Origin: Candidatus Latescibacterota bacterium
GTDB lineage: Bacteria > Latescibacterota > UBA2968 > GCA-2709665
Reading direction: 5' to 3'
DNA: 64,000 nt
Assembly (NCBI GenBank): GCA_965205485.1
Contig: OZ242180.1
Location: 96,001 to 160,000, forward strand
A program made the position numbers and the translations under genes. The notes under the pieces are model-generated. The model was not told the origin of the DNA. It saw only the letters and a program-made list of their open reading frames with translations, and ran no database searches. The first letter of the stretch is position 1; each line of letters begins with the position of its first letter. This document shows positions 1 to 64,000 of this stretch, one piece after another.

Positions 1-1023
1 TTTGCCGGGGACGAAGAGTTCCACGTGAAGATTCTCGTTGGCTTCCAGCACCCGGCGCAGATAGGCAAGATCCGCACTCGGGGATCCCGCAACGATCCGC
101 ACGCGCAGGCGATTCTCGATAACCTCCGCCGAAACGACCGCGGTATTGTTCGCCGTAGAGCGTTCCGCCGGCTGGGCCGCCAGATGAATCCGATAAACAC
201 GCCGGCCCGCCCGGTCCGGCGCCATCGAAAACCGGACCTCCTGTTCGCCGTCCGTCAGCGTGACCGGCGCCTCGGCCACCCGGCGCCCCTCCTCTTCGAC
301 AACCAGCAGCGAGCTTGCGCCTCCAAAGCCGCTGGACGTCAGGCCCACCGAAATCGACAACGGACGCCCGACGTAACCCATCGGATCGCATACGGCCGAC
401 AGGATCGCCGCGTCCCTTGGCGCGTCCGGGTTTCCCAGACCAACCGCGAAAACAGGCGCACCCAGCTCGAGCGCCGCCCGTTCCGGCCTCGCGCCCAGGT
501 TGTGCGCCCCGTCGGAAATCAGCACCGCCGCGACCAGGCCACGGCCGGCCGTTTCCTCCCGCAGCAGATCCAGCGCCGCGGCCAGGTCCGTGGCCCTTCC
601 GTCGAAGCGCAGTGAGTCCGCGCCCTCCTGCGGCAGGGGCGCCAGCCACTCGGAGAAGCGATACCTGGCAATCCGAGCGCGCGACGCCAGCGCTTCGAAC
701 ACGCCGCTCTTGAGGATGTCAATCGCGAGATCGCCGCGCCTCCGCCCGTCATCCTCGATGCGCATACTCTCGCTGTCGTCAACCAGGACCGCCACAAGCG
801 GCTTCCGCTCGCGCCGCAACGTGAGCGCCAGTACCGGTTCCATCATCAACGCCAGCAATAGAAGAAACGCGGTGCACCGCAATACGAGCAACCAACGTGC
901 CAACCGGAATCCCTGTTTTCGCGTACGGTACACCTGCCAGGCCAGGTAAACGCAGACCGGCGCGAGCAGACCCAGCCACACTCCGTCGTGCAAACTCAGA
1001 TCCAGATCAGACAGATCGAACAT
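1..1023 (-). CDS. vWA-domain membrane protein (partial, runs off window start)
   Basis: Hand translation from ATG 1023: two N-terminal hydrophobic helices, then VLVDDSESM (MIDAS DxSxS), ATDLAAAL and VLISDG; frame open to base 1. Absent from the ORF track because it has no stop in the window. Confidence 0.75.
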   Translation of the reverse strand, partial: MFDLSDLDLSLHDGVWLGLLAPVCVYLAWQVYRTRKQGFRLARWLLVLRCTAFLLLLALMMEPVLALTLRRERKPLVAVLVDDSESMRIEDDGRRRGDLAIDILKSGVFEALASRARIARYRFSEWLAPLPQEGADSLRFDGRATDLAAALDLLREETAGRGLVAAVLISDGAHNLGARPERAALELGAPVFAVGLGNPDAPRDAAILSAVCDPMGYVGRPLSISVGLTSSGFGGASSLLVVEEEGRRVAEAPVTLTDGEQEVRFSMAPDRAGRRVYRIHLAAQPAERSTANNTAVVSAEVIENRLRVRIVAGSPSADLAYLRRVLEANENLHVELFVPGK

Positions 1024-1026
1024 AGC

Positions 1027-2082
1027 TTACGTCAATTTCATCCTTGGATCGGCATCCAGGTCCCGTCCTGACCGCTCGCCCCTGCCAAGCCGGAAGCCCC
1101 CGGCGCACGCGATCATCGCCGCGTTGTCGGTACACAGGACCGGCGGCGGAAAACAGACCTCCACGCCTGATTCGGAGGCGGCTCGATACATCTCTTCCCG
1201 CAGACGCCGGTTCGCCGCCACGCCGCCCGTCAACAGAATCCGGCTCAGCTCCAGAGCGCCTGCCGCCTGGATTGTCTTTTCCACAAGCACATCGACGACC
1301 GCTGCCTGGAAGCTGGCGGCGATATCCGCCTGTTCCTCCACGACGTCGGCTTCAGACCGGCCCTTGATATGGTACAGGACCGATGTCTTGATCCCACTGA
1401 AGCTGAATTCGAACCCTTCCTGATTCCGGAGTCCTCGCGGAAATGCAAAGGCGCGGTCGTCGCCGTCGTCCGCCAGGCGGGAAATGACCGGACCGCCCAT
1501 GGTCGTTTCACCCTTCTTCAACACGCCCAGCATCTTCGCCACCTTGTCGAAGGCTTCCCCGGCCGCGTCGTCCCGTGTTTCGCCGCAGACCTCGTACAGA
1601 CCCCAGCGACGCACGTGGATCAACTGGGTATGGCCGCCTGAAATCACGAGGGCCAGAAAGGGCGGGCGCAGGCTGGCGTCGCCAAGCATCCCGGCGAAGA
1701 GATGCCCCTCGATATGATGGACGCCAATCAGCGGACGGCCGCTGCCCAACGCCAGACCCTTCGCGGTTGAAATACCCACCAGCAGGCATCCGACAAGGCC
1801 CGGACCGCTCGTGACCGCGATTCCGCCGAGCTCATCCAGCCCGATTCCGGCCCCGGACAACGCCTCGCGCACAACCGGCACGATCTTGCGCACATGGTTC
1901 CGCGACGCCAGTTCGGGAACCACGCCGCCGTAGAGACTGTGCTCCGTCTGGGAAAATATCACGTTCGACAGAATACGGTTGCCTGCCACAACCGCGGCGG
2001 CCGTTTCGTCGCACGACGTTTCGATACCCAGTACAGGGCGGTCCCATACGGGCTGAACGGATTCCCTGGATTGAAATGACAT
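1027..2082 (-). CDS. tsaD: tRNA threonylcarbamoyladenosine biosynthesis protein TsaD
   Basis: LGIETSCDET, GGVVPELASRNH, GPGL, HHIEGH, SGGHT, DDAAGEAFDK, FSFSG and TDNAAMIA motifs. Confidence 0.97.
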   Translation of the reverse strand: MSFQSRESVQPVWDRPVLGIETSCDETAAAVVAGNRILSNVIFSQTEHSLYGGVVPELASRNHVRKIVPVVREALSGAGIGLDELGGIAVTSGPGLVGCLLVGISTAKGLALGSGRPLIGVHHIEGHLFAGMLGDASLRPPFLALVISGGHTQLIHVRRWGLYEVCGETRDDAAGEAFDKVAKMLGVLKKGETTMGGPVISRLADDGDDRAFAFPRGLRNQEGFEFSFSGIKTSVLYHIKGRSEADVVEEQADIAASFQAAVVDVLVEKTIQAAGALELSRILLTGGVAANRRLREEMYRAASESGVEVCFPPPVLCTDNAAMIACAGGFRLGRGERSGRDLDADPRMKLT

Positions 2083-2118
2083 ATCGTCGCTTTAAAGGCG
2101 GAGGGGAGCGGACGCCGG

Positions 2119-2153
2119 AAATAAAGCGCCACCCCCGTTGATCAGGGGATGGC
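2119..2153 (-). terminator. Possible intrinsic terminator between the Zn-ribbon gene and tsaD
   Basis: Minus strand GCCATCCCC-tgatcaac-GGGGGTGGC (one G-U pair) followed by GCTTTATTT. Confidence 0.35.
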
Positions 2154-2425
2154 CCATGGCGAGGCGGGAAAGAAATGAAAAACAGGTTGAAGAAAACGTT
2201 CAATTTCAGGAAACGGCAACCGGTGCGATCGATGCCTCGACGCCACACAGATTCCCACCGCCACGCGGAGGCCGGCCACATCGATACCCGGCGGCGGGGA
2301 CATCCGCGGCCGTTCTGATTCCGGTGCGAACGCAGCCCGGCCGGACCGTCAATTGTGACAGGCTATCTTGACCCATCTTGAAACGCGTCGACCCTGCAGC
2401 CCAAAATCCGCGGACCGTCAGGGGG

Positions 2426-2617
2426 TTATTTGTACGACTCGGCGATGTTTCTTCCCATACTGATTTCGCCGTTATCGATTCGCAGGTTGAACCCGCAATC
2501 GGGATTACTGCAAACCCAGGCCTTATAGTGTATCGGCGCGCCGTCACGCCCGTAGTCCGATAAAGGGAGCAGAACGCCTTTATCGCACTTCAGACACTGT
2601 GTAAATTGATCCTCCAT
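2426..2617 (-). CDS. Small (63 aa) Zn-ribbon-like hypothetical protein
   Basis: MEDQFTQCLKCDKG...WVCSNPDCGF: CxxC plus CxxxxC pairs; GGAGGG upstream of ATG 2617. Confidence 0.75.
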   Translation of the reverse strand: MEDQFTQCLKCDKGVLLPLSDYGRDGAPIHYKAWVCSNPDCGFNLRIDNGEISMGRNIAESYK

Positions 2618-2758
2618 CCGGACCCTCCCCTCCACTGGAATTCTGGCTCCTACCGAAACAGGCCGCAATCTACCCGACCACGAGCCCAAAACAGCCGCCG
2701 GCAGCGTGAAACACGGACGCCGGAAATCACTGGCCCGCTTTATATTATCAGACATATA

Positions 2759-2787
2759 ATTTTATGTAAACCTGCGTTTAAAGTCAA
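2759..2787 (-). promoter_or_regulatory. Sigma70-type promoter for the Zn-ribbon gene
   Basis: TTGACT-17 nt-TAAAAT on the minus strand, in an AT-rich intergenic patch. Confidence 0.6.
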
Positions 2788-2833
2788 ATTATTTCCTTTA
2801 ATCTGCTCGTGGTTCCTGTCCGCGGGAAACCGA

Positions 2834-2862
2834 TTGACAATTATACACCCCTTAGGTATCCT
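2834..2862 (+). promoter_or_regulatory. Sigma70-type promoter for the helicase-UbiA genes
   Basis: TTGACA-17 nt-TATCCT. Confidence 0.55.
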
Positions 2863-3031
2863 TATACGTCTTGCACGACGCGAATGACTCGGCAATCAAG
2901 TTCAGCGTCACAGCCACGGATTCATTCCCGAAGCACAGCGCCACGTCGATCCGGTGAGCACGGACCTCCCGGTACAACCTGCCGACCTTCCCGGCTTTCT
3001 CCCGGAGACTGCCCGCCTGTCTCCAGCCCCT

Positions 3032-4735
3032 ATGTCATACGATTCCCAAAATCCCCTCATCGTGCAGAGCGACATGACCGTTCTGGCGGAGGTCGGCGGA
3101 CCCCGTTATGAAGCCGCCAGGGACGTACTGGCGCGCTTCGCCGAGCTGGAAAAAAGCCCGGAATACATCCATACGTACCGCATCAGCCCGCTTTCGCTCT
3201 GGAACGCCGCCGCCGCCGGTCTCACGGCGGACGAAATTACCGGCGCCCTGGAAACCTTCAGCAAATACGACATCCCCCAGAACGTCTCCGTCGAAATCCG
3301 GGAGACCCTTGGCCGGTACGGTCGAATTCGACTGGAACGATCCGGAAAAGACCTCATCCTCTCCGCGGACGACCCGCTGCTCATCACCGAAATCTCCCGG
3401 CACAAGTCGGTGCGACCCTTTCTGAATCGCCGGATTGACGCGCGCCGTCTCAAGGTCGACTTGCTGTACCGCGGCCACCTGAAGCAGGCGCTCACCCGCA
3501 TCGGCTTTCCGGTCAAGGACCTCGCGGGGTACGTGCCCGGCCGTCACCTGACGCTGCGGCGGCTTCCGAACACCCGCTCCGGCCTGCCCTTCCGGCTGCG
3601 CGACTACCAGCGGGAGGCCGCGGAGATCTTCCATGCGGGCGGGGGACCGGAAGGCGGCAGCGGGGTGGTGGTCCTGCCCTGCGGTGCAGGCAAGACCATC
3701 GTGGGCATCGCCGCGATCGAACGTCTACAGACGCAGGCGCTCATCCTCACCACCAATATCACCGCCTCGCGCCAATGGAAAGCGGAACTCCTGGACAAGA
3801 CGGACCTGAGGCCGGACCAGATCGGCGAATATTCGGGAGAGGTCAAGGAGATCCGCCCCATCACCGTCGCCACCTACAATATCCTCACATATAGAAAGAA
3901 AAAGGGAGACCCGTTTCCCCATTTCGCCATTTTCAATCATGGCAACTGGGGCCTCATCGTGTACGACGAAGTCCACCTGCTGCCCGCGCCCGTGTTCCGT
4001 TTTACCGCCGAGCTCCAGGCCAGACGCAGGCTTGGCCTCACTGCCACGCTCGTACGCGAAGACGGCCTGGAAGCGGACGTCTTCAGTCTCATCGGTCCCA
4101 AACGCTTCGACGTGCCCTGGCGGGACCTGGAGTCCAAGGGCTGGATTGCCACGGCCGAGTGCCGTGAGATCCGTCTCCCGCTTCCCCAGCACCTGCGCCT
4201 GGACTACGCCGTTGCCGGCGGCCGCGGGAAGTTCAGGATCGCCTCTGAAAACCCGTCCAAGATTCCACTGGCCAGACAACTCATCCGGAAACACGACAAG
4301 GACCAGGTTCTGGTCATCGGCAAGTACGTCAGTCAGGTCGAGGCGTTCGCCAGGGAACTGGATGCGCCCGTCATCACCGGCAAGACGCCGAGTGAGGAAC
4401 GCGATCTGTTGTACGCGCGTTTCCGGCAGGGCGATATCCGGCTGATGGTCGTCTCCAAGGTGGCCAACTTCGCCGTCGACCTGCCGGATGCGAACGTCGC
4501 CATCCAGATTTCGGGGACATTCGGTTCCCGGCAGGAAGAAGCCCAGCGGCTGGGGCGCATACTCCGGCCCAAGGCCAATGGCAGCCTGGCCCACTTCTAC
4601 ACCCTGGTGACGCGAGATACCCGGGAACTGGAGTTCGCCCGCAAGCGCCAGATGTTTCTTACCGAACAGGGTTACCGGTATTCCATTCGGGACGCCGCCG
4701 ATGTCTTCAAGGAATCCGGCGCCGCTCCGGTCTGA
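3032..4735 (+). CDS. XPB/Ssl2-like SF2 DNA repair helicase
   Basis: N-terminal NPLIVQSD...FAELEKSPEYIHTY domain, LPCGAGKT, YDEVH, GLTAT, SRQEEAQRLGRILRPK. Start placed at MSYDSQ; the ORF track starts at 2954. Confidence 0.92.
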   Translation: MSYDSQNPLIVQSDMTVLAEVGGPRYEAARDVLARFAELEKSPEYIHTYRISPLSLWNAAAAGLTADEITGALETFSKYDIPQNVSVEIRETLGRYGRIRLERSGKDLILSADDPLLITEISRHKSVRPFLNRRIDARRLKVDLLYRGHLKQALTRIGFPVKDLAGYVPGRHLTLRRLPNTRSGLPFRLRDYQREAAEIFHAGGGPEGGSGVVVLPCGAGKTIVGIAAIERLQTQALILTTNITASRQWKAELLDKTDLRPDQIGEYSGEVKEIRPITVATYNILTYRKKKGDPFPHFAIFNHGNWGLIVYDEVHLLPAPVFRFTAELQARRRLGLTATLVREDGLEADVFSLIGPKRFDVPWRDLESKGWIATAECREIRLPLPQHLRLDYAVAGGRGKFRIASENPSKIPLARQLIRKHDKDQVLVIGKYVSQVEAFARELDAPVITGKTPSEERDLLYARFRQGDIRLMVVSKVANFAVDLPDANVAIQISGTFGSRQEEAQRLGRILRPKANGSLAHFYTLVTRDTRELEFARKRQMFLTEQGYRYSIRDAADVFKESGAAPV

Positions 4736-5576
4736 CCTTTCCGAAGCCGACGCCATCCGCGCGATATTTCAGATCACGCGCCCGCAGAACTGTCTCATCA
4801 CCGTTGCCTCGGTACTGATGGGCGGGTGGCTGGGCGTACACGCGCTGCCCGAGCAACTCTGGCTCGCCGCATTCTCCGCGGCAGCCGTCATGGCCGGCGG
4901 CAATACGCTCAACGACCTGTGGGACCTGGATACAGATCGCGTCAACCATCCCCGCAGGCCCCTGCCTTCCAATCGCCTCAGCCCCCGCGCCGCCGCCATC
5001 GAGTGCGTTGTCCTCATGGCGCTGGGCCTCGGCCTAAGCCTCTTCCTGCCGCCTGAAGCCATCGTGACCGCGGTCTTCGCGTGCGGATGTCTCGTGGTGT
5101 ATAATCGACGGCTGAAACACATTCCACTTGCCGGTAACCTCGCGGTCAGCCTCTTGTGCGGCATTGCGTTCTTCTACGGCGGATTCGCCGCCGGCGCCGC
5201 GGTACCCGCCGCCGTACCTGCCCTGTTTGCGACCGTCTACCATCTTGGCAGGGAAATCCTCAAAGACGCTCAGGATATCCCGGGAGACCGCATCGCGCCC
5301 GGCGGGACCCTGCCCCTTCGCTGGGGGCCGGCCAGCTCCTGCCGACTGGCCGCCGGGGTCTATGCGATCCTGATTCTGCTTACCCCGGTTCCGTACATCC
5401 TGGGCCTCTACGGGCTCCCCTATCTCATCCTCGTTTGCCTGCTCGACGTCCTGCTGGTTTGTCTCATGATCCAGGTTCTCCGCGTCCCCGATACACACCG
5501 CCTCCACAGGGTCAACCGGTTTCTGAAGGCGGGAATGATGCTGGGACTGCTGGCCATCCTTGCGGGTACGCTTTGA
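4701..5576 (+). CDS. UbiA-family prenyltransferase, DGGGP-synthase-like
   Basis: RPQN, NDLWDLDTDRVNHPRRPLPS and REILKDAQDIPGD Asp-rich motifs; multiple TM helices. Confidence 0.85.
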   Translation: MSSRNPAPLRSDLSEADAIRAIFQITRPQNCLITVASVLMGGWLGVHALPEQLWLAAFSAAAVMAGGNTLNDLWDLDTDRVNHPRRPLPSNRLSPRAAAIECVVLMALGLGLSLFLPPEAIVTAVFACGCLVVYNRRLKHIPLAGNLAVSLLCGIAFFYGGFAAGAAVPAAVPALFATVYHLGREILKDAQDIPGDRIAPGGTLPLRWGPASSCRLAAGVYAILILLTPVPYILGLYGLPYLILVCLLDVLLVCLMIQVLRVPDTHRLHRVNRFLKAGMMLGLLAILAGTL

Positions 5577-5755
5577 TGCGGGGAGTGAATTTAACGTCGA
5601 ACGAACTCCTGCCCTTCCCGCTGCGGGGAGCGTTGCAAAGCCAGCAATTGGCCTCATCCTCGAAAACGTGGACCCGGGCGAGAGACTTGCGATTGGCTGA
5701 TGTCATTGTTTATCTTGACGCCAATGCAAAACCGGTTTGACACGAGGAACTTTGA

Positions 5756-7762
<2,007 letters not shown>

Positions 7763-7854
7763 CGACTCCCGCGCGCGCCGCATTCGCCGCGCAAGGCGCA
7801 GGTTCGCGGGATCGATGTCCCCCGGCCAGACGCGCCCGATTCAGCCCTTTTCGC

Positions 7855-7883
7855 TTGACAGAAAACCCACGCTTTGTTACACT
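7855..7883 (+). promoter_or_regulatory. Promoter of tRNA-Ala
   Basis: TTGACA-17 nt-TACACT with extended -10 TG, ~20 nt upstream of the tRNA. Confidence 0.7.
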
Positions 7884-7904
7884 TCCTCCACATTGCCCAG
7901 CGGT

Positions 7905-7980
7905 GGGGCTGTAGCTCAGCTGGGAGAGCGCATGACTGGCAGTCATGAGGTCGTCGGTTCGATCCCGATCAGCTCCACCA
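7905..7980 (+). tRNA. tRNA-Ala (anticodon GGC)
   Basis: 76 nt GGGGCTGTAGCTCAG...GTTCGATCCC...AGCTCCACCA; anticodon arm CATGA-CTGGCAG-TCATG; encoded CCA. Confidence 0.97.
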
Positions 7981-7990
7981 ATGAAATCAG

Positions 7991-8030
7991 AAACAGGCTT
8001 GCGCGACACCGCGCAAGCCTGTTTTGGTTT
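7991..8030 (+). terminator. Intrinsic terminator after tRNA-Ala
   Basis: AAACAGGCTTGCGCG-acac-CGCGCAAGCCTGTTT followed by TGGTTT. Confidence 0.8.
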
Positions 8031-8033
8031 GTA

Positions 8034-8585
8034 CGACCTCTCCCGGCGCTGCGCGCCACCCTCTCCCGCGGGAGAGGGTCTGGCTGCTGGATAGGTGTCG
8101 CGAAATGCGACAGTTGGTTCGCCTGTGGAAAGAGGGGATCGACTGATGGGCGCGTAGTGTGATACGAGAAGCCAGAGCTTGTGAGGGTGGAGCGGACATT
8201 CCTGTCTGCTCACGTTTGTCGAACCGGTAGGCAAACCTCGGTTTTCGTCAGATCCAGGTGGCCAGGCAACACTTCGGCTAATTCAGGAACCGAACAATAG
8301 AGACATCTGACAATCATTGCGCCTGGCCACGTGGCCCTCCCACGTCACTAACCCATTGAGGGCGACCTCTCCCGGCGCAGAGCGCCACCCTCTCCCACAG
8401 GGAGAGGGTCTGGCTGCGCGACAGGTGTCGCGAAATGCGACAGAAAGTTCGCCGGTGGAGACATGGATCGACTGGTCCCGCGCGCAGCGCATACGAGAAG
8501 CCAGAGCTTGCCAGGGTGGAGCGGACATTCCTGTCTGCTCACGTATGTCGAACCGGGAGGTAAGCCTCGGTTTTCATCAGATCCA
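8034..8585. repeat. Diverged ~223 bp direct repeat (8034-8256 and 8363-8585) built of REP-like palindromes
   Basis: Both copies contain CCCTCTCCC..GGGAGAGGG, TGTCGCGAAATGCGACA and GGTGGAGCGGACATTCCTGTCTGCTC. Confidence 0.85.
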
Positions 8586-8813
8586 ACGATCAAGTAAGAC
8601 TTCGACTCACCCAACTACCTTGTAATCGGTCCATCTAACATCCTCCCCCCTACCCACCTCACCCTGCCCGCCTCGCCAGGACATCCCGTGTAACTAACCA
8701 ATTGATTATGAGTGATTTGAATAGGTGCATTCGGTAGGTACGTCGCCAAATGCACCTGCTCCCAATTGAATGGCAAATTGCTCAGCCCCCAGGTGTCGCA
8801 ATATGCTACTGTT

Positions 8814-8843
8814 GTCGCATTTTGCGTTGACGCAAAATGCGAC
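8814..8843. promoter_or_regulatory. Perfect 14 bp inverted repeat over the probable hsdM promoter
   Basis: GTCGCATTTTGCGT-tg-ACGCAAAATGCGAC, overlapping TTGACG with TATACT just downstream. Confidence 0.55.
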
Positions 8844-8906
8844 GTAGTATACTTTAAAGGTGTACATTAAGTCAGCTTTGGAGCGAATACACGGAGGCCA
8901 AACAGA

Positions 8907-10500
8907 ATGGCGAAAGGCAGACGTAAAAAATCGTCGACGCAGGCCAAATCGGGCGACGGAAACGAAGCTTCTGATTTTCGGTCCGAACTCTGGGCGATGG
9001 CCGACGCGTTGCGGGGCAGCATGGACGCCGCGGAGTACAAGCACGTCGTGCTGGGCCTGATCTTCCTCAAGTACATTTCAGACGCGTTCGAGGAAGCCCA
9101 CTACCAAACTGGTGGAGGAAGTCGCTGAAGGCGCGGACCCGGAGGATCCCGACGAGTACCGCGCCCAGAGCATCTTCTGGGTCCCTCCCGAGGCGCGATG
9201 GCCAAAACTCCAGTCGCAGGCCCACCAACCCACCATCGGACGTACTCTAGACGATGCGATGACCGCCATTGAGCAGGATAATCCTGCGCTCAAGGATGTC
9301 TTGCCAAAGGACTACGCGCGCCCAAACCTGGATAAGACGCGATTGGGGCAGGTTGTCGACATGGTCAGCAACATTCAGGTAGGCGGCGAGGAGGCGCGCG
9401 CCACGGACGTTCTGGGCAGCGTCTATGAGTACTTCCTGGAGCAGTTCGCGATCGCCGAGGGCCGAAAGGGCGGCGAGTTCTACACCCCGCGCAGCGTCGT
9501 TCGCCTACTCGTTGAAATGCTGGAACCATATGAGGGAAGGGTCTACGACCCGTGCTGCGGATCATCGGGTATGTTCGTCCAGTCTATGGAATTCATTGAC
9601 GCTCACACCAGCGGAAATGGCAATGGCGGCAACGCCAGAGAAAAAATCTCCATATATGGCCAGGAATCCAACTACACAACGTGGCGAATGGCAAGGATGA
9701 ATCTGGCGATACGCGGCATCGAGGGTCAGATCGCACACGGGGACAGCTTTCACAACGACAGTCATCCCGATCTGAAGGCCGACTACATCCTCGCCAATCC
9801 TCCATTCAATGTTTCCGACTGGGGCGGCGAACGTCTGCGCGAGGACAAACGATGGGAGTTCGGCGTTCCGCCCGTCGGCAATGCCAACTTCGCCTGGGTG
9901 CAGCACTTTCTGCACCACCTGTCACCTCGCGGCACTGCCGGGTTCGTACTCGCCAACGGCTCCATGTCGTCTAACCAGTCAAACGAAGGGGAAATCCGAA
10001 AGAATATCATCGAGGCCAACCTGGTGGACTGCATCGTCGCCCTGCCCGGTCAGCTATTCCGGTCCACGCAGATACCTGCGTGTTTATGGTTTTTGTCTCG
10101 TGGCCGAGCCAATGGGGAACATAGGGACCATGAGGACGAGACGCTTTTCATCGACGCCAGGAAAATGGGCCACCTGATCGACCGTACGCGAAGGAACCTA
10201 TCGCCGGAGGACATCGCCAGGGTCGCGAACACCTATCACGCCTGGCGCGGCGGCGAGGGATCCGGGGAGTACGTGGACGTTTCGGGGTTCTGCAAGAGCG
10301 CATCGCTGGAAGAGATTCGCAAACACGGCCACGTCCTCACACCGGGCCGCTACGTCGGCGCGGAACCGCAACCCGATGATGGAGAGCCGTTCGAGGAAAA
10401 GATGGCGCGCCTTACAGCTCGGTGGCGGGAACAACGAACGGAAGCGTGGCGACTGGATGCGGCGATTGAGGAAAATTTGAAACATCTGGGATTTGGATGA
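8907..10500 (+). CDS. hsdM: Type I R-M methyltransferase subunit (one +1 frameshift at ~9102)
   Basis: [32 protein letters not shown] in the 8907 frame; continues in the 9112 frame with [16 protein letters not shown] and NPPF. Confidence 0.93.
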
Positions 10501-10714
10501 AAGGACCGGTGAAAGCCCGGTTCTTGTCAGTAAAAATAGTCCAACATCTCCGAATCCGGCAGTGGCAGGAATATCACGAGGCCGAAGCGACACTCAGTGA
10601 GTTGCGTCATTCAATTTCACAATATATAACTGATAGCTCCCTGTAAATGACAAACTGCGAGACATTGGGGAAGTGTGAGAAGAAAGAGTCGTTCGTCGAG
10701 GAAGGGAATTAGGC

Positions 10715-12037
10715 GTGACAGAACAGGAAGAAGTGACGTTGGGCAAGGTTGCAGACGTTGTGATGGGCCAATCTCCTCCTGGCTCGACATACAACGAGAC
10801 CGGAAGAGGTCTGCCGTTTTTTCAGGGCGTCAAAGACTTCAATTACCGCCACCCGACTCGTCGTGTATTCTGCTCGGAACCATCCAGAGTCGCATATCCT
10901 GGGGACATACTTTTTAGTGTGCGAGCACCAATCGGACGGGTAAATGTAGCAGATAAGAAGTGCGCCACTGGTCGTGGGCTTGCGATAATCAGACCCCATT
11001 CGCAGTCAGACGGTCGCTACCTCGAATTCGTCCTCAGGCAATTGGAGCCCAAATGGGACGCACTTGAAACGAGTGGTTCAGTCTTTGGCAATGCTACAAA
11101 GCGAGATCTAGAGTCTCTGGTTATGCGATGGCCCATGAACGAAGGTGAACGCGTCGCAATTGGCCATATCCTAGGTACATTGGACGACAAGATCGAGTTG
11201 AACCGGCGGATGAACGAGACGCTGGAGGAAATGGCGCGGGCTCTGTTCAAGTCGTGGTTTGTGGACTTCGACCCCGTCCGTGCAAAGGCAGCGCTTACCT
11301 CTACCCCTTCGGATGGCAGCGATTGGACAGTGGATCGAGCGCGGGCGTATCTCGACAGCATTGACTGTAGCGTGGCCGACCTGTTCCCCGAACGGTTTGT
11401 CGACTCGGAACTCTGCGAGATACCGGAGGGTTGGGAGGTCAAAGCAGTTGGCGATGTTGTGGAAGTGGTAGGGGGAACAACGCCTAGCACAAAGGTAACG
11501 GGGTACTGGGACAGTGGAACGCATTGTTGGGCTACGCCCAAAGACCTCTCAGACCTGTCTTCGCCCGTGTTAATGAACACCGAACGAAAAATCACGGATG
11601 CTGGCCTAGCAAAAATAGGTTCGGGACTATTACCGAAGGGTACATTGCTGTTGTCGTCCAGGGCGCCTATTGGATACGCTGCAATAAACGAAATGCCGGT
11701 AGCAATCAATCAGGGATTTATAGGTATTCCACCGGGCGATATTGTATCAAATCTCTTTTTGTTAAACTGGTGCAGAGCGTGTCACGAGGTGATTATCAAC
11801 CATGCAAATGGCTCAACATTTCTCGAAATCAGCAAACGGGACTTCCGACTAATCCGAATAGTTATGCCGGATGAAGCAGTTATGTTGTCGTTTGACGAGG
11901 CCGTCCGCCCACTTTACGATTACATCGTCTCGAATGAACGCGAGTCTCGTATACTCACCGCTAAGCGGGATGCGTTACTGCCGAGACTGATGTCAGGGAG
12001 GTTGACCGCATTAGAAGGGGCTAACAGTGGCAGATAA
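10715..12037 (+). CDS. hsdS: Type I R-M specificity subunit
   Basis: Two TRDs; conserved ILGTLDDKIELNRRMNETLEEMARALFKSWFVDF and RDALLPRLMSG segments. Confidence 0.93.
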   Translation: MTEQEEVTLGKVADVVMGQSPPGSTYNETGRGLPFFQGVKDFNYRHPTRRVFCSEPSRVAYPGDILFSVRAPIGRVNVADKKCATGRGLAIIRPHSQSDGRYLEFVLRQLEPKWDALETSGSVFGNATKRDLESLVMRWPMNEGERVAIGHILGTLDDKIELNRRMNETLEEMARALFKSWFVDFDPVRAKAALTSTPSDGSDWTVDRARAYLDSIDCSVADLFPERFVDSELCEIPEGWEVKAVGDVVEVVGGTTPSTKVTGYWDSGTHCWATPKDLSDLSSPVLMNTERKITDAGLAKIGSGLLPKGTLLLSSRAPIGYAAINEMPVAINQGFIGIPPGDIVSNLFLLNWCRACHEVIINHANGSTFLEISKRDFRLIRIVMPDEAVMLSFDEAVRPLYDYIVSNERESRILTAKRDALLPRLMSGRLTALEGANSGR

Positions 12038-13541
12038 CATAGTTTATTTGTATCCAGACACAAATTTGTTCATCCAATGTCGTCCCTTAGATCAACTCGA
12101 CTGGAGTGACTGGTCGGAGTTCGACCAGGTTAACCTGATTGTCTGCCGTCCAGTTCAACGGGAAATCGATTCACAGAAAAACCGCGGAAATGACAGAGCC
12201 GCCAAGCGCGCACGGAAGACCTACAGCATTTTCCGGAGAATTATCGAAAGTAACGACGAATTCTTGCAAGTATCTGATGCGAATCCAAGAGTAAGGCTTT
12301 TCTTGGAGGCGCCGAGTTTGCCAAGCTCCGACCTCAAGGATGTCCTTGATTACAACAAACCCGACGACGAAATAGTGGGGTGTTTGGATCGATTTTGCAA
12401 GGAGAAACAGGACGAGGATGCCCGGCTACTCACACATGACACTGGACCGATGATGACAGCAAAGACACACGGCCTAAAGGTCGCCGCTATCGGGGATAAA
12501 TGGCTTCTTCCACCAGAAAACAACACGAAAGAAAAAGAGAATGCCCGCCTTAAACAACGCATAACTGAGCTTGAGCAAAGAGAACCTTCATTTCGAGTTA
12601 ACTTCCTAGACGGCGATGGATTTATAGTTGACTCTCTATCCATAGTACATCCTGTCTACGATCCACTTTCGGACGATGAAATATCGTGCTTCATGAAGTC
12701 AATAAAAGGCCTGTTTCCATTGGCTTCAGAATTCGAGTCCGGTGAACGGGCTGAGACAGTCGGCGATAAACTTCAAGACCAGCTCTTGCGCATGACTGCG
12801 GTATACAGACCGGCTACGGATGAGGCTATCTCCAAGTATACCGACCAAGATTATCCCGCTTGGATTGACGAGTGCGAAGAGGCGTTTTCTCTCTTACACA
12901 GGTCGTTACAGAGTGAAATTGGCCAGCCGTCATTTGCGATTTCCATTCTCAATGATGGTGCACGTCCGGGCAAGGACGCGTTGGTTAAAATCACAGCAAG
13001 CGGAAACTTTAAGATCAGGCCGCCTCGTACAAACGACGACGAAACGGGGAGAAATAAACGAAGCAAGATATCTCTACCCCACGTACCACAGGCACCACAA
13101 GGAAAGTGGATTCGCGCAGGACTCGCGCTGAATCCGTTCGAAGATTCACTCAAAGAGATGGTAAATCTCGCAAGTATAAGCACTAATCCGTACGACTTTC
13201 GCAGCAATCTTCAAACTCCAGTTTCACTAGACTATCGGGATTTTCGGCGAGATTCGAACGCTTTCTATTACAAGCCGAAGCGTCCAAAAAAGGCACAAGA
13301 GTCATTTAGTCTTGAGTGCGAACAATGGCGACATGGGATTGGCGAGAAACGCTTCGATGGTCGAATCTTGTGCGATCAACATGTAGAATTCATTCAGGGT
13401 GAACTATCGTGCGAGGTCCATGCCGAAAACCTATCCAATCCAGTGCGAATGACAATTCCCGTAGAAATCACCATTAAAAGGGTGAGTTCGGCAGACCGTG
13501 CTCGGGCACTAATACAGGATTTGGCAGACTCAGCCCAGTGA
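12027..13541 (+). CDS. PIN-domain protein with coiled coil and uncharacterised C-terminal region
   Basis: YLYPDTN, VQREIDSQK, PDDEIV and LLTHDTG acidic PIN pattern; overlaps the hsdS end by 11 nt. Confidence 0.75.
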   Translation: MADNIVYLYPDTNLFIQCRPLDQLDWSDWSEFDQVNLIVCRPVQREIDSQKNRGNDRAAKRARKTYSIFRRIIESNDEFLQVSDANPRVRLFLEAPSLPSSDLKDVLDYNKPDDEIVGCLDRFCKEKQDEDARLLTHDTGPMMTAKTHGLKVAAIGDKWLLPPENNTKEKENARLKQRITELEQREPSFRVNFLDGDGFIVDSLSIVHPVYDPLSDDEISCFMKSIKGLFPLASEFESGERAETVGDKLQDQLLRMTAVYRPATDEAISKYTDQDYPAWIDECEEAFSLLHRSLQSEIGQPSFAISILNDGARPGKDALVKITASGNFKIRPPRTNDDETGRNKRSKISLPHVPQAPQGKWIRAGLALNPFEDSLKEMVNLASISTNPYDFRSNLQTPVSLDYRDFRRDSNAFYYKPKRPKKAQESFSLECEQWRHGIGEKRFDGRILCDQHVEFIQGELSCEVHAENLSNPVRMTIPVEITIKRVSSADRARALIQDLADSAQ

Positions 13542-13588
13542 GCTTGATCGGACGCATACCACAACATTCTGACTTGCCCTGAGGAACA

Positions 13589-14946
13589 ATGCCACGAAAA
13601 AACACGATTAATCGTCCCATTCCCATTCAAAAAACCACCATTTGCCTACTCTTGGAGACGAGGTCCGTGAAGGCTCCTGCTGAAGTAATCCTTCAACTAT
13701 TGCCAAGGCCGCGAGTGATCATTGAGTTCAAGTTAGAGCCAATTGATTACGAAGCCTCGAACGAGATGCGGTCGAAACAGTGTATGCGGATCCATTTAGA
13801 CGGAGGCCCGAGTATAGATGTATTGGTCGGAGATAGGTGGTTCATTACCAGCTAGAAAATATCCAATTTTCTTGTCCCCATTGAGCAGCCGGTAACCGTT
13901 GTTAACGAAAACACTCCAATTAACAGGTGTAAGTTTGCCTTAATCAACTTTCCAAGTATCTGGGGAAAGCAGGATATCACTGAGAAACTCGGTGATAGGA
14001 ACTATGATGTGACACAACATTTAATCTTGCCAGCCGTCCCTTGGTCGATTGAGATTACGGCCGTAGATTCGTTGATGGTTATCGACCACAAGATGAAACT
14101 GGACGGCGGGTCGGCTATCACTCATTTGGGGTCCATCCGGCAGCTGAATGGCCAAGACTTCCGCGTAAGGGAACTCGAACTCCTGGTGGAGGGACTACAT
14201 CTGTTCCTCTCCTTTGCGCGCGGCTCGTATTGCGGCTTGGCGTTCCTCTCAGCACGAAATTCAAATGACAAACGAGTCTGGCAGCAATGGGGTACTCGTA
14301 GAGTGGATCCGTGGCATCGAGAGTTACCGACTTGGGTCTGCGGTCTCCAAAGTGAGATGTTAACCCCGGTTTTTGAGGGTTTTTGGAGGCGCTTTACTGA
14401 CCGAAGATGGAATAGAGCAATCGCAAATGTGATCCACTGGTATTTGAGAAGTAATGCAAGCGATTTGCCCGAAGTTGGTATAGTACTCACCCAATCTGCA
14501 CTTGAACGATTGTGCTTTGAGACGATTGGCCGTAAATCTAACACGGAAAATTCAGGAGACTGGATAGCCAAGGCTCTGGAAAACTTGGGAATCGAACATC
14601 AAATTCCCCAAGATTGCGGAAATTTGGTTAAACTCGGCAGACAGTTTAATTGGACCCACGGGCCACACGCCATAGTCGATTTACGTAATGACTTGATCCA
14701 CCCTGAAGATCGACATCCCCGCTTGTCACAATCCGTCTATAATGAGGCCTGGGACTTGGGACTGCGCTACATCGCTGGCCAACGGCGCCCCTGATATCGG
14801 CAACCGATCACAGGCCGCCTTGAACGCAGTTGATGTTGCTAAATCTCTTTGGACATACAGGGCAGCATATGAACCGATTGATGCGTGAACAAGGGTATGG
14901 TGCGGCGGTGGAAGTTGTACCTTGGGTTGTGGCGGGAGAGCCATAA
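13589..14946 (+). pseudogene. Disrupted HEPN-domain (ApeA-like) gene
   Basis: ORFs 13589-13855 and 14009-14794 share a frame, split by one TAG at 13853; RNDLIH (Rx4H) motif; a probable C-terminus QLMLLNLFGHTGQHMNRL...VEVVPW resumes at 14827 after a 53 bp insert. Confidence 0.65.
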
Positions 14947-15058
14947 GCCAAATCACCTTTGCCAATGCACTCTCCAGATTCCTGGCGTGTGAGAATCTGC
15001 GAGGCGATTCTCGTACAGGTGCCGGCTACAGCTGGATGACATTATCGGAGGATGCACA

Positions 15059-16024
15059 ATGAACGTCTGGGTTATCCGAGCGGACTTCGGGGTTTTTACA
15101 CCCCATTTTCTGGCGGGTGGATACGTCGCACTTGGAGGCATACCGAACCAAGATCTGTCAGCGATAAAGAACCGTGACGAGCTGTATCCGATCTATCGAG
15201 AGACGCATCCGGACGACAAAAGCAATATCGTCGTCGGTCAGCAAGTGGGTCAGTTTGCGCGGTTTCTGCTGGAAATCAAACCGGGAGACTATGTAATCAC
15301 GCCGCCCAAAGACACGGAATGGCTGCATTATGGCAAGGTTGCAGTCGACCCGTACTACTTTTTTGAAGAGAACGACGGATGCCCATATCAACACCGGCGC
15401 AAAATCGAGTGGGCCGAGCGACGCGTGAAGCGATCGGAATTCTCAATTCCATTTCAGAATACGATTCGCTCTTCGTTGACTGTGTTTTACGTGTCACATG
15501 GACAGGAGTTTCTCACAAGAATTGGAGTACTCAATGGCGAATCCAAGCCGGGGCCTGGATCAGAAGATCCGTATCGGGTGGTCCTCAATCAGATTCTCGA
15601 ACTTGATGCCGGCGAATTCGAGATCCTGGTTGGACACCTTCTGACGGCCCTCGGATTTGAAGGTTCCGAGGTCGTTGGCAAACCGGGCGACGGTGGCGTA
15701 GATGTCACCGGCGAGTTAAACGCATCGAACCTGGCTACGATAAGTGTTTTCGTTCAAGCGAAGCGATACAGCTTGCAATACAAAGTCTCGGCGAAAATTG
15801 TAAAGCAACTTCGCCAAGCTATTCCGTTTGGTGGTCAAGGTGCATTTATCACCACTGCGGATTATCAGGCCAATGCTAGAGAAGTGGCGGTTGAGGAAGG
15901 CTTTCCGCGCATAGGCCTGATTAACGGCCATCAGTTGGTCGACCTACTTGTCGAGCATTGGGGTTCCATTCCTGAGGAATTCCGAGACAGGCTGGGACTC
16001 AGACCAGGTTTAGTTCGTGTATGA
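15059..16024 (+). CDS. Mrr-like type IV restriction endonuclease
   Basis: C-terminal Mrr catalytic pattern FEILVGHLL...GDGGVDV...VQAKRY...INGHQLVDLL; GGAGG RBS. Confidence 0.85.
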   Translation: MNVWVIRADFGVFTPHFLAGGYVALGGIPNQDLSAIKNRDELYPIYRETHPDDKSNIVVGQQVGQFARFLLEIKPGDYVITPPKDTEWLHYGKVAVDPYYFFEENDGCPYQHRRKIEWAERRVKRSEFSIPFQNTIRSSLTVFYVSHGQEFLTRIGVLNGESKPGPGSEDPYRVVLNQILELDAGEFEILVGHLLTALGFEGSEVVGKPGDGGVDVTGELNASNLATISVFVQAKRYSLQYKVSAKIVKQLRQAIPFGGQGAFITTADYQANAREVAVEEGFPRIGLINGHQLVDLLVEHWGSIPEEFRDRLGLRPGLVRV

Positions 16025-16188
16025 ACGACAACTCCAAGGGGGCGAATCTCCACTCTCCGTTTATCCAATGCGATATCTCGTTTACGAGATTCTCTCTTGC
16101 CGAAGTTGTTGTCCAGGTATATGCAGGTGAGGGTTCGCTGCAATCGGACGCAGAATAGACAACCGACATTTTATCGGAGGTTAGAGTT

Positions 16189-16578
16189 ATGGCCACCAAG
16201 CGCGCATTTATCAGCTTTGACTTCGACCATGATGAAGACCTGCGTGTCCTACTCGTTGGTCAGGCGAAGAATCCAGATTCACCTTTTCATATACTCGACT
16301 GGTCCGTAAAGGAACCCTTTACTGGAAATTGGAAAGATAAGGTCCGTCAACGCATTCGCAGAACCGACCTCACAATTGTGATCTGCGGCAGATACACCCA
16401 TACAGCAACTGGTGTCGCAACGGAGCTATCAATCACACGAGACGAGGGTAATCCGTATTTCTTGCTGAGCGGTCGTACTAGTACGACGGGGAGAAAACCG
16501 ACGTCTGCCTTCAGTTCAGACAAGATATACAATTGGACGTGGGACAACCTCAAGCTGCTGATCGCAGGGCGGAGATAA
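16189..16578 (+). CDS. TIR-like protein (DUF1863/ThsB-like), copy 1
   Basis: RAFISFDFDHD, IVICG and GVATE (putative catalytic Glu79); GGAGG RBS. Confidence 0.85.
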   Translation: MATKRAFISFDFDHDEDLRVLLVGQAKNPDSPFHILDWSVKEPFTGNWKDKVRQRIRRTDLTIVICGRYTHTATGVATELSITRDEGNPYFLLSGRTSTTGRKPTSAFSSDKIYNWTWDNLKLLIAGRR

Positions 16579-16581
16579 GAT

Positions 16582-17106
16582 ATGGATAAAGAGCAGCGAA
16601 ATCGACTATTCAACTTCACAAAGGAAACCTACGAGGGTTCCTTCAAGCCAGACCTGCTTGAGCAGTACAAGCTGTACGTGCAGTCTGTCGACAACGTCAG
16701 TGCCCGACGGATCGGGTCTAGCAGGTATCTCTTGACCGTAAACGCCGCTCTAATTGCCTTGTACGGCTTCCAATCGGCGAATACAGGTCAAATATTCTTG
16801 ATGGTTCTTGTTGCCATTGCCGGGATCGTTGTCTCGCTGCTTTCTTACAATATCATCAAATCACATAGCGATCTGAACGCGGTTAAATTTAAAGTGATCG
16901 ACGAACTCGAGCAGCAATTGCCCGCAGCTCCCAATGATTACGAGTGGCAGTTGCCGAAGGAAGGAGACAGCAAGGTGTACCGTTCTGTGTCGCAAATCGA
17001 ATTTAGGATTCCGACTGTGTTTCCATTTTTGATCCTTGTCGCCCGATCCGTGTGGATAAGCGTCTTTCGAAGAAAATCTTGCACACGGGTAGCGTATATG
17101 TTCTGA
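16582..17106 (+). CDS. Small membrane protein (2-3 TM), TIR partner copy 1
   Basis: [19 protein letters not shown] helix, two hydrophobic helices, LNAVKFKVIDELE, YEW; starts 3 nt after the TIR stop. Confidence 0.75.
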   Translation: MDKEQRNRLFNFTKETYEGSFKPDLLEQYKLYVQSVDNVSARRIGSSRYLLTVNAALIALYGFQSANTGQIFLMVLVAIAGIVVSLLSYNIIKSHSDLNAVKFKVIDELEQQLPAAPNDYEWQLPKEGDSKVYRSVSQIEFRIPTVFPFLILVARSVWISVFRRKSCTRVAYMF

Positions 17107-17227
17107 ATTCTACTGATTGCAACACTCGACGAAGCCATCAATCGATACGGCGTCGAAATACATTGTCGTCAGAATCAATAATTCGGTGCGTCCAAAGCGC
17201 GAAAGTTACGTGCGGCCTTTGAAAAGG

Positions 17228-17410
17228 ATACCGTTTACCGAAGCCGATGTTGGGCAGGCAACCCAAAAAACGGGTTTCGGATTTCGCTTAGCAGGTCTTG
17301 CACGGTTCGAACTCCGCACCTGAAATGCCGAATGCCGAGGGAGACAAGTGCGGGCAAGTCGTGCCTAACCGCAGGCTTCGCGATGCAAGCGCCGAGATCA
17401 AACCTACCAC
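17228..17410 (+). pseudogene. Decayed second copy of the hsdR 5' end
   Basis: Reads PFTEADVGQA...*QVLHGSNSAPEMPNAEGDKCGQVVPNRRLRDASAE, which aligns with hsd[37 protein letters not shown] at 18335-18470. Confidence 0.75.
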
Positions 17411-17459
17411 CTGCCTGAAATGGCAGAACCAAACACCTACCGTCGAATAGGAGGTACCG

Positions 17460-17849
17460 ATGGCGACGAGGAGAGCGTTTATCAGTTTCGACTACGACCA
17501 CGACAATGACCTTCGGGGCGACTTAGTCGCCCAAGCCTCGAATTCCGACTCGCCTTTCAGTATCACAGACTTTTCGGTGAAGGCGCCGATAGACGAGAAA
17601 TGGAAAAGAGAGGTTCGCGAGCTAATTCGAAGCGCCGACCTTGTGATTGTTATCTGTGGAGAACACACCCACGATGCGGCGGGTGTGGCAGCCGAAGTGA
17701 CTATTGCTCGGGAGGAGGGCAAGCGATATTTCCTGCTGAAGGGACGCAGAGAAAAGACTTGTACAAAACCCAGAAACACTCGCACGGACGACGAAATGCA
17801 CAAGTGGACCTGGTGGAATCTGAAGAATCTGATTGAAGGCGCGAGATAG
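17460..17849 (+). CDS. TIR-like protein (DUF1863/ThsB-like), copy 2
   Basis: 129 aa, ungapped alignment with copy 1 (about 75/129 identical by hand count); GVAAE Glu79 retained; AGGAGG RBS. Confidence 0.85.
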   Translation: MATRRAFISFDYDHDNDLRGDLVAQASNSDSPFSITDFSVKAPIDEKWKREVRELIRSADLVIVICGEHTHDAAGVAAEVTIAREEGKRYFLLKGRREKTCTKPRNTRTDDEMHKWTWWNLKNLIEGAR

Positions 17850-17853
17850 ACCG

Positions 17854-18342
17854 ATGCCCGAACAGCCAGTTAAGCGCTTGATCCATCATACAAATGAAAC
17901 TTACAGTGGCTCTTATTGTACGGATCTATTGGAACAGTACAAGCTCTACGTGCACTCTGCCGAAAACGTGAGTGCACGTCGAGTCGCTTCGAGCCGGTAC
18001 CTACTGACCCTAAACTCCGCCATCATTGCACTCTACGGACTTCAGTTTGCGGGTTCGGAGGGAAGCATTTTGGCACTGCTTATTCCGATCATGGGTATAC
18101 CGGTATCGATAATGTGGTATATGATTATCAAGTCCCACACGGATCTGAACCGCGTGAAGTTTCGTGTGATTCACGAATTCGAGGAGCATCTCCCGGCAGC
18201 GATGTACAAGTATGAGTGGCGATTAGCTGATGAAGGAAAAGGCAAGACTTATCGGGCAGTAACGACCATTGAACAATGGATCCCCTTCCTTTTCGGTGCA
18301 TTGCATGTGGCTCTGGCGACAATGCTTGTCCTTAGCCCTTGA
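17854..18342 (+). CDS. Small membrane protein (2-3 TM), TIR partner copy 2
   Basis: [35 protein letters not shown]; paralogue of 16582-17106; its 3' end overlaps hsdR-like sequence. Confidence 0.75.
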
Positions 18343-21300
18343 GTGGCTTTCGGGTCTCGGTTGGCAGGTTATCCATGGTCCGGACATCGCGCCGGAGATG
18401 CCGACTGCCGAGCGAGACGACTACGGGCAGGTCGTGCTCGACCAGCAGGCTTCGTGACGCCCTCGCCGAATTGAATCCATCCCTTCCCCCATCCGCCTTG
18501 GACGATGCCTACCGAAAGCTGACCCGTCCCGAAGGTTCCACCCTCGAAGCCCGAAATCGCACGTTTCACCGGATGCTCGTGGACGGCGTGGAAGTCGAGT
18601 ATCGAGATACGAAGATGGACGCGTGCGCGGCGATCAGGTTCGCGTCATCGATTTCGACAATCCCGATACAAAACGACTGGTTGGCGGTCAATCAGTTCAC
18701 GGTCACGGAGAACAAGAACAACCGCAGGCCGGACGTCGTGTTGTTTGTCAACGGTCTTCCCCTCGGCTTGATCGAACTGAAGAATCCAGCGGACGAGGAC
18801 GCCACGATCTGGACGGCGTGGAACCAACTCCAGACGTATAAGGCCGAACTGCCTTCGCTGTTTTCGATGAACGAAGTGCTCATGGTGTCGGACGGGACGG
18901 AAGCGCGCATCGGAACGCTGACATCGGGAAAGGAGTGGTTCAAGCCCTGGCGCACGGTTGCCGGGGAGGAACCGGCCGACCGGCTCTTGACCGAACTCCA
19001 GGTGATGCTCGAAGGCGTCTTTAATAGAGGTCGTTTCCTGGCACTTGTACGCGACTTCGTTGTTTTCGATGACGACGGCAGCGGCGCGCTGGAGAAGAAG
19101 ATGGCCGGCTACCATCAGTTTCACGCTGTCAGGGCCGCCGTCGATGAAACGCTTCGCGCAACGGAACTTCAGCTAGCGACGCCAAAAGCAGCCGAAGCAG
19201 GGCCTCTCTATACCGGTCAGACGAAGCCGGGCGGAGATCCCGGCGACCGGCGCGTGGGAGTCGTGTGGCACACCCAGGGGTCGGGCAAGAGCCTTACAAT
19301 GGCCTTCTACACGGGGGCGATCATCCGTGAGCAGGCGATGCAGAACCCGACGATCGTGGTTCTTACGGACCGAAACGATCTGGACGACCAGCTTTACGGT
19401 ACGTTCTCCCGCTGCCAAGACCTGTTGCGGCAGCCGCCGACACAGGCGGAGAGCCGGGCCGACTTGAGAAACAAGCTGTCGGTGAACGCCGGGGGTGTGG
19501 TCTTCACGACCATCCAGAAGTTCTTCCCGGAAGAGAAGGGCGATACCCACCCTCAGTTATCCGACAGGCGCAACATCGTGGTCATCGCGGACGAGGCCCA
19601 CCGGAGCCAGTACGACTTCATAGACGGGTTCGCCGCTCACATGCGAGACGCGCTGCCCAATGCCTCTTTCGTTGGATTCACGGGAACGCCGATAGAACTC
19701 CGCGACGCCAACACACGGGCCGTGTTTGGCGACTACATCAGCATCTACGACATCCAGCGCGCCGTTCAGGACGGGGCCACGGTGCCGATCTATTACGAGA
19801 GCCGCCTGGCCAAGCTGGCCCTGGACGAACGCGAAAAGCCGAAGATCGATCCGGAATTCGAGGAAGCCACAGAGGGCGAGGAGGTTGAGCGCCGGGAGAA
19901 GCTGAAGACGAAAGTGGGCGCAACTGGAGGCAGTGGTCGGCGCGGAAAACCGCGTCCGGCAGATTGCCGAGGATATTGTGGACCACTATGAGCAGCGGCT
20001 GGAGGTCCTGGATGGCAAGGCGATGTTGGTCTGCATGAGCCGGCGTATCTGCATCGACCTCTACCGCGAATTGGTCCAACTGCGGCCCGACTGGCACGAT
20101 GACGCTGACGAAAAGGGAGCCATCAAGGTGGTGATGACCGGCTCCGCTTCCGACCCGTCGATTGGCAGCCTCACATACGAAACAAGCCGCGCCGGGAAGC
20201 CCTGGCAAAACGCTTCAGAGATGCTGACGATCCCCTGCAGGTCGTGCTGGTGAGGGACATGTGGCTGACGGGGTTCGACGCGCCCAGCCTGCATACGATG
20301 TACGTGGACAAGCCGATGCGGGGCCACGGTCTGATGCAGGCCATCGCCCGGGTGAACCGGGTGTTCAAGGACAAGCCCGGCGGGCTGGTGGTGGACTACC
20401 TCGGATTGTCGCAGGATTTGCGACAAGCGCTGGCTACGTACACCGAGAGCGGCGGCACTGGCAGTACGGCTGTGGACAAGAAGGAAGCCGTGGCGGTCAT
20501 GCTGGAGAAGTACGAGGTGTGTAGCGGGCTGTTTCATGGTTTCGACCGGACGGCATGGACAAGGGGTACTCCGCAGGAGCGATTGAATCTGCTGCCCGCT
20601 GCACAGGAACACATCCTCGCCCAGGAAGACGGCAAAGAGCGCTGCCTGAACGCGGTGCGAGCGCTGTCTCAGGCCTTCGCACTCGCCGTGCCACACGACG
20701 AAACGACGCGCATCAGGGACGACGTGGCGTTCTTTCAGGCGGTGGCGGCCGCCATATCGAAGCGCTCCGCATCTGAGAAGCGGACCGAGGAAGAGTTGGA
20801 CCACGCTGTGCGGCAGATCGTATCCAGCGCGGTCGCCTCAGAGGGCGTGATGGACATCTTTGCCGCCGCTGGACTGGACAAGCCGGATATTTCGGTATTA
20901 TCGGACGATTTTCTCGCCGAGGTCCGGGGTATGGAGCACCGCAACCTGGCCGTGGAATTGCTGCAGAAACTGCTAAAGGGCGAAGTCTCCATCCGTCGGC
21001 GCAAGAACGTCGTTCAAGCCCGGTCCTTTGCCGAGATGCTGGAGCAGACCCTGCGGCGTTATCAGAACCGTGCGATAGAGGCGGCGCAGGTGATCGAGGA
21101 ACTGATTGAACTGGCGAAAGAAATGCGGGAGGCAAACGAGCGGGGCGAACGGCTGGGGCTGTCGGAGGACGAGTTGGCCTTCTACGACGCCCTTGAGACG
21201 AACGACAGCGCGGTGAAGGTTCTCGGCGACGAGACCCTGCGCGACATCGCGCGACAACTCGTCGAGACGGTCCGCGGAAACGTGACCATCGACTGGACCC

Positions 21301-21446
21301 TGCGGGAGAACGTCCGCGCAAACCTCCGCCGCCTTGTCAGGCGCATCCTTCGCAAGCACGGCTACCCGCCAGATAAGCAGGAAAAGGCGACGCAGACAGT
21401 AATCGAGCAGGCGGAAGCGCTTTCGGCGGGTTGGGCGGTGGCGTGA
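18335..21446 (+). pseudogene. hsdR: Type I restriction subunit HsdR: no visible start codon and ~5 frameshifts (real or sequencing error)
   Basis: [41 protein letters not shown] and MWLTGFDAP spread across frames; shifts near 18446, 18608, 18670, 19912 and 20155. Confidence 0.9.
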
Positions 21447-21506
21447 GGTAAACTGGCGGACATCCAAACCCCTGCTCAGGAAATTTTGACATTGACGGAG
21501 GAAGTA

Positions 21507-22514
21507 ATGGCGGAGAGCGAAGAAAGGACCGATCCACAGCAAATTCAGTTCGTAAAGGGATCAGGTAGCACGATAACCATTGGCAACAGGGACAGGGAAG
21601 AGAGAATCCGCGAGGCGATTGTTGACCTCAGAATTGCAATTGGTGGATGCGCAGCTCAACCCCAAGATCGGCTCAATGACACGGTAGGATCCCTCGCGCG
21701 GCACAGTTCCATCTTCCTGAGAAAGATGGTGCTTGGCGACGATCGGAACTCACGCTTGCTGGACGCCGAGTTTTGTCAGAAAGCGAAACTGCGATTCAAC
21801 AGAATCCGGAAGGTCCATGGCAACCGGCGATTTTTTACTCTCGTCCCTGTCGACGTCACCAGAGGTTACTTGCAGGCTACCAAACTTGATGAAGAGACCG
21901 GGGAACCAGAGGTTACGCATGTAATTCCCGTGGGCCCTCAGCGGCTTTGTTTTGTAATCGATTGGCCCTTGTCCGGCATGACGGATTGGCTCAACCAGCC
22001 GACGGAGGAAACTCCTTGGGCGATAAGGCCCAACGGCTTGTTTGAGACGAAGTCGGGACAAGGGCTCGACTGCGACGAATGGCTCGGACAGCAACTGGTA
22101 ATGTTCGACAACCGGGGGATCACTTTAAAGGATGTCATAAGGGTAACTGTCAACACAGAAGCGGCTCACTCCCCTCCTTTGATGCGGCTGTCGCTGCCGG
22201 ATGGAACCGAGGACAAAGCCAGGTTCAGAGTCATTAAGGATCGTGAGATTCATATTCTTAGCCACATCTTGATCTGTGGTGTGCGGTACAGCCATGCGAT
22301 CGTGATTCAGGCGGCTATGGATCTGTACCAAACGCTGGCTCAGTACGCGTCCGATTTGCAGCCAAAAGACGATGTGGGCATCCCGGTTTTCTGCTTTATA
22401 CCAGATGACGTATTCTCGCCAGACCAAGCCTGGCTACGTTTCGATGGGGGACTCGCGATGTCTTTCGGAGGCACTGGGCAGTCCGTGACCCATCGAGTTC
22501 GGGCGCCCCGGTAA
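21507..22514 (+). CDS. Hypothetical protein (335 aa)
   Basis: Long ORF with GGAGG RBS; contains FLRKM, DEWL and ITLKDVIRVTVNTEAAH. Confidence 0.65.
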   Translation: MAESEERTDPQQIQFVKGSGSTITIGNRDREERIREAIVDLRIAIGGCAAQPQDRLNDTVGSLARHSSIFLRKMVLGDDRNSRLLDAEFCQKAKLRFNRIRKVHGNRRFFTLVPVDVTRGYLQATKLDEETGEPEVTHVIPVGPQRLCFVIDWPLSGMTDWLNQPTEETPWAIRPNGLFETKSGQGLDCDEWLGQQLVMFDNRGITLKDVIRVTVNTEAAHSPPLMRLSLPDGTEDKARFRVIKDREIHILSHILICGVRYSHAIVIQAAMDLYQTLAQYASDLQPKDDVGIPVFCFIPDDVFSPDQAWLRFDGGLAMSFGGTGQSVTHRVRAPR

Positions 22515-22797
22515 CGTGATTGTGTGGACATCGCCCGCAATAAGGACTCGTCTTCATCGCCACTAGAAAGGTGCGAGTGTCGAGAACCCCGTCGCATCCG
22601 CCACCTTCCGTCCGACGGGCTTGCTCGTCTCATGTTGCGGCAGAGCATAGCGACATCGAGCCATGAGCCGTGCGCAGTATGTTTCAGGCAAATTCGATGC
22701 CTATCGCCAGAAACTTCGGGAATCTCGTTAGCTGTGTCCGGTCTCTTCGGTTTGTTTGTCCCGGCTGCGCTACACACTTGACTAACTGGAGGAACAT

Positions 22798-23469
22798 ATG
22801 GGCGGAATCGCCAGCCTAGAAGAGGCTTGTTTTGCGAAATGGCAAGAACGCCGCCCGCTCGCCGTTCCTGACGGGGCTGTACATCCTGCGACATATGAAG
22901 CCAGCGACCCAAAGCTCCTTTTCATTCTCAAGGAAGTGAATGACATCCATGATCCCAATTGGGACCTCCGCGAATTCCTGCGCAAGGATTGTGGGCGGCG
23001 ACAAACGTGGAATAACGTGGCGCGGTGGGTGACAGCGCTAAGCCTGGGAGGCGCAAACCGCCGATGGGATCAAATACGCGACGTTGAGAACGTCAGACGC
23101 TGTCGCCTTAGAGGCATCGCAGCGATGAACGTAAAGAAGACCACCGGAAGTGGTTCGTCAGACTGGAATGAGCTTGCAAAGTTCGCAAGCGAGGACGCTT
23201 GTCATCTGAAGGAGCAATTTGGAATCTACGAGCCAGATATCGCTGTCTTGTGCGGCGTTCCGCTCGATTGGATCCCGCAGTTTAAAGGGATCGATCCTCA
23301 GCATACGAGACGGGGCATCGAGTTTCGAGAATACAAGAAAGCGAAGTTCGGAATCAGGTTTTGGCATCCCCAGGCCCGGTATCCCGCGCAGTTTCTTTAC
23401 TACTCGCTGGCAGACGCTGCTACCGAAATTCGAGAGCAAAGCCGGATTTCGGCTACTAATGGCAATTGA
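22798..23469 (+). CDS. Hypothetical protein, possibly uracil-DNA-glycosylase-like fold
   Basis: GGAGG RBS; KLLFILKE, AMNVKK, EPDIAVLCG and FWHPQAR spaced as in UDG-superfamily proteins. Confidence 0.55.
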   Translation: MGGIASLEEACFAKWQERRPLAVPDGAVHPATYEASDPKLLFILKEVNDIHDPNWDLREFLRKDCGRRQTWNNVARWVTALSLGGANRRWDQIRDVENVRRCRLRGIAAMNVKKTTGSGSSDWNELAKFASEDACHLKEQFGIYEPDIAVLCGVPLDWIPQFKGIDPQHTRRGIEFREYKKAKFGIRFWHPQARYPAQFLYYSLADAATEIREQSRISATNGN

Positions 23470-23651
23470 CTATTGACCTTCCAACGAGGCGGCCAGCCGC
23501 TGCTCATTCGCATTCTAAATCGTTCTCTAATTTCCATGCGGAAAACGCCGCACGGACATTTTCGCAAAGGGAGCAGGAGCGGCGTATTCCGTAGAGCAAG
23601 CCAATTGAGCAGTTGATCGGCAGTTCAGGTATCGACACAGGATCGGCAATC

Positions 23652-24029
23652 ATGGCGCCGACACTGAAGGAACTGATCGACCACGCTCGCTGGCGAAAGG
23701 CGGTTACCTATCGGGATACGTGGCCCCACGAATACGTGATGTCCGAAAGTGACCGGCAGGACGAACTCCTCAGCGCAATCTGCGAGCGGTTCCGCGCCGG
23801 CGAGGGTGTGGCTTGTCGCTTCTTCAGCAGTGACAATTCGTACCTATTTATCGGCAATTACAAATACTGGCTGATGACTCACTGGGACGCTATAGAGCCC
23901 GGTGTCAACTACGTGATTAACCGGGCCAGGCTGTACCGCGACCGCAGGGACTTCGTTATCCAGCATGGGGATACGGGGAAGCCGGATGACTATCCTGTTA
24001 CGCCGGCGAACGACGGTCACGACGATTAG
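23652..24029 (+). CDS. Hypothetical protein (WPHEY motif)
   Basis: WRKAVTYRDTWPHEY...YKYWLM...INRA; aromatic-rich 125 aa ORF. Confidence 0.6.
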   Translation: MAPTLKELIDHARWRKAVTYRDTWPHEYVMSESDRQDELLSAICERFRAGEGVACRFFSSDNSYLFIGNYKYWLMTHWDAIEPGVNYVINRARLYRDRRDFVIQHGDTGKPDDYPVTPANDGHDD

Positions 24030-24030
24030 A

Positions 24031-24415
24031 GCAGTTCCGTCGGGTTTAACGGATGCGATTGAGGAAAACTCGCCGCTATTTCCAACCGCCACACCACACG
24101 GGCGGTTCCCGAACCGCCCCTACAACAATCGGCGATGGCCGTTGTTGAAATCGTCGTCGAGGAACACGCGCAATTGGTCCGCCGATACAACCGCTACGTC
24201 CATGACCGCAGATCCGTCGGGTTCAAGGGATACGATTGAGGAAAACTCGCCGCTGTTTTCAACCGCCACACCAAACGGGCGGTTCGCGAACCGCCCCTAC
24301 AACAATCGGCGATGGCCGTTGTTGAAATCGTCGTTGAGGAACACGCGCAATTGGTCCGCCCATACAACCGCTACATCCATAACCGCAGATCCGTCAGGCT
24401 CAAGGGATACGATTA
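24031..24415. repeat. 177 bp tandem repeat (about 2.2 units) containing a REP and the RAYT 5' end
   Basis: Units start at 24031, 24208 and 24385; each full unit carries GGGCGGTTC(C/G)CGAACCGCCCCTAC (24100-24123, 24277-24300). Confidence 0.88.
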
Positions 24416-24923
24416 CACTAAGCCAGGCGCTTATTTCGTTACCGTCGTGACACGCGATCGCAAGTCCTGGTTCGGCGATGTCATAGACGGAGAAATGCAA
24501 TTGAACAACATGGGACAACTGGTAACAAACGCATGGGAATCGATTGCAACACAATATTCGTACGTCAAAATGGACGCTTACATTCTCATGCCGAACCACT
24601 TGCACGGCATTATCGTGACCACAGAGCAAGACACTGATCATGCGAAGAAATCCGTGCCGTCCCGCAAGTCGCTGGGGCGGCTGATTGGAGCGTTCAAGAC
24701 AATGTCGACCAATCGGGTCAACCTTAATCATAGAACACCCGGTCGGACTCTATGGCAGCGCGGCTTCTACGATCATGTCATCCGAAACGACGGAGAACGG
24801 AACCGGATTCGAGAGTATATCGTCCACAATCCCAAAACGTGGCAATCCGATCTTGAGAACCCCTATGCCGTTAAGAAAGACCCCGATCTACCGCGCAACG
24901 CACAGTGGGGACAACTATCATGA
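24312..24923 (+). mobile_element. REP-associated tyrosine transposase (RAYT, IS200-like Y1 HUH)
   Basis: RRSVRLKGYDYTKPGAYFVT, MPNHLHGII (HUH), WQRGFYDHVIR and EYIVHNP; flanked by inverted GTAG REPs. Confidence 0.92.
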
Positions 24924-25076
24924 CCGGTCATACCACTGCCCCTCCGGAATGACGCAACCCCAAACCACGCGTGTCGACCGTGTCCTGTACGAATCATTTT
25001 GAACCGTATTATACATTCTTCCAATGCGTTTCATGACGCGTACAGTAAACGGAATCCCTTCGGGAACCATTACGAT

Positions 25077-25100
25077 GTAGGGGCGGTTCGAGAACCGCCC
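25077..25100 (+). repeat. GTAG-family REP, right flank of RAYT
   Basis: GTAGGGGCGGTTCGAGAACCGCCC, inverted relative to the left-flank copies. Confidence 0.85.
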
Positions 25101-25316
25101 GATTGTCATCAGCAATGTCACGGAAATCAGTGTCGTAAAATGCGACAGTCGTATCGACGAGATGGCATGCCGGTTTTTCCGACATTCCGGTCAATATTCC
25201 ATCTTCCCAAAAGACGGCCGGGGGCGTATATTCGATAGCGGGGACGGATAAGGGCATCCGATACGGTACCTGCGGGATCTGAAACGGCATTCAACGAATT
25301 GAAGGGATATGCAGAG

Positions 25317-26303
25317 ATGGCTCATCTAACTGAAGCGCAGGTCGCGGAGTTCGAGGCGCAGGGGTATCTGGTCGTCAGAGGTCTGTTTGACCCCGAAGAG
25401 GACCTGGATCCGGTGATCGAGGAGTACGCCGGTGTTCTGGACCGTCTTGTATGGGAACTGTACGAAAACGGAGACATTGCTTCGACGTACGATGACCTGC
25501 CGTTCGGCGACCGGCTGACGAAGGTCTACGTGGAGTCGGGCAAGGTGCACGCCCAGTATTTCGACTTTTCGCTGCCGCAGAAGAACGTCCAGGCGGATAC
25601 GCCGATGTGGGTGGGACCGGAGGTTTTCCGGCTATTGCGAAATGAGAAGCTGCTGGATGCCGTGGAATCCCTGATCGGTCCCGAGATCTATTCCAATCCC
25701 GTGCAGCACGTCCGCCTGAAACCGCCGGAGCACCTGTGTCCGGTCAACGATGCGGGGCGCGTTCAGCTGGGCGCCACGCCCTGGCACCAGGATACGGGCG
25801 TTGTGAGGCCCGAAGCCGACGAGACGAATATGCTGACCGTGTGGTTCGGCCTGTGGGACGCGACAATCGAGAACGGCTGCCTGGAGGTCATTCCCGGGAG
25901 CCATCGGGAGGGACTGCTGCATCACTGCCACGCGACCGCCACGATGTCACGGGGATTCGGCCTGCAGATTCCGGACCGCCTTCTGCGCCAGGGAGACGGC
26001 GTGGTGCTTCCCATGAAACGGGGGGACGTGTTATTCTTCCACCGGCTGAACTGCCATTCGTCGCTGCCGAATAACAGCGACAATATTCGCTGGAGCTTCG
26101 ACCTGCGCTACAACCCCATCGGCCAGCCCACGGGGCGCGGGTCGTTTCCGGGATTCATCGCCCGCAGCCGCTCGAATCCGGAAAGCGAACTGCACGACCC
26201 TGAGGAGTGGGCGAGGCTGTGGCACGAGGCGAGAAGCAGGCTGGCCAGAAGCGCGGATCCGACGTACAATCGTTGGAAGGTGGACGATCCGGTCTGTGCG
26301 TGA
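25317..26303 (+). CDS. Phytanoyl-CoA dioxygenase family Fe(II)/2OG oxygenase
   Basis: GYLVVRGL, PWHQD (HxD), NGCLEVIPGSH, HSSLPN and RWSFDLRY. Confidence 0.9.
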   Translation: MAHLTEAQVAEFEAQGYLVVRGLFDPEEDLDPVIEEYAGVLDRLVWELYENGDIASTYDDLPFGDRLTKVYVESGKVHAQYFDFSLPQKNVQADTPMWVGPEVFRLLRNEKLLDAVESLIGPEIYSNPVQHVRLKPPEHLCPVNDAGRVQLGATPWHQDTGVVRPEADETNMLTVWFGLWDATIENGCLEVIPGSHREGLLHHCHATATMSRGFGLQIPDRLLRQGDGVVLPMKRGDVLFFHRLNCHSSLPNNSDNIRWSFDLRYNPIGQPTGRGSFPGFIARSRSNPESELHDPEEWARLWHEARSRLARSADPTYNRWKVDDPVCA

Positions 26304-26541
26304 GCGCAGAGTGCGGGACGGGAACGCCAATCGCGAGACGATTGTCGCCGATAGCTTGTTTTACGACGTTGCCGGGCGTACGGCTGACGAAATTGAACCC
26401 GAATCCATCCTGTCGGGGATTCTGAGTACGATACATAGACGGTACTGCGTCACTTAGATCCATTCCACCGCAGCACAGACCTTTCGAGGTTGTTCGAACT
26501 ACCCCTCCTTCGGAATCAAAATATCCCACCTGATAGCCAGC

Positions 26542-28641
26542 TTACTCCCCCGCGGACTTTCCAAAGTCCTTCGCGAAGATCAGGAAGTCCGAGAATCCCA
26601 CCTCGCCATCACCATCCAGGTCGTATCGTGAGTCGTAGCCCAGGTCGCCCAGGCTTGACCCGAAATTCGCCGCGAATTGAATGTAGTCGGGAAAGCCAAT
26701 GGCGCCATCGCCATCGAAATCGGGATCGGGCGTTTGGGAAACCCGGTATGGGGTAAGATCCCAGACCAGAATCGTGCCATCGTAAGATCCCGACGCGAGG
26801 GCCTTTCCGTCGGGCGTAAACAACACGCTGGAGACCCAGCTATTGTGTCCTTCGAAAATTGCGATGATTTCGCCCGTGGACATGTCGTATAGCCTCACAA
26901 GGTCTTCACTTGTTCCTACGGCGAACATCGTCCTGTCCGGGGAGAATGCCACGCAATTGGGCCATCTTGCATTATGCGTGGCAGTGGTCAGGCCTGTCCC
27001 AAGGTCCCACACGCTGACGAAATCGTCGCGTGAACCGGCAGCCAGTGCTGTTCCATCCCTCGAAAAAGCCATCGAAAAAACCCTCAAGGAATGTCCTTCA
27101 AGGTCGTGGGTGGTGGTTCCAGTCGCTACGTCCCACAGTCTGATCCCGCCGTCGCCTGTTCCGGCTGCCAGTGTGTTTCCATCCGGCGAAAAAAGCAAGG
27201 ACGTGACCGACGCATTCAGGCCCGTCCACCTGTCGATATTGCTTACAGTTTTCGGAATCCAGAGGTAGACGTTTCCCTTGACATCCCCCGAAGCGAGCTT
27301 CGTCCCATCGGGTGAAAATGTCACAGGTCCGACATCGAATCTGTGCGGGAGTATATTGGAGCTGCTGTGTGTGTCCATGTTCCATAGCCGAACCGTGCCG
27401 TCCTGTGATGCGGACGCAAGGGTGCTTCCATCGGGCGAAAAGGACAACGAATTGATCCGACCGTACCCGTGCCCCACAAGGGCTGCGTCCCTGCGCCCCG
27501 TAGCCGCGTCCCAGATATTGGCGATCCCGTGGTACGCATCGGAATGGGAAGCCAGCGTGGCGCCGTCCGGCGAAATCGCCAGTGTCGAAACCACACCCAG
27601 GTGGCCGGAAATCGTCGTGAAATTCCCGCTCCTGTAGTCCCATAGTGAGACGTCTCCATCATCCGAGGCGGTTGCGAGGATCGCGCTATCGGGCGAATAC
27701 GCAATCGCGCGTACCTCGCCTCGATGCCGATCGAACGTGGCGATTTTTAGCCCCGTGCGTGCATCCCAGATTGGGACCGAGCCATTGAAAGTCCCGTAGG
27801 CGAGCGTGGCGCCATCAGGAGAAAACGCGACACACAGTGGCTGCCACCCGTTATCCAGAGGGGGCGCGGCTATCGTGCGTGTCGCGACGTCCCATAAACG
27901 GACCGTTCCGTCACCTGAACCCGAAGCCAGTTTTCTTCCGTCCGGTGAGAAGGATACGGTTCGGACTTCCCTCTCGTGGCCCTCAAGGGTGGCGATCCTG
28001 GTACGCGTCGCAACGTCCCACAGCTGAACCGCATTTTCGTCACGCAAAGCGGTCGCAAGGGTCCTCCCGTCCGGTGAATAGGCCATCGAGATGCCGAAGA
28101 GCCAGTTTCCCACGTTTCCCTGGAGTTCAGTAGAGGTGAGTGTTCCGGTGGCCGGATCCAACCGTTCGAGTATTCCGCTACCAGAGGGAAAAATGAAGGA
28201 TTTGCCGTCTGGAGATGGCACGAGATATTCTATCACCGAACTCTGAGCGGCGAAGGTAAAGGTTGTAATATTGGATGCCGTTGCGACGTCCCAGAGCCTC
28301 ACGTCTGCATATTCCCCCAGTCTGCCACCAGAGGCAAGCGTGGCGCCATCGGACGAAAAGGATAAGGAACTCACACTCCCTGAAGGCAGGAGCGCGACTG
28401 CTTCAAGATTCTCCACGGTGTAGAGCCATACGCCGGTGCCACTGGCTACAGCAAGGAGTTTTCCGTCAGGCGAAAAAGCGACGGCCCGGTCCGAACCGCC
28501 AATTCTTCCCTTCCCCATACGAAGTGTGGCACCTCGTGGCAAGTGCCAGGTCGGAAAGTCTTCGGAAGCGTAGACGTCCTGATGAAAAGGCGGTTGCAGG
28601 CAGACAAGAATAAGAACGATCGCACAAGCGAGATGCCTCAT
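26542..28641 (-). CDS. Secreted WD40-repeat protein with C-terminal dockerin/EF-hand-like domain
   Basis: Signal-peptide-like N-terminus; about 14 FSPDG...LASGS.DGTVRLWD repeats; paired DFDGDG/DLDGDG loops at the C-terminus. Confidence 0.88.
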   Translation of the reverse strand: MRHLACAIVLILVCLQPPFHQDVYASEDFPTWHLPRGATLRMGKGRIGGSDRAVAFSPDGKLLAVASGTGVWLYTVENLEAVALLPSGSVSSLSFSSDGATLASGGRLGEYADVRLWDVATASNITTFTFAAQSSVIEYLVPSPDGKSFIFPSGSGILERLDPATGTLTSTELQGNVGNWLFGISMAYSPDGRTLATALRDENAVQLWDVATRTRIATLEGHEREVRTVSFSPDGRKLASGSGDGTVRLWDVATRTIAAPPLDNGWQPLCVAFSPDGATLAYGTFNGSVPIWDARTGLKIATFDRHRGEVRAIAYSPDSAILATASDDGDVSLWDYRSGNFTTISGHLGVVSTLAISPDGATLASHSDAYHGIANIWDAATGRRDAALVGHGYGRINSLSFSPDGSTLASASQDGTVRLWNMDTHSSSNILPHRFDVGPVTFSPDGTKLASGDVKGNVYLWIPKTVSNIDRWTGLNASVTSLLFSPDGNTLAAGTGDGGIRLWDVATGTTTHDLEGHSLRVFSMAFSRDGTALAAGSRDDFVSVWDLGTGLTTATHNARWPNCVAFSPDRTMFAVGTSEDLVRLYDMSTGEIIAIFEGHNSWVSSVLFTPDGKALASGSYDGTILVWDLTPYRVSQTPDPDFDGDGAIGFPDYIQFAANFGSSLGDLGYDSRYDLDGDGEVGFSDFLIFAKDFGKSAGE

Positions 28642-28743
28642 AGCCTGGCTCCTTTCTCAATCGATACCGGTCGCGCGACGGCGAGAAAGTGATTCGCGGC
28701 GACGTCAATGCAAACTGAATGTAAAATTCCCTCGTTAACAAAC

Positions 28744-31203
28744 CTAATTCGCTGCGGTACTTCCGAAGTGTTCAGTCAGGATAAGCAAATCCGCCAGGTC
28801 GACGGTGCCGCTGCCATCCAGGTCGCAGTCGGGATCGTCTGTGCCGAAGGCCTTCGCGAGGAGAGCGAAGTCGGAAAAGTCGATCTTGCCGTCGTCATTC
28901 AAATCGGGCGAGACCTCAGCGATAGCGGTGAAAAGCACGGCGTCGAGTCCGGGAACTTCTGCCGTGACCTTGATTGCCCCGCGATCGGGGCCCAGAGTCA
29001 AGGTAGTTGAGGCCCTGCCCGTCGAGTCGGCGGTCGCATTCGCCATGGTGAGGGCGCCATTTCCTTCGGTGACCGAGAAGGCGACCGGAACGTCTCCCAA
29101 AGGTTGCCCATACTGGTCTCGTATCTCGACGATCAAGGCGCCGGGAAGACGCACGCCCGGCCTGTCCTTCTGCCCGTCGCCCGAGACGACCGTCAAAGCC
29201 GACGGACGCGGCTGCCATGCCACGGCGTCCCACAATTCGAGTCCCCTCCCGGTCCCGGAGGCAAGGGTCCTGCCATCGGGCGAGAAGGCAATGACAACGA
29301 CACCTCCTTTGTGCGCCAGAGAGTCGATCTGGGATCGTGTTGCCACGTGCCATAGTCTGACCAACTCATGGGACCCGCACGCGAGTATCGCGCCGTCAGG
29401 CGAGAACGCCATCGGTTTCCCGCCCAGTTTATTGTAGAATGTGGCGAGATGACGCCTGGTCCGAACATCCCAAAGCTTGACGGTACCGTCCCATCCTGCC
29501 TTGGTTGCAAGTGTCGCGCCGTCTGGCGGTGAGAAGGCGATGGCGCCGACCCAGCCGGAATGCCCTTCCCAACGTGTCATGTGTTCGCCTGTCTTCGGGT
29601 CCCAATAGTGTACAGTTCCTTCCGCGGAAGCGGTTACCAGCCTCATCCCATCGGGCGAAAACGCCAAGGAAGATACCTCGGCATCATGGTCAAGGTTGGC
29701 GAAATTCTCCTGGGTCGCCAGGTTCCAGAGCTTCACCGTGGTTCTTCCCGAAACACCCGCCAGAACACCGCCATCAGTCGGTGAGAAGGCTACTGACTTG
29801 AAGCTGGAGTTTCCCCAGAGTTCTACCTCGAAGGTCAGGGTGTTGGCTCCCGTGGACACATCCCAGAGTTTGACCGTGGTATTGTGATGTGTGGCAAGCG
29901 TAGACCCGTCCGGCGAGACCGCAACCCCCAGGGCCGAGTGTTCCGCTCCAAAGCTCGTAATGGTCTCTCGGGTCTGCAAGTCCCAGGATTTGACCGCTTC
30001 GTAATCAGCTGCATAGACCAATACTCCCGTGGAGGGCGAATACGCCAGCGCGTTGATCTGGGTCTCCTCGATGGAGGCGATATGTTGTTCGGAAATCTGA
30101 TGCAGCGGTATATATAGATTGGATACCCTGCCGGAACTGTCGACGACCCACAATTGCGTCCTGTGTGTAATGGGACTGGAAAGACTCGTGCGGTCATTGG
30201 AGGGAATCAAGCCGTCGTAGTCGAATTCAACGTGCACAGCAGGTTCGCCGGAAAAGGATCGGCACGCCTTGACTTCAGGGTAACCGCAGGCGCCGTGCCC
30301 ATACGTTGTCTTCGTGTAGAGAATAACCTGGCGGAGCCCTTGCGCGTTATTGAATCTGGCTCTGATCGGGATGCTCCCGGACCCTTCAGGATAGGCGAGG
30401 GGCGAGAGGAGGTCGATCGTCGTTGAAGGTGTCCGCTGCGTTACCAAAACACCGTCGTTGAAAAAGCCGCGTATCGACAGGAACTCGGCTGCGCAGGCGG
30501 AAAGCCTGGACCGGTTGCCCCCGCCGTAGGACATGATATATTCGTCGTCTCTGAAGTCGTGCTCAAGCTCGAAGGCGTGGCCGAGTTCGTGGGCTAACAG
30601 TCTCCAGGAAAACGAACTCGGAACCAGCACCGAAGCGAAGGATTGATCGCCTTCACTGGACAGGTAGGTTACACCGCCTGCCGGGCCGCCCAGAAAAGGT
30701 ACTGTATCGGAACCGAAGTCGCGGACAATAATTTCAACTCGCGATCGTCCAAGGGCTTGCCAGGTTTCTCCTCGGTCGTCAGAGCTATTGTAATAGTGTG
30801 CAGCAGGGTGTTTGCCATCCATACGATGGACCAAAGGCTCACCCTGTGAATCGGTCTCGAATGTAAAGGTCCGATTGCCGTGGCCATGCCTTTCCATCTC
30901 TGACGCGAAAAGGCGCTGAATCTGCAGGATCGTACTCTTCATCGATTCGACGACCTCGGGGCGAAAGGGACGGTCATTGGGCAGGAAATAGACCAATCGC
31001 ACCGTGTTAGGGACGTCCTCATCCAGAAACGATGGCTTTGCGGCGCCAGTGAAGTCTGTGTCTCGGGTATCGATAACCCGACAAAACGCCACGCCCTCCG
31101 CCCCCGTGTTGATCGTGGCGGCATGTCCCTTCGACATCCACGCGAGGAATGTGATGGCCAGTACAATCCACCCTGAGATGTGGGTCACTGTATGACTTTT
31201 CAT
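28744..31203 (-). CDS. Secreted Zn-metallopeptidase + WD40 + Ig-like + dockerin-like protein
   Basis: AHELGHAFELEHD with downstream YIMSY; WD40 repeats; VSGDGQ...VEIRDQYG.P Big_1-like domain; DLNDDG/DLDGSG loops. Confidence 0.85.
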   Translation of the reverse strand: MKSHTVTHISGWIVLAITFLAWMSKGHAATINTGAEGVAFCRVIDTRDTDFTGAAKPSFLDEDVPNTVRLVYFLPNDRPFRPEVVESMKSTILQIQRLFASEMERHGHGNRTFTFETDSQGEPLVHRMDGKHPAAHYYNSSDDRGETWQALGRSRVEIIVRDFGSDTVPFLGGPAGGVTYLSSEGDQSFASVLVPSSFSWRLLAHELGHAFELEHDFRDDEYIMSYGGGNRSRLSACAAEFLSIRGFFNDGVLVTQRTPSTTIDLLSPLAYPEGSGSIPIRARFNNAQGLRQVILYTKTTYGHGACGYPEVKACRSFSGEPAVHVEFDYDGLIPSNDRTSLSSPITHRTQLWVVDSSGRVSNLYIPLHQISEQHIASIEETQINALAYSPSTGVLVYAADYEAVKSWDLQTRETITSFGAEHSALGVAVSPDGSTLATHHNTTVKLWDVSTGANTLTFEVELWGNSSFKSVAFSPTDGGVLAGVSGRTTVKLWNLATQENFANLDHDAEVSSLAFSPDGMRLVTASAEGTVHYWDPKTGEHMTRWEGHSGWVGAIAFSPPDGATLATKAGWDGTVKLWDVRTRRHLATFYNKLGGKPMAFSPDGAILACGSHELVRLWHVATRSQIDSLAHKGGVVVIAFSPDGRTLASGTGRGLELWDAVAWQPRPSALTVVSGDGQKDRPGVRLPGALIVEIRDQYGQPLGDVPVAFSVTEGNGALTMANATADSTGRASTTLTLGPDRGAIKVTAEVPGLDAVLFTAIAEVSPDLNDDGKIDFSDFALLAKAFGTDDPDCDLDGSGTVDLADLLILTEHFGSTAAN

Positions 31204-31390
31204 CGCTCGCCTCACTTTCTTGGCCTGCGGGCCTTGACTATTGTGTTTCCTACCTGTCGCGTATTCCTGATTGAGTTTGAGCCTGGATTACAGATGAACT
31301 GAAAGCTCGGGTAAAGAGGCGATGTACGTTTAGTACCACCGTTTGCCAGCCGAATTCCAACAATTTCGAGCTAACCCACCTCACAATAGC

Positions 31391-33556
31391 CTAATTCCCC
31401 GAGGTTTTCCCAAAATTCTTCGCGAATATCAGGAAGTCCGAGAATCCCACCTCGCCGTCACCATCCAGGTCGAACTGGGCGTTATAACCCAGGTCACCGA
31501 GACTCAATCCGAAACGAGAGGCAAAGTGAGCGAAGTCGGCAAAGTCCACGGCGCCATCGCCGTTGAAGTCAGGGTCGGGGGTGCGAGAAACGCGGTACGG
31601 CGCCAGGTCCCACAGCAGGATGGTTCCGTCATAAGATCCCGATGCAAGCGTCCATCCATGGGGAGAAAACAACATGCTCCTGACGATGTCTTTGTGCCCT
31701 TCAAGATCGGCGATAATTTCCCCCGTGGATATGTCGTATAGCCTGACCAGCGTCCCCCTACTCGTCGCGAACATGGTCCTGTCCGGAGAGAATGCCGCGG
31801 AACGGCCTGTCCTGTCTTGCAATGGCGCGGTGGCGGCACCCGTCGCCAGGTCCCACACCTTGAGGATACCGTGGGCTGGAGCGGTAGCCATTCGCGCCCC
31901 ATTCTGTGAAAAGGCCATTGAGACAATCCGTTCAGCATGCCCGCCAAGGTCATGGGTGGTGGCGCCGGTGCTAACGTCCCACAGCCTGACCTCTCCTTCG
32001 GTCGTGCCCGCGGCCAGAGTTGCGCCATCCGGTGAAAAAAGGAGCGTCTCGACCCGTGAATTAAGGCTGGCAAACCTCTCAATCGTCTTTGCGGTCGTCA
32101 CGGGCCAGCGGTAGACATTTCCTTCGAAGTCCCCTGAAGCGATGGTCGTACCGTCGGGCGAAAAGGATACCGATCTGACCCGATGGGTGTGTGGGAACGT
32201 GTTGATGCGGCTGTGTGAGTCGAGGTCCCACAGCCTGACCGTTCTGTCCTGCGATGCCGAAGCCAGGGTCGTACCGTCGGGCGAAAACGACATCGACGTG
32301 AACACACTGGAATGCCCGCCTAGCGTTGCTTGTAACCGTCCGGATCCAGCGTCCCATATATCAATCTTTCCCCTCCCCGCCAGGGTGTGTGAAGCCAGGG
32401 TCGCGCCGTCCGTTGAAAACGCCATACCCCAAACGACTCCCATGTAGCCGGAGACGGCGGTGGAGTTTCCCGTTTCCAGGTCCCACAGGAAGACGCCACC
32501 CGCTGATGCCGTGGCGAGCGTCTCGCCATCGGGAGAAAATGAAATCGAGACAACCGTGTCACTATGGCGGTCAAACGTGGCGAAATCTTGCAGCGTTGCC
32601 GTGCGCCAGATTCTGACCAGGCCGTTATAGGCGCCAGTGGCGAAAGTGGAACCCGTTGGAGAAAACGCGACAGCGTAAAGGGCGCTGTTGTCTTTGATCA
32701 GCGTGGAGGAAACGGTGCGAGAGGCGACGTCCCAAAGCTTAACCATACCGTCGGCGGAAGCCGACGCCAGGATCTTTCCATCCGGAGTAAAGGCCACGGA
32801 AAGGACCTCCCTGCGATGTCCATCCAGGCTAGCGGTTTCGGCGCCGGTTGCCACGTCCCACAGCTTGATGGTTCCGTCCTCGCGACCCGAAGCAATCGCT
32901 TTACCATCGGGAGAAAAGGCCGCCGAGGTCCCCACAGACGAGATTCCATCTAAGGTGGCGAAATGCCTGCCGGCCGCAAGGTCCCATACTTCAATCCGTT
33001 CACCACTTGAGCCGAAGGCGATGGTTTTCCCGTCCGGAGAAAACGACAGATACTTAATCCATACACCCGTCTCTATAGTTCCGGTCTGTGTTCCCGTTTC
33101 CAAGTCCCACAGCTTGATCTCACCATTATCAATCCCAGAACCCCTGGCACTCCCCCAGGCGAGGGTTGCGCTGTCCGGCGAAAAAGCCACCGAATGGGCA
33201 ATGTCGGACGGCAGCAGAGTGAAATTGGACGGGTCTTCCACGGCGTACAGCCATACGCCGAGCGCGCTTGTCACTGCAATTAGCTTTCCATCTGGAGAAA
33301 ACGCAATTGCCCGGTCACCCTGGCCAATTTTCCCCTTCCCAATACGGACGGTTGCGCCTCGCGGCAAGTGCGACGTCGGATAATCCGAGGGGTTACCCGG
33401 CCAAACAGGGATTCGAACTTCCCCGGCGTCGGATGCCTCGGCAATACTCCTGGGCATGAAGCCGCAGGAAAAAGCTGAGAGGAAGAGCACAACCCCCACG
33501 AAAACGCAAGTATTGAAGGTCTTAATCGAGGTGAGGCGACAAATGGAGTTCGACAT
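31391..33556 (-). CDS. Secreted WD40-repeat protein with C-terminal dockerin/EF-hand-like domain
   Basis: Paralogue of 26542-28641: YPTSHLPRGATVRIGKG cap, WD40 repeats, DFNGDG/DLDGDG loops. Confidence 0.88.
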   Translation of the reverse strand: MSNSICRLTSIKTFNTCVFVGVVLFLSAFSCGFMPRSIAEASDAGEVRIPVWPGNPSDYPTSHLPRGATVRIGKGKIGQGDRAIAFSPDGKLIAVTSALGVWLYAVEDPSNFTLLPSDIAHSVAFSPDSATLAWGSARGSGIDNGEIKLWDLETGTQTGTIETGVWIKYLSFSPDGKTIAFGSSGERIEVWDLAAGRHFATLDGISSVGTSAAFSPDGKAIASGREDGTIKLWDVATGAETASLDGHRREVLSVAFTPDGKILASASADGMVKLWDVASRTVSSTLIKDNSALYAVAFSPTGSTFATGAYNGLVRIWRTATLQDFATFDRHSDTVVSISFSPDGETLATASAGGVFLWDLETGNSTAVSGYMGVVWGMAFSTDGATLASHTLAGRGKIDIWDAGSGRLQATLGGHSSVFTSMSFSPDGTTLASASQDRTVRLWDLDSHSRINTFPHTHRVRSVSFSPDGTTIASGDFEGNVYRWPVTTAKTIERFASLNSRVETLLFSPDGATLAAGTTEGEVRLWDVSTGATTHDLGGHAERIVSMAFSQNGARMATAPAHGILKVWDLATGAATAPLQDRTGRSAAFSPDRTMFATSRGTLVRLYDISTGEIIADLEGHKDIVRSMLFSPHGWTLASGSYDGTILLWDLAPYRVSRTPDPDFNGDGAVDFADFAHFASRFGLSLGDLGYNAQFDLDGDGEVGFSDFLIFAKNFGKTSGN

Positions 33557-33648
33557 AAAAAGCCCCTTCTTTGTAAAAACCGGCTGCACTCAACGTCTGA
33601 TTGACAGACCCCTTTGCAAAATGCAACAGTGTGCAGGCCAAATGCCAC

Positions 33649-36600
33649 CTAACTCCCCGTGATCTTCCCGAAGTTCGTCGCGAAGATCAGAAAGTCCGAA
33701 AATCCCACTTCGCCGTCACCATCCAGATCGTATCTCGCGTCATAGCCGGAATCGCTCTGGCCTAGTCCGAAATTCGCCGCGAATTGAATGAAGTCGGCAA
33801 ATCCAACGGCGCCATCTTGGTTGAAATCAGGATTGGGAGTCTCACTACTGCGATACCGCGCCAGGTCCCATAGAAGAATAGTGCCATCGTAAGATCCCGA
33901 TGCGAGGCTTTTGCCGTCGGGCGTGAATGACACGCTAGTGACGAAGTGATTGTGTCCCTCAAAAGTAGCGACAATGTCGCCCGTGGACATGTCGTATAAC
34001 CTGACCAACTTTTCTTGCGTACCGGTGGCGAACGTCGTTCCGTCGGGGGAGAACGCTACGCAGTCGATCCATTTTGCTTCCCGTGTTGCTACAATTGAAC
34101 CCGTCGCCGTATCCCAGAGCTTCACGGTACCCTGGTATGAACCGGTAGCCAGGGTTTCACCGTCCTGCATAAAAGCCATGGAGAGGATTCGGCCCGAGTG
34201 TCCTTCGAGGTCGCGAATGGTGGCGCCCGTCGCGACGTCCCAGAGCCTGATCGCTCCGCCGTAGGTTCCCGCAGCGAGGGTGGCGCCCCGTCGCGAAAAA
34301 ACCAGACTCTTAGCGGAATGACTGAGGCCGGAAAGCGTCTTGATCTTCTCTTTGGTCGTCATGTCCCAGAGGTAGACCCCTCTTTCAGCATCCCCCGCGG
34401 CCAAAGTCGTCCCGTCGGGTGAAATGGAAACCGAGACGACTTCAATGGAATGGGGCAACGTGGCAACAGTGCGGCCAGTTTCCAGGTCCCACAGTGTGAC
34501 CGTCCCGTCAAACGATGCGTTCGCGAGGGTCGTCCCATCGGGGGACACGGCTATTGACCTGATCGGCGCACAATCGAGCGTGCCAAGCCTGGCAACCATC
34601 CGTCCCGTTTCAACGTCCCACACCTCGACCTTTTTCATGAGTGTTGAAGAACGGGAGATAAGCGTCGAGCCGTCTGGTGAAAACGCCATACCCGATATCT
34701 GTCCGGAGTGGCCGGAAAGGGTGGTCGCATTTCCTGTAGCGAGGTCCCACAGCTTTACGGTGCCATCATTTGAAGCCGAGGCCAGGACGCTGCCCTTCGG
34801 ATTGAATGAAACCGCGTAGACGTTGTCCCCGTGGCCATTGAACGTTGCGATATCTCGTCGTGCCGACACGTCCCACAGTGTGACGTTTCCATCCCACCAG
34901 CCGACAGCGAGGATCCCGCCGTCGGGCGAAAACGCCACACTAATGGGCTGCGACGTTTTGCGCACAGTGACGGACATCGTGCCTGTTGCGACGTCCCAAA
35001 TCCTGACCGTACCGTCGGCGGAAGCCGACGCGAGGGCTCTACCGTCTGGTGAAAAGGTCACGGACTCGATATAGCGACGATGGCCCTCCAGGATGGAGGT
35101 GGTGTTTTTCGTCGCGACATCCCACAACCTGATCGTTCCGTCATCGTGCCCGGATGCGAGGGTGGCTCCATCCGGCGAATACGTGAGACTTGTAGGATGG
35201 TCCGTAAACGCTTCGTACGTCCCAATGGTCCATGCACCTTCGCCCGACGCCACATCACGTAACTTCAACGTCGCATAGCCTCCAGGGTAGGCGAGGGTTC
35301 TTCCGTCCGGTGATAGCAATAGATTGGCAAAGTCACCCTCTTGCATGGGTATGCGGGTATAGGTTTCCGTTGCCAGGTCCCAGAGCCTGACCTCTCCTTC
35401 GCCATGCCACCCTCCGGATGAGACAAGCGTTTTTCCGTCCGGTGAAAAGGACACTGAATGGACGACACCTGAGGGCAGAAGGGTGAATCTTTTCGGGTTT
35501 TCCACGTGGTAGAGCCATACGCCGATACCACTCGCAACAGCAACAGACCTTCCGTCAGGCGAAAAGGCAACCGCCCTCTGGCTCTCGCCAATGGCGCCCT
35601 TTCCAAGACGAAGGCTGGCACGCCCAGGCAAATGCCAGGTAGGGTAATCCAGCGCGTTGCCCGATTCGACACGGGTTCCAACGCCCACGGCATTGAACGT
35701 CTCGACTACGAGTTCGGCGATGGATGCCCTGACGGTATTCGGTCCCGGATTGGGACCGAGGGTGAGGAGGACCTGCGCCCTGCCGTCCGGACCGGTTGTT
35801 GCGTTCTCGGTGTTGAATCCGCTGCTGAAACTTCCATCCCCTCCAACGATCGAGAATGTGACCTGCGCACCTGATATGGGCTCGCCGAATTGGTCCCGCA
35901 CTTCCACGATCAATGGGTTAGTCAATACCCCTCCGGTTGCGCCCTCCTGATTGTCACCTGAAATGATCGTCACGGTCTGCGCGCGCGGCAGGGTCCACGT
36001 GGACGTATCCCATAGCTCGACCGTCTTGTCATCCGAAGTAGCGAGGAATCTTCCATCCGGTGAAAACGACATAGAAGCGGCAGCTTGTGAATGTCGAAAG
36101 GTAGCAAGACTCGCGCCTGTGGTAACGTCCCATACGTTTACTGCCTGGTCCATTGCCGCTGAAGCCAGGATCGATCCATCAGGCGAAAACAACAATCTGG
36201 TGACCCCGTTCTCATGGCCTTGTAACGTAGCTATGGCCTTTCCCTCATCTGCTCGCCACAGCCTGACTGTCTTGTCGAATGACCCTGAGGCTATAATCTT
36301 CCCATCGGGCGAAAAAGACACCGAAGAGACTCCCCGTGCGTGTCCCTCAAAAGTGTCGATGAGTTCTCCTGTAGAAACCGCCCACGTGCGAACGTTGTTG
36401 TCGCCCGCTCCGGAAACGAGAGTCGTCCCATCGGGCGAAAAGGAAACCGACGAGACTGGTTGTGAATGCCTAAGCGTTGCAAGGCTCGTGCCCGTCGCCG
36501 CGTCCCACAGCCTAATCGTATTGTCCCGTGACCTGGACGCTAGAATCTTACCAACCGGAGAGAACAAGACCGACAGCACCCCATCCGTATGACCGACGAG

Positions 36601-38088
36601 TGTGGAGATTGCCTCTCCTGCACCAACGTCCCACAGCTTGACTGACTTGTCGTATGACCCGGAAGCGAGCGTGGATCCATCCGGCGAAAACGCTATGGAT
36701 CGGACTTCATCCGTATGCCCCTTGAGTGTCAATGTGTGTTTGCCCGTCGCGACGTCCGATAGTAAGATATTTCCATCGCTTAGCCCGGAAGCGATGGTCG
36801 TCCCGTCGGACGAAAACGCCATCGAAACAATGGAGCCTGCATACGAAAGGGTGGAAAGAGTCTTGCCCGTGGCGACGTCCCAGAGCCGCATCGTATTATC
36901 GTATGAACCGGAAGCTACGACCCTTCCGTCAGGCGAGAACAACACGTTGAAGACCCAGTGCGTATGCCCCTCGAGTGAGGCGGAATGGTTTGGCGAAACA
37001 CTTACGAGATTGAACCATGCCAGCCCGACATTTCCATCGGTGTCCACCACGTTGACGTGAATCTTCTCCAGATCAGGGTTTTGTATCATCCCTACGGGAT
37101 CTCGTTCGTACTCGATGTCCACGACAGCATTTCCCTGCTGAGCCATTCCGCGCCACGCCTTTACTTCCGGAAATCCCCCACCCCAGTTCATAAGCGGAGT
37201 CGTGGCAAACAGGATCAACTGGTGAAGTTCATCAGTGTCCGCCACGTTGAATTGAAGGGTAATGTCTTCCTTGTTCGGTGGAAATTTACGCGACGAAATG
37301 AGTTCGACGGCGGGACTGGCCGTCGATTCAGTTGGAATCCCTGGATTGAAGTATGGATGCACGGAAAGGAATTGTGCGTTGCATAACGACAAACTGATCG
37401 GTTCGCTTCCATATGACATGACGTACGAATAATTCCGAAAATCGTGGTGTAAGCCAAACCCGTGACCCAGTTCATGCGCCACCGTCTGCCAGTCAAAGTC
37501 CAAGCGCATGGACGCCTCTCCACCGGTTTTCCCGTTTCTGCCTCCGCGCGGGGTAAAGCGACGGCTATTGTCGATGAACGCGATATAGATGTTCTCCCGG
37601 GTGTCGTAGTCCTGGCGAATCTCCCTGAAGACCGCGGAATGCATATTGTCGTCGTAGTGGTGGTCGCCGTGCTGTCCCGTAACACGATGGATCAGCGGCT
37701 CGCCGTTGTCGTCCGTTTCGATCTTGATGGGGTCGTGGTCAAACCCGTGCGCCTTCATGTGTTCGGCGAAAAAGCTCCGCACCTGCCGTACCGCCCTTTT
37801 TATCGAGTCTTCTACGGTGATGGAAAACGAACGGTCGTTGGGAACGAAGTAGATCACCCGCACCGTGCGTGGGTCGCCTGTGTTCAGGCTGAATGCCCGC
37901 TTCCCCGCGGCTTCAGAGCCCTCGGTCTCCACCTGCGATAGATCGATAGGCTTGCAGAACAGCGGGTGTTCGTCCGGATCGGCGAACGCGTAGCCCACAA
38001 AGACAGGTGAGAGGAGAACGCAGAATGCGGCAAAGAAGCAAAATACGACTCCATTCCGCGTGCAGTAACGAGATCTGGTTGCCTGCAT
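33649..38088 (-). CDS. Large secreted metallopeptidase + WD40 + Ig-like + WD40 + dockerin-like protein
   Basis: AHELGHGFGLHHD (HExxHxxGxxH) with YVMSY Met-turn; about 20 WD40 repeats; ISGDNQ...VEVRDQFG; GAGGAGG RBS before MQATRS. Confidence 0.88.
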   Translation of the reverse strand: MQATRSRYCTRNGVVFCFFAAFCVLLSPVFVGYAFADPDEHPLFCKPIDLSQVETEGSEAAGKRAFSLNTGDPRTVRVIYFVPNDRSFSITVEDSIKRAVRQVRSFFAEHMKAHGFDHDPIKIETDDNGEPLIHRVTGQHGDHHYDDNMHSAVFREIRQDYDTRENIYIAFIDNSRRFTPRGGRNGKTGGEASMRLDFDWQTVAHELGHGFGLHHDFRNYSYVMSYGSEPISLSLCNAQFLSVHPYFNPGIPTESTASPAVELISSRKFPPNKEDITLQFNVADTDELHQLILFATTPLMNWGGGFPEVKAWRGMAQQGNAVVDIEYERDPVGMIQNPDLEKIHVNVVDTDGNVGLAWFNLVSVSPNHSASLEGHTHWVFNVLFSPDGRVVASGSYDNTMRLWDVATGKTLSTLSYAGSIVSMAFSSDGTTIASGLSDGNILLSDVATGKHTLTLKGHTDEVRSIAFSPDGSTLASGSYDKSVKLWDVGAGEAISTLVGHTDGVLSVLFSPVGKILASRSRDNTIRLWDAATGTSLATLRHSQPVSSVSFSPDGTTLVSGAGDNNVRTWAVSTGELIDTFEGHARGVSSVSFSPDGKIIASGSFDKTVRLWRADEGKAIATLQGHENGVTRLLFSPDGSILASAAMDQAVNVWDVTTGASLATFRHSQAAASMSFSPDGRFLATSDDKTVELWDTSTWTLPRAQTVTIISGDNQEGATGGVLTNPLIVEVRDQFGEPISGAQVTFSIVGGDGSFSSGFNTENATTGPDGRAQVLLTLGPNPGPNTVRASIAELVVETFNAVGVGTRVESGNALDYPTWHLPGRASLRLGKGAIGESQRAVAFSPDGRSVAVASGIGVWLYHVENPKRFTLLPSGVVHSVSFSPDGKTLVSSGGWHGEGEVRLWDLATETYTRIPMQEGDFANLLLSPDGRTLAYPGGYATLKLRDVASGEGAWTIGTYEAFTDHPTSLTYSPDGATLASGHDDGTIRLWDVATKNTTSILEGHRRYIESVTFSPDGRALASASADGTVRIWDVATGTMSVTVRKTSQPISVAFSPDGGILAVGWWDGNVTLWDVSARRDIATFNGHGDNVYAVSFNPKGSVLASASNDGTVKLWDLATGNATTLSGHSGQISGMAFSPDGSTLISRSSTLMKKVEVWDVETGRMVARLGTLDCAPIRSIAVSPDGTTLANASFDGTVTLWDLETGRTVATLPHSIEVVSVSISPDGTTLAAGDAERGVYLWDMTTKEKIKTLSGLSHSAKSLVFSRRGATLAAGTYGGAIRLWDVATGATIRDLEGHSGRILSMAFMQDGETLATGSYQGTVKLWDTATGSIVATREAKWIDCVAFSPDGTTFATGTQEKLVRLYDMSTGDIVATFEGHNHFVTSVSFTPDGKSLASGSYDGTILLWDLARYRSSETPNPDFNQDGAVGFADFIQFAANFGLGQSDSGYDARYDLDGDGEVGFSDFLIFATNFGKITGS

Positions 38089-38406
38089 TGCGAAGTCCTC
38101 CTCGTCCGTACCTACTGGCATAGAATACAGTCCCAATCGCGGCCAAGGGTGGGTCGGGGGCTGATGTTGTGACGCCTGCCCGTTGCGGATCGATTCCTCT
38201 CGCGCGGCAGGCGTTCAATTGAATCGGTCGATCCGCCATCGCCAATGGCTTGGCGCCAAATGAGTTAGCTATCGTGGCGTTACCGTATGCGGAAAATAAC
38301 TGTGTTACATCAAGAAACCTAATGAAATTTTGATGAATTTCGCTGGTTTTTGATGAATTTCCTTGAATTCGCGAATCATGGCGGGTCCCGGCGTCGCAGT
38401 CCGGTT

Positions 38407-39135
38407 TCAAATACCTACCACCGCTTCCGCCATCTCGCCGAGCGAGAAGAAGACGTAGTCGGTCTTCGGCATCGTTTCCACGCTTTCGGTCGCGCCCCAA
38501 CTTCCGCCCTCCGACAGACGTTGCCGGTCGATCCAGGCGGTGGCCAGACCGAATTTCCTCGCAGGAACGTGGTCGTGAAACAGGCTCTGCGCGGTGTGCA
38601 GGACGTCCGGGGGATCCAGACTCAAGTCAGACTTCAGGTGGGCCAGCAGGTACTCGAAGTTGGTGTCGGCGGGCTTGTAGGAACCGATGTCTTCCGCGGT
38701 GTAGATGGCGTCGAACTCGACGCCCAGCTTGCGGTTGGAGGCGGCGATGCCGGCGCGGTGGACGTTTGAGAGGATCACCAGCTTGAAGTGTTGCTTTAGG
38801 ATTCGCAGCGCGTCGGCGGTGTCGGGGAACGCGGGCCAGTGCGGCACCGAGGCGCCGAATGCCGCGTCGAGTCCGTCGTCGGTTTTCAGGTCAAAGCGCT
38901 CCGCGACGCGCGCGTGTACCATGGCGAGCAGGTCCGGATAGCGCAGGCCGGGCGTGGTCCGCTCCTGCGTACTCTCGCATTGCGCGAATGCGCGGAGCGC
39001 GTCGTCTCTCGTGAGGCGTGAACCCGGGTTGCACATGATCAGGGGCTGCAATGCGTCCCAGATACCGCGCTCCCAGTCGATCAGGGTGCCGTAGCAGTCG
39101 AACGTGAGGACACGGTAGTCGGTCAGCGGACGCAT
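38407..39135 (-). CDS. HAD-family hydrolase, haloacid dehalogenase type II-like
   Basis: LTFDCYGTLIDW, ILSN, SYKP and QSLFHDH; start placed at MRPLTD (39135). Confidence 0.9.
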   Translation of the reverse strand: MRPLTDYRVLTFDCYGTLIDWERGIWDALQPLIMCNPGSRLTRDDALRAFAQCESTQERTTPGLRYPDLLAMVHARVAERFDLKTDDGLDAAFGASVPHWPAFPDTADALRILKQHFKLVILSNVHRAGIAASNRKLGVEFDAIYTAEDIGSYKPADTNFEYLLAHLKSDLSLDPPDVLHTAQSLFHDHVPARKFGLATAWIDRQRLSEGGSWGATESVETMPKTDYVFFSLGEMAEAVVGI

Positions 39136-39176
39136 TCGCCTGTCGCTATCTCCTTCGATCCCCGGGGGCGTGTCGT

Positions 39177-39977
39177 CTATGCGGCGGCGATGGTCTCGCG
39201 CAGGTGCCGGGCCGCCAGCCTGAAGGTCTCCCTGTCGTCGCATTCGTTGACGTCCTGCCCCTCGAACGTGATCGAAACCACGCCGTTGAAGCGTGCTGAC
39301 TTGAGTATACCGACGATGCGCGGGTAATCCAGCCAATCCTCCCGGCCGCTGTCGATCTTGTAGATCTTGGCGCGGACGTGGGACGCATACGGCGCGGTCT
39401 GTTCCATGAAGCGGTAGATGTCCACGTCCGGATCGCCCACGCCGCGATTCAGCCCCGGCGACCCCACCCATTGGCCGGTGTCCAGGATGAAGGTGAAGTT
39501 CTCGCGGTCGGTTTCCCGCAATATGCGCAGGACGTTGTCGCCGGTGCTCGGGTGATTCTGAAGGCCTACGATAATCCCGGCGTCGGCCGCAAAATCGCAC
39601 ACTTCCTGAAAGCAGCGGATCTCGCGCCCGGCGTCCCCCACCCCCGGCGCCCCGCAGAAGAGCCGGATCATCGGCGCGCCCAGATAAGCGGCCACTGCCA
39701 CGTCGGCCTTCGCCTGCGCCACCTTCTGCCGCAACTCCTCGTCCGTCCCGACGAAATGGCCGCCCGACGCGAGATAGCCGATGGGAAGCCCGGCTTTCAG
39801 GCATTTTATCTTCAGACCCCGAAGATAGTCGCGGTCCAGGGAGCCGAAACCCACGTCCACCCTGAAGTCGATCACATCCAGCTGCAGTTCTCGCGCAAGA
39901 TCGATGAATGACTCGACGTCCGGAAACGTCTTGGGTTCGTCCTTGCCGAAGTACGAAGCGTATATGCCGACCTTCAT
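39177..39977 (-). CDS. Sugar-phosphate isomerase/epimerase (xylose isomerase-like TIM barrel)
   Basis: LGAPMIRLFCG, GLQNH, LDTGQW, HVRAK, LDYPRIV and ITFEG. Confidence 0.85.
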   Translation of the reverse strand: MKVGIYASYFGKDEPKTFPDVESFIDLARELQLDVIDFRVDVGFGSLDRDYLRGLKIKCLKAGLPIGYLASGGHFVGTDEELRQKVAQAKADVAVAAYLGAPMIRLFCGAPGVGDAGREIRCFQEVCDFAADAGIIVGLQNHPSTGDNVLRILRETDRENFTFILDTGQWVGSPGLNRGVGDPDVDIYRFMEQTAPYASHVRAKIYKIDSGREDWLDYPRIVGILKSARFNGVVSITFEGQDVNECDDRETFRLAARHLRETIAAA

Positions 39978-39994
39978 TTCGAGTCCCTCCGATA

Positions 39995-40069
39995 GTAGGG
40001 GCAACCCTTGTGGTTGCCCGCGTTTTGGCGCAAGGTGTACACATAGGGCGACCGGCCGGTCGCCCCTAC
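39995..40069. repeat. Inverted GTAG REP doublet
   Basis: GTAGGGGCAACCCTTGTGGTTGCCC ... GGGCGACCGGCCGGTCGCCCCTAC; a related single copy lies at 46759-46783. Confidence 0.8.
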
Positions 40070-40185
40070 GAAAACCAGACATCCGGTAATTGATATCGCC
40101 AGGCCGTATCGCAAACCCGGTTTTGGCTGATAGCTGACGGCTGATCGGCTGATAGCTATCGGCTCCTAGCTTTTTCTGTCCCGCC

Positions 40186-41031
40186 CTAAACCGCCCGGTT
40201 GGCCTCGTCGACGTACTGGTTGATGCCGGGTACTTCCCTCATCCCGTGCCAGACCCCGCGGAACAGCGTCTGTCGTTTTGGCGGCAGGGACGCGATCACC
40301 TCGGGCGCCGGGCAGCCCTTGCCCCACTTGGCATTGACCGTGTTGTAGCAGGTAAAGAGACTCAGCCGGTCGCGCGACTCGTTGGTCCAGCGCGTGCCGG
40401 TGTGGCACAGGGCCTCCGTGAAGATCACCGCCGATCCCGCGGGACAGGTGTAGGTCTCCCACAGCGGACTCTCGCGGCCGCTGATTTCGTCGGGCCGAGG
40501 AAAGGCCGCCTTGTGACTGCCGGTCAGGAACATCGTCCCGCCGTCGCCGGGGCCCACTTCGTTGAGCTCCCATACCACGCGGGTCAACCCCGAGTGGACC
40601 TGCCCCGGCAGCATCTGGTAGATGTGTGAATTGCCGCAGAAGGAAAAGTAGGCGCCGCCGCCGTGGGGCCCGAAGTTGTCGTGACCGGCCTTTCGATGGC
40701 TGGTGTACGTGTGGTCGTACCGGAACCCGTAACAGTCTTCGGTCGCCAGCGGGCGATGCGAGAGGATTTCATTGAGCACCCCGACCACGGCCGGATGATC
40801 CAGCAGCACCTGCGACGGACCCCCGTGGTTGTCCCGTTCTTCCGGCGGAAGCGTGTCGCGCCGGTAGAGAAAATCCATCTGATGCTGCCGGATGCGGTCG
40901 AGTTGCTCCTCGTCGAACAGATCGGGGAGGCAGATCCAGCCGTTCAGATCGAAGATGTACTTCTGCGCGTCGGTCATCGGTACAACCGGCAGACCGTCCG
41001 CGTTGGTTGTGGGGACCAGTTCGGTATCCAT
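40186..41031 (-). CDS. Phytanoyl-CoA dioxygenase family protein (HxG variant)
   Basis: QKYIFDLNGW, LLDHP, PHGGG, GGTMFLTGSHK, AGSAVIFTEALCH and R.SLF. Confidence 0.82.
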   Translation of the reverse strand: MDTELVPTTNADGLPVVPMTDAQKYIFDLNGWICLPDLFDEEQLDRIRQHQMDFLYRRDTLPPEERDNHGGPSQVLLDHPAVVGVLNEILSHRPLATEDCYGFRYDHTYTSHRKAGHDNFGPHGGGAYFSFCGNSHIYQMLPGQVHSGLTRVVWELNEVGPGDGGTMFLTGSHKAAFPRPDEISGRESPLWETYTCPAGSAVIFTEALCHTGTRWTNESRDRLSLFTCYNTVNAKWGKGCPAPEVIASLPPKRQTLFRGVWHGMREVPGINQYVDEANRAV

Positions 41032-41190
41032 GTGTCCTCGCAGATTGGTTGAGGTTGATCAACGCACGCGAATTTCCAATTTGCGCTACGATTGAAGCGT
41101 ACTCTTCGAATTCAATCGAGCCAGCGACGGGTCGGGGACCACGCTGAAAGCCTTTCTTCTGTCTTGTTTCCGGGAGAAATCCAACGATGC

Positions 41191-41216
41191 GGGCAGACAG
41201 GAATGTCCGCCCCACC
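41191..41216 (-). repeat. REP-like palindrome (same family as 8186-8211 and 8515-8540)
   Basis: Reverse complement GGTGGGGCGGACATTCCTGTCTGCCC. Confidence 0.7.
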
Positions 41217-41497
41217 TTCACACCGACCGCTTGAGTGTCCCGTTCTAAGATACTTCCGAGACACCGAAATTTCAAGACGCGCGGCGCATGAGGTTGCGGC
41301 GTTTCACCTGTTTTGAGGTCGGTCACAGGCGCCGTTCGAATTATCGCGCGTAAAGCAGCGAAAAAACTTTGAATCAGGCCGATTTCCGGCTATATTTCAG
41401 AAGCGCCAGGAAACCGTGATTCGAAACACCCGTTGCGAGCGCCGTACAAATCTGAATTCTCCCCAACATATCTGCATTCAGGACAGGAGCCAGGTAC

Positions 41498-42598
41498 ATG
41501 TCAGATCAGTCCGGCGGTCACGTCACGGTCTACGTCGGCACCTATACAGACGATCGGACCGAGGGCCTGCACATTCTCAAGCTGGATACGTCGTCCGGAG
41601 AGCTCGAAGCCGTATCGAAAGTGCCGGACGTACACAACCCCTTCTTCCTGACCGCCGACGCCGGGGCGCGTTTCCTGTATGCGGCCTGCGCCGTGGACGA
41701 ATTCGACGGCAGACCGGGAGGCTGCATCAAGTCGTTCTCGATCGATCCGGAATCCGGCGGCCTTACGCTGGTCGATGAACAGCACGCCGGCGGAGACCTG
41801 CCCTGCTATCTCAGCGTCGACCGGACCGGCCGTTGCCTGCTTTCCGGAAACTACGGATCGGGTAGCGTGAGCACGTTGCCGATCGACGAAGAAGGGCGTA
41901 TCGAACCGGTTGTCCAGGTGGTCCGGCACGAAGGATCCAGTGTGGATTCAGGTCGCCAGGAGGCGCCGCACGTTCACTCCATCGTCCTTTCTCCGGATCA
42001 TCGTTTCGCGTTTTCCGCGGACCTGGGTATCGACAAAGTCATGTCCTATGTTCTGGACGCATCCTCGGCAACCATCGAGCCGACCGGGCAGGGGTTTGTA
42101 TCCACCCGCGCCGGCGCCGGACCCAGACACATCTCCTTCCATCCCGACGGCAGCCGCGCGTACGTGATCAACGAACTCGACAGCACCATCGCCGCCTTCG
42201 ACTACGACGTCGAATCCGGGGCCCTCTCCGAGCGCCAGACGCTTTCCGCCCTGCCGGGCGACTACGACGGGGAGAACTTCTGCGCCGACGTCCGGGTCCA
42301 TCCATCCGGCCGTTTTCTGTACGGTTCCAACCGCGGGCACGACAGCATCGCGATCATGTCGATCGACGGAGAATCGGGCGATCTCACGCCGCTTTCCCAC
42401 GAGCCCTCGCGCGGCGCGTGGCCCTGGAACCTGGAATTCGACCCCGCGGGAGCGTTTCTCCTCGCCGCCAACCAGCGCGGCAACCTGGTCTCCTGCTTCC
42501 GGATCGACCCTGACACCGGCGCCCTCGAGCCCGTCGGATGTCCCGTGGAAGTACCCGGCGCCGTCTGTGTCGTCATTCCATCTCCGACCGTTTCCTGA
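41498..42598 (+). CDS. Lactonase family beta-propeller (6-phosphogluconolactonase-like)
   Basis: YVGTYT, NYGSGSV, RQEAPHVH, DLGIDKV, GAGPRH and SNRGHDSI. Confidence 0.92.
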   Translation: MSDQSGGHVTVYVGTYTDDRTEGLHILKLDTSSGELEAVSKVPDVHNPFFLTADAGARFLYAACAVDEFDGRPGGCIKSFSIDPESGGLTLVDEQHAGGDLPCYLSVDRTGRCLLSGNYGSGSVSTLPIDEEGRIEPVVQVVRHEGSSVDSGRQEAPHVHSIVLSPDHRFAFSADLGIDKVMSYVLDASSATIEPTGQGFVSTRAGAGPRHISFHPDGSRAYVINELDSTIAAFDYDVESGALSERQTLSALPGDYDGENFCADVRVHPSGRFLYGSNRGHDSIAIMSIDGESGDLTPLSHEPSRGAWPWNLEFDPAGAFLLAANQRGNLVSCFRIDPDTGALEPVGCPVEVPGAVCVVIPSPTVS

Positions 42599-42599
42599 A

Positions 42600-43811
42600 A
42601 TGGCACCGTCCCCTAGCGCCGGACCCCTCTCCGGATGTCGCGTACTGGAAATGGGAAGCACCGTTTCCGGACCGTTCTGCGGCCGTCTCCTCGCGGATTT
42701 CGGCGCGGAAGTCATCAAGGTGGAGCCGCCGACGGGCGACCCCGTGCGCCAGATGGGCAAACGCAGCCGGGGACGGTCGCTCTACGCGGCCAGCATTCTG
42801 CGCAACAAACACCTCATCTCGGTGGACTTGAGAAGACCGGACGGGCAGGATGTCATCAAGCGCCTGGCCAAAGCGTCCGACGTGGTCGTCGAGAATTTCC
42901 GGCCGGGAAAGCTGGAAGCATGGAACCTGGGCTTCGACGCCCTCTCCGAGGTCAACCCGGGCATCATCCTTGTACGCATCAGCGGATACGGACAGACGGG
43001 CCCATACCGGCATCGGCCCGGATACGGCGTTACGAGCGAGGCCGTGGGCGGTCTCCGGGAGATTACGGGAGAGCCGGACCGCCCGCCGAGCCGTGTGAGC
43101 ATCTCCCTGACGGACTGCATCACCGGCCTGTACGCCGCTTTCGGCGCCGTTATGGCGCTCTTTTCCCGGACCCGGACGGGCACGGGCCAGGTCGTCGACG
43201 CGGCGCTGTACGAGGGCGCGTTCAGCTTCATGGAACCCCATGTTCCTGCATTCGCCGAACTCGGTTCGGTGCCCACTCGCACCGGGTCCCGCTTGCCGAA
43301 CAGCACACCCAACAATCTCTATCCCACGGCGGACGGCAATTTCATCCACATCACGGCCGGTAACAATGCGACGTTCGAACGCCTGGCGGCCTGTATGGGC
43401 GCCCCTCACCTGGCCGGGGACGAGCGCTTCCGGACGCCCACGGCCCGGTCACGCCACGAGGACGACATCGACGAAATCGTTGCCGACTGGACGTCGGGGC
43501 ATCCGCTACCGGAACTCGAGAGCAGGCTGGACGCGAGCGCCGTACCCGCCGCCCGGATCTTTACGCTGCGGGACATTTTCGCCGACAAGCACTACGAAGC
43601 GCGGGATATGCTGCTGAAAACGCCGGATGACGTCCTGGGTACGGTTACGCTGCCTGGCGTGGTGCCCGTACTCTCGGAAACGCCGGGCGCCGTGCGTTGG
43701 TCCGGGCGGGAAGTGGGTGTGGACACACGGATCGTACTGGAACGGGTGGCGGGACTGGAACCCGACGAAATCGACGCCCTGGTCCGGCAGGAGACCGTCT
43801 ACCAGGGCTGA
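42600..43811 (+). CDS. Family III CoA-transferase (CaiB/BaiF)
   Basis: GPLSGCRVLE, LADFGAEVIKVE, RNK, ENFRPG and ISGYGQTGP. Confidence 0.92.
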   Translation: MAPSPSAGPLSGCRVLEMGSTVSGPFCGRLLADFGAEVIKVEPPTGDPVRQMGKRSRGRSLYAASILRNKHLISVDLRRPDGQDVIKRLAKASDVVVENFRPGKLEAWNLGFDALSEVNPGIILVRISGYGQTGPYRHRPGYGVTSEAVGGLREITGEPDRPPSRVSISLTDCITGLYAAFGAVMALFSRTRTGTGQVVDAALYEGAFSFMEPHVPAFAELGSVPTRTGSRLPNSTPNNLYPTADGNFIHITAGNNATFERLAACMGAPHLAGDERFRTPTARSRHEDDIDEIVADWTSGHPLPELESRLDASAVPAARIFTLRDIFADKHYEARDMLLKTPDDVLGTVTLPGVVPVLSETPGAVRWSGREVGVDTRIVLERVAGLEPDEIDALVRQETVYQG

Positions 43812-43927
43812 CAATCTAAAGAAGCGGTTCCAGCATCCCTGGCGGCAATCGCTCGGCTGCTAGAGCGTCGGATAACACGGACGGGGAACCAACGGATGGC
43901 GCACAAGCCGTCGTACTGGAGGTCCGG

Positions 43928-45494
43928 ATGAGCTGGGAGAAGGAGAGCGAGGAACTCGACGCACGCCGGTCCTGGTCCAGAAAGATGGGCGGGGCCGAGA
44001 ACGTCGAGCGCCACCACGGACAGGGAAAGCTCACCATTCGCGAACGGATCGATGCCCTGGTGGACGGCGGCTCGTTCAGGGAGGTCGGGAGCCTCACCGG
44101 CACAGGCGAGTACGACAATGCCGGTAACGTCATTGACGTACAGCCCGCCCCCTATATTATGGGCGTGGCCCGCGTCAACGGAAGACCCGTGGCCATCGGC
44201 GGGGAGGACTTTACGGTGCGGGGCGGCAGCAGCCCCGGCACGCACCGGCGAAAGGGCGGGCAGGGCGGTTTCATCGAAGACCTCGCGTCCAAGTATCTCA
44301 TTCCGCTCATCAACCTCGCGGACGGGGCCGGCGGTTCGGTCCGCGGCGCCGCAAAACGGGGATATACCGTATTTCCCGGCGTCAGCAGTTTCGGCCGCTC
44401 CGTCCAGCTCCTGGGCGAAGTCCCCGTCGTATCCGCCGTACTCGGCAGCGCGGCGGGCGGACCCGCCGGACGGGCCATCCTCTCGCACTGGTCCGTCATG
44501 GTACGACGCACGAGCCAGATATTCTCCGGCGGTCCTCCCCTCGTCAGAGCGGGCGCTGGGGGTAGAGGTATCCAAGGACGACCTTGGTGGTCCTCACGTC
44601 GCTGTGGACTCGGCCGGCACAGTCGACAACGCGGTGGATACCGAACGCGAATGCTTCTACATGATACGGCGGTTTCTGTCCTACATGCCCCAGAACGTCT
44701 GGGAACTGCCCCCCGCCGAGTCCAGCGACGACCCGGTCGACCGCCGTGAGGAAGAGCTGTTATCCATTGTCCCTCGCGAACGCACCTCACCCTACTCGAT
44801 GCACCGCCTGGTCGAACTGGTTGTCGACAAGGGCTCCGTCTTTGAGATTCAGCCGACGTTCGGGCGCGCGCTCATCACCTGCCTCGCACGGCTCAACGGC
44901 CATCCGGTGGGAATTGTCGCCAACAACCCGATGGTTTCCGGCGGGGCGATGGGCGCCGGCGAAGCCAGAAAACAGACCCACTTCATCGAACTGTGCGACT
45001 GTTTCCACATCCCGCTGGTCTTCTTTGTGGACATCCCCGGATTCATGATCGGCACCGCCGCCGAGCAGGAGGCCACCTTGCGGGAAGGGATGAAAGCGGT
45101 GTTCGCGATTCACCGCGTCCAAGTGCCCATCCTCACCCTGGTGATCCGGAAGTGTTACGGCATGGCCGGAATGGCCGCCGGCGACATGGACGAACTGGAC
45201 TTCAAGATCGCCTGGCCCTCCGGAGAGTGGGGCTCCCTGCCCATCGAAGGCGGGGTGGCCGCCGCCTACCGGCGGGATATCGCCAACTCCGAGGACCCGG
45301 CCGCCCGCGAAAAGGAACTCGAAGAGGAACTTCGACAATACGCGTCCCCGTTTCGCTCCGCGGAAGCCTTCGCTGTCGAGGAAATCATCGATCCGCGCGA
45401 GACCCGCCCCTTTCTCTGCAACTTCATTTCCCTCACGCGCAATCGCCTCCAGGCCCTGCTCGGGCCAACCGACAAGAGAGGCGTATCGCCTTAG
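43928..45494 (+). CDS. Acyl-CoA carboxylase carboxyltransferase subunit (frameshift at ~44546)
   Basis: GKLTIRERI, DFTVRGGS and GGPPLV, then a frame change to LGGPHV, FVDIPGFMIG and IIDPRETR. Confidence 0.88.
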
Positions 45495-46250
45495 ATGGGC
45501 CGCACATCCCCCGCCACCGTACCCAACCCGGCCGTCAGCTGAGAACGAAAGGCAGAGTCGAAACCGACCCCTCCTCCCTGCCCCGCAGACCTCTCTCCCC
45601 GGCCCTCTCTCCCGCAGGGAGAGAGGGAGGAAAGACAGGTCTCGCCACATCAATGTATTTCACAGCTGGCGACCGGGGGTATGGGGGGTTTTTCCGTGCT
45701 GATCCGTCCATCGCATTGGTATTGGCACTGCTGAAGTGTTGGCAGGCCACCCCATTCTCATTATTGCCTCCGGAGTGATTCACGGAAAAACCGACCCCCT
45801 GCCGAAGGGCGCGCTTCTTTTTGGTCCTTTTTCTTACGCAGATAAGAAAATGGACGTAAATAAAATAAAAATAATGATTTGAATGTAAAAATAGCGACCT
45901 GTATTAAACAAACCCGTCTATTGTCTTTGCGAGGGCATGCCTACGGCCCCTCGAGGCATCGGATAACTGCTCGCACACGGTGTTACCTCTTCCGTCTAAC
46001 CGCCTCTTCGACCTGAATGACCTACACAAGGCGATCAGTCTCTCAGCCTTCAGCAGTCAGCTAATAGGGGAAAACCAAAGTCAAAGGCAACCCCTCCTCG
46101 TGACGCGAAGTTCCCACGAGGAGAGAGGGAGGAAAAACAGCTTTCGCGTGCCCTCGCTCCGGTTACGGGTGGATCATGTCGTGAAAACGGTTCAGAAAGG
46201 ACGATTTTGGGGAACAGGTGTGACTTAATTTGATATTCATGTATAAAATC

Positions 46251-46266
46251 TTGTATATTGATACAA
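46251..46266. promoter_or_regulatory. Palindromic operator candidate upstream of the antitoxin gene
   Basis: TTGTAT-ATTG-ATACAA overlapping a TTGATA...TATATT promoter-like sequence. Confidence 0.5.
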
Positions 46267-46294
46267 AAATATGATATCACCCATGGAGGCGCAG

Positions 46295-46609
46295 ATGGCC
46301 AATGACAGGACGCTGCACATCAAGATCGACAGCGAGACGGACCTGACGCTGAAGAGACTCTCGGAGATCCGTCGAAAAAGCAGGGGACAGCTTGTGCGGG
46401 ACGCGATTTCGGCCTGTTATCAGACCGCGTCCGCAGAGTTGCCGCTCCGGCAAAGCCAGGCGCTGGCCGCCTATCAGGGCGGGTTCATCAGCATCGGGAA
46501 GCTCGCCAGAGAAATGGGAATGCACGTGTTGCAGCTGAGATCGTGGCTCGAGGAACACGGCATCCCCCAGCGCAACGTCTACGGCGACGAGGATGCCGCT
46601 CGTGCCTGA
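46295..46609 (+). CDS. RHH + UPF0175-like putative antitoxin
   Basis: RTLHIKID...LVRDAI ribbon-helix-helix pattern; YQGGFISIGKLAREMGM; GGAGG RBS. Confidence 0.75.
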   Translation: MANDRTLHIKIDSETDLTLKRLSEIRRKSRGQLVRDAISACYQTASAELPLRQSQALAAYQGGFISIGKLAREMGMHVLQLRSWLEEHGIPQRNVYGDEDAARA

Positions 46610-46721
46610 GACAGGCTGCGATTATTATTTCGACACCGTAACCCTGAGCAATTTCGCGCTGTCGGGCCGCACATCCACCCTGCCCCGCCCACGACCCCCA
46701 GCCGTCAGCTATCAGCCGTAA
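46602..46721 (+). pseudogene. Truncated PIN-type toxin
   Basis: GTG start overlapping the antitoxin stop; YYFDTVTLSNFALSGR resembles a PIN N-terminus, then runs into repeats and stops at 39 aa. Confidence 0.6.
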
Positions 46722-47211
46722 GCTGCCAGCGAAGTACGAAAGGCAAGACCGAAACGGCGGGCGACCACAAGGGTCGCCCCTACAAAGCAAACGTCGTTGC
46801 GGAAAGAAGTGACAGAAAACAAAGTTACCGCTGCTTCTTCCTTCTTCCCTTTTCCTTCTTCCTTCTTCCTTTTTCTTATTCTCCCCAAATTCCCTGCCTA
46901 CGGCGTGTTCCTTTTGAAGCGACCAAAAGGAACCAAAAGTCGCCGCTGGGCGCGGGGCCTGCCTTATGCATGGCGCGAATTACCCAACCGGATACACTCG
47001 ATCCTCTGGCCTGCCAACCCCGGAGGATAACGTAAATTGGTGGGGGACGGAACAACGCGCCCTGCTCTGAAAGTACTCGCGAGAGACTTCGCGCTCGATA
47101 ACCGAAAAACTACCTGAGTGCGAGACGTTCCACCCCGGTCCCTCAGAAAAAGCCGTCAGTTGTCAGCAAAATCAGAAAACCAAATCAGTCGACGTCAGCG
47201 CTGTCGTCCGA

Positions 47212-49111
47212 TCACGGGGAAACATCGAGGGCGGACCGCCGGTTCTCTACTGCGATGATGGCGGTAACCAGCAGGGCGGATCCGTGCAGCCAGACCCGGT
47301 ATGCGCCGGAAGGCGTCAGAAACAGGACGAGCGCGGCAACCAGCAGAATGCCGCGTTGCCACGTATTGACGGGCCCGAAACCGAATCCCGATATGGCCAC
47401 TGCAAGGGGTAGAATCCCGGCGAAGGCGACGAGCACGTTGCCGAGGGTCGACGCAACGTTGGAGGAAACGAGTAACAGTTCGGGATGCAGTACAAAGGCG
47501 TAGGGAAGGGCGAAGCCGACCAGTGCGAAACGAAACGCGGCGACGCCGGTCCGCATGATGTCCGCCCTGGCGATCGCCGCGGCCGTGTATGCCGCGAGCG
47601 CCACGGGCGGCGTCACCATCGACATCATCCCGAAATAGAAGATGAACATATGCGCCGCCAGGGGAACGACGCCTAGCCCGCCCAGGACGGGGCCGACAAG
47701 CGTGGCCATGAGGAGGTAGCATACGGCCGATGGCAGGCCCATTCCCAGAATGATCGTGGATACCATCAGCAGAATCAGGGCAAGGACCAGGTTGTTCTGG
47801 GCCAGCGGCAGAATGGCGCCGGGCAGTTTGGCGCCGATACCCGTCAACGTGACAACCCCGATGATGATTCCCACGCAGGCGGCAGCCGCGATGAGAGAAA
47901 CCCCGCCGTGGGCCGCGCTCTCCACCGCGCGCAGCAGCGCGCGCGGCCCCATTCGCGTCGACGGCATCAATGCGGCCGCCAGGAGCATGCACGCCAGCGC
48001 GATGCTGACCGCCCGGAACGGCGTATAGCCCGCGACGATCAGCAGAATGAGACTCGCGAGAGCCACCAGAAAGACAAGGCCCTGAGCGCCCGGCGGACGA
48101 CTCGACGGGCGCTTCATCCCCGGAGGCAACCCGGATGCGCCGGGCGTGGAAGTGGACGATCAGCAGAAGCGCGGTATAGTAGAATACCGCAGGGATGAGC
48201 GCCGCTTTTACGATCTCCAGATAGGTGACCGCCGGCTCCACCATCTCCAGCATCATATATGCGCCAGCGCCCATGATCGGCGGCACCAGCGCCCCGCCCG
48301 AGCTGGCCGCCGCCTCGATCCCCCCCGCCGTCACGGACCGGAATCCTGCCGAACGCATCATCGGGATCGTGAACGTACCCGTTGTGGCCGTGTTGGCGAC
48401 CGCGCTGCCGGAAAGCGATCCCATGATCCCTGAAGCGACGACGGCAACCTTCGCAGGGCCCCCGGTACGCTTCCCGAAAAACCGGCGCGCGGCATCCAGC
48501 ACGTAGCCCGTCGCGCCGGTCCCCTCCAGCGTCGTGCCGAACAGGACGAAGAGAAACACATAGGTGAACATCACCTTCAGCGCGATGCCGAATACGCCCT
48601 GGGAATGCAGAAAAGCCTGGGAGACGATCCGCTCCCAGCCGTAACCCCGGTGCGGGAAGAGCCAGTCCGGCATGACGTGACCGAAGGCGGCATATGCCAG
48701 GAACGCGAGGGCGAGCAGCGGAAGGGTGGGGCCGATCGCCCGTCGGGTCGCCTCCAGGACCAGAATGAGGCCGGCAAGACCCACTGTCCAGTCCAGCGGA
48801 TGTTCGAGCCCCGCACGATTGCCAAGGCTTCGGCCGCCCGGCCACCAGCTCCTGAAGACCGGTTCGGTCTGGACCAGCACGTAACCGAAACAAAGGAAAA
48901 CACCCGCGACCAGCAGGTAATCCAGAATCCGCGGAAGCGCCGTCCGGGCGGCGCCGGCGCATAACGGGTACTTCAGGAATACAAGACTCAAGCCCAACAT
49001 GGCGAAGAATGCCAGTTGGGCTTGAGGCGTCAGTCCCGGATAGTTGACCTCCGCCAGGACAAAAACACCCAGCAGGGTCGCCAGGACGCGAAAGAGCCAC
49101 ATTTCGAGCAT
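47212..49111 (-). CDS. TRAP transporter fused 4TM/12TM permease (frameshift near 48090)
   Basis: LEATRRAIG, GGPAKVAV, SGSAVAN and PPIMGAGAY, then a second frame with LGMGLPS and VTPPVALAAY. Confidence 0.9.
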
Positions 49112-49112
49112 G

Positions 49113-50111
49113 TCAGTTCGGCCAGATCCCGATTTCCCGGTAATACCTGATCGCGCCGGGATGGAAGGGCGTTCCCGTATCCCGAATCACGTTCGCCGGA
49201 TGAATCGCTCTGCCCGCGGGGTGCTTCCTGACCACGTCCCCGCGGTTCTCGTAGAGGATCTTCGTGAACCGGTAGACGGTCTCCTCGTCCAGGGCGGCCG
49301 GCGTCACCAGGTGCATTGCGCCCACGTTCATGCCTTCGAAGACTTCGGACTGGCCCCGGTAGGTTTCCGCGGGAATACTCGCCGCGTTGAAGAACGGATA
49401 GTCCTGAAACAGGCGTTCCTTTTCGGGGATTCCGAAGGGGATGAAGCGGATGTCCTGAGACGCGCTCGCCTGGGTGATGGACGCCGTTGGAACCGCGCCG
49501 CCCAGAAACGCGGCCGCTGCGGAGCCGTCCGCAAGCATATCCACGGCCCCGGCCTGCGTATTGTGCAGCGGGCTGAAGTCATCGTAGGTGACGCCGTGCG
49601 CCTCCAGAATCGGCGCGAGAAAATACTCGAAGCCGGCCCCGGCCGGGCCAACGACCACCCGTTTGCCCTTGAGATCGCCGATGGAGCGGATCCCGGATCC
49701 CTCCGTCGTAACGAACAGGGCGATATTCGGCGCCAGCGTCATGACGGCGTTGATGTCCTGCTTTACACCCCAGGCGCCCTCGCCGCGCACCGCGAAATAG
49801 GAAATCGCGGCATTGGCCAGGGCGAAGTCCAGTTCCCCGCGCACGAGGCGCCGGATGTTCTCCTGCGTCCCCTTGGTCGCCTCCGCGGTCACGTCCCACG
49901 ACAGGGCTCCCCCGTGGTCGTCCACGACCTGTGCGATCGCCCCGCCAACCACGAAAAACGCCCCGCCGGGCGGCGCCGTGCCCACGCTCAGAAACCGGCG
50001 CGCGGGGACGGATCTTTCCTGCTCATTGTCCGGGGCCTCGCATCCAAACGTACCCAGCAGGATGATGGCGGCTGCGACGCCCGCCGGTTTCAATGCCAGG
50101 AAGCGGTTCAT
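49113..50111 (-). CDS. TAXI-family TRAP solute-binding protein
   Basis: GTAPPGGAFF, ATKGTQENI, DLKGKRV and PFHPGAIRYY; lipobox-like TFGC. Confidence 0.92.
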   Translation of the reverse strand: MNRFLALKPAGVAAAIILLGTFGCEAPDNEQERSVPARRFLSVGTAPPGGAFFVVGGAIAQVVDDHGGALSWDVTAEATKGTQENIRRLVRGELDFALANAAISYFAVRGEGAWGVKQDINAVMTLAPNIALFVTTEGSGIRSIGDLKGKRVVVGPAGAGFEYFLAPILEAHGVTYDDFSPLHNTQAGAVDMLADGSAAAAFLGGAVPTASITQASASQDIRFIPFGIPEKERLFQDYPFFNAASIPAETYRGQSEVFEGMNVGAMHLVTPAALDEETVYRFTKILYENRGDVVRKHPAGRAIHPANVIRDTGTPFHPGAIRYYREIGIWPN

Positions 50112-50151
50112 CGAAACTCCTCTCTCTATTCGGCTGCGCGTTCGAGGTCTG

Positions 50152-51447
50152 TCAATTCGTCCGGTCTTCCGCGATACAATAGAGATGGCTGCGTCCTCTC
50201 AAATAGAGTTTATCCCCCACAACCACCGGAGATGCACCGCTCCCTTCATCCAGGGTATTCGTCGCCAGGATTTCGAATTCAGGGCCGTTCCGGATGACGA
50301 GCGTCCTGCCCTCGAGGTCAGAAATGTATACGCGGTTGTCCGCGCCGACCAGCGACCCGTAGATGAAGCCCGTTCCTTCAAGGCGTATGGGCCCGAAAAT
50401 CGGCTTTCCGTCATCCGCGTTATAGCAGGACAGGAACGCTCCCCTGCCTTTCAGCATGAACAACCGGCCGGCGTATAGCAGGGGTGAAGACACATAGGGT
50501 GTATCCCGGGTGATGGACCACAACACCGAGTCCGAACCGGAGATATCGCCCTTTGCGCGGTCCAGCGAGATGGCCTGCATCGCGGGACTCCTGTGACCGC
50601 TGGCCACGTATACGACCCCGTCCGCATGTAGCGGAGTGGGGATCACGTTCGTGCCCAGCCCGCCGCATTCCCAGATCAGCGCGCCGGACTTCAGGTCGTA
50701 GCTCCGTGTGCGGCGCGACGCACTGACGATCACCTGGGTCTGCTCGCCGTGGTCGACGGTCATTGGCGTGGACCAGGAAGTCACTTCATCTCGTGCGTTG
50801 CGCCACAGCTCCCTTCCCGTTGTCTTGTCCAGCGCGACGATGAACGAATCCCCTTCGTGGTCCCAATTGATCACCAGGGTGTTGCCATGGACCGTTGGCG
50901 AAGCCCCCTCGCCGAACGCGGCCCTGCTCCAGAATTTGCCCAGATCTTTCTCCCACTTCAGATTGCCGTCCATATCGAGGCAATAGAGTCCCTGCGATCC
51001 AAAAAACGCATAGAGGTTTTCGCCGTCCGTAATGCCCGAGGGCGAGGCGAACGATGCCGTCCGGTGCATCCCCTCGTGAGGCCTGGCTTCCCGAACCGTC
51101 TTTTCCCAGACCCTTTCCCCGGTCCGCCGGTCCAGCGCGATGACTCTGTACTGGAACAGATTGGGCGGCGGGCGGCGCCTTCCCCTGCCGGTGTCCGTCA
51201 CAACTTTGTCAGTCTTTACGGCGGTCTGCACGAAGATACGATCGCCCCAGACAATCGGCGTCGCGTGGCCCAGACCCGGAATGGGCGCCTTCCATCGGAT
51301 ATTCTTCTGTTCGCTCCACTGTACGGGCGGACTCCCGTCGACCAGCCCGTTGCGGTTCGGACCGCGCCAATGCGGCCAGTTCGACGCCGCCGGTCCGGCT
51401 TCAAGTACCAGACAGAAAGCGGCCAGGGATAAAGTCATTCGGTTCAT
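50152..51447 (-). CDS. PQQ-like (BamB-type) beta-propeller protein
   Basis: Signal peptide, NWPHWRGP, ATPIVWGDRIF, and repeated ALD..TG..W blades. Confidence 0.88.
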   Translation of the reverse strand: MNRMTLSLAAFCLVLEAGPAASNWPHWRGPNRNGLVDGSPPVQWSEQKNIRWKAPIPGLGHATPIVWGDRIFVQTAVKTDKVVTDTGRGRRRPPPNLFQYRVIALDRRTGERVWEKTVREARPHEGMHRTASFASPSGITDGENLYAFFGSQGLYCLDMDGNLKWEKDLGKFWSRAAFGEGASPTVHGNTLVINWDHEGDSFIVALDKTTGRELWRNARDEVTSWSTPMTVDHGEQTQVIVSASRRTRSYDLKSGALIWECGGLGTNVIPTPLHADGVVYVASGHRSPAMQAISLDRAKGDISGSDSVLWSITRDTPYVSSPLLYAGRLFMLKGRGAFLSCYNADDGKPIFGPIRLEGTGFIYGSLVGADNRVYISDLEGRTLVIRNGPEFEILATNTLDEGSGASPVVVGDKLYLRGRSHLYCIAEDRTN

Positions 51448-51566
51448 TCCAGGCTCCTTTCGCCACGGAAAGACGGAGAACGCGGGATCTGCGTATCCTC
51501 AACTGAATATACGACGCGCGATTCCAAATCTGAAAACCTATTGTCGCCGCACTCTCGAAGCGGCTG

Positions 51567-54500
51567 CTACGCGCCCTCCCGTTTCAACGCCGGCAACAGC
51601 GGGGTCCTCAGCGCGACGAAGATTCCCGCGGCGCCGGCAGCCAGGCCCGCGCCGAGTATAAGACCCAGCGTTGCCATCAAAGACATCCATGGCAAGCCTC
51701 CGGAAGCATGGGGCACGGTCGTCACGATCGCGGCGGCGACGCCAATTGCCATGCCCGTTGCCATCAGAAATCCGTTCTCCACGAACAAGAGTCCGGACAG
51801 CGACAACCTGCGAAACCCGAGTGCCCTCAGCGCCGCCAGCTCGGTGCGACGTTCGATGACGTTGCGCACCATCACGATCCCGAGGCCGATCGTACCCAGC
51901 AGCACGCCCAGACCGCCCAGCGTCTGAAACGTCGACAGGTACGTATTCTCCACCGTCCGGAAACGGGCCAGCCTGGCCGAAGCCGTCGTGGCATCCAGAC
52001 CTGCGTCCTGCAGCCTGCGCTCCAGCAACTGCCCCAGCTCACGGGGTCGGTCGGTCTCGATGAGAAAGTACCCATAGCCGCTCCGGTCGGGGAAATGCGC
52101 GGTGAAATTCGACTCGGACACAAGCAGTTCGCTCTGGAAGATACTGTTCTTCAGCAGTCCCATGAGACGCAGCCTGACGACCTCACCCGTGTCCGTTCGG
52201 ATCGGGATCTCGTCGCCCAGTTTCCTGTGCAGAATCCAGGTCACCGAGTTCGCGTCTCCGAATGCGGGAATCACATCCGGTTCCAGACGATGCGTCAACA
52301 GAGTCCACGGCGCATCCGTTTCCTGCAAGAGCCCGTCGAAGGCAAAACCGCCGCGTCGTATGAACGCTTCCGGCGCGCCCAGAACTCTGGGATGGCGGGG
52401 CCTGTATAGATTCAGACAGCTCACGTCCTCGCCCGGCAGGACGCGGAACGGCATGACACGCGCGCTGTCCAGGATTCCGGCATCGCCAGCGGCAAACCCC
52501 ATCTCAAACCGGCCGTCCTCCGAATTGAAATCGTGGTAGAGCGGCACATCCGATTCGGCAACGAGTTGAAACCCGCCTCCACCCGACGTCCGGCTGTTCA
52601 ACGCATCCGCGCCGGCATCGATACGGCGATGGGCGCCAACCGCAACAACCACAAAACAGGCGCTTGCGATCAACGAGGCGCACAGAAGGCTCCGGCCCGG
52701 ATTGCGCGCGCTGTTCCGCACACCCATGCTCCAGATCCCCGGCACCGCGGCGCGGCGCCGTCCGCGTAACCAGATGGCGAGGGTACACATGCCCGATATC
52801 AGCAGAAATGTCCCGCATCCGAAAAACAGCGCTATCGCCGCTTCGCGCCCCGCGCCTGACGCGCCGGCGAGGCAGACCGCCGCCAGTCCGAAGCTTCCGA
52901 GAGCATACGCCTTCATGCGGCGCCCGCCGCCGACGGCCGCCTGGTGAACGGTCCCGGACAGCAAGGAGCGTACGGGCATGCCGCCCAATCGCCGGACCGT
53001 CATCAGAATCGTGAAAAGAACCACAACCTGCGATATCAGGTACCCGGCCGCCAGACTGGATGCGTGCACGTGCAGCGCGAGTTCGCCGGTTCCGACGGCA
53101 GGGGCCCACCATGTGCGCAGCCCGGCCATCATGATCCATCCGTACGCCAGCCCTCCCGCAAGCCCGATCGCACCCCCCAACCCGGACAGGCAGACCGCCT
53201 CACGCATGAAACGGCTTCTGATCGCGCCTGTCGCAAAACCCGACGCCATCAGCACGCCCACCTCGTTTGCGCGTTGTTCCACTCCGAGCCGGAAGAGGAG
53301 ACCCACGAGCAACGCCGCCGAGACGATCAGGAACAGACTGAATCCAACGAACAGCCCACCGAAGTCCGTAGACCCCGAGGAAGCTGCCAGACCCTGTCTT
53401 CTCACGGGCTGAAAGACCAGTCCGGCGGATTCGGGCGTGAGGGCATCCCGGATTCCGGACCGAAATCGCCCGGCGGATTGTCTGACGTCCATTCCCGGCG
53501 GGGGACCCAACCGTATGGAGGTCAGACTGCCGAATCGACTTCGCCAGAGCCGCTGTCCCGTGGCGGACGACACAAAGGCCTTGGGGGCGGCGCGGTAGGC
53601 GTCCCAGTAGGCCTCGTCCGCGGGCCGTATGCGCTTCAGGTCCACCGGGAAGGGCGGGTCCCACGCGTGCATGTCGTGCGCGTCGTTGAGGCCCGGAATC
53701 GCCGGCGTCAGCAGCGAATCCGCGCCCAATCCCGCCATGGCGACGACGCCGGCAGCGCGAAACGTGACGTGCCGCGTGTTCAATGCCCCCTTCGGTCCGG
53801 CTTCGAAATAGGCCACTTCCAGGGTGTCGCCGGTTTGTGCGTGAAGGTCCGCTGCCGCCCAGGCATTCAGCAACACTTCACCCTCGTCGAGGACCGGCGC
53901 CGGTCGCCCGTCCGCCAGTCGCAGCGATCCGACGCCCCCCGCGTCCATCGAGGCAATCGTCGAATAGGGCAATTCGCGGTTCCCAACCCGCATGGTATTG
54001 GCCAGGTAGGTCAGTACCGCCATACGGGGCATCCCCAAACGATCCGCCAGACCCAGAACCACCTCCGAAACGTGGGGTTTCAACAGATATCCCGTGCTCT
54101 CAACCGAGAAATACCCGGCATCCACCCGCATCGAAAGCCCCAGATCATCCAGCGTTGCGGCCCGGGAAAGCGCCTGCGTGAGTTTGGCGGCGGCCTGCGG
54201 GTCCTTTGAGACCAGGAGCATATTCACCCGGCCGGGCAATCCCAGCGTTTCCTGCAAAACGGGCAGGGCCACGAATGCATTGAGCGGCACATCCTGACGC
54301 GCGCGCAGTCCGAAACGACCCATTCCCCGGTCCGGCACGACGCCTGCGAGTCGCACGCGTACGGTCTGAATTGACTCTGAAACCTCCTCCCGGCCGAATA
54401 GCGATTCCCTGTGGATATCGGCCGGAAGCTCGAACGAAAGCAGGACAGCATCGCCCACACGGGCATTCAGTTCGCTCCTGAGTGACTCATTGGCGACGAA

Positions 54501-54884
54501 TGGCGTCGCTGCCCCGATGCGGTCCAGGCCGGGACCCTTCGCGCCAAACAGGTCTCCGAACCGGGAATCGACACCCAGAATGGTAACGCGGGAGGCCCGG
54601 GTCCCCGCGCTCGCATGCACCGCCGATCCGCCGAGGGTCACCGCCGGCACAACGGTCAAACCGTCGCTCGCACTCTCGATGCCCCGCGCGAGACCGGCAC
54701 GAAAAAAGCGCTCCGAAACGAGCGCGTGGTCGATGTCGCCCAGACGGTCGAGGGTCAGGTCAATCAGGCTGTCGCGCACCGAGTCGCCGACCAGCAGCGC
54801 GCCGGTGAGCACAGTGGTGGCCACGGCCACACCCAGCAAGACGGACAGATGAATTCGCCAGAAGAACGTCAGGCTTCTACGCAA
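51567..54884 (-). CDS. Large FtsX/MacB-type ABC transporter permease
   Basis: VLTGALLVGDSVR, EQRANEVGVL and ERRTELAALRALGF; two permease modules. Confidence 0.88.
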   Translation of the reverse strand: MRRSLTFFWRIHLSVLLGVAVATTVLTGALLVGDSVRDSLIDLTLDRLGDIDHALVSERFFRAGLARGIESASDGLTVVPAVTLGGSAVHASAGTRASRVTILGVDSRFGDLFGAKGPGLDRIGAATPFVANESLRSELNARVGDAVLLSFELPADIHRESLFGREEVSESIQTVRVRLAGVVPDRGMGRFGLRARQDVPLNAFVALPVLQETLGLPGRVNMLLVSKDPQAAAKLTQALSRAATLDDLGLSMRVDAGYFSVESTGYLLKPHVSEVVLGLADRLGMPRMAVLTYLANTMRVGNRELPYSTIASMDAGGVGSLRLADGRPAPVLDEGEVLLNAWAAADLHAQTGDTLEVAYFEAGPKGALNTRHVTFRAAGVVAMAGLGADSLLTPAIPGLNDAHDMHAWDPPFPVDLKRIRPADEAYWDAYRAAPKAFVSSATGQRLWRSRFGSLTSIRLGPPPGMDVRQSAGRFRSGIRDALTPESAGLVFQPVRRQGLAASSGSTDFGGLFVGFSLFLIVSAALLVGLLFRLGVEQRANEVGVLMASGFATGAIRSRFMREAVCLSGLGGAIGLAGGLAYGWIMMAGLRTWWAPAVGTGELALHVHASSLAAGYLISQVVVLFTILMTVRRLGGMPVRSLLSGTVHQAAVGGGRRMKAYALGSFGLAAVCLAGASGAGREAAIALFFGCGTFLLISGMCTLAIWLRGRRRAAVPGIWSMGVRNSARNPGRSLLCASLIASACFVVVAVGAHRRIDAGADALNSRTSGGGGFQLVAESDVPLYHDFNSEDGRFEMGFAAGDAGILDSARVMPFRVLPGEDVSCLNLYRPRHPRVLGAPEAFIRRGGFAFDGLLQETDAPWTLLTHRLEPDVIPAFGDANSVTWILHRKLGDEIPIRTDTGEVVRLRLMGLLKNSIFQSELLVSESNFTAHFPDRSGYGYFLIETDRPRELGQLLERRLQDAGLDATTASARLARFRTVENTYLSTFQTLGGLGVLLGTIGLGIVMVRNVIERRTELAALRALGFRRLSLSGLLFVENGFLMATGMAIGVAAAIVTTVPHASGGLPWMSLMATLGLILGAGLAAGAAGIFVALRTPLLPALKREGA

Positions 54885-55528
54885 GTTCCCTCCCGCAGCG
54901 ACATCCGGCGATCGAATCTCGCGGCCATTTCCGGACTGTGCGTAACGCCGATCAGAATGGTCTCCTCCTGAGCGTGCAACTCGAAGAGAAGGTCGCAGAC
55001 TTCGTCGGCCCGGGCCCGATCCAGACTGCCCGTCGGCTCATCGCAAAGAAGCAGCGCCGGCTTGTTGACCAGCGCTCGCGCCACCGCCACCCGCTGGCGT
55101 TCACCCCCCGACAGGGCAGCCGGGCGGTGGTCTGTCCGATGCCCGAGACTGACCCGTTCGATCAGGTCCTGCGCCCTTGCAGCGGCGTCCCGTTTCTCGT
55201 CCCGGAATGCCAGCGTCGGCAGAAGCACGTTTTCCAGCACGGAAAACTGAGGCAGCAGATGGTGGTCCTGGAAGACGAATCCGATCCCCTGGTTCCGAAA
55301 ACGCGAGAGCTCCTTCCCGGGGAGGGCGTAGGGGTCCCTGCCGTCGAACGCCACCCGCCCCGACGACGGCCTGTCCAGCGTGCCGATCACGTGCAGCAGC
55401 GTGCTCTTGCCCGACCCCGAAGGCCCGACGACTGCAACCGACTGACCTCGCGACACTTCGAATGAGACGTCCCTGAGAACGGACACGTCTCCGTACCGCT
55501 TCGAGATCCGCTCAGCCCTCAGCGTCAT
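54869..55528 (-). CDS. ABC transporter ATP-binding protein (LolD-like)
   Basis: GPSGSGKS, LSGGERQR and CDEPTGSLD. Confidence 0.95.
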   Translation of the reverse strand: MTLRAERISKRYGDVSVLRDVSFEVSRGQSVAVVGPSGSGKSTLLHVIGTLDRPSSGRVAFDGRDPYALPGKELSRFRNQGIGFVFQDHHLLPQFSVLENVLLPTLAFRDEKRDAAARAQDLIERVSLGHRTDHRPAALSGGERQRVAVARALVNKPALLLCDEPTGSLDRARADEVCDLLFELHAQEETILIGVTHSPEMAARFDRRMSLREGTCVEA

Positions 55529-55958
55529 CGTCCCCCTCCACTTCAGGAGATTCCTGGATCTGATCAGCGACAGAATCCGGGATGGGGATGGACCGGAACG
55601 GCTGCCCCGGTGCGCATTCGCAAAACACCGTACTCAACCTGCCGCGTGCAATCAGGACGTCGCCGCGCCGGAATTCAAAACCGTACGTCATCGAACGGGT
55701 CCCTTTTCGTATCACCTTCAATCGTACATCCAGCCGGTCCTCGAACCGGGCGGGATTCAGATAGTCGCACGACGCGCCGACACGGGGCCATCCGACGCTT
55801 CGTCCTTCCAATGTGCCCGCCACGCTGGTGCCGAGCGAACGCAGGAACGCGTGCTCCGCCGCCTCCATGAAGACAAAAAACCGGGAGAAGTGCACAATCC
55901 CGGCCATGTCCGTATCCGAAAATTCTACGCTTCGCGTGGTCCGGAATTCACTTGGCAT
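55512..55958 (-). CDS. Hot-dog acyl-CoA thioesterase (4HBT/YbgC-like)
   Basis: VEFSDTDMAGIVHFSRFF and PARFED; start placed at MPSEF. Confidence 0.88.
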   Translation of the reverse strand: MPSEFRTTRSVEFSDTDMAGIVHFSRFFVFMEAAEHAFLRSLGTSVAGTLEGRSVGWPRVGASCDYLNPARFEDRLDVRLKVIRKGTRSMTYGFEFRRGDVLIARGRLSTVFCECAPGQPFRSIPIPDSVADQIQESPEVEGDDDAEG

Positions 55959-55999
55959 ACGACTTCCTCTCAGGGAATCATCCACCCCCCGGTTGCCGG

Positions 56000-56500
56000 C
56001 TATGACGCCGGCTTGAAGAGCGTCACAAGGCACCCCCCCATCGCCGCAAGCACGATACCCAGCACGAACTGCCAGTTCAAGGCGCCCCATCCACCGGCGG
56101 GCGGGTGCACGGCCATCGACACCACGGCGTTGACAATGGGGGCCCCGGCGAATACGATCGACATCACCACGGCGGGCGTACCCCGGGCCCCGAACGCGAG
56201 CAGGACGCCGAATGCGCCGATGGCGCCCACAGTGCCGGCAAGCAGAGACCATGTGAACCCGCGCGCAGGAAACGACCAGTCCGAGCCGTTCACCCAGAGA
56301 ACGACCATTGAACCGATGACCGCGGTCAACAGATAGGCCACGCCCACCAACAGGAAGGCTTTGTACCGTCCGTTCACGGGATCGGCCATTGCAATCTGCC
56401 CGGTATGCAGAAAGATCCCGTACAATCCCCACGACCCTACCGTCATGGCGGCGAATATCAGCCAGGTCAGCCCTGGCGTGGATGCCTGTTCGGCCGGCAT
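56000..56500 (-). CDS. Five-TM membrane protein (EamA/DMT-like)
   Basis: SWGLYG, GTVGAIGA and VMSIVFAGAPIVN; five hydrophobic helices; AGGAGGAG RBS. Confidence 0.75.
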   Translation of the reverse strand: MPAEQASTPGLTWLIFAAMTVGSWGLYGIFLHTGQIAMADPVNGRYKAFLLVGVAYLLTAVIGSMVVLWVNGSDWSFPARGFTWSLLAGTVGAIGAFGVLLAFGARGTPAVVMSIVFAGAPIVNAVVSMAVHPPAGGWGALNWQFVLGIVLAAMGGCLVTLFKPAS

Positions 56501-56561
56501 AGAATCTCCTCCTTCTTGCGTTGGTCGTCGTTCGCCGGCGGGACCTCCGTCAGCGAAGGGA

Positions 56562-57854
56562 TCACACCGCGACGAAATGTCGATAGACGTTCAGCATGGC
56601 GCCTGCCATGCACGCGTCGCCGGCCGTCCGGTGCACGGCTTCACGGCCCCGCCTCCCCATGGCTTCCCGGGCCTCCCTGTCGCTCATCATACGGAACAGC
56701 CCCTCCGCGAGCGCCGCCGGGGAATCCGGTTCGACCAGGATGCCTCCTCCGGTGCGTTCGAGAAGCTCCGGGAATGCGCCGTGACGGGGCTGCACCACCG
56801 GCGTGCCGTTGGCCAGCGCCTCCAGTACGAACAGCCCCTTCGGCTCGCGGTACGGCGTCGGTACGGACAGAACATGGACGCTGTTCAGAAAATTGATCTT
56901 CTGTTGACGGTCCACCTCGCCCCGGTACTCGAACGCGTCGGAAAGCCCTCGGGACTCAATCAGCGAGACGACCTGGCGAAAATAAGCCTTCTCACGCCCG
57001 CCCAGATAACCCGCCGCCAGCAACCTGATGTTTTCTCTTCCCGCCTGCTCCGCCAGCAGCCCCGCGGCATCCGCAAGAAGATGCAGTCCCTTCTCAGGCG
57101 CGATGCGGGCCATATAGCCAATCGTAAACGGCGTCTCCGGCAAGACCCGCTCGCCCTGACCGTGGCCGTCCAGACGGATGCCCAGGGGAACCACGCGGAA
57201 GCGTTCGCGCGGCGCATTCAGATATGCGGCCATGGACGCGGCGTACCAGTCGCACGTTGCCACGAAGGCGTCGACGTCGCGCGCCCGGTCGCGCATCGCA
57301 TGCATCGCCTCGTCTCGATACGGTTTCACCAGCCCGTCGAGAAAGACCTCCTCACCCTGCACGGAACACAGAACGGGAACTCCAAGTTCCCGTTTTAACT
57401 CTCGTACCATGCCCAGGAACATGGAATTCGTCAGATGAACAAGGTCCGGCCGCAGGTCGTCTTTCAGCCAGCGGACCAGCTTTTTCAGTTCCTTCCTCTG
57501 GCAACCCTGTTCGCCCTTCAGCATTGAGACCGTGAGCGCCCCCAGCTCTTCCGCACGCGTCGATCCGCTGAACCACGAAAGGGAATTCAACAGCGTCCGC
57601 GTGTTCATCAGCCGGTCGACGAATTCAGGCGCGCGACGAAAGAACGCCATCTTCTGTTGCAGATAGACGTTGATTCCGCCGTAGAACACCCGGTCGATGC
57701 TCGCGTCGGGACCGTCGGTCCGCAGCGGCGTGTACGTTGGAATCAGCGCCAGATCAACGCCCTTTAGCCTGAGTGCCGAGGCCAGCGTATTGTCGTTGAT
57801 GCAACTTCCGCAATACATCCCCGCGGCGCCGGCGGCGATATAAGCAATTCGCAT
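56562..57854 (-). CDS. Glycosyltransferase family 4
   Basis: ARIAPEKGL and EPKGLFVLEALANGTPVV (ExxxxxxxE); N-terminal GMYCGSC. Confidence 0.9.
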   Translation of the reverse strand: MRIAYIAAGAAGMYCGSCINDNTLASALRLKGVDLALIPTYTPLRTDGPDASIDRVFYGGINVYLQQKMAFFRRAPEFVDRLMNTRTLLNSLSWFSGSTRAEELGALTVSMLKGEQGCQRKELKKLVRWLKDDLRPDLVHLTNSMFLGMVRELKRELGVPVLCSVQGEEVFLDGLVKPYRDEAMHAMRDRARDVDAFVATCDWYAASMAAYLNAPRERFRVVPLGIRLDGHGQGERVLPETPFTIGYMARIAPEKGLHLLADAAGLLAEQAGRENIRLLAAGYLGGREKAYFRQVVSLIESRGLSDAFEYRGEVDRQQKINFLNSVHVLSVPTPYREPKGLFVLEALANGTPVVQPRHGAFPELLERTGGGILVEPDSPAALAEGLFRMMSDREAREAMGRRGREAVHRTAGDACMAGAMLNVYRHFVAV

Positions 57855-57864
57855 GGGAAAAGGC

Positions 57865-58819
57865 AATTTAGAATTGAGAATTACAAATTAAGAATTAAGA
57901 ATCAGAGTCAGAGTCACGCGCTGCGTTTGTCCTTCGCGGTCTTCTGAATCGCTGCGAGCAGCCGACAGAGTTCTTCAGCATCGGAGTGGATGCTAACGAA
58001 ACGCAAATCCATAGCCTTTTACCTGGACAATGTTATCATCCTTCATTTCGTCTTACATCTGTCCAAAATCGTCTTCTCGAACCACTATCACGACATGATC
58101 CACCTGCAACAGGAGCGAGGGCATCCTGCCCTCGAACGTCGCGTCACCTACCCCTATTCGCGTCGAGAGACTGACGGGGCCATTCAATCCGACACCGGGT
58201 CACGGAAAACACCGTGTGCGACGTGTTATCCGATGTCGAGGGCAGGATGCCCTCGCTCCCGGGAACGCCAACCACACCCCTCCCAAATCGGCTTCCGTCA
58301 TGGACAGCACCATTCATTTCTCTATTCCTACATTCTTAATTGCCACGGCAAACTTGCTGACAAAGTCGGCACCTGGACAATGCTATCATCTTTCATTTCG
58401 TCTTACATCTGTCCAAAATCGTCTTCTCGATCCGCTATCACGACATGATCCACCTGCAACAGGAGCGAGGGCATCCTGCCCTCGAACTTCGCGTCACCTA
58501 CCCCGATTCGCGTCGTGAGATCGACGGGGCCATTCATTCCGACACCGGGTCACGGAAAACACCGTGTACGACGAGTTATCCGATGTCGAGGGCAGGATGC
58601 CCTCGCTCCCGGGAACGCCAACCACACGGGTCCCAAATTGGCTTCTGTCCTGGGCAGCCATGGCCAAAAGAAGGTGACCTGCATTGGCACTTCGAAACGA
58701 CTGTCAAGAAAACCAGGCACTTACGCATCCAAGATCGTCTTTTTCAAACTATCCTGGACAGCAGTGATTTTGTCTCCAGCACTTTATAATTCTTAATTCT
58801 CAATTCTTAATTTTTAATT
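57865..58819. repeat. Composite insertion: inverted AATTAAG-type heptamer arrays enclosing a 288 bp duplication (58021-58308, 58371-58658)
   Basis: Heptamer arrays at 57865-57902 and 58785-58819; each duplicate holds the inverted pair GGAGCGAGGGCATCCTGCCCTCG / CGAGGGCAGGATGCCCTCGCTCC. Confidence 0.85.
57914..58000 (-). pseudogene. C-terminal remnant of a four-helix-bundle (23S-IVP-like) gene
   Basis: FVSIHSDAEELCRLLAAIQKTAKDKRSA* lying between heptamer arrays, the usual context for this family. Confidence 0.55.
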
Positions 58820-60069
58820 GCTTTTTCGTAGTGCGCCTCGTCTTCGGGCAGATCGCACATCTGTCCCATCGGTCCGAAGATGTGCGTGACGTCGTTGATG
58901 TAGATCTTCCCGCTCAGGATATCCACGATGCCGTCGAGACACTCCGGATGGGCGTCGAGGAACCGGCTGAAGCTGAATTCCTTCGTGTAGAATGCGTAGA
59001 CCAGCTTTCGAACGGCTTCCATTCCGGGGATGAATTCCTCACCCCATTTCCCGAGTTGCTTCGCCGAAAAATCGTCGTTCAGAAATGCCTCGTGAATTGC
59101 ATCGGCAGCCATCTCGCCGGATTTGAGCGCCAGGAATACGCCGGAGGAATAGACGGGATCCAGAAACCCGTAGGCGTCGCCGACCAGCACCCAGCCATCA
59201 CCGGAAACGGAATGGGCCCGGTAGGAAAAATCGCTGGTCACCTTCATGGGAAACAGCTGACTGGCGCGCTCCAGCCGGTCCTGCATCGGCGGACAGCGGT
59301 CCAGCTCCTCCTCGAATATCTCCTGGGGCGTACCCGCACGCTTCTGCAACAGGTAACCGATATCTCCAACCACGCCCACGCTGACGACGTCGTCTGCCAG
59401 CGGGATATACCAGAACCACGCGTCCTTTGTGCGGGTGTGCAATATCAGGGTCGCCCCTTCGTCGATCCCCGGGTCTCTGGACCCGCCTTCGAAATGCGTG
59501 AACAGGGACGCCTTCTTGAGGGTGGGCTCCTCGGTCTTGATTTTCAGCTTGCGGGAAATCAAGGCGCTGCGGCCCGTTGCATCCACGACCACGCGGGCCG
59601 GGAGGTCACTCAGGCTGCCGTCGTTGTTTTTCGCCCTGACGCCGACGGCCCGCCCTCCGTCGAAAAGGACTTCCTGAACGGCGGTCCCCTGCCTCACGCA
59701 CGCCCCTTTCTCGCGGGCGTTGTCCAGCATCATCCGGTCGAACTCGCTTCGAAGCACCTGCCACGTGACCGAACTCTCGTGCGGGTCGTGCCGGTGGAAA
59801 TGGAATGGCGCCGATCCCTTGCCCGACGCACCGAAGAATTGCACGCTGTACTTCCTGACGAACGCGCTCTTCTTCAGTTTTTCCAGAACGCCCAGCCGTT
59901 TGAACGACCAGTAGGTACCGGGCATCAGCGACTCACCGATCTGAAACCGGGGAAACCGCTCCCGCTCGAGCAACAATACGCGATGGCCGTATTCGGCCAC
60001 CAGCGCCGCGGTGGTACTGCCCGCGGGGCCGCCGCCGATCACAATGACATCGTAGGAGTCTGAACCCAT
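58807..60069 (-). CDS. Flavin-dependent halogenase-like oxidoreductase
   Basis: GGGPAG, IGESLMP, FVRK (candidate catalytic Lys), WFWYIPL (WxWxIP) and GDAYGFLDPVYSSG. Confidence 0.85.
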   Translation of the reverse strand: MGSDSYDVIVIGGGPAGSTTAALVAEYGHRVLLLERERFPRFQIGESLMPGTYWSFKRLGVLEKLKKSAFVRKYSVQFFGASGKGSAPFHFHRHDPHESSVTWQVLRSEFDRMMLDNAREKGACVRQGTAVQEVLFDGGRAVGVRAKNNDGSLSDLPARVVVDATGRSALISRKLKIKTEEPTLKKASLFTHFEGGSRDPGIDEGATLILHTRTKDAWFWYIPLADDVVSVGVVGDIGYLLQKRAGTPQEIFEEELDRCPPMQDRLERASQLFPMKVTSDFSYRAHSVSGDGWVLVGDAYGFLDPVYSSGVFLALKSGEMAADAIHEAFLNDDFSAKQLGKWGEEFIPGMEAVRKLVYAFYTKEFSFSRFLDAHPECLDGIVDILSGKIYINDVTHIFGPMGQMCDLPEDEAHYEKAIKN

Positions 60070-60088
60070 TGGAACTTCCCGCGGCAAC

Positions 60089-61366
60089 TCAGTCTCGATG
60101 GTCCGTAAACCGTCTCGCCTTCAGTTCGAACCTGGGCAGCGTGTTCGGGCCTACCGCACGAACCCCCACGCGGAATCCCAGATTCCGTCTCGCTTCCCGC
60201 GCCACGTCACCGGCGACGGAATCCGGTGATTTTCCCCTGACTTCGACGCGGATCTCCAGTTCGTCCAGGGAGCGACGCCGGTAAACGTCGACTGCAAACT
60301 CCGTTATTTCCGGAAAGGACCTGACGACGTTCTCAACGGCGCTCGGGTAGATGACGATCCCGCGAATAATGATTCCGCCGTCGATGCGACCGATGACGCC
60401 GTTTTCCAGACGGAGAAACCCGGACCCGCATGGACATGTGCCTTTCGCGCGACTGACGCGGTCGCCGGTCCGGTAACGGATCACCGGCATCCCCACCCTC
60501 CCCAGGTTCGTCAGGACCAGTTCACCCTCGTCGGCCGGTTCTCCAGAATCCGGATCGATCACTTCGGAGATGAACTCGGCTTCGTTCACGTGCATGCCGT
60601 TTCGGTCGCGGCACTCAAACCCCCACGCCCCCACCTCTGTTGCGCCCGCGTGGTCGTAACACCTGGCGCCCCAGGCTTCTTCGATCCGCCGCCTCGTCGC
60701 GGGCAGACCGGCCCCGGGTTCCCCGGCGTGGATCGTGGCGCGAATGCTGGAACCCGCGATGTCGATCCCCTCCGTTTCGGCCACCTCCGCCAGATGAAGC
60801 GCGTACGTCGGCGTGCAGACCAGAACCGTTGCGCGGTGTTCCTCGATGGCATGCAGCCGCTGGGCCGACGACATGGACCCGCCCGTAATGGCCATCGCCC
60901 CGATCAGCCGGGCGGCTTCGTGCGCGGTCCAGAACCCGATAAACGGTCCGAACGAGAAGGCGAAAAACAACCGGTCTCCGGACGCAACGCCGGCGCCATC
61001 GAAGACCCGGCGCCAGCAGCCCGCGAACCAGTCCCAGCTTTGCCGCGTGTCCAGCCAGCGCAGGGGCCTGCCCGTCGTGCCCGACGTCTGGTGGACCCGG
61101 ATGTAATCCCGCAGAGGATACGTCAGATTGGTTCCGTAAGGCGGGTGCGCGTCCTGGTCGGCCGAAAGTTCAGCCTTGGTTGTAAACGGAAGCCGCCGGT
61201 AATCATCCAGGGACCGGACGTCCCCGGGAGAGGACAGGCCGGCGCCGTTCAGCTTTTCTCTGTAAAACGCGTTGTCCCTCATGACGGGTACGAGCATATC
61301 TCTCAGGCGACGGATCTGCGATGCGCCCGATTCTTCCCCATCATGTTCCACGCTTACGGAACTCAT
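60089..61366 (-). CDS. Phenylacetate-CoA ligase-like (PaaK family) adenylating enzyme
   Basis: LPFTTK, TSGTTG, CTPTYALHL, AGEPG, GATE and IRYRTGD. Confidence 0.92.
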   Translation of the reverse strand: MSSVSVEHDGEESGASQIRRLRDMLVPVMRDNAFYREKLNGAGLSSPGDVRSLDDYRRLPFTTKAELSADQDAHPPYGTNLTYPLRDYIRVHQTSGTTGRPLRWLDTRQSWDWFAGCWRRVFDGAGVASGDRLFFAFSFGPFIGFWTAHEAARLIGAMAITGGSMSSAQRLHAIEEHRATVLVCTPTYALHLAEVAETEGIDIAGSSIRATIHAGEPGAGLPATRRRIEEAWGARCYDHAGATEVGAWGFECRDRNGMHVNEAEFISEVIDPDSGEPADEGELVLTNLGRVGMPVIRYRTGDRVSRAKGTCPCGSGFLRLENGVIGRIDGGIIIRGIVIYPSAVENVVRSFPEITEFAVDVYRRRSLDELEIRVEVRGKSPDSVAGDVAREARRNLGFRVGVRAVGPNTLPRFELKARRFTDHRD

Positions 61367-63477
61367 AGGTCGACCTGGATGGCGCCGTACAGGCCGAAAG
61401 GCGGCGCCGGAATTACCGACACCGCGCCGAACCCGCGCGTCTCGTACTCGCGATTGGTCAGATTCCTGGCATTAAACCTGATTGTCGCATGCCCGTATGT
61501 GTACGATGCGGAAGCGTCAAACGTCAGCACGGCGCCGATACTGTAATGATTGTCCTCGGCGATGAACTGGCTGCCGACGTACCTGGCGCCCAATCCGAGT
61601 TCGATTCCGCTCTCGAAGCCAAGCGCGCTCCATACATTCAGAATGTGTCCGGGCGAGAAGGCCGGCCTGTTGCCGGACCGGTCCAGGTGTCGGAATTGCA
61701 TCCCGGTGGGCGTGGGTACGGCCAACATCTCTGTAAACCGGGTCAGCTCCGCGTTGGAATACGCGTAAGTCAGAAAGACGTGGCACCCGCCGCCGGGATG
61801 CGCCATCACTTCCAGTTCCATGCCCCGCGACCGCTGGTCCCCGTCCTGTTTTGTCACGCCGGTCTCATCCGGAATGCCTATGTCGTATTTACGCAGATCG
61901 AAGACCGCCAGTGACGCGTGAAGGCGGTTGTCGACGAGGTATTTCTTCGCTCCGGCCTCGAACTGCGTGGCCGATTCGACGTCCCGTGGCCCCGCGACGA
62001 GGCTCGACGGCGGCGCGAAGGCCTTGCCTGCGCTGGCATAGAGGGTCAGGTCTTCCGCGGGATTCAGCGCCACACCCGCCATCGGGCTCAACTCGTTGAA
62101 CGCTCTCGACGTCGACGTGACCGGGTCGTCGTACCGGATCCGGTCGAAGCGAACGCCCGCGAAAGCCTGGAAGAAATCGGAAAAGACAATCCGGTCGACG
62201 ACAAATGGCGCAACAACCCCGCTGGTCGCATCGGCCGCGCGGGACTGACCCGGTACGACGAAATACGGCAGCGCGGCCGTTTCGACCGGCGCATACAGAT
62301 CAATATTCGGCAGAACCGCGACGTCGAGCGTAAACGTGTCCTGCCACCGCATCAATTCCAGACCCGCCAGCAGCGTATGCCTCGCCTGTCCCGTGGAGAA
62401 CGAGAACACAAACTCAGACTGATTGCCCAGCACCTTCTGCCGGTCGTCGAGGAGCAGCAGCGTTCTGACCAGGTCCTGGCTTCCCGCGGCGTTGGGATAC
62501 ACGCCGTTGAACAGCGTACCATTGGAGATCCAGGAAAAATCCGTAAAATACAGCTTATTGCGCAACGTAACCCGCGGAGACAACCGGGTCTGGACATCCA
62601 ACCGCACCCGATAGATCTCCTGGTCCGAAACATCGAACGGGGACTGATAGGAGCGGGTCCGCGGCACGTCCGCCAGTTGCTCTCCCGTTACGGGCAAACC
62701 CGAGTCGGACTTGTACTCGCTGGTTACGTATTCGAAGTTTGCCGTGGCTGTCGTCCTTTCGTTTCGCACGGTAACGGCCGGGTTCAACGCCCAGATCCCG
62801 CTGCTCTTGTCGTCACGGTAGTTGTCAGAGACCTCGCGGAGGCCGTTGAAACGCACGGCCGCGCCCGCGGCGGGGTCCCCCCAGCCGGCGTCGACGCTAC
62901 TTCGTACACTCCCGTAGGGTCCGTAAGCGCCCCTGGCCTGAAACAAGCGCTTGAAGACGGGTTGCTTCCGGTTCAGATTCACCGATCCGGACAGCGGATT
63001 GCCGCCGTAGAGAAACGCGCCCGGTCCCTTCAGCACCTCCACCCGGTCGAGGTTGTAAAGATTGTAGAACGTGGCCTCAGGCTCGGAAGCGCCGTCCGTC
63101 AGCACCAGCCCGCTGGACAGCGAGTCGAATCCGCGAATCACGAAAAAGTCCGTCACACCGAACACCGTCTGCACGTTCACGCCGCTCACGTTTCGCAGCG
63201 CGTCCCCGAGGACCACACCGCTCTGATGTTCGATCAGCCCGCGGTTGACCACGCTGACGCTGGCGGGCGTTTCACTCAGAGGTACGGGGATCTTGCTGGC
63301 GACGGAACCGATCGTGGCGACTTTCTCCTTGCTCTCGGTCACCACGATCTCTTCACCCGCGTAAACCGGCAGGTCATCGCCGGCTTCCTCGCCGGCCTCA
63401 TCGTCCGCGGAAAACGCCGTGTTCAAAGCCAGACCCAGAAAAACGGCGGTCAGCAAACCCGTTCGCAAAAACAACAT
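61363..63477 (-). CDS. TonB-dependent outer-membrane receptor (siderophore-receptor-like)
   Basis: Signal peptide, EEIVVT TonB box, ETPASVSVV, IRGF, RVEVLKGP, NLTNREY; overlaps the ligase start. Confidence 0.92.
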   Translation of the reverse strand: MLFLRTGLLTAVFLGLALNTAFSADDEAGEEAGDDLPVYAGEEIVVTESKEKVATIGSVASKIPVPLSETPASVSVVNRGLIEHQSGVVLGDALRNVSGVNVQTVFGVTDFFVIRGFDSLSSGLVLTDGASEPEATFYNLYNLDRVEVLKGPGAFLYGGNPLSGSVNLNRKQPVFKRLFQARGAYGPYGSVRSSVDAGWGDPAAGAAVRFNGLREVSDNYRDDKSSGIWALNPAVTVRNERTTATANFEYVTSEYKSDSGLPVTGEQLADVPRTRSYQSPFDVSDQEIYRVRLDVQTRLSPRVTLRNKLYFTDFSWISNGTLFNGVYPNAAGSQDLVRTLLLLDDRQKVLGNQSEFVFSFSTGQARHTLLAGLELMRWQDTFTLDVAVLPNIDLYAPVETAALPYFVVPGQSRAADATSGVVAPFVVDRIVFSDFFQAFAGVRFDRIRYDDPVTSTSRAFNELSPMAGVALNPAEDLTLYASAGKAFAPPSSLVAGPRDVESATQFEAGAKKYLVDNRLHASLAVFDLRKYDIGIPDETGVTKQDGDQRSRGMELEVMAHPGGGCHVFLTYAYSNAELTRFTEMLAVPTPTGMQFRHLDRSGNRPAFSPGHILNVWSALGFESGIELGLGARYVGSQFIAEDNHYSIGAVLTFDASASYTYGHATIRFNARNLTNREYETRGFGAVSVIPAPPFGLYGAIQVDL

Positions 63478-63501
63478 GAAATATCCTTTCACCAGTACAT
63501 C

Positions 63502-64000
63502 CTATCCACCGGACCGGAGATCCAGGCAGACGATCTTCCGCATATCCCTGACGAACACGCGGCCGTTGGCCAGCGTCGGCATCGTCCAGCTTCGGCCGTC
63601 AAGCACTTGCGCGCCGGCTTTTTCCTCGAATCCTTCCGGCGTCGCCTTTGCAAGGGCCAGCCTTCCGTTGTCACTCATCAGCAGGAGATGGCCGTCGGCG
63701 TAGATCAACGCCCCCTTGCCAAACCCGCGGTGTTTCCACTGCTCTTTCCCCGTCCGCGCTTCGATGCACTTCAGGATGGCGTTATCGAATCCGTACAGAT
63801 AGTCCCCGACCAGCACGGACGTGCCGAAATGGTTCTTCATCCGCCGGCTCTCCCAGACCCGGGCCACCGAGAACCCATCGCCGTTTGCCTGGATTCGCAA
63901 AAGGGCCGCGCCGTGGTCATAGCCCGAGGAGATGAAGACCTGGTTCGGCGGCACGAGGATCGGCGTTGCGATGTTCAGATCGTACGACGTCTTCCAGGGA
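63502..64000 (-). CDS. PQQ-like beta-propeller protein (C-terminal part, runs off window end)
   Basis: NIATP, VFISSGY, CIEARTGKEQW and WTMPTLANGRVFVRD. Confidence 0.85.
   Translation of the reverse strand, partial: PWKTSYDLNIATPILVPPNQVFISSGYDHGAALLRIQANGDGFSVARVWESRRMKNHFGTSVLVGDYLYGFDNAILKCIEARTGKEQWKHRGFGKGALIYADGHLLLMSDNGRLALAKATPEGFEEKAGAQVLDGRSWTMPTLANGRVFVRDMRKIVCLDLRSGG

Follow-up and report, generated by a model that had tools for sequence, protein, structure and literature searches.

The window analysed here, a stretch of 64,000 nucleotides from contig OZ242180.1 of a Candidatus Latescibacterota bacterium, harbours two successive two-gene cassettes within a type I restriction-modification (R-M) gene set, all genes given with coordinates in the following being encoded on the forward strand. 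The first cassette comprises the gene of a ThsB-type TIR protein of 129 residues (TIR1, 16189..16578) and that of a predicted three-helix membrane protein of 174 residues (copy 1, 16582..17106), the start codon of which follows the TIR1 stop codon after 3 nt. In the second cassette, where this spacing amounts to 4 nt, a further 129-residue TIR protein (TIR2, 17460..17849) precedes a membrane protein of 162 residues counted from the ATG (copy 2, 17854..18342). Between the cassettes lies the decayed remnant of an hsdR 5'-end (17272..17404), whose start, judged by eye, is perhaps to be placed near 17229. The four cassette genes are flanked on one side by hsdM and hsdS (8907..12037; Pfam N6_Mtase, HsdM_N and Methylase_S), a PIN-domain gene and the gene of an Mrr-like nuclease (15059..16024; PF04471; PADLOC candidate PDC-S02 with 467 bits), and on the other side by hsdR (18335..21446; Pfam HSDR_N, SWI2_SNF2 and T1RH-like_C). 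The latter is spread over several frames and lacks its first ~12 codons, while the tblastn frames reveal a break in hsdM near 9101-9109. The GC content amounts to 0.47-0.52 at 11-18 kb compared to 0.60-0.66 across much of the window, and a tRNA-Ala gene detected by ARAGORN directly 5' of this lower-GC R-M island (7905..7980) represents a possible site of its integration. A scan of the locus for promoters and terminators yielded no excess above shuffled sequences.

The original prediction had described two TIR genes of about 58% identity with a common Glu79, each followed within 3-4 nt by one of two paralogous membrane protein genes, and had placed both pairs within a type I R-M gene set devoid of ThsA. 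This description is borne out. TIR1 and TIR2 can be aligned without gaps and agree at 75 of 129 positions (58%), and both have Glu79 as catalytic residue; an alignment of the membrane proteins over 161 residues shows 87 identities, and they contain the helix motif EQYKLYV.S..NVSARR; and the Pfam assignments confirm the position of the cassettes between hsdM/hsdS and hsdR. Scans of 15 ORFs against Pfam and of 10 against PADLOC revealed no ThsA, and none of the 15 island ORFs contains a SIR2-SLOG or TM-Macro domain, the neighbours of the TIR genes encoding proteins of Pfam family PF24838 instead. The absence of ThsA, which had been considered notable, is unremarkable since Thoeris types IV-XI are reported to use other effectors, those of types V and VII being membrane proteins that lack a distinct domain for ligand binding (Yirmiya et al., bioRxiv 10.64898/2025.12.03.692087). 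Throughout the 5.13-Mb genome TIR1 and TIR2 are the sole matches to PF08937 and the two membrane proteins the sole matches to PF24838. No type IV-like caspase adjoins the cassettes, two ThsE-like queries retrieved none from the genome by tblastn, and blastn of two TIR genes against E. coli genomes gave no match.

Both TIR proteins exceed the cut-off of the Pfam family ThsB_TIR (PF08937; 21.2 bits) with 34.3 bits for TIR1 and 38.5 bits for TIR2. The AlphaFold2 model of TIR1 (pLDDT 79) finds its best PDB match in 8FZ9, a 'Bacillus cereus TIR protein' (TM 0.71, E 1.5e-7), while a PDB sequence search with TIR2 gave no significant match. Type IV Thoeris is described as a combination of a ThsB TIR with the caspase-like effector ThsE, signalling through N7-cADPR; PsTIR, a verified type IV protein, uses E79 as catalytic residue and produces N7-cADPR, and PsTIR and EcTIR each activate PsCaspase (Rousset et al., bioRxiv 10.1101/2024.10.24.620036). 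The PsTIR sequence given in the supplement of PMC13243611 is colinear with residues 15-86 of TIR1 in the same numbering, 27 of 72 residues being identical by eye, and the TIR of plasmid locus L173, by eye a close stand-in for PsTIR, is 39% identical to TIR1. The nearest plasmid TIRs are likewise 129 residues long, show 56-65% identity and are encoded directly 5' of caspase genes. Closer still is the caspase-linked TIR of locus L028, which shares 75-76% of its residues with TIR1 and whose caspase, by eye, resembles PsCaspase. The colinearity with PsTIR including E79, seen by eye, and the interleaving with caspase-linked TIRs assign these proteins, by sequence, to the PsTIR/EcTIR (type IV) lineage instead of a generic ThsB group, and thereby suggest one particular signal.

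The interleaving becomes apparent from a TIR tree calculated by a quick method from 88 rows and 129 columns. With 42 of 85 branches open this tree is weakly resolved, which counts against the signal proposed below. The caspase label, carried by 22 rows, changes 14 times along the tree compared to a mean of 19.7 after shuffling; hence, some clustering of caspase-linked TIRs remains. Their monophyly is rejected by the AU test (p=0.016; 22 versus 53 rows, leaving out the long-branched L010 and 12 rows having neither partner). All 88 rows retain Glu79, and position 3, close to the N-terminus, is the single position which separated the caspase-linked from the 8xMP-linked group. TIR2 groups with the TIR of locus L070 (SH-aLRT 96), apart from TIR1, and departs from the clade consensus at G24, E42, R55, A107 and Y114.

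The membrane proteins, in which the original prediction had seen no recognisable ligand-binding domain, both belong to the catalogued Pfam family PF24838 (8xMP), whose cut-off of 30 bits is exceeded by copy 1 with 108 and by copy 2 with 130 bits. This is their sole Pfam match at E<=0.05, with neither PF10028 nor SLATT among the matches, and NCBIfam and PADLOC contribute nothing except one weak, below-cut-off NCBIfam match. The 8xMP profile matches 2,934 clusters at 50% identity, and in two samplings of 401 genomes each, 10 and 12 genomes exceed the Pfam cut-off for PF24838. For copy 2, the AlphaFold2 model (pLDDT 88) consists of three long helices, of which helices 2 and 3 coincide with clear hydrophobic peaks and helix 1 with a weaker one. 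Invariant or near-invariant residues of 8xMP include R42, R43, N99, K102, E110, E121, W122 and E140 (copy 2 numbering for R42, R43 and K102). A PDB sequence search with copy 2 returned 0 matches and a fold search with the 8xMP model generic helical bundles only, with no Foldseek match at E<=0.001 and a best structural Z of 10.1, which is below the bar used for bundles. Prediction of an 8xMP complex, calculated for four copies only, resulted in a median of 0.40 compared to a mark of 0.42. Copy 1 departs from the consensus at 2 of the 28 strongly conserved columns, a number usual for this alignment; in addition, it has an atypical C-terminus and 8 residues which are rare in the alignment, W88S and A36V at conserved columns among them. 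Its departures are within the normal range, and a classification of copy 1 as a pseudogene is unsupported. The C-terminus of copy 2 is ~8 residues short compared to its nearest relatives (170 residues, up to 84% identical).

A survey of homologues for linkage to TIR genes, named beforehand as the test capable of refuting the prediction, revealed this linkage from both sides (74/80 and 50/80), which supports the view of a two-gene unit consisting of a TIR and a putative membrane effector. Among the best 80 of 345 metagenome 8xMP loci, some on near-identical contigs, 74 possess a TIR upstream, 72 of them directly, one at the start of its contig (L127) and one as a partial gene (L126); of the remaining loci, four end before any upstream DNA and two have no upstream TIR. 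Seen from the TIR side, at least 517 genome loci match, of which the best 80 were analysed: 8xMP is present in 50 and a type IV-like caspase in 22, in 18 of the latter directly downstream of the TIR. L084 has both, and six loci have none of the partners considered. The 8xMP-carrying loci span, according to their record titles, many bacterial phyla as well as archaea. Mostly, TIR and 8xMP genes are spaced by -4 to +6 nt, two or more TIRs occur in 12 of the 50 loci (11 detected with the clade profile, plus L084), and in some operons a TIR is located downstream of 8xMP (L200, L202 and L203). R-M genes are found no more than 5 kb away from the cassette in 22 of 50 8xMP loci versus 2 of 18 caspase loci, and an HsdR match is located ~1.5 kb downstream or nearer in 12 of the best 80 loci. 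On viral contigs a TIR accompanies 8xMP in five of six matches, and in the plasmid regions examined (10 of 34 matching records) an annotated adjacent TIR is present in seven and absent in three; in annotated phages 8xMP was found in one record, a Haematospirillum element. The distribution is patchy, with 10 of 41 relatives exceeding the PF24838 cut-off. The TIR-8xMP pair is real, conserved and widespread.

The PF24838 family at large is less tightly bound to TIR genes. In the genome samples 15 of 32 loci have a TIR within 1.5 kb, which counts against the proposed gating by a TIR product, compared to 11 of 14 loci in the close subfamily scoring above 100 bits on our own 8xMP profile. The TIR-linked 8xMPs largely form one subfamily. 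A third type of partner, a SLATT/DUF4231-like protein of ~370 residues, occurs in three of the best 80 TIR loci and hence within the same TIR clade, which speaks against gating by N7-cADPR: verified SLATT type VII is reported to use canonical cADPR (Yirmiya et al.), so that the signal is perhaps not determined by the lineage of the TIR. Also against N7-cADPR are two reports of that preprint, namely that one TIR cluster spans types I, IV and V and that none of its 15 verified TIRs activated the type IV caspase.

Caspase and 8xMP are found not merely in related operons. At three loci both are encoded within one operon, namely L172, with the order caspase-TIR-8xMP-TIR on Clostridium plasmids, L084 and L148, and at L171 a caspase and an 8xMP cassette are 2 kb apart. 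Moreover, 8xMP is paired with PsTIR-like TIRs (13 ORFs of this kind among the metagenome loci) and, by eye, is also found beside EcTIR-like TIRs on Synechococcus, haloarchaeal and Clostridium plasmids. Yirmiya et al. have used the reasoning that effectors sharing an operon argue for a shared signal.

With respect to the doubled cassette, the hsdR remnant at 17272..17404 matches 18345-18478 at 99 of 133 nt (score 125 versus a maximum of 33 in 300 shuffles) and, by tblastn, HsdR residues 23-60 with 60% identity (E 5e-8). In relatives TIR-8xMP leads straight into hsdR, and a tblastn search with an intact relative aligns to the window's hsdR (18335..21446) from residue 13 onwards. At the junction of copy 2 and hsdR ~60 nt are apparently missing, corresponding to the last ~8 codons of 8xMP and the first ~12 of hsdR. 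Two strong 8xMP genes in one locus were found in 0 of 160 related loci, the stretch examined reaching at most 5 kb to each side. A tandem duplication in place does not account for the arrangement, as the two TIRs fail to group as sisters and a separate hsdR start stands behind each cassette. With the hsdR remnant between the cassettes and the TIRs not being sisters, a second TIR-8xMP-hsdR block probably arrived behind the first, and the two copies are most likely separate, successive acquisitions in front of hsdR. By analogy with systems possessing several ThsB proteins, it is plausible that TIR1 and TIR2, as the original prediction had proposed, would respond to different triggers.

With both hsdR and hsdM showing frame breaks in this assembly, the R-M island looks like one in decay, and the broken R-M genes together with the shortened copy 2 imply that these particular copies may be non-functional. 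If so, the system would be genuine elsewhere while the window itself would contain relics with at most one working cassette. The missing hsdR start, the inter-cassette remnant, the 8 rare residues of copy 1 and the lack of a second locus with two strong 8xMP genes agree with this view. Yet, all four reading frames are open, Glu79 is retained and the departures of copy 1 are ordinary. Furthermore, among the matches listed, contigs of one sample, possibly the source of the window itself, agree over 14828-17710 and show no alternative letters at copy 1 but diverge exactly at 18335, so that the junction of copy 2 and hsdR may be the variant of one strain or a feature of the assembly. We therefore regard this explanation as quite improbable.

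Compared to known systems, the pair shows the general features of Thoeris, namely a TIR of ThsB-type fold with Glu79, a conserved adjoining putative effector and a defence context. It resembles type IV in that a short, stand-alone TIR from this lineage is encoded directly 5' of a single effector gene, and TIRs up to 76% identical to TIR1 head caspase operons. It differs from type IV in its putative effector, a three-helix 8xMP membrane protein, with no caspase adjacent or elsewhere in the genome. Type V, which is reported to unite ThsB with ThsF/DUF2270 (PF10028) and to use 3'cADPR (Yirmiya et al.), likewise combines a TIR with a three-helix membrane effector lacking a separate ligand-binding domain, ThsF having been modelled as a ring, and may serve as the best functional analogue. 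In contrast to type V, the effector belongs to PF24838 instead of PF10028, of which no locus was found in the 301 genomes used for the family comparison. With types VII (SLATT, cADPR) and IX (ThsJ) the pair shares the association of a TIR with a membrane effector, but it differs from type VII as 8xMP has no SLATT match in Pfam and hhalign against three SLATT-like TIR partners gives a probability of 1%. From types I and II it is set apart by the lack of a SIR2-SLOG or TM-Macro effector beside the TIR (15 island ORFs scanned). By the sequence of its effector, the pair is thus assigned to none of types I, II, IV, V and VII.

Rip1 is described as a small single-protein pore-forming anti-phage defence which acts alone and is triggered by phage ring proteins (review PMC13434031). 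As Rip1, 8xMP is a candidate small membrane-disrupting anti-phage protein; unlike Rip1, it has a TIR partner, and PDB sequence and fold searches reveal no link in sequence or fold. An identity of 8xMP with Rip1 finds no support in these searches, the similar name being no evidence of kinship.

Yirmiya et al. list 29 putative Thoeris types, of which V-XI are verified and several contain membrane effectors. Given how common it is, TIR-8xMP is probably one of these putative configurations, although 8xMP is not mentioned in the main text of that preprint, figures and tables aside. No literature naming 8xMP or PF24838 together with TIR was found in a search which lay outside most subscription papers.

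Taken together, each cassette may be regarded as a two-gene abortive-infection unit of Thoeris type and type IV lineage, in which 8xMP would take the slot held in type IV by the caspase ThsE. As inferred from type IV, phage infection would switch on the small TIR, which would then convert NAD+ to a cyclic ADP-ribose signal. As judged from the TIR lineage and the shared operons, N7-cADPR is most likely this signal. It would bind to 8xMP, probably at conserved basic residues between the subunits; R42, R43 and K102 (copy 2) form the likely ligand site by analogy with ThsF and ThsH, the models of which are reported to exhibit basic pockets between subunits (Yirmiya et al.). Thereupon, a ring of 8xMP would breach the inner membrane and phage replication would stop. 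That the pair uses Thoeris-type signalling with any ADPR isomer appears, on sequence evidence, fairly probable, and it most likely couples type IV chemistry to an output at the membrane. For the narrower claim, in which the TIR responds to phage by producing N7-cADPR and this signal opens a membrane oligomer of 8xMP, we would assume an even chance.

The most serious alternative retains this architecture but assumes another chemistry, the TIR producing 3'cADPR, cADPR or a new ADPR isomer to gate 8xMP; it includes the case that 8xMP is ThsJ of type IX, which uses 3'cADPR. Such a signal would agree with the TIR cluster of Yirmiya et al. which spans types I, IV and V, with the SLATT-like partner at 3 of 80 loci and with the five departures of TIR2 from the clade consensus. 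As to type IX, its effector domain is never named in the text of that preprint. Against another isomer, three TIR sub-lineages are common to caspase and 8xMP operons, and caspase and 8xMP occur within one operon at three loci. Against type IX in particular, neither set of plasmid records with an 8xMP match (34 and 23) includes a Bacillus, whereas the verified system originates from B. cereus; this argument is weak, as the search by name covered plasmids only. A homologue search with a Clostridium 8xMP gave six matches, none of them named Bacillus. On balance, we consider this alternative rather unlikely.

Less probable still is a reversed wiring, with 8xMP acting as a membrane sensor or scaffold which drives NAD+ depletion by the TIR, or a direct contact of both proteins without a diffusible signal. 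Yirmiya et al. caution that the TIR of an unverified configuration may itself act as the NAD+-depleting effector, and the tight spacing of the genes would suit such a contact, as would a database protein (P0059) containing TIR and 8xMP in one frame, although its sequence looks like a frameshift read-through. The TIRs, however, appear interchangeable with caspase-linked ones, which are reported to signal by a small molecule and to deplete little NAD+; more than one TIR is present in 12 of 50 8xMP loci, as in multi-sensor Thoeris operons, and at three loci the TIR lies downstream of 8xMP. Finally, the pair might serve a role outside defence, e.g. in envelope or stress signalling. The database name of PF24838, 'RipA family octameric membrane protein', presumably refers to Francisella RipA, which is described as a membrane protein required for intracellular growth. 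The patchy distribution, the carriage on plasmids and viral contigs, the R-M island and the exchange with a verified defence caspase render this reading very improbable.

Provided that the preferred reading, gating of 8xMP by a TIR-derived N7-cADPR, is correct, 8xMP would, as we tentatively and with somewhat less than even confidence suggest, be the first N7-cADPR-gated membrane-pore effector and, among the nearest relatives of this TIR, a commoner output than the caspase (50 versus 22 of 80 loci), and type IV would become a two-effector signalling family with members in bacteria, haloarchaea and Nitrososphaerota. Testing this claim would be inexpensive, given that a PsCaspase peptide reporter and a specific sponge, TadIV-1, exist. 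The finding still adds one more TIR-effector pairing to the ~30 already predicted and may itself be on record as a candidate. To our knowledge, the type IV caspase is the sole receptor known for N7-cADPR. Another receptor, unrelated to the caspase, would reveal how this signal is read, and a large uncharacterised family would gain its first molecular function, that of a nucleotide-sensing pore made of three helices alone.

Besides the two cassettes of a TIR and the membrane protein 8xMP (Pfam PF24838), the type I R-M operon harbours a gene for a PIN_4 protein of 504 aa (window positions 12027-13541) as well as an unannotated, possibly split gene (13589-14794), both of which likely represent further defence cargo. 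A relative of the PIN_4 protein (48%), encoded in the related locus L020, also adjoins a TIR-8xMP pair. At the end of the ORF 14009-14794 lies a stretch of 53 nt (14775-14827) which is absent from the contigs of sequencing runs X1-X3 (one sample, possibly the source of the window itself), as these skip over it. Comparison with these runs reveals this short stretch also within another contig context.

Between both cassettes a decayed remnant of the hsdR 5' part is present (17272-17404). The hsdR gene itself (18335, 18442, ~18669 and ~19990-20240) lacks its start and exhibits several frame changes, and hsdM contains a single frame break (9101-9109). These defects may reflect either real decay or assembly error. 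Direct repeats with palindromic parts, spaced by about 330 nt, follow the tRNA-Ala gene (8034-8585), and two 177-nt repeats (24010-24363) precede an IS200-like transposase.

Directly 3' of TIRs belonging to the same clade, three related loci (L053:3160-4278, L071:5431-6534 and L079:5407-6504) encode a SLATT/DUF4231-like membrane protein of roughly 370 aa, possibly a third effector of this TIR lineage. Elsewhere, single operons encode both a caspase and 8xMP along with two or three distinct TIRs (L172, NZ_CP148663.1 26176-28489; L084:3952-6770; L148:4588-7308). Three Latescibacterota-titled loci (L035, L037 and L048) carry the same TIR, and the sequence examined around it includes no gene for 8xMP or a caspase; in L035 this sequence reaches only 96 nt upstream.

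8xMP is present on many haloarchaeal plasmids, as judged from plasmid records matching it; in the one whose gene neighbourhood was examined (L178, NZ_LN831304.1) the gene order is TIR-TIR-8xMP. In four further loci (L179, NZ_CP050092.1; L219; L223; L221) it adjoins an NB-ARC protein, a deaminase, a prokaryotic STING-domain protein or a long TIR_2 protein. Hence, 8xMP may serve other defence modules as well.
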